The notes: generated from the sequence alone by a model not told the origin. A stretch of 64,000 nt of DNA from Dimorphilus gyrociliatus (GCA_904063045.1 CAJFCJ010000002.1:4435645-4499644), one strand, 5' to 3'; positions 1-64,000 are shown, counted from the stretch's first letter. Numbers and translations: made by a program.

Positions 1-109
1 CGATTCAAAGGCCTTATTCCAATTTCTGTAGAAACGCCTTTATCTCTAAACGCTTCTTAACAGAAGCTTTATATTTGTTTGTACAGACAGTCTTCAACAC
101 ATACATACG

Positions 110-112
<3 letters not shown>

Positions 113-147
<35 letters not shown>
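113..147. repeat. (AT)n microsatellite
   Basis: Uninterrupted AT dinucleotide run read directly. Confidence 0.95.
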
Positions 148-148
<1 letters not shown>

Positions 149-2343
149 TGTATATTTATATATAACATAAAGTACAATGCAGATATATACACCGATTAGA
201 TGACATTTGTTGAATAATTATTGTAGCAATTTACACTGGCTATTAAAAGCACGAGTCAATTATCCTATACAAGACCCCCCGCAGCGATGAGTACTGCACA
301 ACTACATTACCGCTTTTCCAAGAACTTTTATAAAAACAGGTATATTAGTCATATGTACAAATGTATAAATTAGTATTCGCGAGTATGTGATAGTTTTTTG
401 CCTTGTCTTATCAGATTGGGGAGGAGCTTAGTTTTTTATCCGCATTCCTTAAAAAGTAGGTTAAGTAGAAAGATGCTTTAAGAAAAGCGACTTTATGCTG
501 TCAAATTTCTCTGTGGACTCACTTTTAATAAATTGATCAATTAAAAAGCAGTGATTCAGTAAAAGAAAAACAATATCCTGTTTTTTTTTAGTGGAGATTA
601 ATAATAAAAGTAACTTATTTTTATATTAGTATTGATATAATATAAAAAATATACCTAACAAAGATTTTTTTATAACTATTAGTGAGAAAAGAACATAAGA
701 TTATAATTGCTACATTAAAATAAGCTTAAAATTAGCCAATTTTACAGCGATTAAAAATGGTTCGAAAAATCCAGATCATTTTTTTTAGATACGTATGTCA
801 ACATAAATTCGCGCTAATTTCTTTTAATCTCTCTTTACTCTATATTTTGCTACATATATATCATAATATATATATATATGTATACAACTATTCTTCCATC
901 TTTATCTTTAATAGGAGCTGTTATCTATATACATATCTTCATGAGTGTGAACAGTTAAGAGAAAATAAGGATGATTTAAAAAAAATTATAAATTTAATGA
1001 AAATTGAGAAAGTATATCAAACAAGGTTGATTTAACTTTTAAGAGTTCAGTTTTATATTAATTAATGAAGCTATCTAAAGAGAAGAAAGATGATAGGTTG
1101 ATAAATTGGTACAAAAAAAAATCATCTGAAGGCTGCAGAAGCTATGCAAATTACGACAAGGAGTATTGTCAATTGAGAAGGATAATTATAATAATTGAAA
1201 CAGTTGAGGGAAAAGAACGTGAGGTATATCAGTTTATTTATAGGCGTATTTATAGACTAAGGGCGAGTATATATGCAATTTATGAGTGCGATGAAAAGAA
1301 CAGAGTTGGAGAATATTAGAGGGAAAAGAGCATGAAGCGTGGAGGGTGCAAGATACTGTACCAGACAATCTAAATGTGAAAAAGTAGCATTTTCCTAACG
1401 ATTGTTTGTCAAATCGGCTTGCTATTTGCCTGTTTATATCCATACTAATCTCTGCCAATTATTTTAATACGTCAATAGAAAAGAAACAGTGTCAAAGAGC
1501 TTTTCTTCCACACTTAGTTAGCGTCAAGTGTATACATTGTATGTATATGTATAAATGTATACACACAAAGGCGCACCTTTAGCGCACCTGTCCGCACGCG
1601 CCGCTCATTATCTCGCTACCCTACCGGCCGTGCACCACCTGCATTTTTTTCCTTTGCATTTTTTTTTTCATCTCTAGTTTTTTTTTGTTCAAGCAGTTCT
1701 TTTTTTCCTCTCTTGATTTAATTATGTCTTTATTGGCGTTAATCGCTTAGGTGAATGGAGCTTTTAGTGCTCTGTTGGGCGTCTTGAAGTGAGGGAGAAT
1801 TTTTTCGATTTCTAAAGGTGGGGGGCCAGCTGTGATTTGTGGTATAAACTTTCGCACTCTCGCGATCTTATAAGGGCGTTTATTAACTCTGTAGGATGTC
1901 ACGTGATTGGTGTGAAGCAGAGTTTATTCTTTCAATTATGCTATTGACTGTTCTTTGTGCCTACACTTTAAATATTATAAGTAATTTTCATTACTCATTT
2001 AGCAGTACCCTACCAGAAAGAAAATAATGATAGGCTCATTACTTATTTCTTTTATTAAATTTATCATTTAAGTAGGTCTTCCATTTAGACAAACGACAGT
2101 ATTAATTGATATATCTCATCTATATGCATATATATGTTAATATATGATCGAATAAAACTACTTATGTTAGAATCCATAATCTGCATAACTGAAGCTTAAA
2201 GTGCCATTAATCAGAGAATAATCAATTGTTTGCCAACAAAATAGCACTGAATATGAAAACATAACGTGATTATTCAAAGGTATAAAATAGTCATCATGGT
2301 GCAATGGTGAATGAATTTTAAAATATTAAATGAGAGAGAGAAG

Positions 2344-2347
<4 letters not shown>

Positions 2348-2418
<71 letters not shown>

Positions 2419-2450
2419 AGAGAGAGGGAGAGAGAGAGAGAGAGAGGGAG
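2348..2450. repeat. Compound microsatellite, about (GT)34 followed by imperfect (GA)n
   Basis: GT run at 2348-2415, then a GA-rich run to ~2450. It explains the spurious CVCVCV and HTHTHT ORFs. Confidence 0.97.
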
Positions 2451-3396
2451 AAACAAATAAAGCGAATAGTTAAAAGTCAGTTGGAAAGAATTCTTCAAAA
2501 GAGATCAAGTAAGATAAATAGTATTCTTTGTAAAGTAATTCGTAATTAAGCTTTTTAAGATATTTTGTGCAAGCTGCATTTAAAAAAAAAGTAAAAGGAA
2601 CTTTTCTTTTTGTCACTTACCTTTCAAGAGAAAATAATTTAGTACTTTTATTTTAGGAAGTAGAAATAGGTTGGCGATGTCTATTAACTCAACATGATGT
2701 TACACGACTTCATAGTGTGAATAAACCAATTAATTGTGTTATTGGCATAGGGACAAAAGACTTGCCTTGAGAGTCACGTACAAATTCCCAATTTATTCGT
2801 TTTCTCCTCTACAAATTAAACCTACTTTGGGGATTTATAATGTAAAGAATATAGTTGTTGGTAGCAAATGATTAGTGTATAAAGGGCGCAGGTAGGGTCT
2901 TGATCACCTATTGTGGTTTAAATTCAAGCATGCCGTAAACCAGTTATCAACTCAATGGGTAGTCGCATGGCTGCTGTGAAAGTTTTTCTATACTCCAAAG
3001 CATATAAATGAAGCAAACAAGTGAAAAAAAACGCTACTGGAAAATTGACGCCATTATAAAACGCCACCCCACCTGCGATATAATTAAGAGTCGTGCACTT
3101 AAATCCGTCTTTAATCTTTTTTTCTGCTTAGCTTCATTGTAGAAAATGAGTAAAGAAATTTTTTGATGATCTTCAAGGCGGGGAGCGCCTATAGGCCTTT
3201 GAGGCTCGACGCTTGCCGCAATTTATATAAGTGCAACGCATTACTTTGCCCTTTTTTGGTGCAATTGGCGCTTTGTCAGGGGTTTAATCAAATTTTGTTA
3301 AATGGCTTCTCATTTCGGAAAAAATATCGAGAGGCGTTCCATTTGAAAAAAAATGAAAAGCTCTTTGAAAAACACCCACACATGCACGCGCACTAA

Positions 3397-4240
<844 letters not shown>

Positions 4241-6359
4241 CTGTCATGCACTAGAGAGATGAACAATTGTAAACTAATTTTTCTTTTTGTTTATCTAGTC
4301 ATAATGTTTTTGTGGGTGAAAGAGAGCGTATAGATAAGTCACGCGATTCTAATTGCTCTACTAAATCTGTAATTGGTTGGATGGTGTAAAAGAAGGGAAA
4401 AGATATTCTGCTGTTCTTTCATCCCAATTTTTCTGTCGATGAGTTTGTGGGTATCAGTGTAAATATAATCATAATAAATTTGTGTAAAAATTGCTCGGAG
4501 CCGCCATTTAATTCGTACCCACCTGCCGCCCCCCTGCCGCACACACGAGTTTACGCTTAGCGTTTTATCCTAGTGTACGCATGCGCAGTAGGTCAGATGC
4601 AAGCGATAATATTGATTCTTCCAAACAACAAATTTAGTTGCTTTTTAATTTAGGTGCAGGCAATAAAAGTAAAAACTAATTCAAATGCACAAATGTATTT
4701 TAGAACGTAATACTGCAATTCGATATTAAATATTTTAATAAAAGTGGAAAACTTCTCCTAGTCATCTGTATCCGGATTCATTTGTACAAAGAGTTGAAAT
4801 AGCATGGTCTTCATTCCATGCAATAACCACGCATTTTACTAACAAGATAAATAATTTTGATGTGAGAATAGTAAGTAGCTTATTATTACATTTTTCAAAC
4901 TGAAAGGATTAAAAATAGGCTTAGCCATTCGTTATTAAATTTGACGGTCGCTCAATAGATTGTTGTTTGTCAACAGTCTTTGTTTATTAAATGGGATTGG
5001 AAAGAGCGATAGATTAATTTCTTGCCAAAAGAGAAAAGTAAGAGATTGAAAGTCTGGAAAAAGAAAGAATAAAAGAAGCACTCGACTTTTTCTCCAATTC
5101 GGTCAAGCACGCGACGCCGTCTAGTATTGCATCAATCAAAGAGCGTCTCCATCTTAACGCCATTTCCGCGCTGTTAATTAAATGCTTTGATCTATGCAAA
5201 CGCTCTCAATCTTTGTTATATAGCTTAAGAGCTGTCGTTTACCGCAACAATTTTTTTAGTTACTATAAAACTTGCTGTTTCTACCTTCAAAGAGATGCCG
5301 CGAGCGACAGAGTCTGGGAGAGACGGTACAATGCACTTTAATCTGTTTTTAACATGAAATTCTCTTCTGTGCACAATTATATTTTGTAATATGGATAGTT
5401 TTAATAGATAGCTTTATTAGGGTAAAGACTGGGAGGGACAATCACTCTTAACTCCTACACTTTTTCAATAGAAAGGAAGATTGTTATAAAATTAATCATG
5501 GATAAATTTTACTTTTCCTCCGCCCCTCACCCACCATAAAATCTACCGCATAAGTTATTCTTTCGACATATGACAATCAATGTAATTACCGAGCTTTTCC
5601 AAGTCGGCTGTCAAACGCCGCAAAAGGATTAGTGAGCTCGGATAATCCGAGACGGACGCCTAATTAGGGAAGCGTTTTGCAGCTTTGCGGTTGGCCTGCT
5701 GTTGATGGAGCATGAAATTATATGGGCTTTATAGAGCTGCAAAAAGTTTTGTTTGATAAGCAGTGAGCCAGAAATAAAATTACGTTTGTGCCTTGAAAGC
5801 GGGCGTTACGAGTAATCAGGTTACATTATATCTAATAAAAGCTATATTCATGTACGATGCAAGGCACACTATACTGTGAGCATATTCTACTTAAATCTCT
5901 ATAAGGTTTAGGAGTATGGAATAATGTATACTTTATAATATTGTAGACAGCCCTCGAAAGCACTCAACACGCAACAAGCGGTAGAACAAGGGATTAGCAG
6001 TAATCAAATGGAAGTGGATTAGAGGGGATAATCTTTGCCTAATTATAACATTTATACGAAATGCTCTCCTGTCACACTCTCTGCTCTTCCTTTCCTCAAC
6101 AATATAATATATATGCAGTACTTCTTCTATATTGACTATCTCCCCTACACCCCCATTTCATTCTACTTGATTTATTACCGTCTTTATAAACTAGACGCCA
6201 AAAATGTAGAACGTATGCACTCATTAAATCTTTTATTTACTGACGGATATATTTTCATGTTTATGAAACAAAATCAAGATATAAAAAGCCCTCTTTTTGC
6301 TCTTTCGTAAGCGTAAATCTTTGATTACAAAAGAAAAACATTAACAGATTGAAAGGCGT

Positions 6360-6373
6360 CCGCTAGGGGGCGT
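6360..6373 (+). promoter_or_regulatory. Candidate CTCF site
   Basis: CCGCTAGGGGGCGT matches the core CCRSYAGRKGGCR and sits at the edge of a CpG-rich islet. Confidence 0.5.
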
Positions 6374-9300
6374 TATGTGGATAAAATAGGGCCGTAGGTC
6401 GGGCTGGAATGCGGCCCTCGAGACTGATTGGATGCCCGCCGTCGCCATCAACGCCTAATAGAACGGAATGAAGCGGGCGTGCGCCCGCGTCGGCGGCGTC
6501 CATTAGACGCTGCGATTCGGTCATAAGCGATTAGCCGTGAAATATGGCCGTTCAATTACAGAATAATTTTTTGATGGTGCGGTAGGAGCAAGCGTGTGTT
6601 CTTTCTTCTAAAGCTAACACCATGCTCCCTATCTTATGTATAAATAAATAATACGAAACGAAGAGCAGAGTAATGATGATATATATTATAATATTATTAT
6701 TAATATTATATTAATAATATTATAGATATGAGGAAAAAGGATGAGAACAATTAGAAAATATTAATAGTATGTAATATGAGATGAGAATGAAGGAGAAATG
6801 ATATACGTAAATACTAAGAAATATAGGCTATGTAAATTACTGTATGCACATTTAATGTATTAGGTACAATACGCACACATCAATTCTATAGTTCATATAA
6901 TAGATGATTATAATAGTTAATAAAGAAGAATGGAAAGCCTGGGCTGTCTCCCTTGGTATTAAGCTTCCATAAATAAATACTTGTTGAAATTACTCAACCA
7001 GACAAAATTGACAGTTATCTATTGAAAAAAAATTATTTAATAATCCGCTAATCGGCCATTAAGAGATCGAAGCTTATAGATAGTGATCTCAGACACAATC
7101 CTTTGAATGTTTCCCGACCTAATTCCACTATGCAGGCGTCGCCCGAGCGTCACCCATATCATATTACAGCCATTAACGAGCGTCGCGCTCCGAAACGGCC
7201 AATTACAGAGCGGCAGCCAATTGCTTGAAAATTTCTCTCTCTTCTCTATACCTACTATACTCAATTATCTAAACGCCAAACGCCTCAGGCTCTGCCCCCA
7301 CTTTTCTCTTCTCTACGCCCTTCGTGCTGGTGCCGTCATATTTTTCAAATTTATTTTTATACTTTTCTTAAAGATTCTTTCCTTTTGCAACCTTTCTGCC
7401 CTTACAGCCCCTGTATCCTTATCCTGTTCCCGCATTAAATGCCTCTGGCTTATTCGAAGAAATTTTGTATCCTCTTTTACTTTGTCTCCTTCCTATTTGT
7501 TAACAATTTACTTTTCTTTCCTCCTAACTATTTTTCTTTTATGATAAACACTCATTTAAATCCGATTCCCTCCTACTTTTTAGTACTTCCCTCCCCTTTT
7601 TACCCTTCCTCCCCGGCACTCTTTATGCAGGCGCCGTGATTTTTCACTATTCAATTATTTACGACGCTCTTAATGGCGTCTAGAGTACTTTTAATCGCCT
7701 CTTTATTATCCTGAGAGGCGGACGCTAGTTTCATGTTTCTAGTGATTTCCATGTTTTCTATAATTGGGAGAGCTTTGCGGTCTGAATAGAGGGCGCTTCA
7801 ATAAAACGAATGTCTCTCTGTAAACAATTGGTGGCGGAGAGACGAATAATGATTGGACGAGAAGCAAAAGTAGTTTTAAAACAAGGAGGTGTTCGAGGGA
7901 GGGTACAGTTTTGTATATAGACAGTGTATTTTGTAAATCGTTGGGGTCGACCATAAAAAATTCCCTAAGCTTCTCTCTATTTCACTAATACTTAACTTCA
8001 TCCCACCTTTCTCGGGGGACTTTTGATCTTCTTTCACCCATTTCAACGCGGAGCAAGCAATTACAAGCTTCATTACACCGCCATTATTATTCACCCTTCA
8101 TTGTTGTTAGCTTTTATATAATATGTCACGTGATTTTTCTTTATTACTCGTCTATTGCGCAGTATTGCTGTTACGGGAGAACTTGTTAAGCGGAAGTCAG
8201 TCTTAATGTATACTGTTGCCACGTGCCCAAGTACATAATTGTAGATATAAATCGATTGGTTCGAAATCTTATATATGTTTCAATTAAGTCTTCCATTAGA
8301 GGACGTTGGATGCTCTCCTCTTTTAAGTCGTATTTTTTATTAAGCTATTTAGTAGGATACGTAAATTGACTTATGTTTGTATTCTGGGGTTTTTTTTCGC
8401 TGTAGATGATCCGTTTACTAAATCCTTAAAAATGAATGAATTAACTTGTTGTTTTTCGAAATGATGGGATTTTTTTTTTACATTTTGTCAATTAATTTCC
8501 GGATCAATCAAATCTTAAATGAATAATATTTACGTTGTAACTATTTAATATTATTTATATATATTAATTTCTATTTGACGTTTATAGACTATCTATTCAA
8601 TAGTATGGCGCATTGTGAAGTTTTCTTTTATCATAATGCATTTAATCTTAATTTAGATCGTCAACTGTTTTCATTAGTCCAATTACTGAGATGCATCTAA
8701 ATAAATATATATTTAGGATATACATATATATATATATATATATATCATATACAGTATATATATATTTATATAGATATAATATAGATTAGAATATAAAACA
8801 TATAAAAGGTAATGCACAAAAGTAAGTATGTGTGTAAACTGGAAACAAATAAATTTATGGATGCATGCAAGCATGCATGCTCACGGGTGAATGCATATAT
8901 TATATGAGAATTGGACAACGTCAAACTGAGATTTTATGTTTTCTTTAGAAATCAACGGATACAATTTAAAATGTACTATTCTCAACAATGTAATATAATG
9001 TATACTAAGAATGGTTATATTTATGTATGCATGCGTTATGAATACTTTAATTAAAGGGCAGAATTACAATATTTTCCTTTTTTTCTCGTCTTGGCTCCTT
9101 TAAAAAAGTGGCAAACTGCGATTTATAGCGATGATCGCATATAAATTGAGCGGATGAAAGGGAGTGGAGTAAATGCGCTCTTGATGGAGTAGTCTCCTGG
9201 GATTGCCCGCTGAAATACACGGCGTTTAGTTATAGCTTTGATGAGTCTTTTAGAAATCTCCTATTAATTTTCCAAAGCAACTGCTCTTGAACTCTTGTAA

Positions 9301-9486
9301 AGTGATTACAGTAAAGAGGGCGCCCATTTCCGGATCAATAGACTGGTTTCCGCTTAGGAAATGGGAACATGCAACAATTTACTATATTCATAAAAGCTCC
9401 AAGAGATGTAAAAGGCCTATTTTGAAGGACTAGGCGCTCGTTGCTCATTGGCTCTCTATGCCTCCTTTCTCTAAACACCAATCTGT

Positions 9487-9533
9487 CTATCCATTCATTC
9501 GTCCGTCCGTCCATCCGTCCATTCATTCATCCT
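9487..9533. repeat. Degenerate tetranucleotide repeat (TCCA/TCCG/TTCA)n
   Basis: Sequence reads tccattcattcgtccgtccgtccatccgtccattcattcatcc. Confidence 0.8.
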
Positions 9534-9644
9534 TTTTCCGTTCGCTAAATCCGATGACATTAGGCCTAAATTAACTTGTGCTTCTCTCAATAACGTTTTC
9601 TTTTTTTTGTACATGCAATATCATTTTTAGCAGTGAAAATTTCG

Positions 9645-9658
9645 CCGCCATCTGGCGA
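9645..9658 (-). promoter_or_regulatory. Candidate CTCF site
   Basis: Minus strand TCGCCAGATGGCGG has one mismatch to CCRSYAGRKGGCR. Confidence 0.42.
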
Positions 9659-10946
9659 TCTAATTATGGAAATTTGAAATATGTATCCTTTATAATTCTT
9701 ATAGACTCTAATAACTACAATGGCCATTACAGCATCTAATTTATGATAGCATCAATGTCAGTTGCGTGTCTATTGCGCAATGTAAGAAATTGAAAGAAAT
9801 TGGAAGGAATTAGAATCATTGGAACGAAAGAAGAATTACTATTTTTCACGAATTTAAAACTAATTGAATAGATAGTGTAACCGAATACTCCATATTTAAG
9901 AGTTTCCAATAGCCTAAAGCGTCTAGTTGACATGCGTAGAACGACTACAATTAAAAAAAACCCAAATACAAAAGACAACATTTGTGTTGAATAGCCACTA
10001 GCAATCATAACACCCTACACCTGTGATGCAATACATTATGCAAGTAAATCCGCCATTGAACACTGTCAATCACTTTCAAATCGTTTCCTATTTAGCAAGG
10101 AGAGTCAAGCGTAAAGAAGAGGCGACAGCATTCGACGGCCTTATCTTTATTGACGGCAAATAAGCTTATTAATAGCCGGTAGCCGGACGGATATTAATGT
10201 GTTTACTTTAGCATACAAGGACATTTGGAAAGTTAATGACTGATGAGGAAGTTTCACTACAAATTACTGCCATACGTCATCATAGGGTCGGGTCAACAGT
10301 GATTAACTCCACTTCAGCGCTACTGATGCCATCTATTGCTCAGAACATAACTCACATTACAACGCCTGTCTAGATTAGGTAAAATTTAAGAAAAGAGGAT
10401 CTCACAAAAAATTTTAATCGAAAGATAAAAAAAAGGAAACTTAATGAAATGACAGAAATAGACTAATTTATCAATAAAGGTAAAAAAGCAACGCCATTTG
10501 TCGTGTTTATCAGCACGGAGAAAAAAGACACTTGTAGGTCGTCTCTGTATAAAATGCTTTATAGAGATAAGGAGGATATGGAGAGTGCTTTTCTTCAACA
10601 GAGCCCTACCCTTTTCTTTTTTCCATTCATTCCTATTGTTGAAAGAGAGGATATACGATTTTTTCTTCCCTTTAATAAAAGAGGGAAATTCGGCTTTGTT
10701 GAAAGGAGGAAATATTGATAATGCGTTTAGATAAAGTGATTTTCGCATGGCTGCTTCGATGTTCTCATCTTTCAAAGAGCGTGATTAGAGAGCTACTCGA
10801 GACGATACATTATGTAATAGAGATTTCATATACACGCCGCTTCGACGCTTTGTGCAAGACGCAATTATACAGTTTAGCTTTGAGTACCGTGCTGTATTGA
10901 TGTAGGGGTTAATTGTTGTATTTTATGTGCGAGTCGCGTTAAAAGT

Positions 10947-10959
10947 GTTGCCAGGCAAC
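10947..10959. promoter_or_regulatory. Candidate RFX X-box upstream of the CFAP97-domain gene
   Basis: GTTGCCAGGCAAC fits GTNRCC-N-RGYAAC and is followed directly by another GGCAAC half-site. Confidence 0.5.
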
Positions 10960-12279
10960 TCACGGCAACTACCGTATATTTGCGGCTAATTGTCCCTTTA
11001 TTTCTGTTTCTCTCTGTCTATTTTTTCCTTTTGCTGTCCAATTCCCATTTTTAATTCCACTTCTCTCTGGGAACGATTCGTCCTTCGATTTTCTTTCGCG
11101 ATACTCTTTTCTTTTGTCTAGCTATTAGCCAATATATCATATTTTCTCGTTTCGATATCAAATTGTCAAACTTGTAATATGAATATAAATCCAAAGCCAA
11201 CTCTGATTGCATCATTAGTTATGATAATTTTGATATAAAACTTGGCCTCTAAATGACAAATTGATGAGTTTTTCATTTTTCTTCATGTATTCGTATATAA
11301 ATTAACCGAGCTGGCAAAAAAAGAGACAAGGTTACGACAGTTTCACACTGTAAAAGTACGAATGCGTAATTCTTTTACGCTCTATAGTAGGATCAAAGCA
11401 TTATTAGATCTGGTTGTTCACAGTAGTCAATCGTCAAAGGTTCCCTTGCTTCTTTCTTCCTTAAATATCCGCCTATATTTATTTTTATTATTGTTTCCAT
11501 AAATACATATTGCATAAGTATGTGTGCATAAATCAGTGTGCCACGATTGCACAAATTACGAACCCTTAGATCATAGAGCCATATGCAAAATATATCTCTG
11601 AAGCGTGATCTTATTTAAACGCATTTCACGAACTGTACTATAATGCAAAACAGCAAAATTAGTAGTGTTTCCCTTTATTCTCTTACTTAAAACGACTAAT
11701 AGAAGACTTTCTCATTTTTTTTATCTAAAGTAATTAATTAAGTAATCATAATCAATACAATTTCTTATTTGTAATTATGTACTACACAAACGTAATTGCT
11801 AAAAGTTATTACCAGGAGCATAAACGGTTTTCTCCTCGAAATATTGTTATAGCTCTTTCCATTAGTAGTTTTATTACTATTATTACCACCCAACTGGAAT
11901 TTCGATCAGGTTACTCTTCCTGAAAATTCTTGGGCGGGCATCCGGCGTTAAATGACCGAAACTTCGTTCTAGACGATAAAAAATATCATTATATTTAGTT
12001 GTAGCTTTCATGCGGTTAATTGAAAATTACTCTAATGGACGATGCCACATCTGTACTCAACCTGTCTCTCTCTCTCTCTTTCCCTCTATGCGTTTATCTC
12101 TCTTTTTCTGCTTATATATTTAACAAGCCGGAGGCAAAGTAAGAATGAAGCTAGTTATCGTCCGTTTCATCAGTTCAAGCATCTAGTTTTAAACGTCTAT
12201 CTTACCCTTGTTATTTAAATAATTGATGATATGAAGGTTCGTTTAAAATTTTTTGGAAAAGAATAACAAGTTCTCAGCT

Positions 12280-12784
12280 ATGTTTACTAAAAGATCAAAT
12301 AGACATGAAATAGTAATGAAATCAAGAATTGACAATACTCCTCCAAGGATAAATGGCAAGGCTCTGGATTTTGTTGACAAGGCCAGATTTCGAAGGGAAA
12401 CGATGAAACAGTTAGAAGAAGAAAATAGAAAATTATTAGAAAAAGTGGCAAAGATTCTTGCCTCTACCAAACAATATGACTTACGAGGAAATGAAGCGGA
12501 GAGACGGAAAAGGGAAAAAAGACAAGAGCAAAGACGTTTAGAGAAGATAGCGGAAGAGAAACGAATTGAAAAGGATAATTTAAAATTGTCTAAGAGGTTA
12601 TCAAAGGTCAGTTGAAAGTCGTATAAGTCGAATTTCTATAAAAAGTAGAGTAAAAAATGGATTGATGCTCGATGACCCTCAGGTAAAAAGCGTCTATACG
12701 AGATTGGAAATGGAAGAAGACTTTCAACGCAAAGTCGACAGAATGGCGACGCTTACGCGATTTCCGGGGAGTTGGAATAAATAA
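12280..12784 (+). CDS. CFAP97/KIAA1430 (Hemingway)-domain protein, CFAP97D-like
   Basis: Exon 12280-12606 encodes ...RIDNTPP...LEEENRKLLEKVAKI...RIEKDNLKLSKRLSK. A GT-AG intron follows. Exon 12683-12784 encodes VKSVYTRLEMEEDFQRKVDRMATLTRFPGSWNK*. The repeated E/DNxxLxxR/K motif and terminal RFP are typical of the family. Confidence 0.72.
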
Positions 12785-13614
12785 ATGATCGCCTTCAGCT
12801 GCTATTCCAAACGTAGGGTAGATGCCAGAGGCTTCCTATATAATTAACCAGTCTATATAAGGAGAGAAAGAAGGTATTCTTAAGAAAAAAATTAATTAAC
12901 AGTATCAGACATATCAAGCTGAGGATAAAATCAGTATATTCTATTCACAAACTAAATGCTATTATTATTTAGTTTGACTTTCTTAATTTTTTACAAGCTT
13001 GTTCAATATTCTCCAAGAAGTGAGATATCTACATTAAAAGTAGTATTTGCTTATTCAATTACATAATTATATGTAAATTATTAAAAGTGCGTGTAGGCAC
13101 TAAGATCTATTGCATTTAGCTTATTATTATCTCGTTAAAACATTTTTCTGTAAAAATAACTCATACTTTTCCTCCAGCTTTTAAAAAATATAAAATCTTT
13201 TGTTTCTATTTTCTCCTATTTCCTAATTTTCTATTTATTCGTTCTTTTTAATTTTTCTTCATCCTTTTATTCTAATTCTACTAGTTTACTCTTTCCCCCT
13301 CTGCCTGTATATCTGTCTATCTATCTATCTATTACTTTCTCTATCGGTTTCTTTCTTCCCTACCTTCCTCTCAATTCCAGTTCCTATCTTCTGCTCATTT
13401 TCCTCTCTCAACTTTTTCATCCACACTTCTCTTCCTCACTCTCAATCACTTTTTTTTCAACTTTTTTATCTTTCTTTTGTTGAAATTTACATTTTTGTTT
13501 TATCTAAAAAATATTTTTTTGCTCGAGACAAAAATTCTAAGCTGCAAAAAAAAAAAAACTCTTTTTGGGTTATATATTATACGCCATCTATCGATAAACT
13601 CTTTAATTTTATCA

Positions 13615-13850
13615 AGACCGCCCACAGCTAACGTCCATTAGAACAGAAGAGAGCCAAGTTCCACGTGTCACGTGACTTACGCCGGGAGTCTCTGAGCACC
13701 TGTTGACGGGCGTACAATAGCGACGGCGCCAATTAGACGTCATCGGACACAATTTACTGTCGACAGGATGTCGTAGCGTGCGTAGACGCCATGTCACACG
13801 TTTCCGGGCGTCGTTTGGGCCGGAAGTTAGAGACGGCGCACGCCAAAGTC
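13615..13850. promoter_or_regulatory. CpG-rich regulatory block with tandem E-boxes, CRE-like and ETS motifs
   Basis: CACGTG-TCACGTGAC at 13662-13676, GACGTCA at 13736-13742 and CCGGAAGT at 13820-13827. GC content is far above the flanks. Confidence 0.5.
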
Positions 13851-14152
13851 GGACGATTTTCTCTTGCTTTCGTTTTTGATTTGGCTATAAGTAGGCTCAT
13901 ATGTGGACGATTAAAGGCCTATTTTAGACTTACTTTCCATACAATTTCTTCTTAATTATTCCTTAGAGAGTTGTTGCAGACGGCGGTAGAGGGCATAGCT
14001 AATCTACCCGAACAGTGGAGACACCACGTGCCATTAATTGAACTAATCAAATGTCGAAAAACACGGAAACATTTGTTATTGGTTTATATTCTATTTATAG
14101 TTTTATTGATGATTAATAAAAATAAAATGATCGCATCGTGACTATCAGTATT

Positions 14153-15592
14153 TTAGCGTTTCTTCATTTTCAATAGTTTTTTCCTCACACTTATCATTGG
14201 ACTAACAAAGGAAGATGGGTGAAAGGTAACGGGAACATAGTCTATTAAATAGGCCAGTAAAGCATGACTCCAGTATCCATAAGTTCGACTTTCATTTCCT
14301 ACAGTCTTGATAGCTGAGCCAACATATTCATATGCCTTTGGTATAAGTCTTCTTGGTCTAGCGTTTCCGATAAGTTTTGTACTAATAAATGATGGTAGAA
14401 CAGTCTGAACAGTTATACCATACGATTTAACTTCTTCGCGAATTGACCTAGAGAAAAGATCGACAAAAGCCTTTGAAGCAGTATATATAGCAATGAATGG
14501 ATGCGGATGGCAAGCTACTATAGAGGAGATGTTTACAATAACTCCACTTTTCTTCTCAATCATTTTTGGCAAGACCATATGAGTGAGCATAATTGGCGGA
14601 AATATATTGCAGAGAACGATATTTCTTATAGAGGTTCTACTCTTAATTTCATGAAAATACTGTTGATCATGAGTTGCACCCACGTTATTAACAAGAACTC
14701 CAATATCCAAATTTTCCAATTGCAGAGAGATATCTTCATAAATTTTTTCGGTTATGTCAAAGAAATCAACTGCTATTATTGACGTTTTCACTTCGTGACG
14801 TCTACCTGTTTAGATCAATAGCAATATTTTAATTATTCTGATACGAATTTTGATATTTAAAAAGATGAAATCTTTTTCAAGAAGCTATCCGTAATAAATT
14901 AACTAAATTTACAGTTGGATTCTTTAAAAATATACTTCTTTTGTTTGGAAAATTTCAATAATAATTGAGAAAATTCACATTGTTCATTACGGACAGACTC
15001 TTGTAGCAGAAGCTCAAATTGAAAAACATTACTGATATCATCTGCAACACTTGCTAATTTCGTTTCATTACGGCTGATCAGACAGATGTTCATTCCTCTT
15101 TTCGCTAACTGTGCCAATTAATAGTGATTTTAATAAGAGTTACCACAATAAATTTTTTAATAGATTTTGGTTTAAAATTAATTTTCTACTTAAAAGAAAC
15201 TTACATTCAAAGCGTATTCTTTACCTATACCGTCAGTAGCCCCAGTTACAACTGTAAAAGTAACAAAAAACGGCTTTAAAGTGCATTGACGAAGCTTTGT
15301 ATATTAAGCTTAAGTTACCGAGATATACATCATATATCTCCTGTAATTGATTAAACAAACGAAAAGGGAATATTAAGAAAAGGATAAAAAAGAAAAGCTA
15401 GAGAGATGAATGAAATATGATGAAAAAAATTATTCTCTTTTTACCTGCCCATTTTCCAGTTTCGAGAAAGTTAAATTTTTTTGGGCACATAAAACTCCTA
15501 AGATATTTCCAGATATGTCGAATGAACCATATTGTTGTAAGAAATGTCAGAACAATTCCATAACAAGCGAGTAAGTCCCAAACCGGAAACAT
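14153..15592 (-). CDS. HSD17B12: Very-long-chain 3-oxoacyl-CoA reductase / 17-beta-HSD12-type short-chain dehydrogenase
   Basis: Four exons with an N-terminal hydrophobic anchor, KWAVVTGATDGIGKEYA, LAKRGMNICLISRN, VLVNNVG, catalytic YTASK and a C-terminal KxKxx ER-retrieval-like tail (KMKKR*). Confidence 0.9.
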
Positions 15593-16144
15593 TTTATTAT
15601 GTGAACCGCAAAAGCTATGTATGTTACATATACAATTCGGATATGTTGGCCAAAGTGAGCCAATACTGATCGATTTAAAAGAGAAATCTGTTCAAATCAA
15701 ATTCAATTAGCTCTAATTTATTTTGTAGCAGTTTATTACGTATATTTCCCCTTTGTTTTAAAAAATAGATGTGATAATAATATTAGATACTATTTATATG
15801 AAATTAGAGGGTATACAAGATGGGAAAACACTGAACAAGTCAAGATAAATTCTCCCATTAACTATTTTCGTCATTCTCTATTCAAAAGATTCAAAGATGA
15901 AGAATATCTCTGAGGAAATACTAAAATCTATTAGACTATTGGCTTATTCTATAGAAATTCTATGTTTTCCAACAAGAATGAAGCCTAATTATCTGTGTTT
16001 TTCCCGTAAGCACAAAGAAGTCTCATATCGAAAAAGGCTTAATATTTTTGCAACATAAAAGAATTATGTAAAATATTTTGGTGCGGATATAAATTAGCTT
16101 ATTAATAAGATTTTTTTCCAATTGACTTTGTGTGTTTCCCCAGC

Positions 16145-17167
16145 ATGTACCTTCCTGGTATACTTGTGTTAATTAGCTTTTCACTTATATTGAAGAATAA
16201 TACAGTTTATCCTTTAACTCTTCTTGCAAGTATACAAATAAAATTTCGACTATTCGAGTTTTATAATGACTCTTTTACATGGTAAAATGCTATTTTCTGA
16301 TAGATTAAATTAAAAACTAGATTAAAAGAGGGGCGGGATAACATTATTCTTATCTTTGATTTATGAGACAAGCAAACGAAGTATGCATTGATATGAATAA
16401 GACATTAGCCACTTTTGAATCTGAAGAGGAATTTGAAATTTTATCTAATTTTACAAGAGATTTATCAAATCTAAAAGCCTCAGATGTGTGGTCCAATTAT
16501 AACAATCTTTTGGAATTTCAACGTAAGTATCGTTTATGCATCTAACTAGGTATAAAACAGTATAAAACTAATCAATTACATTTTACAGTAAGAGAAAAAG
16601 GAACGTATGGAACGTTTCTTGATAATGCTCTTAAACCTCTTCCACAATTTTTAAATGGTAAGTTAGTTAATATTACCAATTCGAGGGGCGGCCTTACTCT
16701 GAACAAGGGTTCTATTCTGCTCTCATGGAGTGTGAAGCAAGTTCAACATCCGTTCATATGCGTCAATGATACACCTTTACATATCATAGTATCATCCAAT
16801 CGATTAAACTTAACAACTCTCAAAGGTATTACAGCTTTAAAACAATATAATAAAAAGCCTATTAAAAGTAATCAATCAATACTTTATATATTAAGTTTTA
16901 TTCTTTATTTTAGATAATTTTCGAGCTGGTTTACTTAAATTTTCAGAACATTTTGGTATAAGTAAAAACTATGGAAAAATTTATCAGAAGAAAAATACAT
17001 GCAAAGCTCAGTGCTTATTGGAATGTGTGAAAAGAACCAACTGTTTATTTGCGTTTTTTAACAAGAATCGAAAGAACAGTGTTTGTAAATTGTACTATAA
17101 AATATTTTACAACGAACAACTCTTTAAAGTTCCTCCTGGAAGGCGATACTATTTATTTACTTTCTAA
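16145..17167 (+). CDS. Putative secreted protein with a C-type-lectin-like domain and a C-terminal PAN/apple-like domain (5' junction unresolved)
   Basis: A hydrophobic leader starts at 16145 (MYLPGILVLISFSLIL). The exons encode ANEVCIDMNKTLATFESEEEFEIL...VWS and ...SWSVKQVQHPFICV (CTL-like), and CKAQCLLECVKRTNCLFAFFNK...VCKLY (PAN-like Cys spacing). Downstream introns are phase-consistent. Confidence 0.5.
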
Positions 17168-17888
17168 CTACTGATTGAAAATGATATTTTCTTCGTATTT
17201 TCCTATTTAAATTCGTAGGAATGGATATTTGTATACGGATTCTCTCTCTCTCTCTCTCTCTCTTTACTCTTTCGCTTTATAAACAATACGCAGATGTATC
17301 AGATGTTCTCATTAATATATAAATGATTAATTGTGGTACTTTTTGTCGTTACTCTGCTATCATAACAACCATATTATCTAAAAGATAAGAGAAAGAGAAT
17401 AATGATGATTATTCTTGCAGTAGTTGATGTTTACAACAAATTTATTGTTGTAAATAGCGACTTTATAATAAGTTTGTTTTGGAAATATTAATAAACAAGA
17501 AGTTGTTGTATTCCACATTTGCGAGCCTGTATATAATCAAATACAACTAGGCAACCAACAATTATCATATCTCTGACAGATAACATTCTCAATTTATATT
17601 TTATCATCCTTGAGGGCAAACTTTGCAGCATTTTAAAAAAAGCATTTGTTTCCTCTTTCTTCAGAATTAAGCCAATATTGAAAATCAAGTTATAACATTT
17701 TGTCAAGGTTTTTATTGAAATAAGCATTAAAGTTGTAAATAAATAGAACAGAAGTGCATAAAATCCAAAAGTGTGAAAAACCAAAGTGCAAATGTAGAAA
17801 GCAACTTTTTAAAAAAGTGTTATTTTTCCCCTTTTGTACTTTCTTTTATTTTTCACAGCCAATAAATCAACTTTTTGAATAGTTTTAT

Positions 17889-18480
17889 TCAACGTTTTAT
17901 CTCTGGTAATTTCGTCTGAAATTTATCAATAAATAATATATTTTTGATTTTATTCTCTTATTTTCATATATTTATATTGTTGATTAATGTTTTACGTTGG
18001 TCAAATTATACATGACTATATTGTGTCAAAGTTTTAAATATTTCTTTACCGTATATCTATTCAAAGATGAAAAATTAATTGTTTGCTTTCCGAAAGGACT
18101 ATAGTCCAATAAACATGTTCTATGTCTTTCGTAACTTGATTGAGTGGGTGAGAAATGCCTATCAGGAGTAGGTGATACAATCGGATCGCGCGGAGTTCCA
18201 AGTCCTCTCAATCTACCACTCTAAAGAAAAAAACAAAGATAAGAATGGCTAACAAGGAGGTTCATTATTCGAACCTTTCCATGGCGAATATTAAGTAAGA
18301 TCATATTAGTCGTGCAATTGGTTATATCATAAAGTCCAGCCGCAGGACTATCTTTAAACCAGTAACTATTACGTCTAGTCCTTGAAATTAATTAATGAAG
18401 AGGCATTTGAAATCTGTCTTAAGATTAGATAAATTAAAAACTTTACTAATTCACCTTGAAGAAACACGAGAAGTTTCCAT
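17889..18480 (-). CDS. Small 4-exon protein of ~110 aa, tentatively SHIPPO/STPG-repeat-like
   Basis: Exons 18480-18455, 18380-18275, 18220-18050 and 17915-17889 are joined by phase-consistent GT-AG introns of 74, 54 and 134 nt. They give METSRVSSRTRRNSYWFKDSPAAGLYD...SPTPDRHFSP...DYSPFGKQTINFSSLNRYTTKLPEIKR*. Confidence 0.45.
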
Positions 18481-19112
18481 TATTTGGCTGCAACGACTAC
18501 TGTAAACCAACTCTTCTTAATACGGCTTAAACATGATTACAGTAGGCCTTTTTGTCATTTTGCCATGCAATTTATCTTGAATAATTCAAGACTTGTTTGT
18601 GTTGTTCTTTACATAATAGATATTGAATTTAATTCCGCTTAAGCCAAACGTTTCATTCATATAATAAGTAGTGAGATCATAATATGCCAAAATATGTCGT
18701 ACCTGTTAAGTTATTGTGATATTTGACAGCTATTTTGGAATAAAGAACCCATAGTATCATGATAACTGTACCTTTAGATATGTGTTGAAGGGGTTTAGGA
18801 AAAGACTGAATACTATTGTCGTAATATCACCGCAGTTTAGCCTTTTTTAACGCGAAATTAGCTCAGCGGGAGAACTTAGCAAGCTAGTTATAAAGCCTCT
18901 TAATTGGTCACAGCCGGATTTTCACCGAAACAATAACATGTTCTATACTGCTTGATAACTATATCTTTAGATAAATAAAAGAAACTCTCACTGACTATTT
19001 AAGCGTATTAGCCTTTATATACTATTTTTTAGCTATCTTCTTACGATAATCGCTCTTATCAAAATTCTAATTTTTGCTATTCCGTCTAGCAAGTGAATAA
19101 CAAAAAAGTATA

Positions 19113-20253
19113 ATGTCGAGAATAATGCAACGCTCTCTTACTCAACTACGCTCTTTCAAACTGAGTTGGTTAAAACCTGGTATACATAGAGGTGCATGCA
19201 ATTTCCCACCCAGTGACTTGTCAGGTAAAGGGAAAAGGCCTCAAAACCTTGGATTATTCATTAAATTAATAGGTTATAAAGAAAACTTGCATTAACTTGT
19301 AGTTATTATTCTTTTTAGATATGAGAAAGAGCTATAGATCTGCTGATGACACTTTATCCGTAGACCAATTTGTTTCCACTGATCCTTTTCAACAGTTTAA
19401 TAGCTGGTTTAAAGAAGCGGCTAAATGTCCAAAAATTTATGAGGCAAATACAATGTGCCTCTCAACTTGTAGCCTGTAAAATACTTCGATTAATCTTGTT
19501 TGCTTTTTATCGATACTGACAGCTAAATCTCTATAATTAATGCAGAAATGGTAAACCATCTTCCCGCATACTTCTACTAAAGGGTATAGACCATAGAGGT
19601 TTTCTATTTTATACGAATTATGAAAGTAGAAAAGCTCAAGAATTGGTAAGGAAATTATAAAGATTATATCTTTAAACGTATCATTAATACTCATCCCTTG
19701 TAATAGCCTAAAACTCTTTGATAATTTTTATCAGGAGGAAAATCCCAAAGCAAGTCTATGCTTCTATTGGGACGCCTTAATGCGATCGGTAAAAACATAT
19801 AATACCCATTAATAATAATTTTCGCATAATACTAATTACTACTAAGATTATTAAATTTTATAGGTCAGAGTAGATGGTGAGGTTGAGAAACTTGACAAGA
19901 ATACATCGGAAAAGTATTTTCAAAGCAGGCCTAAAGATAGCCAAATATCAGTTTACGTAAGTGAAAAACAAAGTTTACCTGTTGAAAGTCGACAATTATT
20001 AGAGTTACGAAGAAATGAGTTGAATAAACGATTTGAAAAGATTGATACATTACCCAAGCCCGATTACTGGTAAATTGTATAATTAGGTCAATGAGAATTC
20101 TATCTGTGATGATTGATTATTCGATTAAGGGGAGGATACAGATTAGTACCTAAAGAGTTTGAATTCTGGCAAGGTCAAACGGACCGTCTGCACGATCGAT
20201 TTGTTTTTAGACTTTCCAAAGTTGGATGGAAAATTCAACGTCTTTTTCCTTAG
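19113..20253 (+). CDS. PNPO: Pyridoxine/pyridoxamine 5'-phosphate oxidase
   Basis: Six exons encode [79 protein letters not shown] and [14 protein letters not shown]...WKIQRLFP*. Confidence 0.96.
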
Positions 20254-20851
20254 TAAAGAGAAATATCTTTTCTATTTCAATAAATATTTCATCTTAGATT
20301 ATTGAAAAACTTTGCCTTTAAAGATCTTATTCATACTGATTGGGCTGACATCTGCAGTTTTAGTAAAAAATGGGAAATTTTCAACCTGAAAAAGTGGAGA
20401 TTTTTTTTATTTATAAACTTTCAATGAAATATAAAATTAGACTAATAATAACAATTTTAAATAGTTCAGTTGTAACCTCACCGTGTTAGAGCATATATTT
20501 TACAATTAAAAGGTCATGGTGATGTAAAAAAAACTACTACTACAGCTTATTAAATTTTATTTCAATGTATTTATTCGTCTAGTATTAAAATGGGGCGTTG
20601 AAAAAGTGTTAGTTCCTCTTTTTCAAAATCCAGGTTAGCTTAAAGAATAGCTACTTATATATAAAAAAAATTTCTTTATATCTTTGAACTACGCCACCTA
20701 TGTGTACAATTCGAAATATGTTAAGTTTCCTACTACTTTGCGCTGCGAAGGAGAAAGGACGTTTTTGAAAGCTTTTTCCATTAAAGTTCACATAGAAAGT
20801 TGTAAAGAACCTTTAAGCATTTTTGAAGGAATCTTGAATGTCGTAAGGAAA

Positions 20852-22988
20852 ATGCTTTTCGGTAAGTTACGAAAGAAAATATAAAGTGTTTGTCTTGATA
20901 TTTACTTTATTAAACTCTATACAATTCCTTTTAGATATAGTAATATTGATAACTTCGTCCATTTTGGTAGAAGTAGGAACCCAGGTGGTAACACTTAAAA
21001 ATGGACTAACAATTCACGGCAAATCAATAGAGTTTAATGATAAGCGAGTAGAAAGTAGTAAGTTTTGTCTTTTTAAATATCTACAATTACAAGAATGTAA
21101 TAATTTTTCCTTAAGGGATTTACAATAAAATCGAAGAGTATTTGGGAATACCTTATTCAGAAGCGCCAGTCGGAAATAAACGCTTTCAGGTAAGTAAAGA
21201 AGTTCTGTATATTTTGATAATGTTAATTAAAAGTTGTTTTTTAGTATCTATTTCGTTAGAACTATAAATAATTCATTTTATTTAAATGTTACTTTTACCT
21301 CTAATTCTTTACTCTTTCTTTTTATTCTATAGCAAAAACTTAAAGCTTTTGATTGGAAATCGCAAAAGACTTTTAATGCTACAAAGTACTGTAATGTCTG
21401 CCCCCAGCAAGAAGGTGTTTTCAGAATGACAGCAAAAAATTTTCAAGATGAAGACTGTCTGTGCTTAAACGTTTATACAGTTAAGTCTAATGTCCTGAAT
21501 CCTGTCATGGTTTACATCCACGGGGGTTCCTACTTGTATGGAACCGGAAATCGATTAAACGGAACAGTGTTGGCTTCCCTTGGCGTTGTATTTGTGTCAA
21601 TGAATTACAGGTTAGGTGCTCTAGGATTTATGACAAGCGGAGACGATAGGTTACTGGGAAATTACGGTTTGTATGATCAGGTAATGGCCTTGGAATGGGT
21701 AAAGGAGAATATTGCATCTTTTGGTGGTAACCCAAACTCAGTAACTATATTCGGAAGCAGTGCCGGTGGGAGTAGTGTAGGATTATTGTATTTATCGCCT
21801 TACGTTAGAAAGAAAAATATTTTCCAAAAAGTTATAGCTCAAAGTGGAACAGCTAATGCTTTTTGGGCTTCTCATTTCGAGACAAAGATGCATTTGATAA
21901 ATAGAGCATCTAAAATCAGCGCCTATCTAAATTGTTCTCTTGATGACATGGCTTGCTTAAAAAAAGTTGATTGGAGAAATTTAATCTATGATCGTATCTG
22001 TGATAATTTAAAGGAGGTTAAGTGTAATGTAGCCAATCCCATTTTTAAACCAATAACGGGGAATGAAATGTTTCCAGTCGACATCCCCGAATTAATTCGA
22101 ACCGCTTATAAACTACCTGGAAACGTGCCGTATATAACCGGAACTGTTAGAACAGAGTTCGGAAAGAACAATACAGATAGTGATGATACGAAGATGTCAA
22201 CAGGGATTGATGATTTTTTAAATGATTATTTTCACTCTTTTGTACCCGACATTATTAGATACGAATATGTAAACTGGAGTGTAATAGGAGATTTTAACGA
22301 TAGGCACCTCTATGATAGATCTTCCGTTATTTCGGATTTAGGTCATTGGCAAAATATTCACAATTGACCAAAGTTACGTTATTACATTTTGTTCCTTTTT
22401 TCCATTTAAATTTCAACAGAATCACGTCAAAAGTAGTATTTTGTCAATGGACCAGGTCTTACTGCACCTACATCTGCAATGGCAAAGGAATTATCGAAGA
22501 AACGAGAAAATAGAGTTTTCCTTTATTACGTCGACAGAGTTGGAAAAAGTTTTCATAGTGTAGAACTTAATTATGTTTTCGGAACACCTTTCACTGATCA
22601 AATAGTCGACGAAAGGGATGAGCGTTTAAACTCGACAGATTATGATATTGCATTTTCAAATAGATTCCTGAAGCTTTGGACTGACTTTGCTCGCTTTCAA
22701 TTTCCAAACAAGAGCCTCTGGCCTTCTTTAGATCCCACAAAGATGAATTATCTCTATCTAGATAGTGGAACAGGAGAGTTGAAGAACAAATTGAGATACG
22801 GTGGAGAGAAGGTGGCATTTTGGGAAGGTTTGATTCCCTTCGTTGATGGAAAGGTTAAGCATCTTTATAAGACAAGGAGGTCAATGGCTCCAGAGACACC
22901 ACGAAGAGACGTTTATATCCTCGCTATATTGTGCGCTATTCTCACTTTGATACTATTAACTACTCTATTTCTCATCTGGAAAAAGTAA
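20852..22988 (+). CDS. Type-B carboxylesterase/cholinesterase-family, neuroligin-like, single-pass membrane protein
   Basis: Signal peptide MLFDIVILITSSILVEVG; motifs YLGIPYSEAPVGNKRF, EDCLCLNVY, VYIHGGSY, NYRLGALGF, GNYGLYDQVMALEWVKENIASFGGNP, FGSSAG, QSG, GTVRTE and FHSVELNYVFG; C-terminal TM helix followed by KK*. Confidence 0.9.
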
Positions 22989-23353
22989 GATTTATCATTT
23001 TGCGTTCACACTCCAAACAAATAGCTTAAAGATATTTATCATTATCCTTCAGTAAAAACAAAGGAAAATCAAACAGAAATCGTATAATAGAGGAGAAGCA
23101 AAGAGTCACGATTTCAACGAGTGATGAAGCCGAAGACATTTTATAAGCAGTAATGGGGGAGTAGAAGCCCAGAAAATATTATGAATCTTTCGCTATATTT
23201 TATAATTAATATACCACCTTTTAATAGTTTTCTTAGCTTTTTGCCATATAGAATTTTTAAATAAAAATCATCTTAGACTTTCGACCTCGTTAAATATATA
23301 TTCAAATCATAAGTATAGGCTTTAATTTCAACAAATGAAAATTTTTAAGAGTT

Positions 23354-25080
23354 TTATTGTTTCTCCAGCCGGCATATAGGATTTTTGTACACTGCTGCCA
23401 GACTAACTTTTGGGCCAAAAAGTTTGGTAATTTTGTCTATCTTATATTTTATCATGGTGGGTCGTTCTAGAGACAGTCCCCATGCAATGACACTTACGTC
23501 CTTAGGTAGACCCATTGGTAACAACATTTCCGGCCTAAAAACGCCAGAATTTCCGATCTCGACCCATTTCTTATGGCCATCGTGATAACCGAAAATTTCC
23601 ATACTAGGTTCGGTGTAAGGGTTATAGGCAGGCTTAAATCTCAATTTTTTTATTCCTAATTTTGAGAAGAACTCCTTAAGAACGCCCATTAGATTTCCCA
23701 AAGTAAGATCTCTATCAGCGATTAATCCTTCAACTTGATGAAATTCAGCTAAATGAGTAGAGTCTATTGATTCATTTCTGCACATGGGCGAATTAAATCT
23801 TAGATTATTCTACTATCGTTAAATATTAAACATTTATCATTTATATAATATGAAAAGAAACTCTTTTATAATATTAGTAAGAAGTTAATTCGCTCATGCC
23901 TAAACACTCTGTCTATCGAGAAATATTTTGCTGGTTTGAATTCCTTTTGTTGGGCTAACTTGTAAAGCATTCTAGTGCTTACTGCGGTCGTGTGGGTTCT
24001 TAATAAATTCTTTTGAGCCTCTTCTATTTTCCAATCATATTTATATCCCTGTGATCCATAACCTCCTTTTGAATGAACAGTCTTTACACGCTCAAGATAA
24101 TCAGTTGGCAGTTTCAAAGATTTTGCTGGATCAGATATAAAGAAAGTATCGTGAGCGTCACGAGCAGGGTGTTGTTGTGGTTGAAAGAGGGCGTCAAAAT
24201 TCCAAAAGCTACTTTCAACCCAATTATTTGTTGGCATTTCTGTGAATCCCATTTCCAAGAAAATTTGACGAAATTCAGTTCTGACCTATGTAAGCAATGA
24301 GTATGGTAGGTTAATTAAAAAAAGTAATTTAATTAAAACTTAAAATACTTTAAGTAATGGATGTAAATGACCGCTTGGTGGCATAATTCCAAGTGCATTA
24401 AAGTTATAACTTTTAAAGTTTTTCGTTTTCCAGGCGTCATTTATAAGCATATCAGCGGTTAAGTCTGTCTCTGGTTTCTCGAGTTTTAAAGTGAATTGCG
24501 ATCCTTTTTTGACATCAAATATGGTGACACTGGTCTGAGAAACAAGTTTTCGTTTCTTTAAATCATTCATAACTGCATCAGGAATATCTGACAATTGCTT
24601 TTGGTTGACAAGCTCACACGTGTTCTTGGTTGTATCTTCAATTGAGTCCACCTGCAAATAACAATTATTTGAATCAATTTGATGAAAGCTTTTTAGGTAG
24701 AACATATATACCTTTTTCAAAACTAATCCTTTTGCCTTGTCTAAGGTAATCCAACCACAGCTCATTGCTTTACTAAAGCCGATCTTAGCATTTTCATCTG
24801 TTTTCATGAGTTCCTCTCTGCGAACACCTTCAGATGGGATAGCATTGAAAACTCTGGCTTCATGGCTGCCATGTTGGGCTACTTTTTTGCCTTCTTCAGT
24901 TAATTCCCAACTTTTTTCAGTGCGTTGACTCATTTCGATTATATTTCCAAAAGCATGGATACTTTTCAGTGCACCAACAATCTTGGTATGTGATAAATTC
25001 AAGGCAGACGCCAATGTTAAGGAATCTATATTATCCTTTGATGATAATATCGACAAAACTTGATCTTGAATGTCAGTCAT
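23354..25080 (-). CDS. FARSA: Phenylalanyl-tRNA synthetase alpha subunit (cytosolic)
   Basis: Motifs [90 protein letters not shown] and [14 protein letters not shown]. Confidence 0.98.
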
Positions 25081-25403
25081 TTTTGAACAACTAGTAATTG
25101 TTAACTAAATCGACTGTTTTATTCGGCAATGATGCAAGCTAGCGCAAAACGGAAGTTGTTGTGAAGGAGTAAAATAGAACTCTGAGAAAACTGGTTAAAA
25201 TAAATTCATAAATAATTGATATTTTAATAAAATTTTATTTCTAAAAAATATATAAGTACTCCAAGAAAAAAATTAGACAGTAAATATATGTCATAGCTTT
25301 GACTGCGAGGTTACAACTTCCGGTTTGTATCAGAGTAGATTACCGGCCATAATACTAAATTTCGTTGGCTATCTCCAACTTCTGCAACAAATACAGCTTA
25401 ATT
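25081..25403. promoter_or_regulatory. Short bidirectional promoter region (FARSA / synaptophysin-like) with two ETS/GABP motifs
   Basis: Head-to-head ATGs are 323 bp apart. CGGAAGT is at 25150-25156 and ACTTCCGG at 25316-25323. Confidence 0.6.
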
Positions 25404-26594
25404 ATGGATATGGTAATATATCAGACTTAGATAATCATTTTAAAATATTAACTAATTCTCTATAGTGTTCTGTACGGTATTAATTTAAAATTCAGTCACA
25501 TATGGTCATGTGATAATGAAGAATGTTCATAATTTGATCCTAAAGATTTCTTCTTATTATTCCGATACAGATAAGAGACAATCTCAAAATCGAAGCCTTG
25601 AAAGAACCACGGGGTTTCATCAGAGTTCTTCTATTTGTAAGTGATAGTTTTGCTATTATTTTTTAGTAAAATTGTATTTTATATTGATATATTGGCATAT
25701 CAAAGGAAGAATTATTGATAACTAGAGGATTGATATAAAAAGCTTTATATATATATTTTAAATACAATTAACTAATAATCTTAACAGGTTTTGGCCATTC
25801 TTGCTTTCGCTACAACGACATCATTGACCACTAGAACTAGTGCTCATGTGAAGTGTTTAAACAACGCAAAGAGAGATATAGATTTTACTGTCAAAATATC
25901 TTATCCATTTGATTTGACAACCAACAGTTGGAAGTTGAATCCATGTGCAGGTAATGACACGTTAGCAGGTCCTTATGGAAATTTTTCCGCCGCCTCTCAA
26001 TTCTACGTGTTTGTTGGGGTTATGGCATTTCTAATTTCTCTGGCATCGATTGGCATATATACTTTTGCCAGTGATCGTTATGATGATGATCGTAAATTAC
26101 CATTAATAGATTTAATCGTAACTGTTATTTGGTGTTTATTATGGTTGATAGCTTCATCGGCTTGGGCGGACAAATTTACTCAAGTATTTAAAAATTTAAT
26201 CGTTTCTTTCCAGTCATCAAACTTGATAAATGTTTTTCTGTAGCTGAGACACTATTCTGATCCGAGTACTATAGCGGGTAATGAAAAACATCTCATATGT
26301 CCCAAGTCTAGCTGTTCAGTTGAACAGATAGAGACAGGACAATTTGCTAAGCTATACGTTTCTTTGGTAATCAAATATAATCCTTTTCACTGACTAATAT
26401 TTTAATAATATTGATTTCTTTTCATTCAGATTTTTGGTTTCCTGAATGTGTTTGTGTGGGGTTTTAACTGCTGGTTTCTGTACAAAGAAACTAGTTTCTT
26501 TCGCGGTTCAGAACCTCCACCGGTTCCAACGGAGCAGGCTGCACAACCTCCAGCAGATCCTTACCCTCAACAATTTCCTCAGGGTAGTATGTAA
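25404..26594 (+). CDS. Synaptophysin/synaptoporin-family MARVEL protein
   Basis: Five exons encode LKEPRGFIR, ILAFATT, ISYPFDL, GNFSAASQFYVFVGVMAFL, LPLIDLIVTVIWCLLWLIASSAWA and LYVSLIFGFLNVFVWGFNCWFLYKET, with a short Pro/Gln tail. Confidence 0.92.
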
Positions 26595-27876
26595 AAGGCA
26601 TCTAAACGAATTAGCGAGAAATAAGTTATTTTTAACGAAAACATCTTTAGCCGTGTTTATTTTTTTTTTGTTCCGTTCTTGTAAGACTTCTGTAATGTTT
26701 CTTCTTTAACTTTATACTTGTGAATAGGCTTTAGTTAACGGTGTCAGACGTGTTTGCAACACTTGCTTAGCCTGAAGAATGGGAGATTGGTTCAGAATGT
26801 TGAAGTTAAACAAATTGTGCTTTTAATGTAACGTAGGATTTGTGTCACGATCTTCGAAAACTAGGTTATAATTCGAGAGTAACACATAGAAGGCACATAA
26901 TTTATATTCATTTCCTTGTATTACGATCGTTAGTTAAATACAAATGTATTTTCGAAGACCAGCTGCAGTCTTTCCTCATTAAAGAAACCTAGCGAAAGTA
27001 GTTGGTAAAACAAAAAGGTCATTTAGAACATTTTATTAGTAGCACAATCAAACAGAATATGTTTGAAAATTTACATGAAAAATCACACACATAGAATGCA
27101 ATTTATAATAGATCGAAATTAGCTATCATCTCATCTTCTATTAGTTAACATTTAGTATATCTATCTATTGCAAATTTTTGCATTATATGCTTGCTTTGCC
27201 TTGTTGAAATTTCATTAGGAATGTTTCACAAATTGTGCAATCAGCCTTGGATAATAAGCTTTTTAGCATTCTTTATCTTTCTGCCATAAATAAATTATTT
27301 TTCGGTGTCTTCCATTTTACCAATAAATACTGTACGTATTAGATCACTTTAATGTAGCTAATTTCTATACAAGACGTAAACATACACTTCTATATTAACA
27401 TATAAAATACATGGTTATATAAAATCATTGCTTTAATAGCTAAACACAAGCAAAATATGTAAATTTTTTCACTAAGAATCTTTCAATTCCGCCTAATTTA
27501 TTATTCAGTCTCACATTACTAATTCTTATATTATTAATATACACGATATACTATTAACCTTATTTATTTTGAAAATTCAGTCTTGAAGTTGTATAATGTA
27601 ATCAATTGAGAAGGAAATAATATATTTAAGAGATAAGACACGCTTGAAGATTAAAAAAATTTATTAGGTAAGTTGATGAATAATGGTTATTTGCATAAAT
27701 AGAATTTCGAATATAGCGCGGGAGTTTTGATGTATTTTCAAACCCATAATAAACTTTCTCTTAAACTTTATAGTATATATTATTAGTAAGATTTTTTCCC
27801 AGTAGAAAATTTAATAAGAGCGATAAAAGGTTAATAAAGCGAGATTTTTTATACGAATATGCGAAAGTTACGCCTC

Positions 27877-27884
27877 ACTTCCGG
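27877..27884. promoter_or_regulatory. ETS/GABP motif in the EEA1 proximal promoter
   Basis: ACTTCCGG lies ~50 bp upstream of the ATG. Confidence 0.45.
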
Positions 27885-27929
27885 TTTTGATAAATCTGTC
27901 TTCTTCAATAAATAAAACTCTAGTTAACT

Positions 27930-30900
27930 ATGTTCTCGAATATATTTAAGAAAGATTCAAAACCTGTAAGTTAAAATTTAAATAATAGCTTGAACACATT
28001 TGTTGACATATCAACTATTAGAGCTGAAATAATAAATCATTGATTTTAACAATGCATAGTAGATGATATATTTTTAAATAATAATTCTTTTTGATAATGC
28101 ACAAGTATGCCCCCAACAGCAATCTACTAACAATTCATCTCATGATGAGCCCAATCAAATTGAAGTAAGAAAACCAATCATTCTTAAAATTGAATGCATA
28201 AATTTCATAAAAAGTATATTCACAACTCAACAACGAAACATATTTTTTTAGGGCTTTGTATGTCCAATATGTCACACGATATTTAATCAGCCTGAGTTAT
28301 TGCAAAGCCACTTTACAGAGAAACATAGTGAATTTGATAATAATTCAGTAAGTATAAACTGAAATAAATATTTATTTTCTATTATATATATGAAAAATAT
28401 TTGAAAAATGTTTTTTATTATTAACAGGATAATTCTCCTCGAAAAGATGAAAAGTTAGTTTTACTTAAGCTTAATTAATTTGAATAGAATGAACAATCTC
28501 TATGTTAACACTTTTTCCTTTAAATATTAAATAGTTCCAACGCTGCAGCATCATCATCGTCAGAAAGGAGACATTCTATTGTAAGTTGAATGTTTAATTG
28601 ATTAATTAATATAATACATACATTAACAATATTTATAAATAAATAAATCTATATGTGCGTGTATATTGCATTTAGAGAAGCAATTCCAGTAGAAACCGTT
28701 ACGTTCATGAGGTAAAATCTAAATCCTATGCATTAAATATTTCCCTGTTATATTACTCTCATTTTTTTCAAATTTTTATAATTGAAAGTAATAAGCTTAG
28801 TTTATATCTCTCTTAATTGTTTTAGTTTTGCTATTTTTCATGTTATCCTATTTCTCTGTATTAGAATCTAATAGCTAACTAAATTTAAAACTTTTTTAAT
28901 AAAATAAACTACTCTCTCTTTAAATTTTAGGACCAAAGTGAAGAAGATTTAATGAGAATGCAGTTGAAAGCATCGGAGGAGAGTAGATTAATATGTTTGT
29001 ATAATATTTTGTTTTTCAATAAAAATAATATTCTATTCTTTAACAGTGAATAACGAAGTAATTACTCTAAAGCAACAATTGACTGATACTTTCGATTCAA
29101 TGAAAAATTTACACGAAGAAAAGTTGATAATTGAAGAGAAAGCAGCAAAAATGGTTGTCTATTAAAAGGTTTTATATGTTAGATATATTTATTGTATATT
29201 TTTCCTTACAAGGCTAGTGATTTAACCGCCGTAAAGGCAAAAGCTGATGAAAGCGAAGGTAGTAAGGCGGCCTTGGAAGATCACTTAAAAACTTTGAAGG
29301 TTTATTTCTCTTCATTGTTTTAATTAATTATAATTCTTTGCATATAATCTAGAAACAAATATCCGAGAAATCTCGATTAGTATCAAGTTTAGAATCGCAA
29401 TTAGCTCAAAGGTATATGAATTTGTAACATATGATATTCAAAATAGTAAATATAAAAATATTATTTATTAATTATTAAGACCTGGTGCTGATGATGTTCT
29501 TGTTCTACGAAAGGAATTAGTTAATGCTCAAACTTTAATGGATGATTTGACAAGAAGTAAAGAAGAAGAAATTGATTGTTTAAAGAGAGAGAATTCGGAA
29601 TTGACTAATGTTTTGAACAAATTAAAAGCAGAAAGTGATTCGCTTACTGAAGAAAAAAAGCGTCTACTCGACGCCTTTGATCAACTGACGCTGGAGAAAG
29701 AAATTCTTGAAAATAAAAACAAAAATCTTGAATAGTAAGTATTACTCAATTAAAATAATAGCTAATTGAAAAAAGTGCATCAAATGTTCTATTGTATATT
29801 CCAGTCTTCAAACAACCTTAAGCGATAGCTCAGAAACGAATGAAAAGAAACTGGAAGAGGCTTTGAAAACTAGTGAATCGGAATTAAATAATGTTAAACA
29901 AAAGTATTCTGATTTGGAAGAAAACTTATTGGCAAAAAACGATGAAATTTCAGAAATTTCTCAATCGTTTGAAGAAAGAATTTTGGAATTTCAGCGTCAA
30001 ATTAATAATTTAGAAAATGAGAATATTCTCATTAAAAACACTTCACTTAATGATAAAGATTCCTTATCGACCTCTCTTTCTAATAAGGAAGATGAAATTC
30101 GAATTTTAAAAGAGGAAAATTCATCCCTATCCAAAGATTTATCATCGATAAAGGAACAATTTTCACTTTTATTAAAAGAGAGTGATTCGATGAAAGAGAA
30201 TATTCATGTCAGCGAAGCTAGTTTAGAGAGTATTAGCATTGATAAAGATGAATTAGAGAAACAACTTGGCAGTAAAACTCTTGAGATAAAACAAATCAGT
30301 GAAGCCAAAGAAGTTTTGGAAGAAAAGAATAATGATCTTAACGAAATGATTCATCAGGTTTATTGCTTTTTATTAGTATAATTTCCATTCGAAATTACTG
30401 TCATGATAAATTTAATGTTGTAGATGTCTTCTAAAGTACTCGAAAGTGAGGAATTACAGGAAAAGTGTCGAACTGAATTGAATGATGTAAGACATTCCAT
30501 GAGCGAAAAATTGGAGGAGAAAGAAAAGGAATTAACAAGGATGAAGACAGAATTAGATTCGGTAGATAAAAATAAAGAATTATAAGAAATTTAGCTAAAA
30601 ATTATGTGTAAATAAATCATCTATATATAATTAAAACAGTTAATGTTAGACATTGAGCAAAAAAAGACTCAACTAGAGAAGGTATGTTCTGAAAAGGAGT
30701 CTGTCGAAACTACACTGGAAAATATGGTTTGTTTTGTTCATAAAAAAAGAAAATAAACAATAGAATTATTAATAAGTACTGTTGTTATTTTCGCAGAAAT
30801 TATCTTTGAAATCCACAACAGAAGAAGCCAGTCAGGAATGTGAAAATCTTAGGAAAAGATTACGAGATGTGTAAGTATTGTATACTAAAATTATTTTACT

Positions 30901-33900
30901 ATATTGTTTTGCAGATTGATGATAAAGTTAATGTTTAATTTTATTTAGTCAAAAGCAACAAGAGGAAACACTAAATTTATTAACCGAAAGTAAGCAGAAT
31001 ACAGAAAGACTGGAAAACGAAAAAGACGATCTCATACATAAGGTTAATTTTTATTACCTGCTATAAACTATGACAAATACTCTCTATTTTTAAATATAGA
31101 TTGAGAAAGGTGAAGGTAAAGAAACAGCCATATTACAATTGCAACAAGAAAATGTAGGTTATTTAAATTGTCGTGTTTGCAAGCGTATTATCATTTGCTT
31201 ATAAATACTTTTTGTTTTATATATAAGAATTCTATTCAAGAAAAGTTAGCTACTGTTGAAAAAACTAAAGAAAGTTTAAAATCTGATTATGAAAATAAAT
31301 TACTATCTCTGGAAAATCAACTCGAAGATTTTGAAAAAGAAAAGAAAGCAGAAATACAGCGAAACATTAATTTAAACATTAATTTAGAGGATTTACAAAA
31401 GGAAATAGGTGATAAAATTACCCAAATTGATAAAGACAAGGAGGAAATTGCCAAGCAAGTTGGTATATTTTTTAATTAATATTGTAGATACTATTGTTAG
31501 AATATATATTACTTCATAAATTCTTCTATTTTTCTTGCAAAGAGTCAAAAGTTAAAGGATCAACAAGTAAAAATTAATGAATTAGAAATTAGTTCAAAGA
31601 AAGCTAAAAAGCAAAAAGATAAAGAAATTGGTGAAAAAAATCAAGAGATAAAAAAATTAGAGAAACGTAATGATAATGTAAGAAGTACTTTCTTTTCTAT
31701 ATTATATTAATAATATATTTATATATTATACTCATTTAATCTTACTTTTGTTATAGATAAATAATAATTTAGAAAAGAAATCAGCTGAAATATTAAAATT
31801 AAATCAAACGTTAAAAACAATTAAGGATGAAAAAAATGATTTAGAAAGAAAGTTATTAGACGCTGAAACTGAATTAAAAAAAAATGTAAATATTTGACTT
31901 GTATTTCATATATTAAATATAAATTATTTACTATTTTAATTGAAAAGGAATCAAATTTGGATAAGTTAAAACATTCTAACGATACATTGAAACGTGAAAA
32001 GAAAGAGCAAATAGAAGTTGGAAAACAGGAAATTAAACAATTGCAGGAACAAATAGAGAAGGTAAAAAAATCTGTTGGATGCTATGTTTACATGCTTATA
32101 TATGCTCATTTGTAGTTCTTTATATTACTTTACTAATATATAGATTAAAAATATTGTTTTTATTAATTAAATGTATGAATTATTAAATCGAATTACTATT
32201 GAAATTAACAGTTTTTCTGTTAAATCTCTATTATATAACATATAAAAGAAATTGATTAAAAAAGTTATAGTTGATCTATAATTTGATTAAAATATTTACG
32301 TACTTTATAATAGTTTAAATTAAAATTCTTTACAGTTAAAAGAGGAAGTCTCTGGTGAAAAACATGAAAGAAACAAAATCTCTAGTGAGTTGGAAAATGA
32401 GAAATCGACCCGTATAGAAATCGAAGAGAAAATTAATGTTCTTGTTAGTTCTCTTTAGTTTTGATAATATTATTTTATATTTCAATCTTTTAATTGAATA
32501 TTGTATTTTATTTTAATAGGAAACTGAATTAGTAAAATCAAAAAATGTTTATATTCAATATGAGGAGAAAGTAAAGTCTGAAATGGATGATAAAAAAGAA
32601 TCTCAAGTTAAATTGACTAATGAGATTGATGATTTAAAAACAAAACTGAACAATGAAAAGAAACAGAACGATGATTTAAAGGAAAAGGATAAAAATCGAA
32701 CAAAAGAATTAAAAGATTTGAAAAAAAAAGAAGGAAAGTTAAAAACCGAAATAGATAATCTCAGGAAAAGTAATAGTGATTATGAGGAACGAATTGGCGG
32801 TTATGAACAAGCCTTGGATGGTTTAAAAAAGGATCTTTCGGAGAAGAACAATGATATAAAAAGCTTAGTAAGTCTTAAATTTTATTTCCTAAAATGTTTA
32901 CATAACTATAAAGGGAAAATTTTTTAGAATGAAAAGTTTGAAATTAGAAAATCGAAAGAGGCCGAAATAATCGAAAGTAATCAAAAAACGATGAAGCATC
33001 TTGAATCAAGAGTAATAGCTATGCGCGAAGAATTGGATGAATCATGCGTCAAATTAAAAGAGAGCGAAGAAAATAATCGTACACTTCAAGCGTCCTTAGA
33101 ATTAAAGCTATCAGACTTGGAATCGTGCCGAGGTCGCCTTAAGGAAGCAGAAGACAAATTTTATAATTATTATACAGATCTAGAAAATATGAAAAAAGTC
33201 CTCGAGGAAGAGACACAAAATAAGCAAGCTTTAATGGACAAGATTAAAGAATTAGAAACAACTCTTAAAAGTCATGAAGAGAAGTATCAAGTTATAGTAG
33301 CTGAGTTAGGTGAAGAAAAAAGTATAAAATCCACAACTAACGATAATTTAAAGGAGACTGAAAGAAAATTACAAACTGTAGAAGAACTTTTAAGGGAAAA
33401 GAGTGATATGTATGAAGAACGATTTAATGAATTTCGTGAAAATGAAGTTAAATTTAACAATAAGATAACTGACCTATTGGAAGAAATTGAAAAGGAGAAA
33501 AATCAACTAATTGAAGTGAAATCTAAGTACTCTTCTTTAGAATTGTCAACACAACAAGCTGAGGACATGTTACGAAACGATAATAGCTGTTTACAGGCGC
33601 GATTAGAAGAGGAAATTGCTGCCAAATTGGATCTTGAAAAGATTAGAGATGAAATGGAAGGAAAGCTTCTAATTGAGGTCAGTGAAGTGATTAATAAGTA
33701 TTGAAAGTTTAAAAACCATTTAAATGTTTAGGTTGGAGCGGTGAATGAGACTCTCAGATCTTTGAGGCAGGAACTCGAAGAGAGTAAAGCACAAGTTATT
33801 GAGTTTTCAAATGAATGTGAAAAGCTTAAGCTTGAGAAATTAGGTACGTTATATTCTTCTTATCATTTTCAAAAGAAGTATATATGTAATATTATATCTT

Positions 33901-34444
33901 TTGTAAAAAGAAAAACAAGCTCTCTTGGAGACTAGCAGTGATGATAGAAAAGTTTTGTTGGAACGCTGTTTAGCCAGCGAGGATGAATTAAGACAACTTC
34001 GTGATAAGACATCGGCTATGAGAAGAAAGCAAGAAGATCTAGAAGCAGCTTTACATGAATTGGGCAGAGAAAATCAATCACTACAAATACAAACAAGTAA
34101 AGTACAAAATCGAAAGTGGGCCAACGATAGCCAAGTTAAATCATGCCACTCTTGCCGTAAAGAATTTTCCATAACGAATAGAAGGCATCATTGCAGAAAT
34201 TGTGGAAATATATTTTGTGCGGTGAGCTTTATATTTTTATTAAATATTTTATTGTTTAATGGTTTTATAATATTTTTATAGTAGTAATTTCTCTTATGAA
34301 TAATATATAATAAGTTTATATATGTATATTATTTTATCTTGTGCTTTTTTTAATCAGGAATGTTCAAATAAATCTGCCGTTACGACTTCCAGCAAAAATC
34401 CAGTTCGTGTCTGCGAACCTTGCTTTCAAGAAATTACAGGCTAA
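27930..34444 (+). CDS. EEA1: Early endosome antigen 1 (C2H2 zinc finger, long coiled coil, C-terminal FYVE)
   Basis: N-terminal EGFVCPICHTIFNQPELLQSHFTEKH, many coiled-coil exons, and C-terminal RKWANDSQVKSCHSCRKEFSITNRRHHCRNCGNIFCAECSNKSAVTTSSKNPVRVCEPCFQEITG*. Confidence 0.95.
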
Positions 34445-35376
34445 TTAAGTGCATTTCGATTGACTTTCTTTTGTACATTTATTTATTGTTATTGTTTTTT
34501 CCGCATCAAAAGCGATACTATTTGACGTTTCATAGGTGCAGTTCGTTTTGAAAATATATTTCGATAATAAATTAACAATTAAAATGACAAAATAGTATTT
34601 AAAAGTTTTATATTACGTTGACCCTAAATATCTATTACCTACCATATTTTCTCCTTCAACGATTTCAAGTAATTTTGCAATTAGTTCCTTAAATTGGCTA
34701 TTGTTTATGTTTTGTTGATTAGAGAGATTATTGATTATTCATGAAAACTAGTACTATTAAGAACTCCTTATCAACGAAACTAATCTAAAAGATTTGACAA
34801 CGCTTGATAAACAAGAGAAAATATAACAGTCACCTAACACCATAGACTAAAACAGATCGAAGAAATTCATTGATTTTTTTTTAACTAAACGGTATAGTAT
34901 AACCAAAACATTAAATTACATAAAGAATATGTGGATTCAGGCTTTTTATCGGTTGTCATAATAAATAGGATATCGAAAATATCGTTTATTGTCATATACT
35001 AATAGAATCAACAGGAGAGTTTTAACGTTAAAATTAATTTTGATGAAATCTTCAAGTATACAGTGAGTTTTAAAATGGGAGAAATCAATATCTTTTGATA
35101 AAAAGAAAATTCTTGCTGTTATTGATTTGTAAATAACATAAGCACAGGGATATTGTGTTACGTAATCTGGATTTCCTTACCAAATTAGTAAATTGAGTTC
35201 CCAAATAATCAGAAGTCTTCAAATAATTTAGAAACAGACGGTAAGTTCCAAAAGATTTACTCAAATCGGGTAAAAGTGTGTACAACCTAAATGACATTAT
35301 AAAACTATATTGATTTTCTACTACCTGCAAACGTGACTGCAAAACTGCAAAATTTTTTCAGGTGCGTTACTTAGGT

Positions 35377-38300
35377 ATGGGTAGTTCTCCGAGTCAGATT
35401 CAACTACCAGATAATGTACAGGTATGTCATTTTTAACCATTTCTAATAGGTTATATGTATTATATCGTAAAATGAATAAATTATGAAGCTCTCTCACAGA
35501 TTCTTTTTCACTTATTAATTTATAAATAAATTTCTAGTCACAAAATCAACAATCACAAAATAATAGGAGCAGAAATCAGGTGGGTTTTCAGTTGTTTATG
35601 AGCGTTTTCCCTGATTTTCTTCTTGTTTGTCGCATAAAAAAGATAAAGTAAAGTGTATTGTTTGTTGTAGTAATTGTATCAATAGGAGAATATGCGTTTG
35701 ATTAATTCATGAATACTTTTAATTATGAATGAAAGATATAGTAAACAAGTGTTCATTAAACACTAATACCTTTATTAACCACAATTTATCTTTTCTCTAA
35801 GAGTTCTTTATTATTTATAATCAATGTCACTACTCTTTTCAAATGTATGTTTCCTAACGAGTAGAAGATCAATACCTTTAATAGAAAATCCCTTCTAATT
35901 GGCGTTACTTCTTTCGTTTATTTATATTAATAGATCATTTCAAGAAGTTCCGATGGTTCGTCAAGCAGATCTAAGGGATTTAAAGAAGTAGAAATTACTT
36001 CTAGCGATAAAGGATCTACTTCACAGGCATCAAATCGGCCGAAAACGTCAAAATGGCAATCTCATCTTGACGAGGTAACGGACGGACAAGACTATAATGA
36101 AATTCTGGCAAAGCACGGAGTATCTCTCAATGAAAATTCAAATGCAAAAGATTATGTAAGTGTCTACTTTCTTTCTGAACAGCAGTTAATTTTTACAGGT
36201 TTTATTGCAAAGTTGTTCATTAAAATTAAATTAAGAGATTACAAAAAAACCTTCCTTATTTAGAAATCTTCGATGCCAAATTATAAGAATTTAGTAAGTA
36301 AATAGTCTATAGACCTATAGACCAAAGAAATCGAGAATCTGATTGTTGTGACAATTTCTTCCTTTATTCCTTTCTTACTTCCTTCCTTATTTTCATAATT
36401 TTTTTTTTATAAAAAAAAAATGTTAATTATTTTAGAATTTTGGTTTTCCATTCTATTTATTTTTATTATGATTGTTTGCCTTTAAAATTTGATATTGTTA
36501 TATTTTGTTTATTGAATAGTAAACTGTTTACTAATTGATATCCATTTAAAATCTATTTAGCCAGAAGATGAACTTGTTATGGAAACTTTTTATCATAATT
36601 CGGGAACTAGCTATTCTTGTATTTACCAATCTGGACAGAGATATTATCTCGATTCTTGGGAAACTATGGACTGGCAACCATTTCCTAACGAATGGTATGA
36701 GGAAGGTGTACTTGTCACTGAACAAGAGCAGGTAAATATTTCAATTTATCCGGCCCAATATTCTATTATCACTGAGCTATTTAATGGTGCTTTTTTATCA
36801 CGCTATGCTAGTATTTAGAAACTCAACAAAATGGGAATCGAAAGGTTTGTTTTTTCTTCTTCAAAACTTCACCCTTATCATTCAATTATTAGGTTATTAA
36901 TCAATCTAATTCTATTCTATAAATATTGCACAGGCTCCAGGACAGGTTGCAGGAGGTATGGGAGACGATCGCGAGGGTAGCTTAGACCATCCGGATAGAG
37001 GAAAATTATCAACATATCTCTTCGAGGTTTTAAAGTTGGAATATATCCTTTAGTTCATATTTAAAGTTAACAACTTTTAGGAAAGTCGAAATGTTCACTA
37101 CTGGTACGACGATACTAGTGGAACGTGGATAAAAATGCCATTATCTTGGGAATTAAGATCGGAAATAGTAAGCAAGCTGTTAAATCCTGTAGAAGAAGCA
37201 GTACCTGAATGGAAGGACAAACACGATATGCTGGCAGCGCTCAGAGCAAGTAATTACGATCCTCATGATACCATAGCAACTTACATGGGTACATATATTA
37301 AATCATAATCAAAAACTCTTTCATCCATAGAGTCTCTTTTTTTATTTATTTATAGCTGCGGGCGAAGCGGGTCATATTCAAGCTCTAAAAAATGATGAGG
37401 ATGCAAAGATTCTCAAAGAAAAGGAAGGAAAAGTAATAGAATTAACAACGAAATTTAAAAAATTGGTAAGATAAATCATTCTATTTAGTCTTTAACTCTT
37501 TCTTCAAACAATTAACTAATTAAATTCGATTTATAGAAACGACGATACGATAAACAAGGTCAAGAACTTGAAGAACAAAAAAAAGAACGAAAAAATGCTG
37601 AAGACCTAATTGCACAGTTACGTGACCGTGTTAGTACTTTGGAGGCGGAGAGATCGTCAACTATAGCTCAATTAGAAGCTTTTCAACAAAGTTCGAAAGG
37701 TAGAAGAGGTTCTATAAAATCCGGTAAGAACGTTATTTTAAGTTTTATAATATTTTATAAAGTAAAAACTTTAACAGAGGCTGGCTTACATCCTGATGTG
37801 GCAAAGGCTTTGAAGAAAGTTGTTACCCAACTTCATAAAGAACACGTTGAACTAAGAATAGAGGCCGTAAGAAATTTCCAGAAGATGGATGAATTGATAA
37901 AACAGGCAAGAGCTGGATCTACAAAATTAGCGTTAGCTAATCAAGGATCCAGTGAAGAAGTTGATGAGCTTCGAGATTTATATAGAAGAGAATGTTTGCA
38001 AAGAAAGCTTCTATATAACAAATTGCAGGAGATGAGAGGAAATATTAGAGTATTCTGTAGATGCAGACATGACGACAATTCTTTGTGCTGTCTGGACTTT
38101 GGCAGAGACAACGAAATTTCTACAGGTGGAAAGAAGCCGTATTCTTTCGACAAAGTATTTGAGCCGACCTCCAAACAAGAAGAAGTAATTATTAAAATGT
38201 TTTTCTACTTTTTAAGCTTATAATTTTTCATTATTTCTTTTTATAAAGGTTTTTGAAGAAGCTAAACCGATTATTACTTCGTGTATTGATGGTTATAATG

Positions 38301-39163
38301 TATGCATAATAGCTTATGGGCAAACAGGATCTGGTAAGACTTACACGATGATGGGTCCACCAGAGGATCCTGGAGTCAATGTACGCTCAGTTAAAGAATT
38401 GTTAAATATTTGTTCTGAAAAGACTAGTGTTGATTTTACATTAAAAGCATCCATGATGGAGATTTATAATGAAACTGTTCATGACCTTTTATCAGATGAT
38501 CTGCAACAATTAGAAATCCGCGCTAAAGGCAATAAGATTACTATTCCAGGTTTATCGGAAATGTTTGTAGAATCAATGGAGGATATAGAACACATAATGG
38601 ATCTTGGAGATCAGAATAGAAGTGTTGCCAGTACCAAGATGAATTCTCACAGTTCAAGATCACACTTGATATTTACTATAACAATTGAAGGTAGGGATAA
38701 AGTTTCAGGGTCAGTGACCACAGGACAATTGACCCTCTGCGACTTGGCTGGATCAGAGAGAGTTTCCAAAACTGAGGTAGGAACTATTTTACAAGACATT
38801 TAATTTAAGACGAGTAAACCTATATTTAAATAAAAGGCTACTGGTCAACGTCTAATCGAAGCAGCTGCAATAAACAAATCATTAACGTCCCTAGGACAAG
38901 TCTTTACAGCATTGAGAAATGGCCAACTTCACATTCCTTATCGAAATTCTAAGCTAACTCACGTTTTACAACCGTGCTTGGGAGGGGACGCTAAAGCGTG
39001 TCTGTTTGTTACAGTTTCACCTGCAGAGAGGAATTTAAGCGAAACAAACTCAACTATGACCTTTGGCTCCAATGCTCGCCAAGTTGCTTTAGGCGAGGCT
39101 AAACGAAACGTGAAGAAAGTTCCTGCATCAAGTGCGTGGGGTTTGGATAGCGATAGCGATTAG
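35377..39163 (+). CDS. Kinesin-14 (KIFC3-like, C-terminal motor) with an extended N-terminal region
   Basis: Neck RKLLYNKLQEMRGNIRVFCRCR, YSFDKVF, P-loop AYGQTGSGKTYTM, switch I NSHSSRSH, switch II DLAGSER, INKSLTSLGQV and HIPYRNSKLTHVLQPCLGG. The upstream exons splice in frame. The start codon is tentative. Confidence 0.92.
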
Positions 39164-40500
39164 CAAAATATATGAGAATATTTACCCGGCATACAATATA
39201 TTAAATACTAACATATATAGGCCCAAATTTATACTTATGAATACTTATACATATATACAAAGGAATACGAGGATATTACGATTCTTTCAAGGAATATTAA
39301 TATCTTAATCTAGTACTAACAAGATCCGAGTAGAATATAGGCATTTTATTATCTGCTGTTTTATAAATTTATCATAACTTACTTTCATTATAGCTAGTTA
39401 CCATGGTTTATTATTTGTTAAGAAAAGCGTAGGCTGAGTGCATCTTTTATTGCTGGCCAAGCGGCAGTGAAAGGCATCATCCTACCTTAAATAGGCAATA
39501 ATATATCTACGCTTCAAGTAAACAAAACTTGTTTTTTAAAAAAAAAACAAGTCATATATACTGTATATATATATGAAATAAACCATGTTGTAATTAATTA
39601 GACAGACTGAAAAAAAACTCAATCAAGTTAATCACTATCGCTTTTTTTTATATATTTAAATAATTATCACATTTTATCACCGTTTTGTGCTTATAATCGC
39701 TTGTTTTTGCTTTTTTCCTTTTCAGAACAAATGAAAAAGTGAACTTATTTAAAAAAATTGAATATTAAAATTTATCAAGCTCCGCCGCTTCAGCATTAGA
39801 ATAATACTTCACACTGCAAAAATAAAGAATATTGTTAAGAATACAACAATCAGCATTGAAAATTCATTTTCTTCTAAACATATATTAGTATTATGTCAAT
39901 TAATGTGTAATAAGTACTTTTTGGAAATAAATCAATTGTTATTTTAACTGTAAAGAACTTGATATATTTTCCCTTTGTCTATGAAAATTTGTCTAGAAAC
40001 AGTCCCAGCTTCTCTTTAGGAAATATATATATATATATATATATACATATTTAGGACATGTTAATAAGAAGGATACATTTTTATTGTTAAAGAATAAACC
40101 AACTTTTAACTGTACGAATATTTGTTAAATGTGTCGATACTGCCAACATTACTCACTTAACAAACGTGTTTTTATGTAAACGTTTAACAAGGATACTGTT
40201 ATAAAAATTTTACCGAAACTGTAAAATAGAGAAGTTTATATTATTTTAATTCCTGATTTTTATGTTCAATTTTAAGAAATAAGATAGGAGGGTTCTATTT
40301 TGTATGATTCATGTTCCTTTGTGGTATAGTGCTTTCTCTCATGACCACCTAGTTCAAGTAACATTGCCATGTTCAATTGTTAAAGCCTTTTTCTCTCTAA
40401 TAGAAAAGGACAGGCCTTCTTTTGGTTTTGAGAGGCCGTTGAGCTTTCGATCACGATTCAATCAGTTAGCGATTATTTAAACTTGAGTTAACTAGCAAAA

Positions 40501-42192
40501 ATGAAGTTAGCAGCCACTATATTAATTTGCATTGTAATTTCTCTCGATGGAGCTTCAATCGAAAGCCAACTTTTTGCTGAGAAGTTTTTGGTTCGTTTCA
40601 ATTATATGACAGATAGTAGAACGAACAATCAACAACCATCAGCGTTGAAAAAATCTCCAAGCAGCATGCAAACAGCCATAAAGGACTATCAAAGAGACAA
40701 TGGATTGGTGGTAACCGGAGATTTGTCCAGAGAAACCTTGGAGCTTATGAGCCTACCTAGATGTGGTAATACAAGATCCGATGTAAGAGATAAGTCATAT
40801 TTTACCTTCAGTTTAGATAGGATAAACAAAAATATTTACTTCCCACTTGCCTAGATCTGTACAATCCTTCTCTCAAGTTTATATTTTTTTAAGAATACGT
40901 TTCAACCTATAAATTTAAACAATCTGTAACACAGGCCATGATCTAAACCTATTTATATTTTCGTAACGTCCCGTACCACCTAAATTATAGGCCTTCTTTA
41001 TATCTTTAATGAAAATTTTTTATATTCTTTTATGAGAAATCATGTTTTTTCCCATGAACAGAATATATATGATGCCATTGCTAGTAAGAGACGCCGCCGT
41101 CGTAGATATGCTTTCTCGAGTACAAAGTGGAATTCTGATTTTCTTACATATCGTGTCAGTCCGTTCACAAATGACCTTAGCAAAAGTCAGGTTTTGTCAG
41201 CAATAGAAAAGGGATTCAAGATATGGTCCGATCATTCTATGTTAAAGTTTAAGAGGGTAGAATATAAAGCCAACTTGGAGCTCTCGTTCTATAAGGGAAG
41301 TCACCAAGATGGCTATGCTTTTGATGGTAAGGGAGGCGTTCTTGCTCACGCTTTCTACCCCCGAACTGGTCTTATTCATTTCGATGATGATGAATTATGG
41401 AGTACCAGTAACAATGATATCCTACTCTCTCAAGTAGCAGCCCACGAAATTGGCCATGGACTTGGTCTGAAACATTCGTCAGATAAAAATGCGATCATGT
41501 ACGCCTCATATAAATATAAGGGAGCGAATTTTAATATAGAAACAGATGATAGGAAAGGCATTGAGGAATTGTACGGATGTAACCCTACAAAAAAATGCTA
41601 TAAAGAAGGAAAACCAAAGAAAGGAGATAGCTGCTTCTCCCCTAAAGGTCTAGTAAGGACTTCTAAGAATGAAACAAAATTTATGAAAGATATCGATATT
41701 GGAGACCTTGTTCAATCAGAAAATGGTTTTAGTAAAGTGATTGGCTGGCTCCATAGAGATGAAGAGAAACTTGAAAAATTTTTTGTTTTAAAAAATGAAT
41801 TAGGTTTAAATTTAAAAGTCACTGGTGAACACTTGATAGCAATTGAAAAAGATGGTCAAATTCAATATCAAAGAGCATATGAAACAACCAAAAGAGATTT
41901 TTTAATAAATATTGATGAATTTGGTAGAAAATCAAGACAAAAAATCACTGAAATAGATGTAATTGAGGAAAAAGGCATTTATGCTCCCTTGACTGATGAT
42001 GGAACTATCGTAGTAGATAGTAACCTAGCATCTTGTTATGCTGTTGTTAATAGTCATCAAATAGGTCATTTGGTATTTACTCCTTTGAGATGGATGTCAA
42101 ATTGGACAAGCGCTTTTCCACTTGAACACTCGGCTGAATTAATAACAAAATATCTTGGTCCAGTTGCTGAATTCCTGGGAATGTTCTCTTAA
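40501..42192 (+). CDS. Secreted matrix metalloproteinase (M10A) fused C-terminally to a Hedgehog-type Hint/Hog autoprocessing domain
   Basis: Exon 1 (40501-40782) has a signal peptide, PG-binding-like prodomain and cysteine switch PRCG. Exon 2 (41062-42192) has a furin site RRRRRR|Y, structural-Zn HQDGYAFDG...LAHAF...HFD, HEIGHGLGLKH and a Met-turn. It continues into DS|CFSPKG...DIGDLV...VTGEHLI...GIYAPLTDDGTIVVD...ASCYA and SHQIGHLVFTPLRW. Confidence 0.93.
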
Positions 42193-42558
42193 TAAAAATT
42201 GACTCAAAATAATCTCTTTCATCCTTTTTGATATTCTATAATTCTACGTATTAGACAAAAAAACATCTTGAACGTTGTTTATCAGTCTCTGGCCCGGAAA
42301 TTTTAATACAAATTTCATTAATGAAATTATTTGTAAACATATAGATAAATAAATAGAATTTTCAATTCTGTATTATTTACTAAAGACGACAATCTGTAGA
42401 ATTTAATGCAAAGTATTCAATAACAGCTAGATCGTGCTGTAAAGCGGGCTTTTAATTCATTGCTAATAATGAGTCATATCCCTTACCTTTTGTATATTTA
42501 AACAGAGTTTGAAAAGAGTAAGAAAATTGATAGCTGTTTAGAATTTCAATCGTAAATT

Positions 42559-42561
<3 letters not shown>

Positions 42562-42594
<33 letters not shown>
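42562..42594. repeat. (AT)n microsatellite followed by AT-rich low-complexity sequence
   Basis: Read directly. Confidence 0.9.
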
Positions 42595-42595
<1 letters not shown>

Positions 42596-43122
42596 TGTAT
42601 ATACAGTATATAGTATATATAAGGTATTATACTATATATTAGTATATATATATACTGTATATGTGTGAAAATCTAGATAAAGAAATTCATCAGTAATGCA
42701 CATTAATATTTTATATCAGTAACTTTTTAAATATAAAATACTTTACTTACAAAGCTCTATGGTCATATTAGACAACTAATTTATCAATAAAGTCAAATAG
42801 ATTTGACATCGAAGAAATTCTGTCTTAATAATGCTTGCTACTGATAAGAACGTGTGCTTATATATCCATATCAGCCTATTTTTACGAGTGTCTGATAAAA
42901 TTTTTAAATTACTGTGTGAGAATTTTTATTTGATGTTTTTTGGTAAAAAACCCAAAAATACTGATCGCTAACAATGGAATTTCGGTATTAAAGGGAAATT
43001 AAATAATTATTTGATAGAGTGAGGTAATTATTTTTCGTTAAAATTTGTAATTTATACATAATTTTGGATTGTTACTTTGTTACTAGGGAAAAAAAATAAA
43101 CAAACGAAAAAAATTTTTAAAT

Positions 43123-46100
43123 ATGAACAGTGCAAATGAGAATGATAAATGTAAAATTAGGATTATTGGAACAGATGTTTATGAGGTTTCATTTCAAATT
43201 AAGATAAAAGGTGACTCTTTAAAGAGAAGTATAGATCATTTGACTTATAGGTTTATCATTGATGATGAACCCAAAGCGTATACTTTTAAAACAAGAGAAA
43301 TATCTTTAACCGGTATTAAACCTAATTCAGTAAATAAGGTGAAAATTGAAAGCTTTTACTCAGAATACGATACATTTAAAATATCTAATGAAGTTATTAT
43401 AAAATGCCCGAAAAAACCCCCACCTCCGGTTATACAAACTGTGCCAATTGATGAAGCTTCTCAGATGACCATAAGATGGAAAAAACCTTATTCCATGCAG
43501 AAAGTTAAGAAAAAAAAAGATATTTGTTTCTATAGAGTATTCATGAGTGATAAGCAAATTGGAGAAGTTGATGCTGCTGATATATCATATGATAATTACT
43601 ATAAATTTCCGATACATAAAAGCGGAAATGAACAATATTCAGATATATATGTCAGATCATATGCTGGAGAGAACATTACAACTGGAGATAGTCGGGAAAA
43701 AGTTTATTGTATATCCGAGAGTGAAAACTCGAATATAATTCCAGTTACATTCCTAAATTTTAACGAACAGTCACCAGTAACAAGTATTCAGGAAATCAGT
43801 ACAAAGAGGATTGTTATTAACTGGAGTGTACATAAAGCAGCTCGCGATCCACCAACTATTGGATTTCATTTGATAAAGAATAATGAACTTCACGGTTCAA
43901 TATTACCGCCTGAACAAACTTCCTTTGAGCTAACTGAATGTATTTTGGGGGAAACGTTATCATTACAACTCATTCAAATATTCGCTAAGAATAGTTTAAA
44001 TTGTAAACAATATGAAACATATGATTTAGTCTCCTCAATACCAGCTACTCCTGAAGACTTTATAAAATTTTACATAAGAGGATCGCCTCTAATATGCAGA
44101 TTTGGAAAAAAGATTACTTTTAATTATACTAATTTAAATTGTCCAATAGATGGCGTAAAACTTGTAAATTTAACGGAAAATTCTGCTAAAATAACTTGGA
44201 AGACGAAAAATTTGGACGATAATAAACATTTTATTGATATAAATAATTTTTTAGTTAAGTGGTGGCCTGGAGAGTATTCCAAGGAAAATGTAAAAGTTTC
44301 CAATACTGAGGATAGGGAATTTATGATGGACAATTTAATACAAGGTCTACAATATACTGTTGTTGTTGAATCGTTAAGGGAGGAACTCAATACACAAATG
44401 AGCGACCAATTAGTAATCTATTCAGAAAAATCAGCTCCATTAAAATTTCAGATGATTACTTTGAAATCACCGATAACGAATTTGGAAGTGGTGGAATCAA
44501 ACTCATCATCGATTAAACTTCAGTGGAGAAATATGCTTGATTCACCAGTTCATCCTATGTGCTTTAGAATTGATGCCACTCTTAGAAACTCATCCGAGAA
44601 AGTTTCAGCGTTAATAGTTGACTCTGATAAAGAGACAGCACTAATCACTAATTTGAAAGAAAAATCGAAATATCTCATTTCATTTACAGTTGTGACAAAG
44701 GAATATATGGAGAATTATTCTGAAGTGCATTCCTCTGAAATACTTGAAAACGATGAGCCTCCGCCTAAAGATGTTTGGCTTCCGAGAACAAATATCTTGG
44801 GAATGACCTCCGGTGCTGATCCCCCATCGGACATTCACTTCATTAAAGCTACACTAACTTCTATTATGGTTTCGTGGGAACCGGTTACAATATATGGCTC
44901 TTATAGACACCAAGGAAGTTTCCTTAAGTGGGCGGAAGTAGATCAATTTGGGGATACTCAATCAGAAAATGAAGATGAAGATTACTTTAAAATGGCAGTT
45001 GAATCTAATAACGCGATTATATCCAATTTGAAACCAGCTGCTTATTATAAAGTCTTTGTCGAATCCGTAATAAGCGTTAAATTAGATTTGGACGATAAAA
45101 ACTCGCAGAGAGATACAATTCTCCAAAAATCGAAAGTATACTCTTTCAAGATGGAAATTACTTGTCCATCCCCAAAACCTTTTATCACTGGATTCACAGC
45201 AACCTCCATCTCCGTTGGATGGAGGAAGCCTATTTTATTTGTAGATATCGGGACTGGTGAAGACGGAAGTCCGAGATATCAAAAATTGAATCTAATGGGT
45301 TATAAACTGAGAATAAATGATAGGCCACCTGTTATTTTGCCACCCTCCAAACAAGAATTCAAGGTAAAAGAATGCAAGCAAGGAGAGAAGACTAGAATCG
45401 TTCTTATTGCACTTACTAGTACACAACTGGAGGAAAATGATAAGAATAGTGTTAGGTCGTCAACTGATTCTGAGAGATCTCTTGACAAGGAATACAATAG
45501 TTCTAATTTTACGTTATCCTCAAGCGTAGAGAATGACTGTGTTGAATCTTTCTCCAAAGAGTTATACTTTATTATACCACAGAAGGAGATCGGACAACTT
45601 TCAGAGTGTGGTATATCATATTTAAAATCGGATACTGATGATGTAAATAACGAAAATATGGAGTTAAATTGGGATATTTACGGTTCTAGAGAAAATGTCA
45701 AAAAGGTTCGAGTGACTTACGGTAATTTAGCAGAGAAAGAGAAAAGGGAAACAATCTTCCTTGATCCGTTATCATCGGTAGAAATACTACCAATATTAGA
45801 GCAATCATGTATTCAAGAAGTTGTTGTAACTCTTTACTCAAAGAACAACAAATTAAAACCATCTTCTATTAAATTTCACTGTGCTACACCCGAAAGACTC
45901 TTCTCTCCAACTATTTTTGTTAGCAATACTACATCCGATGAATTCTTGATAGAATGGAATGAACCAGAGCTTTGGGATCTTGAAAGCAATACTTATCAGT
46001 TATATATAAATGAAGAGAAAACTAAACCGCTGCTGAAGTTGGATCAAAGGATGCTATCAATAAACCGTAACCAAGAACTGCAAAGAGTACAGTTACAGGC

Positions 46101-48440
46101 AATATCTAATTCTGAAGGCATAGAGAATTCGTATTTGTCAAACATCTTAGAAGTTCTCCCTGTTGCAACAGAGATATTTGCCATATCCGTAGATGATGTT
46201 ACCGACACAGCCATAGACTTGAGCTGGAAGTCTTATTCAGAAGGTTCAGATTTTCATGAATATGAGCTTGTTTGGAAGAATGAAGAATTTGATAGTCTAA
46301 TAACAAAAAAAACAAGAATCAGAAAAGGAGAAAAAAATTGCGTCATTCATAAATGTCATCCTGGAACTGTCTATTACATTACTCTATACGCAATTGATAA
46401 ATCAGACAATATCTTGAGTAAAACGGTTGAGACTTGTATAGAAACTTCAGCTTTTCCAGAAAAGCCCAAGTTGCGAATATCATCAATAAATTTAGAATCA
46501 ATTACAGTTTGTTGGGATGAATGCAGGACTTTCGGCCGGGCAGAAATTATTATTTATAAAATATATGTTAATAGTATATTTGAAAAAGCTGTTCCATCCG
46601 ATCAACTATATTTTACTTATTGCAAAGTTTATCCTCTAAAGCAGTATGCCTTTCAAGTTCAAGCTGTGACAGCAGGAAACTATTCGGATAGTGAATTATC
46701 AGATACTGTTGTAGCTACCTTGCCCAGGTTTAAACCTCCATTTTTAGAAGATTCATTTCCTTTTGATAGGGATACTTTCATAGTTTGCTGGGAACCTCCT
46801 CATATCGAAAATCTAGGTTCTTATTAATATATATATATGGTATTTTATCTTAATTGTTGATTCTCGACAGAAATAAAGTATTTTAAACTTATATGCCAAG
46901 ATGAAAAAATGGGTGATGTTGTTCAAGTTATTTCTGATCTCGACAATTTCACAACAAAAGCAGAACTAAAAAATCTGGGTATTGGAATATTTAATATTTA
47001 TTTAGAAATTCAAACTTGTGAATCGAAGAAAATTTTTAAATCTGGAATCTTAAGAATTGTTCAAGGAATTAGGCCTAATCCTCCAACGATTTCTCTATTA
47101 TTAGTTGACCTAAAGGAGAGATTAGCTTGTAAGAAATTATGCTGCGACTTAATAAATGAACGAGATAAATTAATAAGTGTAATTAATAGCTCGCATAGAA
47201 ATCTTGTAAGTGATTTTTCCTTATATCTTTACTATTAGCTTTACTTTATGTATGATATTAATTTTATTTTATAAAGGTTCAAACAAGAGCGAGAGGATAC
47301 TTGATCAATGTAAATTTTCAATTATTGAGATGTTTACGGTTTTTGAGACTGTCATCACATTCTATTAAAGTTCGCCTTCGATGGGTAAAACCTCAAGATA
47401 ATCCTGAAGTTCCTGTCTCCGGTTATCAAGTAGTAGTCAATGGAAAATTATATGGCTCTATATTAAATAAAACAGTCAATCATATAGAGCTACAGCTTAG
47501 CCCAAAAACCTTAAAGTATAAAATATCAATGGTCTCCGTCTGCAGTAAAAAGCAATGTATAAGCAAACATTCAGAGGCTATTGAATTTTTAACGAAACCA
47601 TTTTTACCTTTCCACTACTTTGCTTTTTTTGACAATTTGGGAAGTATTTTTGAACAGAGCCTTAAAATCGAAAAGCATATGCCAATATCTAGGAATATGC
47701 AGATAAAATTTGCTAAATGGAGTATATCTTTAACCTCTCTTTTGGCAGTAAACATTTTTGATGGAAATGTACAGAATTTGACATCTTTCAGAGGATCAAA
47801 TTATCCAACAGCTTTATTATTTTGGTCAAATTTGAATCCATATTCATTTGAAATGCTAAAATGGTTTGCCAAATTTGCTGAATCAACTAAACTAAGAGTA
47901 TTTCTTTTTTAATTTTGAGTATTTGAGCAGACTAATAAATACAAATTCTTTAATTTTAACTCTACAGGCAAGCTTCATATCGATACTTTCTTCGAAAAGT
48001 ATCATTAGCAATTATGCAAGAGAAATTGTTGCTCATAAAATAAATCAAACTATTAGGAGAAATGACAATTATGTACATCACTTTGCATCAAATTCCTCAA
48101 CTTATAATAAAGGTTGTGGCAAAGGTAAATAGTACGGTGTGTTAATCATTGATAATAATATTACTTTTCATTCTAGACATTCTCTTGTCACTCGGTGTGA
48201 AAGGTGTTCCAACAGTAATTGTTATACATCCAAAAGGTAGTCTCTTTTTATTAATTGATTATTAAAAAATGTAAATAATCATCTATTTCCATAGATAATA
48301 TTGTATGGAAAGGAAGATATTGTGCCCAGAATTATGAACATTTTGAAACTTTCATGTCGTATGTTTTAACTGCTGAAGGTAGAGAAGATATGACAAATCC
48401 TTGGAAATTTAACAATAACTTTGCATCAGCCAGTAATTAA
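43123..48440 (+). CDS. Intracellular fibronectin type III repeat protein with a C-terminal thioredoxin-like fold (~1700 aa)
   Basis: A 3.7 kb first exon holds serial FN3 motifs (e.g. MTIRWKKP, IKLQW...NLKEKSKYLISF, ISVGWRKP, ITVCWDE...YAFQVQAV). Five further phase-consistent exons end with TALLFWSN...GVKGVPTVIVIHPKDNIVWKGRYC...*. No signal peptide. Confidence 0.85.
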
Positions 48441-48838
48441 TTTAAAGTAAAATGTTAAATATAATATTAACAGATTACTCTTCTCATAAAATAGGAAGAT
48501 CGAAAATCTTATCGAAAAGAAGCAAATTAAAGTCTGCTAAAGATCGTACCGCTGAGAATGAAGGGATGACTATCAATGATGGTCCAATTTCAACATCAAC
48601 TCGTACTAAGTTTATCTGTTGATAATGCTTTTTTAATTATATGAATTCTATTTTTGATTGTAAAATTCTATCATAAGTGACTTGAAAAATCATACCAGTT
48701 AAATGAACACCTTTAGTGCATAGACAAATATATATCTATATAGTTATAAGTAATCATTTAGAAAATAACAGAATAGGTCTACAACAATCTCAGTTATATC
48801 AGAGAAAATTGTGAGATTAAATATTTTTAAGTAAAGTT

Positions 48839-49917
48839 CTAAAAGCTCAAGGTAACAAATTCTTTGTTACCGCTGGCTAGACTTTTTTTGCACAATTCGG
48901 CCAAATGGGTTGCCATGAGAACTTGATTAGGTTTCACGATTATTTCCTCCGTTCCGTTAGTAGCTTTTACAAAATGACTTAGAACTTCCTTATAGGCCTC
49001 TGCATATCTTTCAGTACAATCTTGTATCATGGGATCAATTCTTTCTCCCTCTTCATTAAGATGTTTAACCAACTTATGGCGCTTATTATCGCTTTGTAAA
49101 GTACCTTTACTACCAAACACTTCTAATCGCTGATCATAGCCTTGAACAGCATTTCTACTCACTTCAATGTTACCAATGATTGAATTTTCAAACGTTATAG
49201 TGATGCAACAGCTATCAACATCTCCTTGTTCTGCATACAATTCATCAGTAGCGCTACCAACTGCATAAATTGAAGTAGGCTTAGAATTGGCTAGCCAACA
49301 TATTATATCTATATCGTGAATAGCACTATCAAAAAATATGCCAGGAGAACTTTTCAAATAATCAAGAGAAACCATGGCTGGCGGATCCCTTGAAGTGGTC
49401 TTGATAACCCTTACGTTCCCTATTTCTCCCTTTCTAACTAAATCATATATCTCTCTAAATTGGGGATCAAATCTTCTTTGAAAATTCACCATCAGATTCA
49501 GGCCTACATTAAATTGAATAACAATAATGATATTGATAAAGAATTTATAATGAACAATTGCTAACCTCTAGTCTCAGCAATTTTAAACAATTCTTCAGCT
49601 TCCTTAAGTGTAGGTGTCAAAGGTTTTTCACATAAAATATGCTTTCTATATTTTAGGCATTGCTCAACTATATCCCTATGAGAGGAAAAAGGAGTAGATA
49701 TAATGCATGCTTTTATATCACTATTTTCCAAAGCAATAGTTGCTTCATTTGGAAATAAAGCTGTAATTTTGTTGATTTTCCCTTTTACCGTCTTGCTACA
49801 TTCTTTATTTTCATCCACTAAATAACGCAAATCCAGTTGTGGATGTTCATTGATGTTCTTTGCATGAATTTTGCCCATCCTTCCAACTCCAAAGAGTGTT
49901 GTTCCTAAAATTTCCAT
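48839..49917 (-). CDS. Gfo/Idh/MocA oxidoreductase, myo-inositol 2-dehydrogenase (IolG)-like
   Basis: Two exons separated by one phase-1 intron at ~49506-49566. Motifs GVGRMG, ILCEKP, NFQRRFDP, TTSRDP, GIFFDSAIHDID and GYDQRLEVFGSKG. Confidence 0.9.
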
Positions 49918-50549
49918 AGTTTTCCTTTTATTTGATCTGAAGGTTGAATGCGATGATAAATTTGACTTTTTATTAGTATTGAAATTTAAGAGTGAAGTCC
50001 ACAGTGCGATAGCAAATAAAATGATATGAATTGATTGCTTCTAGAATCTTCGAGAATAAGTAATCTGGTAATAAAGTTTTCAAGCTATCTAGAATATTCT
50101 ACATGCAGGTAGCGCTTGAGCGAGATCGTCTATTTAATTTTCGCTCACATGACTTTTTTGCTTTTTCCAATTTACAGCTATTGTCACTTATCTCACATCT
50201 CTAGAATATGAATTTAAAACCTATTAAAAATATCAAATATAATCTATACTTTCTCCTATTTTGTAAAGCTATTTATTTGTTAAATAAAGTTAAAAATAGT
50301 CAGATTTATAATTATATTTAAAACATTACGAAATTGATAATACTTTAATTCATTTTTGTTATTATTTTTTAATAGAAAAAACAACTAGTTAATAAGAAAA
50401 AGAGAAAAACAATTATTGTTAAAGTATATGCAGCTCTAATTGGACGGATAAGCGATGATGCAGCACAAAAACGAGTAGTAAAATAGACAAACAGTTACAT
50501 TTAATAGAAAAGATATTATAATAAAAGAAAAAAAAACTATCTTATATCT

Positions 50550-52652
50550 CTATTGAGAAAGAGTCATAGATAAATCAATATCCGTAGTAAGATTAAAATC
50601 TGTTGTATCCAAATCATTTAAAGTTATATCATCTCCTAACTTAAATTTTGATTCATCCAATTTGGACTCGTTAAACTCATTAAACGTAGTTGTACAATCA
50701 ATCAAATCAGCTGTATCGGTAATTTCAAAATCTGTATCGAGAGTATCATCAGTTTCATCTAAATCTAATTCATTTATATCTGCTTCATTCTTAGAAACGT
50801 GTTTCTTCCCTGTTTTTGTTCAAATTTTATTTGTAAGTGACAAAATTTTAGAAATAAAATAAAAAAAACTAACTCGTCAGAATCGAGGGCGAAATGGACT
50901 CTGGGTTTATCCTTACATCTTTCCTATTAAGACAACAGTTTTCATTTAAATCAGATACGTTAATAGAATAAATCATCAGTAAGTTGTATAACAAACTTTA
51001 ATAAATTGATTTGATGTTTGTCAAAGTTTTGTTCATCTTGCAATCGATTTAGCGTTCTTTTGGTATAACTTTGGCTTTCGGCAAGATCTCTTATAGTCTG
51101 TCAAACAATTAAGACATGATAAATCTTACAAATCAACGAAAAATTATTTAAATTAGACATAAATTAGATATGATCTTTGATTTCCACAACACACGTTGGA
51201 AAAAGCAGAAAAGGGAATCGTTAGCGTAAAAAGATGGTTATATATATATATACTGTATAAAAATTATATATGTACATATATATATATATATATATAAAGG
51301 TTCATAGTTAACGTTAACTACTGCTACAATCCGCAAAAAGAGATAGGAAGGAATAAATATATTTTCACCCGTGAAAAGAGTGAGGAACTAATTTAACCTC
51401 AGTGGGTAAGTTTGTCAGAGGCTAGTATCCAAGGTGAAAAACTTTTAAGATTATTTGATCAATTAATTAATAAAATTCCTTAATTGCGGGAAAATAAATA
51501 AGGCAATCAAATAAAATTATCTTCACTATATAAAACAGTTCGTACCATATCATCGGTACATATTTTCGGCATATTGCCGTTTTCCACTTTCTGTATCGAT
51601 TATAAATAGGAGCATGCACTTGCTTCAAGGCCTAAACATTATAAGATTTCCTAGCTTACCCTTTCCAATCGGTCTAAAGATCTATCGGCAAATCGTTTGT
51701 CGGTAAAAGCATCACCAACATGTACTTCACAAGCACCTTTTTAAAAACAAAATAAGACGTGAATGAGACATTGTTGAAAGAGCGATTGTTCATTACTTAA
51801 TCGAGCCTTCAAAGTATCTATTTCGTTACGTAACGACCTTAATTCATCATTAACATGTCTTTTTCTGTAGAGATTGTTAAATTAAACAAGATATTTTATT
51901 ACTAATAATAGGTTTTTACTTACAAATCTATGAAATCTCTGTGTATACTTGATGACAAAGGACTATCATTTGTTGAATGCGACATTAAAGACATGCGGCC
52001 CTGAAGCATCTGAATTTGAGATGCTAACTCCCTCTTCCATTGTTCGAATTTATGTTCGGTTTGTAAATCCACACCTCTTTCACTCAGTCTCTCTCGTACT
52101 ATAGATAGTTCTTCTGCAAAGTATTTATAGAAGTTTTTTTTAGAGAAGAACAATTTTTATTTTATAATTTTTACCTCGAAAATTTCTCATTTGTCTTTGT
52201 TGAGTATCCCTATCTTCTTCTAATTTCAATAAATTTTTTGAAAGGTGGTCAATAGTCTATATTAATCGGAGGAATTGAAATTATTAACATTTTCTATATA
52301 TAAAAGTTATAAAAAGAATATTCAACCTTATTTTGAGTATCGATTCTGTCTTGCATAAGAGATATGAGAGCCGGAATATCTTGTCTAGAAGCACTCCGTC
52401 TGTCATTCTCAAAATCGCGAAATAAATCAATATTTTTGTTTCCATAGCTTGTTGTAATAGTTTTTGATTTGGCTTCGTTTATTGAATCAGGCAATTTTAA
52501 ACTTCTACCGAATTCTATGCTTTCCTAATAAAGAAAGAAAAAATTGGAGAACATGTTCGAACATGTTTTTTAAACAACCGGTATACCCTTATTCTCATTA
52601 AAGTTGACTCCGTTTCATCAACTATGGTGGCAAATTTCGTATCCCAGTCCAT
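50550..52652 (-). CDS. Uncharacterised multi-exon coiled-coil protein with an acidic C-terminal tail
   Basis: Starts MDWDTKFATIVDETESTLMRIR. Phase-consistent exons encode RIDTQNKTIDHLSKNLLKLEEDR, FEQWKRELASQIQMLQGR and ELRSLRNEIDTLKARL. The last exon is D/T/L-rich (...DLDTTDFNLTTDIDLSMTLSQ*). Confidence 0.7.
52549..52568. promoter_or_regulatory. Perfect p53-family response element in intron 1 of the coiled-coil gene
   Basis: GAACATGTTC GAACATGTTT is two RRRCWWGYYY decamers with zero spacer and CATG cores, inside the 62-nt intron 52525-52586. Confidence 0.62.
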
Positions 52653-53062
52653 TTTCTTGTTAATTTGACATTTTATTCAAAATTTTAGCTTTCAGAAATA
52701 AAATTTATCATATTTCGAAAATATGTACACAAAACAAACCAAATTATATACCAGTTTTCATATAAAAAAATATAAACTGGTAAATTTCAAATGTTTTCTC
52801 TGTAGAAAAAATAGAAAACATCACATATTTATGAATTTAAACGACAATAATGAAATCGTTTATTTTAATAAATATACTCTATAAAGTACTAATAAAATAT
52901 TTATTAAAGTAATAAGCTAATATATTTTGTAATCAAGAGTGTTATTTCTATAGATAAGTTTATTGGACATGAAAAGAGTATTTCTAAAGAGAAAAAGAGA
53001 AAATAAGTTAGAAATGTTTATTTTAGAAGAACAACAGAGTTTTTTTTCTTAATTTCTAAAGT

Positions 53063-56000
53063 TTAATATATACTTTTCGGCTTCTTACTCTTTTTACTCT
53101 GAGTGTGTATTTGTTGATAGGGATCCAATAATTTTTGAGTATAAGGACTCTGAGCTGAGAATGGTCGATTTTCTACACTTATTTTCTGCGATGACCTTTT
53201 TTTGTTGTAAGACTTCTGGAATAAACGCTTTGGGGATCTTGGACGGGATTTTTTATTATTAATTGATGGGGCATGGATAATAGTTGCAGTATTCCCACGA
53301 GTTTGGAAAGTTCCTGTTGGAGAATGGGATCTATCTTTACGATGAACAAGCACATGTGTAGTGTCGTTATTCAGATCGGAGCCTATTTATGAAAAAAAGG
53401 ATTTTATAATGGAAATTTATTGTGTTAAATATAATTACTAAAGAGCTCAGGCTCTATTTTCTTATCCCATGGATCTTCCGCAGTCGATTCGTTGATACTT
53501 TGCCTTAATATAAATGTTATAAAAGCATCGAATGAATGGTAATCAAATGCGCAATATCTGCCTTTCCATGAAATATAATCTAGAAAATGCAATTAATTAG
53601 AATGAATGATAAAATTTTTTGAGATTTTACCATCTGGATGGATAATAACAATACTAGGCACTCCCTGGACTCCATAGTAAGAAGTGACGTCACCAGATTC
53701 ATGCTTTTCATCTATGTGATTGATTAAAGGCGTTATTATTATTGTTAAATATGACAGGCTAAGATACTAAATTGAACTAAAGTTGAGTTAATTGTAATAT
53801 CATGCTTACTGTGAGGAAATTTACAATTAGGATCGTGGTGATCAATATGATGGCTTATTGTTCCTCCTGGTAATTTAATTGATAATATATAGGCATTCTT
53901 TTAAAATCATTCCTTAATTTTTCAGTTAAGGTGATCATTTCATTTATACGTAAATGTGATATATACCTTTTTGGACAATTGTTGTTGATAGGGAAGGAGA
54001 ATTCGACGTTACAGAGGTCACATGACGCACACATTGTTCATCTCTCCAACCGTTATCAGATATCGTTTGAACCAAATTTTGGCGAGTTTCATCAGTTAAA
54101 TCATCCGTGATACACGAAACGGCAATAAATTCGTACTACGTTGAAAGTAATAATTAGACAAAAGTTTACCTTTAAGTAAAATTTGAACTTACTCTGGATG
54201 AATTCTTTCTTGCGTATTTTACAAACCAGCTAAGTTGTTTGGTTGAATATCGATTTGATGTAGACCAGAATAATAGGGCAGTTGGTAATCTAGGCCCACT
54301 TGGAGGAATAAGGGTTCTAAATTCGCATTCAAATATATCTAAAACAGCACAGGATGGAGGTTGAACTTGTCTTCTTAGTAAACCGACATTTATGGCTTTT
54401 GTAATAGGTAAGCGCTTTTCTACTGCCAAAGTTTCTTGGTATGGGCTGTTTATTGTTTCTAGGAACGAGAAGAAAGAAAAAGGTAGAAACGGTTCAGTTA
54501 AGAGTTCTATGATGTTTGATTGAGCGCTCAAGGATTTCGGTCTGTCACAGACGGCAACCATAGATAATTTGTGTTTTTCTTTCTCGACTCCAAGCTTTAC
54601 TCGAACATTATTGGCTCCTGCTGACAATGTGTTGCCATATTTTTTACCATCAACAAGAACTTTAAAGCCAGAGACTATAGCGTCTGGGTTACTTTGAGGA
54701 GTTGTCCAGGACATGTGAGCAATTACATGTCCAGTGTTATGTTTCAAAGAATTAAGACAATCCGATAACATATGCTCAATTTGACCCAATTCTTCGCTTG
54801 CTCTTTTAACAGCCTAGAGTGATTAAATAAATATGTAATGAATTATCTTAATCTAGTTGATAAAACTCACAAAATCCTCAATACTTGCACCACTAGCAAG
54901 AATATTCAATAACCTGTCTCTCTTATTGATCAAATCACATGTGACTTTTTCGACTTGTCTTCTTTCCTCAAGACCGACTACATTAACTGATACATTAGGT
55001 GGATCAGGGGATATAGTTGGAACTATTCTCAGGGTGTCAGATCTTACAACTTCCTGAGTACCATGAACGTGAACTTCTAAGAAAACTTGATACACTCCAG
55101 ATTTAAGATTATGTATTTCTGCTTCGGTAGTTGATGGGTGAATTGGCGCAACAATTTGGGCAATGTTTCCAGTTTCCTCATCCTTACATACTAGCTTGTA
55201 CTGCTTGATGTCTATAAAAATTGAAATTGTTAGAGATCAGCTACTAAAAATTTTAAATATTTTACCTATTCCATCAGTTGTAATAGGAACGTTCCAAACA
55301 ATTCTTACTGAGCTTTTTCCAACTGCTGGAACTCTCTGTAGAACTGGAGGTTGAACACCGGGCCAAATAACGACTAAAGGATCGGATGGCCGACTATCAA
55401 GACGATCAATTCCAGTTACAGCTTGAACCTGGAAGGCATATTCACTACACCAATATCCCCTGGTGAATGAGTAATGAAACTGATCTGGTCCAACTTTCTC
55501 TTCAACGATGCCATTTATAAAGATTTTGTACTCAATAATTTTTCCTTCACCGTAGCATCTCGGTCTATTCCATTCAATAGTTATATACTTAAAATTTTTC
55601 GCCCTAAGACTTAAATTCGGTGCATCTGGAGGAGCGGAAGTTTGAACAGTAAGCTGTTTAGATTGGTCAACTATTTGGCCCAATTCATCCACAGCAGTTA
55701 ATTTGACGAAATGATTTGTTCCTTGATAACATTTGTGGATTGTACAACTTTTTTCACCTGGTCTGAGTTCTACATCTTTATCGCCAGGATTAGCAACGCT
55801 GCTCCAAGTAAGTTTATAATGAGAAAAGGATGGTTCTAAATAGCGACTCCAATCAAGGTGAATAGTTGAGTCTGTAACTTTTACGACTATAAGCGGAATG
55901 TAATCTTCATTAACTTCGTCTTCGTCCTCTGCGACAACTGGAGCATGTCCCGGAATGACTTTGCCATGACTTGGAATTATTTCCAAAACATTTGATAAAT

Positions 56001-59000
56001 CTGAGGCTCCAATATCGGGATTGGCTGTGACGGCCTGAAGCTGAACTTTGTAAGATTTACTGATAGAGCAAGGGATAGTTGCTTTCCTATGTCTTGCTTC
56101 CAGTTCACGGCCCACTTTTTTACCATTTAGATACAACAGATAGTTTACAATATTATGACCCCATAATTTTGGCTCACCCCATTCAATTGTGAATTGATCA
56201 GAGCGAACATCACCCTTGGAGTATATTACAGGAGGATCAGGTTTTCCAGGAAGGAGGCACTGGACAACCTGAGCAGTATTCTCAGAAGAGCCTCTATTCA
56301 GAATTGGCATTATCTTGACATCTTGAATGATACTTTGTCCTGTTACAGGTAGTAGAACCTCTCTACATGATGCTGGAACAGTCTTTTTGTTTCCTTGCCC
56401 TTTGCCGTCAATCCAAGTAATTTCAAATTGCTCTAAATGATTGGTGCTACCTTGAACTGTCCAATTAAGTTTCATCTCTCCCTGATCTCCTGATAGGACA
56501 GGCGGTACGAATTCAATGTTACATGTTTGCAAGAGACCTGACTGTTCAACAGGTAGTGTTTCAATGATTTGATTTGAGAAAGATTCATCATTTTCAGCAT
56601 CAATAGGTAAGGTAGTCCATTTCCTATTCATTGAATCCTCTTTTACCGAAACATTCTCTAATTTTTTTTGATCTTTCTTTCTCATCTTCTTAACGTCCTC
56701 TGGACAAGTTATAGCCACTAGAACAATTTTATACCTTTTACCAGGTTTACAGCAAGTAAGAGTACAGGCCTGAGCATTAGGCGATAATCTCATATGTGGT
56801 TTATCGTTAATCTCTAATCGATAGCATTCTAAATTAAGTTTAATAAAGTCTGGTACTCCATACGGATTTTTTCCAACCTCCCTTGTTAGAACGGGCTTTT
56901 GCCACTTAATATCAATAGTACTTGGTGTGAATCCTGTCATTCTTATTCTTGGCGGTTCACATGGCGCTTTAGTTCTAATTACAACTGGTTTTGAGGTTAC
57001 ATGAAGAGTTCTTCTGTCCATCTTCTCAGCCTCAGGGTGATCAGAGGAAGTGCTGGAAACTGCATTCTTAGCGCTTACTATTGCTTCTACTACAATTTTG
57101 TACTGAACGCCTGGTAAGAGATTTTCTATTGTAGCTCTTTCAGAATCAACGCTCATATTCGAATAGTTTGCCATCTCTCCTTCCTCTGAATCTCCAGAAA
57201 CGTTTTTGGCTATTGCCCATCTGAGCAGCGTCCCTTGTAGTCGACAAGAACCGTACACTGTTGCCGGCTTCCAAGAAACAGCAATAGAAGTCGGTGTAAT
57301 GTTTACAGCATGGACATCGAAAGGAGGTTCAGTACCAGAAGTTGTACCGGTCATGGATGTTTTGGGTAGCCAATTATCTTCTGGTGGTGGTCTATCTTTA
57401 GGAAAAGCATGGTGAACTCTCAAAGGATCACCACTGGGAAGGTTTGAAAAGTACTCTTCTGTAACTGCTGTTACAGAAATAAGATATTCAGTCTTTTCAG
57501 CTAAATTTTCCACAATGGCTTCTACTGAATCAGGCGTAACTTCCGTGCAAGAGTGCTTATGATCAGGTATAGGTCTCAAAGCGACGGCATCAACTCTCAA
57601 ACAAATAATATCTACTCCAGTCGCTTGCAAACTATCCCATTTTACTTTTATAGCAGAGTTAGTAGTTGCGACAATTCCCATATTATTGATTGGAGCTGGA
57701 GGTTTGGCAGTAATCACAGATAATGGTTCAGATTTTCCAGATAGTATGAAAGTTTTATCAGTATCTGCATAATTTGCTATTCTTCTTGCTTCAACAATTA
57801 CCGTATACTTAACGTTTTGCTTTAAGTCCTCAAGCAATAAATGATCATTGGTCGTCGTTGCGCTGCGCACGTGTTCTTTGGCATCATTTCCAGGCCACCA
57901 GGTTACTATATAATTTTCGGCGGCAACAAAATGTTTCTTTTCTTTAGTTGAAATTTTCCAAGCTATTACAGCAGAATGTCCAGTTACATTCTCAGCATGA
58001 ACTTTGATAGGAGGTGACACCAAACCAGTATACCAGATAGTTAATTTTGGTCCCAACTTACAAGCTTTGTATCTACCGCCTATGTATAATTCCAGTAGGC
58101 CAATATCATTTTCCGGGATAGAAGAGATTGCATCTTGAGAAGATGGTGCGGCATCAGTCTCACGACCAACTGGATGATCGGTTAAAGCCAAAATTTGTAG
58201 AGTTATTCTATCGCCCAAGTGTATTCCCTCCTGGATTCTCATACTATATACATCACTAGGCATAATTTCTCCGTAAAAACGGTCATCCTTAATCATTTGG
58301 AAACCTGAAACGGCAGCGTCTCCGTACTGTTGTGGCATCTCCCAACCAACGTCAATTCCATCTACATCCATAGACATAATATGAAGAGTAGGTGATTCTG
58401 GTGGAGCAGAGCAAGTCACTTGTATCATATTCGTATCATCACTCTCCGCTAAACAATAAACAGAGTTAACCTGTTGGCCACTGTTAATCTTTTCTCCAGC
58501 ATATGCTCTAACCACTAAGTCATATGCCTTACCAGGTGCTAATTTACTGCAAGAAAACTGATACCCAGCTTTATTGCTGGTGGAACTACTACGAACTTCA
58601 CCAATCATATCGTTGTCTACAAAGACTCTATAGAATAAAATATCCTCCCCTCTTTCTGAGATTCTTATATTTTGTGGTCTGGTCCAACTAACTATAGCCT
58701 TACCAACACTGAAGGCCGGCTCCTGAACAACTTCAGGTGCTGGAGGTTTCTGTGGACACTTAATTACAACTGTGTTGGAATTTGCACTCTCTCCAAATTT
58801 TTCACTGTATGATCGAATATTGACTCGAACGGCTTTTCCGGGTTTAAGATTATCAATCAAGGATTGACGAATGCTACTTTTAAGCTGCTCTCCTACCCGC
58901 TTTTCATCTATAAAAATATGGTATCCAACAATATTCGCATCCTGACGCTGGTTTATATCTTCTGCCCATTCAATGCAAGCCTGATAAACGTCCGTACTAA

Positions 59001-62000
59001 CAATATTTAGAGTAGGTGCTGTTAACTGTCCAATTGCGGTGTACCTGTTGAATTTAAAATTTTGATGTTTGTGTTTGGGGAAATATGTGTTATCTTTACC
59101 TCAAAATTTCAGATTGAACTTGAGCTTCGGCTGAGTGGCTAGAATCTAATCTTGTATAATGGGCTGTAACAAACAATCGATATTCTTCAGCGGGGAAAAG
59201 CCCCGAAACTTCGCACTCTAAATCTCCAGAAGTAATATTCCAAATGTGGTGTACACCGACGAAAGATTCTTTTTTATCTTCAATCATACATTCATAGCTC
59301 ATACTGCTGTTGACCTTTTTCAAAAATCGACGACCCAGGACGTGAACAACATATACGAGAAGACGCATTTTTGGATCAGATGACTCGTCTACTTCCCATG
59401 ATATCAGAACGCGGTTTTCTCCCTTGTTCGCCGCTCTAATCCTTGGTTTTGGCAGCAACTCCGAACTAACAGATGCCTGTGAAGTCTTATTAGAACTTTG
59501 CAGAGGTAAGCCTTGTGACGTCACTTTATTTACTCGCGGAGTATCATTTGGTTTATTGATAGAGACATTATCAGCCTTGACAACTACTTTGGTATCCTTT
59601 GCCATTTTCATCTTTTTCTTCGGTTTCTTCGATCGATCTGCACAAATTAGAAAGTTATTTCAAATCAGAAAATCTCAGAAAATAATAAAAGCTAATTCTA
59701 ACTAAATTTTTTCATAACAAAAACAGAGCGTTCAAAAATATTGAAAAAGCTTTAAAGAAAGGCCAAAAAGCCTAATTCTAAGCTTGATTTTCCTTGAATA
59801 AATAAAGCAAATCTGCAATAAAAATATTAATTAGTGATAGTGCTTCTCTCTTAACTAAGTTAAGAGAATATTGATCTTCATTAATTATGGAGAACACTGT
59901 GATATCGTTACTTAATATAAAAAATTACATTTTAGTGATTTTTTTTGCAAAAATGTTTTGATTCATTCCTGTCATTTTTTTATTATGACATTTTGTGATT
60001 CTTCCAATAGTCATTCCAAACAGTTTTTTTTTAATAATCATGCACGTCTACCGTCTCTCTGTTTGACTGAATCATCACTACTTTCGGCATCCGACATTAC
60101 TTCTACTAGAAATTGCTCGCTTGTGTCACTTTTATCTTCTTGAACAACAACTTCGTTTTTGTGAGGTATTAATTTATTTAATCTAGTTATGAGAGTTGAT
60201 ACTTTTGCTGCGGGTCTCATTTTATTTTTCCATGGTCCTATAGTGTTATTTATTGATTAAGTAATCGATAGGAAGTTAGCTAGAATAAGGAATTCATCTA
60301 AAAATTTACCCATTGTTGCATCAATAATTTGATAATCATTTTCCTGCTTCCTAAAGCTTACAGCCTTATCAAATAAACATGTTGATATCCTTTCACTATA
60401 ATTATCATTCGGAGGATTTGCTAGATCATTTGATTTCCTAACATTCTTGCTTAAAATATTTTGTTCTCGGGATTTTTTTAAAGTGTTAAATAATGAAACG
60501 GTTTTTATTTTTTCTGTTATGCTCTTCCAATTAGGTGGTCTTCCGAGAGACACCGGCCTTTGATATACAGTCTTATTATTGTCTACCGGATTTGCTATTT
60601 GAAAATTTCTAACATCATTCGCTTTTAACTTAAACACCTTATCGGTATGGGACGATGATCGTAGGACTTCAGACATAATACCATAATCAGAATAAATTTT
60701 AGTTTCATCTTCAACGGATCGAATTTCGGATTCTGATTCAGTTTCCTCTCCGTCCTCTTGCCAAACCCTCCCTCCTTCCCTTTCTTCGGTTGCCTCATCG
60801 TCATCATCCTCCTCCTCCTCCTCATCATCATCATCATCATCATTATCTTCGTCCTCTTCCTCATTCATTTTAGGTGAATAAGGTCTAGTCTTAAAAGGTA
60901 GTGGAGGCTTTTTAAAGTTTCTCTCTTTCTGCTTCTCTATTGATTTTGATGGAACCGAGAATTCTGTATCATCATCGCTCTTTTCAATCAAACTCTGCCT
61001 TCTTGTTTCTACTTTAAGACCTCTTATTGATTTCTGCTGAACAGAATACTCTGCATCATCTTCACTCTTTTCAACCAAACTCTGTCGCCTAATTTCAGCT
61101 TTAAGGCCTCTTAACTGTTCTTCAATCTGTTCGACAAGTTCTTCTGCTAATTCCGGTTCTTGAAAACCCCTTGTATCTGATAATGAGATATCTTATATAA
61201 TTGAAAGCGTTCTTTCAGCAAAGATAGTGATCATTTTGAAATATTAAAAATCTTGTCCGGCTCTTATTAATCAAATTGGTAAATGTGAAAGATAAAAATC
61301 AAATATTTTCTTTTTTCATCTTTTTCACTCAAAATTTTATAACTTTAGAAATAGCTAGCATAGAATATTATCTAATATATTTACGATATTTTATCAAAGC
61401 ACGCTATAAAGCCTAAAAGTTGATAAAAAAAGAACTGTAAAAGGTAAAGCATTTCATAAGCTCATAAGATATGCATTTTCATACCAGTTTTACATAGTTC
61501 TCTTAAATTATTATCATCGTCGAATGTATATACTTTAGCTATGGGTTTTTGTTGATGGAATATGTTAGTAAAAAGCTTATTCTGTGAACTGTTCTTATTT
61601 TGAGTATAAACCTGGTTTCATGCTCTTTTTATTCGGACAAGTCTTTCCAAGGTGAAATTTAAGTAACTTATTAGTTGATGGTGATTTAAACACACCTTCC
61701 ATTGTTGATGAACCGGAATTTTTTCCTTTTTTATTTTTGCTTCTAGCATCGCTTGGATAATGATTGTAATTGTCTTCTTCATCATTTTCCGTATCGTTAC
61801 TACGATTATTTTGACTATCATTTTTATTCTCCAAATTGGTATCATCTTCTTCATCATTTGATTCATTTTCTTAATGAATATATTATATACTTATTTGTTA
61901 AATTTATGAAAGATAATCAAACGTAAAAGAGGCGACATTATAAAAATAAATAGTTTAATTCCTTGTATAGAGTATATTAAATATTAATCTTACCTGATGT

Positions 62001-64000
62001 ATAACGTATTTCCCGTTTAGTAATTGTTGCTTTTCCCTCTTGAACTTCTACATATTCCTTATACAAATCATCATCGTAGTTTCTGGCATCATGAGGAGGA
62101 AGTTTTATGTCATTAATGACCAGAGGTAAGGTGACATCTAATTCATTCGAATGATGTTGTCTTCCATCTTTACCAACGGCAACTAATATTACTCTGTACA
62201 TGTTATTTTCTTGACATCCATCAATAACTATTCGACATCGATCCATTTGATCACCAGGACGAATATCGTCTCCGCATTTTTGCCCATTCAAATATAGCGA
62301 ATAATATTCAATTGGACTGTCCTCCGTGGATATTGACTTCCACACAACTGCTATAGAATCTTTCTTTTCAGCCACTTCAAGAGAGATCAATGGTCCGCCA
62401 GTTTCCACAACTTTTGGACATTTAAGAATCAACTTGTTTGATTTATGAGATAAAAAATGACGAGATTTAGGTATGGCTTCCAGAACAACTTCATAACTTC
62501 TGTCAGCAGCAAGATCAGCAGCCACTGCACTACAACAATTTGGAGCAATCTCCTTTCCATATGAGATGTCGTTCAAAAGAACTTTATAACCTTTCAATTC
62601 TGCTAAAGCTTCCAAAGGTGGATTTTCCCAGAAAATTTCAATAACACCAGGCCCAACAAAATGACTCTTAATATTAGGCACACAATTTTTCCAATTTTCT
62701 GTATTCTTTTGTAAAGCATCCATATCTTCCTCAACTTCAGAATTCGATTCAGAGCGATCTTCACCATCAGATGTTACCCAAAAACGTCTAAAAAACAGGA
62801 AAAAAATGAAAATTTTTCATTTGATAGCATTAGATGGAATAACTTACTTAGATGTTAGGATAGTACTGTTTATTCTGTTGTCAGATACAGCCAAAGCCCT
62901 GATATAATGTAATCCAGAGTTCTTCAATGTAATACCCTTTTTGGCATCATACTTCTATAAAAAAGTAAAACATTTTGATTAACTAAGGAAAGATAAACGC
63001 TAAAGAAGGGTAAATTTGGAAAACATTATTTTTTAGTAACAACATAGTAGTATTTAAGAAAATAGTATTTGGGTTTTGGTTAGAATGGTAGAATACGAAA
63101 GTTGTTATCCTGTGCAATTTAGATATCACTAAACGAAAAGAGTGTTGTTAAAAAACAATTATTGTAACCTCTGGTCGAGCTCGATAACCTCTCTTTCTGC
63201 CTTGCTAAATATGTTGATAAAATATGATGATATATTTATCTTAATCTAAGTTTAAGTGATGGATAATCAAGTTAAATTAGTTTAGAAGACGATCTGTACC
63301 TTGACGTTTAATTTATGGAGTTCTGGAGCAGTTCCATCTACAGTATAGTAAATTTTAGCACCTGCTGTGTCACATTTCAACCACACAACATGATTCTTTT
63401 CTACTGTTCCACCGTTCATTTCTCCACCTTGAATGTATGGTTTACTCGTCTTCGATGCTGGTGCTTCCAAAACATGGACTTCACATGGAAAGCCAGGAGC
63501 TCCCTGCGATATCACACTGAAAACTCCGCATTCATCAAAAGTATGAAGGAAAGAACTATTAGGCGTTTGTTTTCCGGAATTAAAAGCCTTTGAACCTTGT
63601 ACACGACTTAGAGGGTTGGAGTTATCGCTGTTGTTTACATGAATAATGTTATGAGCTTCTTCTGATCCAACCCAACTCCATAGTATGGATTGTCCCTTCT
63701 GAATGCAAATTTTTGGTGGCCAAAATCCTTTACTATTCACACGAATTTGTGCATGTTCATTAATATGGTCGACGAGAACAGTGCTCACTCTTTGGTCTTC
63801 CAAACTATTACGAGCGCCGCGATTATAATTGTAAAATCCTCTACTAGTAAAGTGATACATTCCTTTTTTTGAGAACATTCTGTTCATACAATAACGGGGA
63901 CCTTGTTCCGTATTTTCTATCTGTGGATCAAGGAGATGTTCAATTGATGTAATTTGACTAACATCGTAATGTTGAAGTCCTCGATAAGTCCATGCAACAA
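53063..64000 (-). CDS. Very large multidomain protein (5' end outside window): cupredoxin-like, Fn3-associated/CHB_HEX_C-like, FN3, acidic linker, multiple FN3 and thioredoxin-like fold
   Basis: Exons chain with consistent phases from 64000 to 53063. Motifs are WPPKICIQKGQSILWSW...HNII (cupredoxin-like), VWLKCDTAGAKIYYTVDGTAP (CHB/Fn3-assoc), FN3 ORFs 61977-62723, 59096-59611 and 55237-58860, and TALLFWST...GVQGVPSIVIIHPDDYISWKGRYC. The last exon is basic and low-complexity. Confidence 0.82.
60795..60863. repeat. Coding trinucleotide repeat (TCA/TCC)n encoding a poly-Asp/Glu tract on the minus strand
   Basis: Translates as EEEDEDNDDDDDDEEEEEDDDDE in the minus-strand ORF 60257-61078. Confidence 0.9.

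What the first reader, a model, noticed from the sequence alone, without database searches (positions are those of the whole stretch)
40501..42192. MMP-Hog fusion: a matrix metalloproteinase predicted to self-cleave and possibly sterol-anchor itself like Hedgehog
Seen: a complete secreted MMP, with signal peptide, PRCG cysteine switch, hexa-Arg furin site, HEIGHGLGLKH at 41443-41475 and Met-turn at 41497. In place of a hemopexin domain it has a Hedgehog-type Hint domain starting at Cys 41632 (GDS|CFSP), with block-B TGEH (41821-41832), YAPLTxxGTIVVD, ASCY (Cys 42034) and a sterol-recognition-like segment SHQIGHLVFTPLRW. Established: Hog domains perform an N-S acyl shift at Cys1 and transfer the N-terminal domain to cholesterol. 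Membrane-type MMPs otherwise use TM or GPI anchors. Hog domains are known behind Hedge and nematode Wrt/Grd/Qua domains and in some other lineage-specific fusions, but I do not recall an MMP partner. Inference: this could be a third way of tethering an MMP, or a built-in release switch for the protease.
Basis: partly seen in the sequence, partly recalled or inferred. Interest (0 to 1): 0.93.

Follow-up and report, generated by a model that had tools for sequence, protein, structure and literature searches.

The report
Self-cleaving metalloproteinase with a Hedgehog module
A tiny marine worm (Dimorphilus gyrociliatus) transcribes a gene that joins a complete matrix metalloproteinase to the self-cutting, lipid-attaching module of Hedgehog, so the protease probably cuts itself free and may gain a lipid anchor, a combination I found in no paper and only in this worm and its close relatives.

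Summary
The gene is DgyrCDS1940 of the annelid Dimorphilus gyrociliatus (470 aa). It has two exons, 40501-40782 and 41062-42192.

- **Architecture:** Pfam gives PG_binding_1 (1.3e-7), Peptidase_M10 (7.7e-51) and Hint PF01079 (3.6e-37).
- **Transcript:** one transcript contig with no differences spans protease, Hog domain and 3' UTR. The GT..AG splice is seen in two runs.
- **Family:** it is not a singleton. The genome has at least four MMP-Hog genes, and two more come from unnamed relatives. One of those is a syntenic orthologue at 63% full-length identity (BLASTP 68%). The six MMP domains form one clade, and a single origin of the Hog domains is not rejected.
- **Catalytic residues:** Cys1, TxxH and SCYA are invariant. 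Hint dN/dS is about 0.13.
- **This copy differs:** it has His where Drosophila Hedgehog has the sterol-activating Asp303. It also lacks about 10 residues, including the HWY hinge of the sterol-recognition region. Its paralogues keep both. His is common in nature (77 of 152 nearest Hog domains), and the D303H mutant is reported active.

Self-cleavage at Ser284|Cys285 is likely. Sterol anchoring of this copy is possible but unproven. I found no paper on the architecture. The scan had already flagged a paralogue on other DNA (s1-080177).

The parts
40501..40782 (+). Exon 1 (aa 1-94). Holds the signal peptide (about aa 1-19), the PG_binding_1-type MMP prodomain and the cysteine switch PRCG (40756-40767).
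   Evidence: Pfam PG_binding_1 at 1.3e-7. The only hydrophobic 19-mer lies at aa 1-21. The exon end is fixed by the spliced RNA contigs.
40783..41061 (+). Intron, 279 nt, GT..AG, phase 0.
   Evidence: The joint 40782>41062 is seen in runs X3 (depth 1107) and X1. The unspliced form has a depth of about 23. The orthologue L001 has an intron at the same place.
41062..42192 (+). Exon 2 (aa 95-470 plus stop). Holds the end of the prodomain, the furin site, the catalytic domain, the linker and the Hog domain.
   Evidence: A single RNA contig covers 41062-42328 with 0 differences. P0001 equals the translation.
41086..41109 (+). Furin-type site K-R6|Y (aa 103-110). The predicted mature N-terminus is Tyr110.
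   Evidence: Read directly from the sequence. Basic sites are also present in P0002, P0124, the 464-aa paralogue and P0147, but not in P0144.
41125..41577 (+). Matrixin (M10A) catalytic domain, aa 116-266. It has HEIGHGLGLKH (41443-41475) and the Met-turn (41497-41499).
   Evidence: Pfam Peptidase_M10 at 7.7e-51. PDB sequence matches to MMP-2, -1, -12 and -7 at 5e-43 to 1e-35. The model superposes on MMP-1 and MMP-2 catalytic domains at rmsd 1.2-1.5 A, TM by target 0.90-0.94.
41578..41631 (+). Lys-rich linker of 18 aa with two Cys (CNPTKKCYKEGKPKKGDS). It ends in Ser284, the residue that would carry any adduct.
   Evidence: Read from the sequence. It is present in the orthologue P0002 and absent from the paralogues. 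A relative in run X2 has an in-frame 6-nt insertion here.
41632..42039 (+). Hint core of the Hog domain, aa 285-420. Key residues are Cys1 (41632-41634), His325 at the Asp303/D46 position (41752-41754), TGEH (41821-41832) and the SCY Cys419 (42034-42036).
   Evidence: Pfam Hint at 3.6e-37. Residue-by-residue alignment to Drosophila Hh 6TD6, 1AT0 and 6TYY. The model (pLDDT 91.4) matches 6TYY and 1AT0 at TM by target 0.88-0.89, rmsd 1.9 A. dN/dS is 0.13.
42040..42189 (+). Shortened sterol/adduct-recognition region, aa 421-470. The first helix is Hh-like (SHQIGHLVFTPLRW). The loop and HWY hinge are missing. The second helix keeps Y..P.A..G.
   Evidence: Alignment to Drosophila Hh and to the paralogues. 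Predicted helices at 426-432, 434-442 and 451-469. dN/dS is 0.26.
42193..42328 (+). 3' UTR, at least to 42328.
   Evidence: The RNA contig ends at 42328 in X3 and at 42289 in X2.

Best explanation
DgyrCDS1940 is a secreted pre-pro-matrix-metalloproteinase. Its hemopexin domain is replaced by a Hedgehog-type Hog autoprocessing domain.

**Proposed course:**
1. The signal peptide takes the protein into the ER.
2. The Hog domain folds there. Cys285 attacks the Ser284 carbonyl in an N-S acyl shift, helped by Thr348 and His351 of TxxH.
3. The thioester is resolved by a nucleophile held at the interface between the Hint core and the C-terminal helix-loop-helix. His325 activates that nucleophile. It is most likely a sterol or a related lipid.
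4. This frees a 21-kDa Hog fragment and leaves the protease esterified at Ser284.
5. Furin then cuts after Arg109 in the Golgi and removes the cysteine-switch prodomain.
6. The product is an active 175-residue, matrilysin-sized protease. It would be held on membranes by the lipid and the adjacent Lys-rich tail.

**What is shown:** the gene, the transcript, the domains, the catalytic residues, the purifying selection and the family structure.

**What is inferred:** cleavage (I put it at about 0.8), lipid rather than water as the nucleophile (about 0.55), and a sterol specifically (about 0.4).
For: - **Domains:** Pfam M10 at 7.7e-51 and Hint at 3.6e-37 in one open reading frame.
- **Transcript:** one RNA contig spans both domains, and the splice is confirmed in two runs.
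- **Catalytic residues:** Cys1, TxxH and SCYA align with Drosophila C258, T326/H329 and C400. They are invariant in all six MMP-Hog proteins.
- **Fold:** the Hint fold matches at TM 0.88-0.89 and 1.9 A to 1AT0 and 6TYY. A helix-loop-helix is predicted after it.
- **Selection:** against the syntenic orthologue with saturated dS, dN/dS is 0.13 for Hint and 0.26 for the SRR. Of 28 listed differences to a 93%-identical relative, 18 fall on third codon positions (p = 8e-4).
- **His as general base:** His is the state in 77 of 152 nearest Hog domains. That includes 7 of 12 that carry a Hedgehog signalling domain. The Drosophila D303H mutant keeps cholesterolysis and accepts more sterols (PMC9163320; PDB 6TYY).
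- **Anchor logic:** a furin site with no TM or GPI segment echoes the way membrane-type MMPs are activated.
- **Conserved tail:** the tail after the Hint core would be dispensable for thioester formation alone.
Against: - No biochemical evidence exists.
- The HWY hinge and about 10 loop residues of the SRR are missing in this copy and its orthologue. In human SHH that hinge lines the cholesterol pocket, and mutations at Y435 and S436 perturb cholesterolysis (PMC7906309).
- The residue before the cut is Ser, not the Gly usual in Hedgehog. Ser does occur in 11 other Hog domains of the alignment.
- Hog domains of nematode Hh-related proteins have never been shown to transfer cholesterol (PMC2362128). 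A Hog domain does not by itself prove sterol attachment.
Confidence: 0.5

Rival explanations
1. Release switch only. The Hog domain cuts itself off, but the thioester is hydrolysed by water. This yields a soluble, matrilysin-like protease. The Hog domain would serve as a folding, ER-retention or timing device rather than a lipid transferase.
For: This copy and its orthologue have lost the HWY hinge and part of the SRR loop. The hinge matters for cholesterolysis in human SHH (PMC7906309). Many His-type Hog domains also lack HWY (49 of 77).
Against: The C-terminal helix-loop-helix and the general-base position are retained under purifying selection. Neither is needed for thioester formation alone, since the Hh-C17 fragment 1AT0 lacks the SRR.
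Confidence: 0.25
2. A different adduct. The shortened His-type tail is an adduct-recognition region in the nematode sense. It would transfer the protease to a non-cholesterol nucleophile, such as another sterol, another lipid or a matrix component. The Asp/HWY paralogues would use cholesterol.
For: Within one monophyletic family, the D-to-H change and the HWY loss go together. D303H widens sterol tolerance in Drosophila Hh (PMC9163320). Across the Hog relatives, His is associated with absence of HWY.
Against: No adduct other than cholesterol has been demonstrated for any Hog domain in the papers I read. The association is not corrected for phylogeny.
Confidence: 0.15
3. No cleavage. The Hint domain is a catalytically silent C-terminal binding module that stands in for hemopexin.
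For: None is specific to this gene. The residue before the cut (Ser) is non-canonical for Hedgehog.
Against: Every catalytic residue (Cys1, Thr and His of TxxH, the His general base, the Cys of SCYA) is kept in all six family members, despite 30-63% overall identity.
Confidence: 0.08
4. Artefact. The gene is a gene-model or assembly chimera of a separate MMP gene and a separate Hog gene.
For: None.
Against: Both domains lie in one uninterrupted ORF. One RNA contig with 0 differences spans them. The same architecture occurs in a syntenic orthologue from an independent run and in three paralogues.
Confidence: 0.02

Closest known systems
Hedgehog precursor C-terminal domain (Hh-C / Hog; Drosophila Hh, PDB 1AT0, 6TD6, 6TYY)
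   Same: The Hint fold matches (TM 0.88-0.89, rmsd 1.9 A). Cys1, TxxH and SCYA are aligned residue for residue. The first SRR helix is alike. The domain sits at the C-terminus of a secreted protein, directly after the cargo.
   Different: The cargo is a zinc protease, not the Hedge signalling domain (no PF01085). His replaces Asp303, as in the engineered D303H mutant 6TYY. The HWY hinge is absent. Ser rather than Gly precedes the cut.
Other Hog-domain fusions: nematode Warthog, Groundhog and Quahog, choanoflagellate Hoglet, lophotrochozoan Lophohog (PMC2362128, PMC9695228)
   Same: A Hog domain sits behind a lineage-specific secreted N-terminal domain. The SRR is replaced by a divergent adduct-recognition region whose adduct is unknown.
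   Different: In the papers I read, none of those cargo domains is described as an enzyme. Here the cargo is a complete, apparently active protease with its own zymogen control. Among the nearest Hog domains I also saw unpublished-looking Trypsin-, AIG1-, Peptidase_M15- and deaminase-Hog fusions from marine metagenomes.
Membrane-type MMPs (MT-MMPs, with TM or GPI anchor) and matrilysin (MMP-7/26, minimal MMPs)
   Same: It has a furin-type activation site like the MT-MMPs. After cleavage, its prodomain-plus-catalytic-domain layout without hemopexin resembles matrilysin.
   Different: There is no TM helix or GPI signal and no hemopexin domain. Any anchor would be an ester-linked lipid added by the protein's own C-terminal domain.
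Paralogues in the same genome (P0124, P0144 and a 464-aa gene on CAJFCJ010000024.1)
   Same: They have the same PG_binding + M10 + Hint architecture. The MMP domains are monophyletic (SH-aLRT 97.7). A single origin of the Hog domains is not rejected.
   Different: The paralogues are intronless and have no Cys/Lys linker. They keep Asp at the general-base position and the GIHWYG hinge. P0144 and the 464-aa paralogue (and P0147, its orthologue in an unnamed relative) lack 8 residues in the structural-zinc region. P0144 lacks a furin site.

Membership tests
Matrixin / MMP (MEROPS M10A, Pfam PF00413) | HExxHxxGxxH zinc-binding motif followed by a Met-turn | tested here: met
   HEIGHGLGLKH at 41443-41475 and AIMY with Met at 41497. 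Pfam M10 at 7.7e-51 over the whole model.
Matrixin / MMP (MEROPS M10A, Pfam PF00413) | Prodomain with a PRCG cysteine switch | tested here: met
   PRCG at 40756-40767 aligns with the PRCG of proMMP-2. PG_binding_1 at 1.3e-7.
Matrixin / MMP (MEROPS M10A, Pfam PF00413) | Catalytic-domain fold, including the structural-zinc segment | tested here: met
   The H.DGY.FDG...LAHAF and HFDDDE.W segments align with MMP-2. The model matches proMMP-3 and proMMP-10 at TM 0.88-0.89 and MMP-1 at rmsd 1.2 A.
Matrixin / MMP (MEROPS M10A, Pfam PF00413) | Proteolytic activity | not testable with these tools
   Needs expression and zymography.
Hedgehog-type Hog domain (Hint PF01079 + SRR/ARR) | Hint module above the Pfam gathering score, and the Hint fold | tested here: met
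   128.5 bits against a cutoff of 29.7. TM 0.88-0.89 to 1AT0 and 6TYY.
Hedgehog-type Hog domain (Hint PF01079 + SRR/ARR) | Cys1 nucleophile, TxxH motif and the SCYA cysteine | tested here: met
   They align to Drosophila C258, T326/H329 and C400. They are invariant in six MMP-Hog proteins.
Hedgehog-type Hog domain (Hint PF01079 + SRR/ARR) | Asp general base (Drosophila D303 / D46) that activates cholesterol | tested here: not met
   His325 occupies the column. His is the state in 77 of 152 nearest Hog domains. D303H is reported active (PMC9163320).
Hedgehog-type Hog domain (Hint PF01079 + SRR/ARR) | Sterol-recognition region: helix-loop-helix with the HWY hinge | tested here: inconclusive
   A helix-loop-helix is predicted and the first helix is conserved. 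The HWY hinge and about 10 loop residues are absent, although the paralogues have them.
Hedgehog-type Hog domain (Hint PF01079 + SRR/ARR) | Autocleavage with transfer of the N-terminal domain to cholesterol | not testable with these tools
   Needs wild type against C285A expression, DTT or hydroxylamine, clickable sterol and mass spectrometry.
Hedgehog ligand (Hh proper) | N-terminal HH_signal (Hedge) domain PF01085 | tested here: not met
   No PF01085 hit. The N-terminal part is an MMP.
Membrane-type MMP | C-terminal TM helix or GPI signal after a hemopexin domain | tested here: not met
   There is no hemopexin hit. The only hydrophobic 19-mer is the signal peptide. The furin site is present.

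The most novel reading that the evidence does not exclude
Dinophilid worms evolved a third way of tethering a matrix metalloproteinase to membranes: autocatalytic esterification to a sterol by a Hog domain. Within the same small gene family the chemistry then diverged. The Asp/HWY paralogues would attach cholesterol. The His, HWY-less copy in this window would attach a different lipid or release the enzyme. That would make the family a natural experiment on Hog adduct specificity, with an enzyme as a readable cargo.
Probability: 0.3. Interest if true: 0.85.

Novelty: new variant of a known kind. Interest (0 to 1): 0.66.

Why it matters
- **Cargo range:** in the papers I read, Hog domains are described behind signalling or structural cargo domains, and cholesterol transfer is proven only for Hedgehog. 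An active zymogen protease as cargo would widen the known uses of protein cholesterolysis.
- **MMP localisation:** it would add a lipid-ester anchor to the TM and GPI anchors known for MMPs.
- **A practical assay:** protease activity and membrane partitioning could serve as read-outs for Hog autoprocessing.
- **A natural comparison:** one monophyletic family holds both Asp/HWY and His/HWY-less Hog domains. That directly tests what these two features contribute to adduct choice, a question so far addressed with engineered mutants (D303H).
- **Limit:** the family looks confined to dinophilid annelids, so its general biological reach may be small.

Tried and rejected
1. **Word-index search, Hog region only.** It returned three proteins and was too insensitive. 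The exhaustive HMMER search replaced it.
2. **Profile search with five MMP-Hog proteins.** Only 8000 candidates were scored, and even the known paralogues P0124 and P0144 were missed. Its negative result is weak.
3. **Searches for the architecture elsewhere.** All found nothing beyond the Dimorphilus group:
   - AFDB fold clusters gave only the Dimorphilus paralogue A0A7I8WA82 over both domains.
   - ESM Atlas clusters of 50 or more members gave nothing.
   - The JGI metagenome scan gave 24 loci, all matching the Hog part only.
   - Only the best 150 of 2728 Hog hits could be inspected. Distant MMP-Hog fusions are therefore not excluded.
4. **Free 'quick' and FastTree Hog trees.** They split the six Hog domains into two groups. 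I do not read this as two fusions. The tree with them held together had a higher likelihood (+15 and +19 lnL; p-AU 0.72 and 0.79), and the MMP domains are one clade.
5. **A failed labelling attempt.** I tried to mark Hedgehog proteins with the N-terminus of P0122. That sturgeon model carries a second Hint piece, so the attempt failed. I redid it with P0362.
6. **Origin of the Hog domain.** Hedgehog or another Hog gene could not be resolved. The nearest relatives are unnamed metagenomic proteins, and deep branches are unsupported.
7. **Species of two runs.** SRR23372229 and SRR31984831 could not be identified.
8. **Model coordinates.** They are not exposed, so active-site distances were not measured.
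9. **Alternative splice.** I considered a GGTAAT donor at 40767 with an acceptor at 41037. RNA supports only 40782>41062.

Full report
**What is there**

The window comes from the annelid Dimorphilus gyrociliatus. The gene is annotated as DgyrCDS1940 (P0001, 470 aa). Translating 40501-42192 gives one frame interrupted only between 40783 and 41061.

Pfam finds three domains:
- PG_binding_1 in exon 1 (1.3e-7).
- Peptidase_M10 in exon 2 (7.7e-51, model positions 1-159 of 159).
- Hint PF01079, also in exon 2 (3.6e-37, 128.5 bits against a cutoff of 29.7).

These are PRCG, the six-Arg site, HEIGHGLGLKH, the Met-turn, Ser|Cys-Phe at 41632, TGEH and ASCY. The only hydrophobic 19-residue stretch is the N-terminal signal peptide, so there is no TM or GPI-type tail.

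**Is it one transcript?**

Yes. In run X3, a run of one organism that holds 91% of the sampled words, a 1273-nt contig with no differences covers 41062-42328. That stretch runs from the furin site through the catalytic domain, linker and Hog domain to the stop and 136 nt of 3' UTR.

- The joint 40782>41062 (GT..AG, skipping 279 nt) has word depth about 1100 in X3. It also appears in a coral metatranscriptome (X1).
- The unspliced form has depth about 23.
- A marine metatranscriptome (X2) holds a relative about 93% identical that is also contiguous from the end of the protease into the Hog domain. Its only indels inside the coding sequence add 6 nt in the linker, which keeps the frame.

Of the 28 differences listed for X2 within the Hog domain, 18 fall on third codon positions (p = 8e-4). 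An assembly or gene-model chimera is excluded.

**The protease half**

The protease looks like a working furin-activated MMP.
- The N-terminal 284 residues match proMMP-2, -1, -3, -7 and MMP-12 at 5e-43 to 1e-35. The cysteine switch, the structural-zinc segment and the catalytic motif are aligned.
- The AlphaFold model of the whole protein has pLDDT 88.1. It superposes on MMP-1 and MMP-2 catalytic domains at 1.2-1.5 A, and on proMMP-3 and proMMP-10 at TM 0.88-0.89.
- After furin cleavage at R109|Y110 and Hog cleavage at S284|C285, the product would be 175 residues, 19.8 kDa, pI 8.4. It would end in a two-Cys, Lys-rich tail.

**The Hog half**

Sequence alignment to Drosophila Hedgehog (6TD6 at 1.5e-19; 1AT0; 6TYY) pairs these residues:
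- Cys285 with C258.
- TGEH with T326/H329.
- ASCYAV with the C400 motif.
- SHQIGHLVFTPLRW with the first SRR helix.

A separate model of residues 281-470 has pLDDT 91.4. Its best solved matches are 6TYY and 1AT0, at TM by target 0.88-0.89 and rmsd 1.9 A. Inteins follow far behind. After the beta core the model has a helix-loop-helix, as proposed for the Hedgehog SRR (PMC9163320).

This copy departs from Hedgehog in two places.

*Departure 1: His for Asp.* His325 sits where Drosophila has Asp303 (D46). That Asp is the general base that activates cholesterol.
- His is exactly the residue of the engineered D303H protein (6TYY). The review PMC9163320 reports that D303H keeps its structure and its cholesterolysis, and accepts additional sterols.
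- His is also common in nature. Among the 152 Hog domains nearest to this one, 77 have His and 64 have Asp at that column.
- Seven of the 12 that carry a Hedgehog signalling domain have His.

*Departure 2: no HWY hinge.* About 10 residues, including the HWY hinge between the two SRR helices, are missing.
- In human SHH that hinge lies at the back of the modelled cholesterol pocket. Disease mutations at Y435 and S436 perturb cholesterolysis (PMC7906309).
- Among the relatives, lack of HWY goes with His: 49 of 77 His-type against 17 of 64 Asp-type. This count is not corrected for phylogeny.

**It is a gene family**

The exhaustive search with the Hog part gave 2728 hits. The orthologue P0002 scored 291 bits, and the next hit only 101 bits. 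Among the best 150, three more proteins also have an MMP domain.

- P0124 and P0144 are D. gyrociliatus proteins.
- Together with a third gene of 464 aa, they form an intronless cluster on contig CAJFCJ010000024.1.
- P0147, from an unnamed run, groups with the 464-aa paralogue.
- P0002, from another unnamed run, is the orthologue of the window's gene. It is 63% identical over the full length (BLASTP local 68%). It has the same intron position and the same neighbours, a 1248-aa FN3 gene and GFO_IDH_MocA genes.

The trees point to one fusion followed by duplications.
- The six MMP domains form one clade among 113 MMPs (SH-aLRT 97.7).
- For the Hog domains, a tree that holds the six together has a higher likelihood than the free search found (p-AU 0.72 and 0.79).
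- I read this as one fusion, then duplications that predate the split of D. gyrociliatus from these relatives.

Cys1, Thr and His of TxxH, Ser-Cys-Tyr-Ala and several SRR positions are invariant in all six, at 30-63% overall identity. Against the orthologue, synonymous sites are saturated. dN/dS is about 0.13 for Hint and 0.26 for the tail. The paralogues keep Asp and GIHWYG, so the His and HWY-less state of the window's gene is derived within the family.

**How widespread, and is it known?**

I found MMP plus Hint nowhere outside this group.
- 5.8 billion clustered proteins.
- AlphaFold DB fold clusters, where only the Dimorphilus paralogue aligns over both domains.
- Large ESM Atlas clusters.
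- A JGI metagenome scan, with Hog-only matches.

These searches have limits, listed under Tried and rejected. Full-text searches found no paper on the combination.
- The Hog-family survey (PMC2362128) lists no protease cargo.
- An annelid Hedgehog-pathway paper found no non-Hh Hog genes in Platynereis or Pygospio (PMC9695228).
- The genome paper does not mention it.

The nearest Hog domains do sit behind other enzymes in unnamed marine metagenomic proteins: Trypsin, AIG1 GTPase, Peptidase_M15 and AID/APOBEC-like deaminases. The general idea of an enzyme cargo on a Hog domain is therefore probably not unique to these worms.

**Mechanism and confidence**

- Conservation of the whole N-S acyl-shift apparatus makes self-cleavage at Ser284|Cys285 likely (about 0.8).
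- A conserved general-base position and a conserved amphipathic tail argue that the thioester goes to a bound nucleophile rather than to water (about 0.55). Neither is needed for thioester formation.
- Whether that nucleophile is cholesterol is open for this copy, because the HWY hinge is gone (about 0.4). It is more plausible for the paralogues.
- A furin site with no other anchor parallels the logic of membrane-type MMPs. That is a functional analogy, not membership.
- The biological role is unknown. A preprint states that dinophilid males dissolve the female epidermis enzymatically during hypodermic insemination (10.1101/491886, abstract seen). This is only a lead for where to look at expression.

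**Relation to earlier notes of this scan**

- Note s1-083730 made the same His and degenerate-helix point. I tested and confirm it.
- Note s1-080177 and its follow-up described the paralogue P0124 on another piece of the genome as a self-cleaving, sterol-anchored MMP. I confirmed that gene's architecture. I add that the window's gene is a diverged member of the same monophyletic family.

Noticed in passing
window 43123-46827 (+); L001 4354-8100: A single-exon ORF of 1234 aa with an FN3 array lies directly downstream. It is conserved as the downstream neighbour (1248 aa, fn3) in the orthologous locus. The GFO_IDH_MocA gene further on (window 48839-49492, minus strand; L001 10278-10931) is conserved too, so microsynteny spans several genes.
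   Followed up: partly
L003 10001-16051 (D. gyrociliatus contig CAJFCJ010000024.1): A cluster of three intronless MMP-Hog paralogues (483, 457 and 464 aa). P0144 and the 464-aa gene, plus P0147 from an unnamed relative, lack 8 residues in the structural-zinc segment of the catalytic domain. P0144 has no furin site and has PRCK instead of PRCG. Some copies may have altered stability or activation.
   Followed up: partly
proteins P0159, P0177, P0123 and others among the Hog hits: Among the nearest Hog domains are fusions to Trypsin (3), AIG1 GTPase (5), Peptidase_M15 (2), LDL-receptor class A, and NAD1/SNAD4 AID/APOBEC-like deaminase domains. Most come from unnamed marine metagenomes and metatranscriptomes. 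They look like a wider, apparently undescribed set of enzyme-Hog fusions.
   Followed up: partly
runs X1 (coral metatranscriptome) and X2 (marine metatranscriptome), laid on window 40200-42600: X1 holds the spliced transcript at about 99% identity. X2 holds a version about 93% identical, with an in-frame 6-nt insertion in the linker. D. gyrociliatus or cryptic sister lineages are therefore present in these environmental samples.
   Followed up: no
P0122 (Sonic hedgehog protein A, Acipenser ruthenus, 473 aa): This annotated sturgeon Shh model has two Hint stretches and no clean Hedge domain at its N-terminus. It looks like a faulty gene model, and it misled one of my labelling steps.
   Followed up: no
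alignment column of Drosophila D303 in 152 Hog domains: His is as common as Asp at the general-base position among these Hog domains, including proteins with a Hedgehog signalling domain. His tends to go with absence of the HWY hinge (49 of 77 against 17 of 64).
   Followed up: partly
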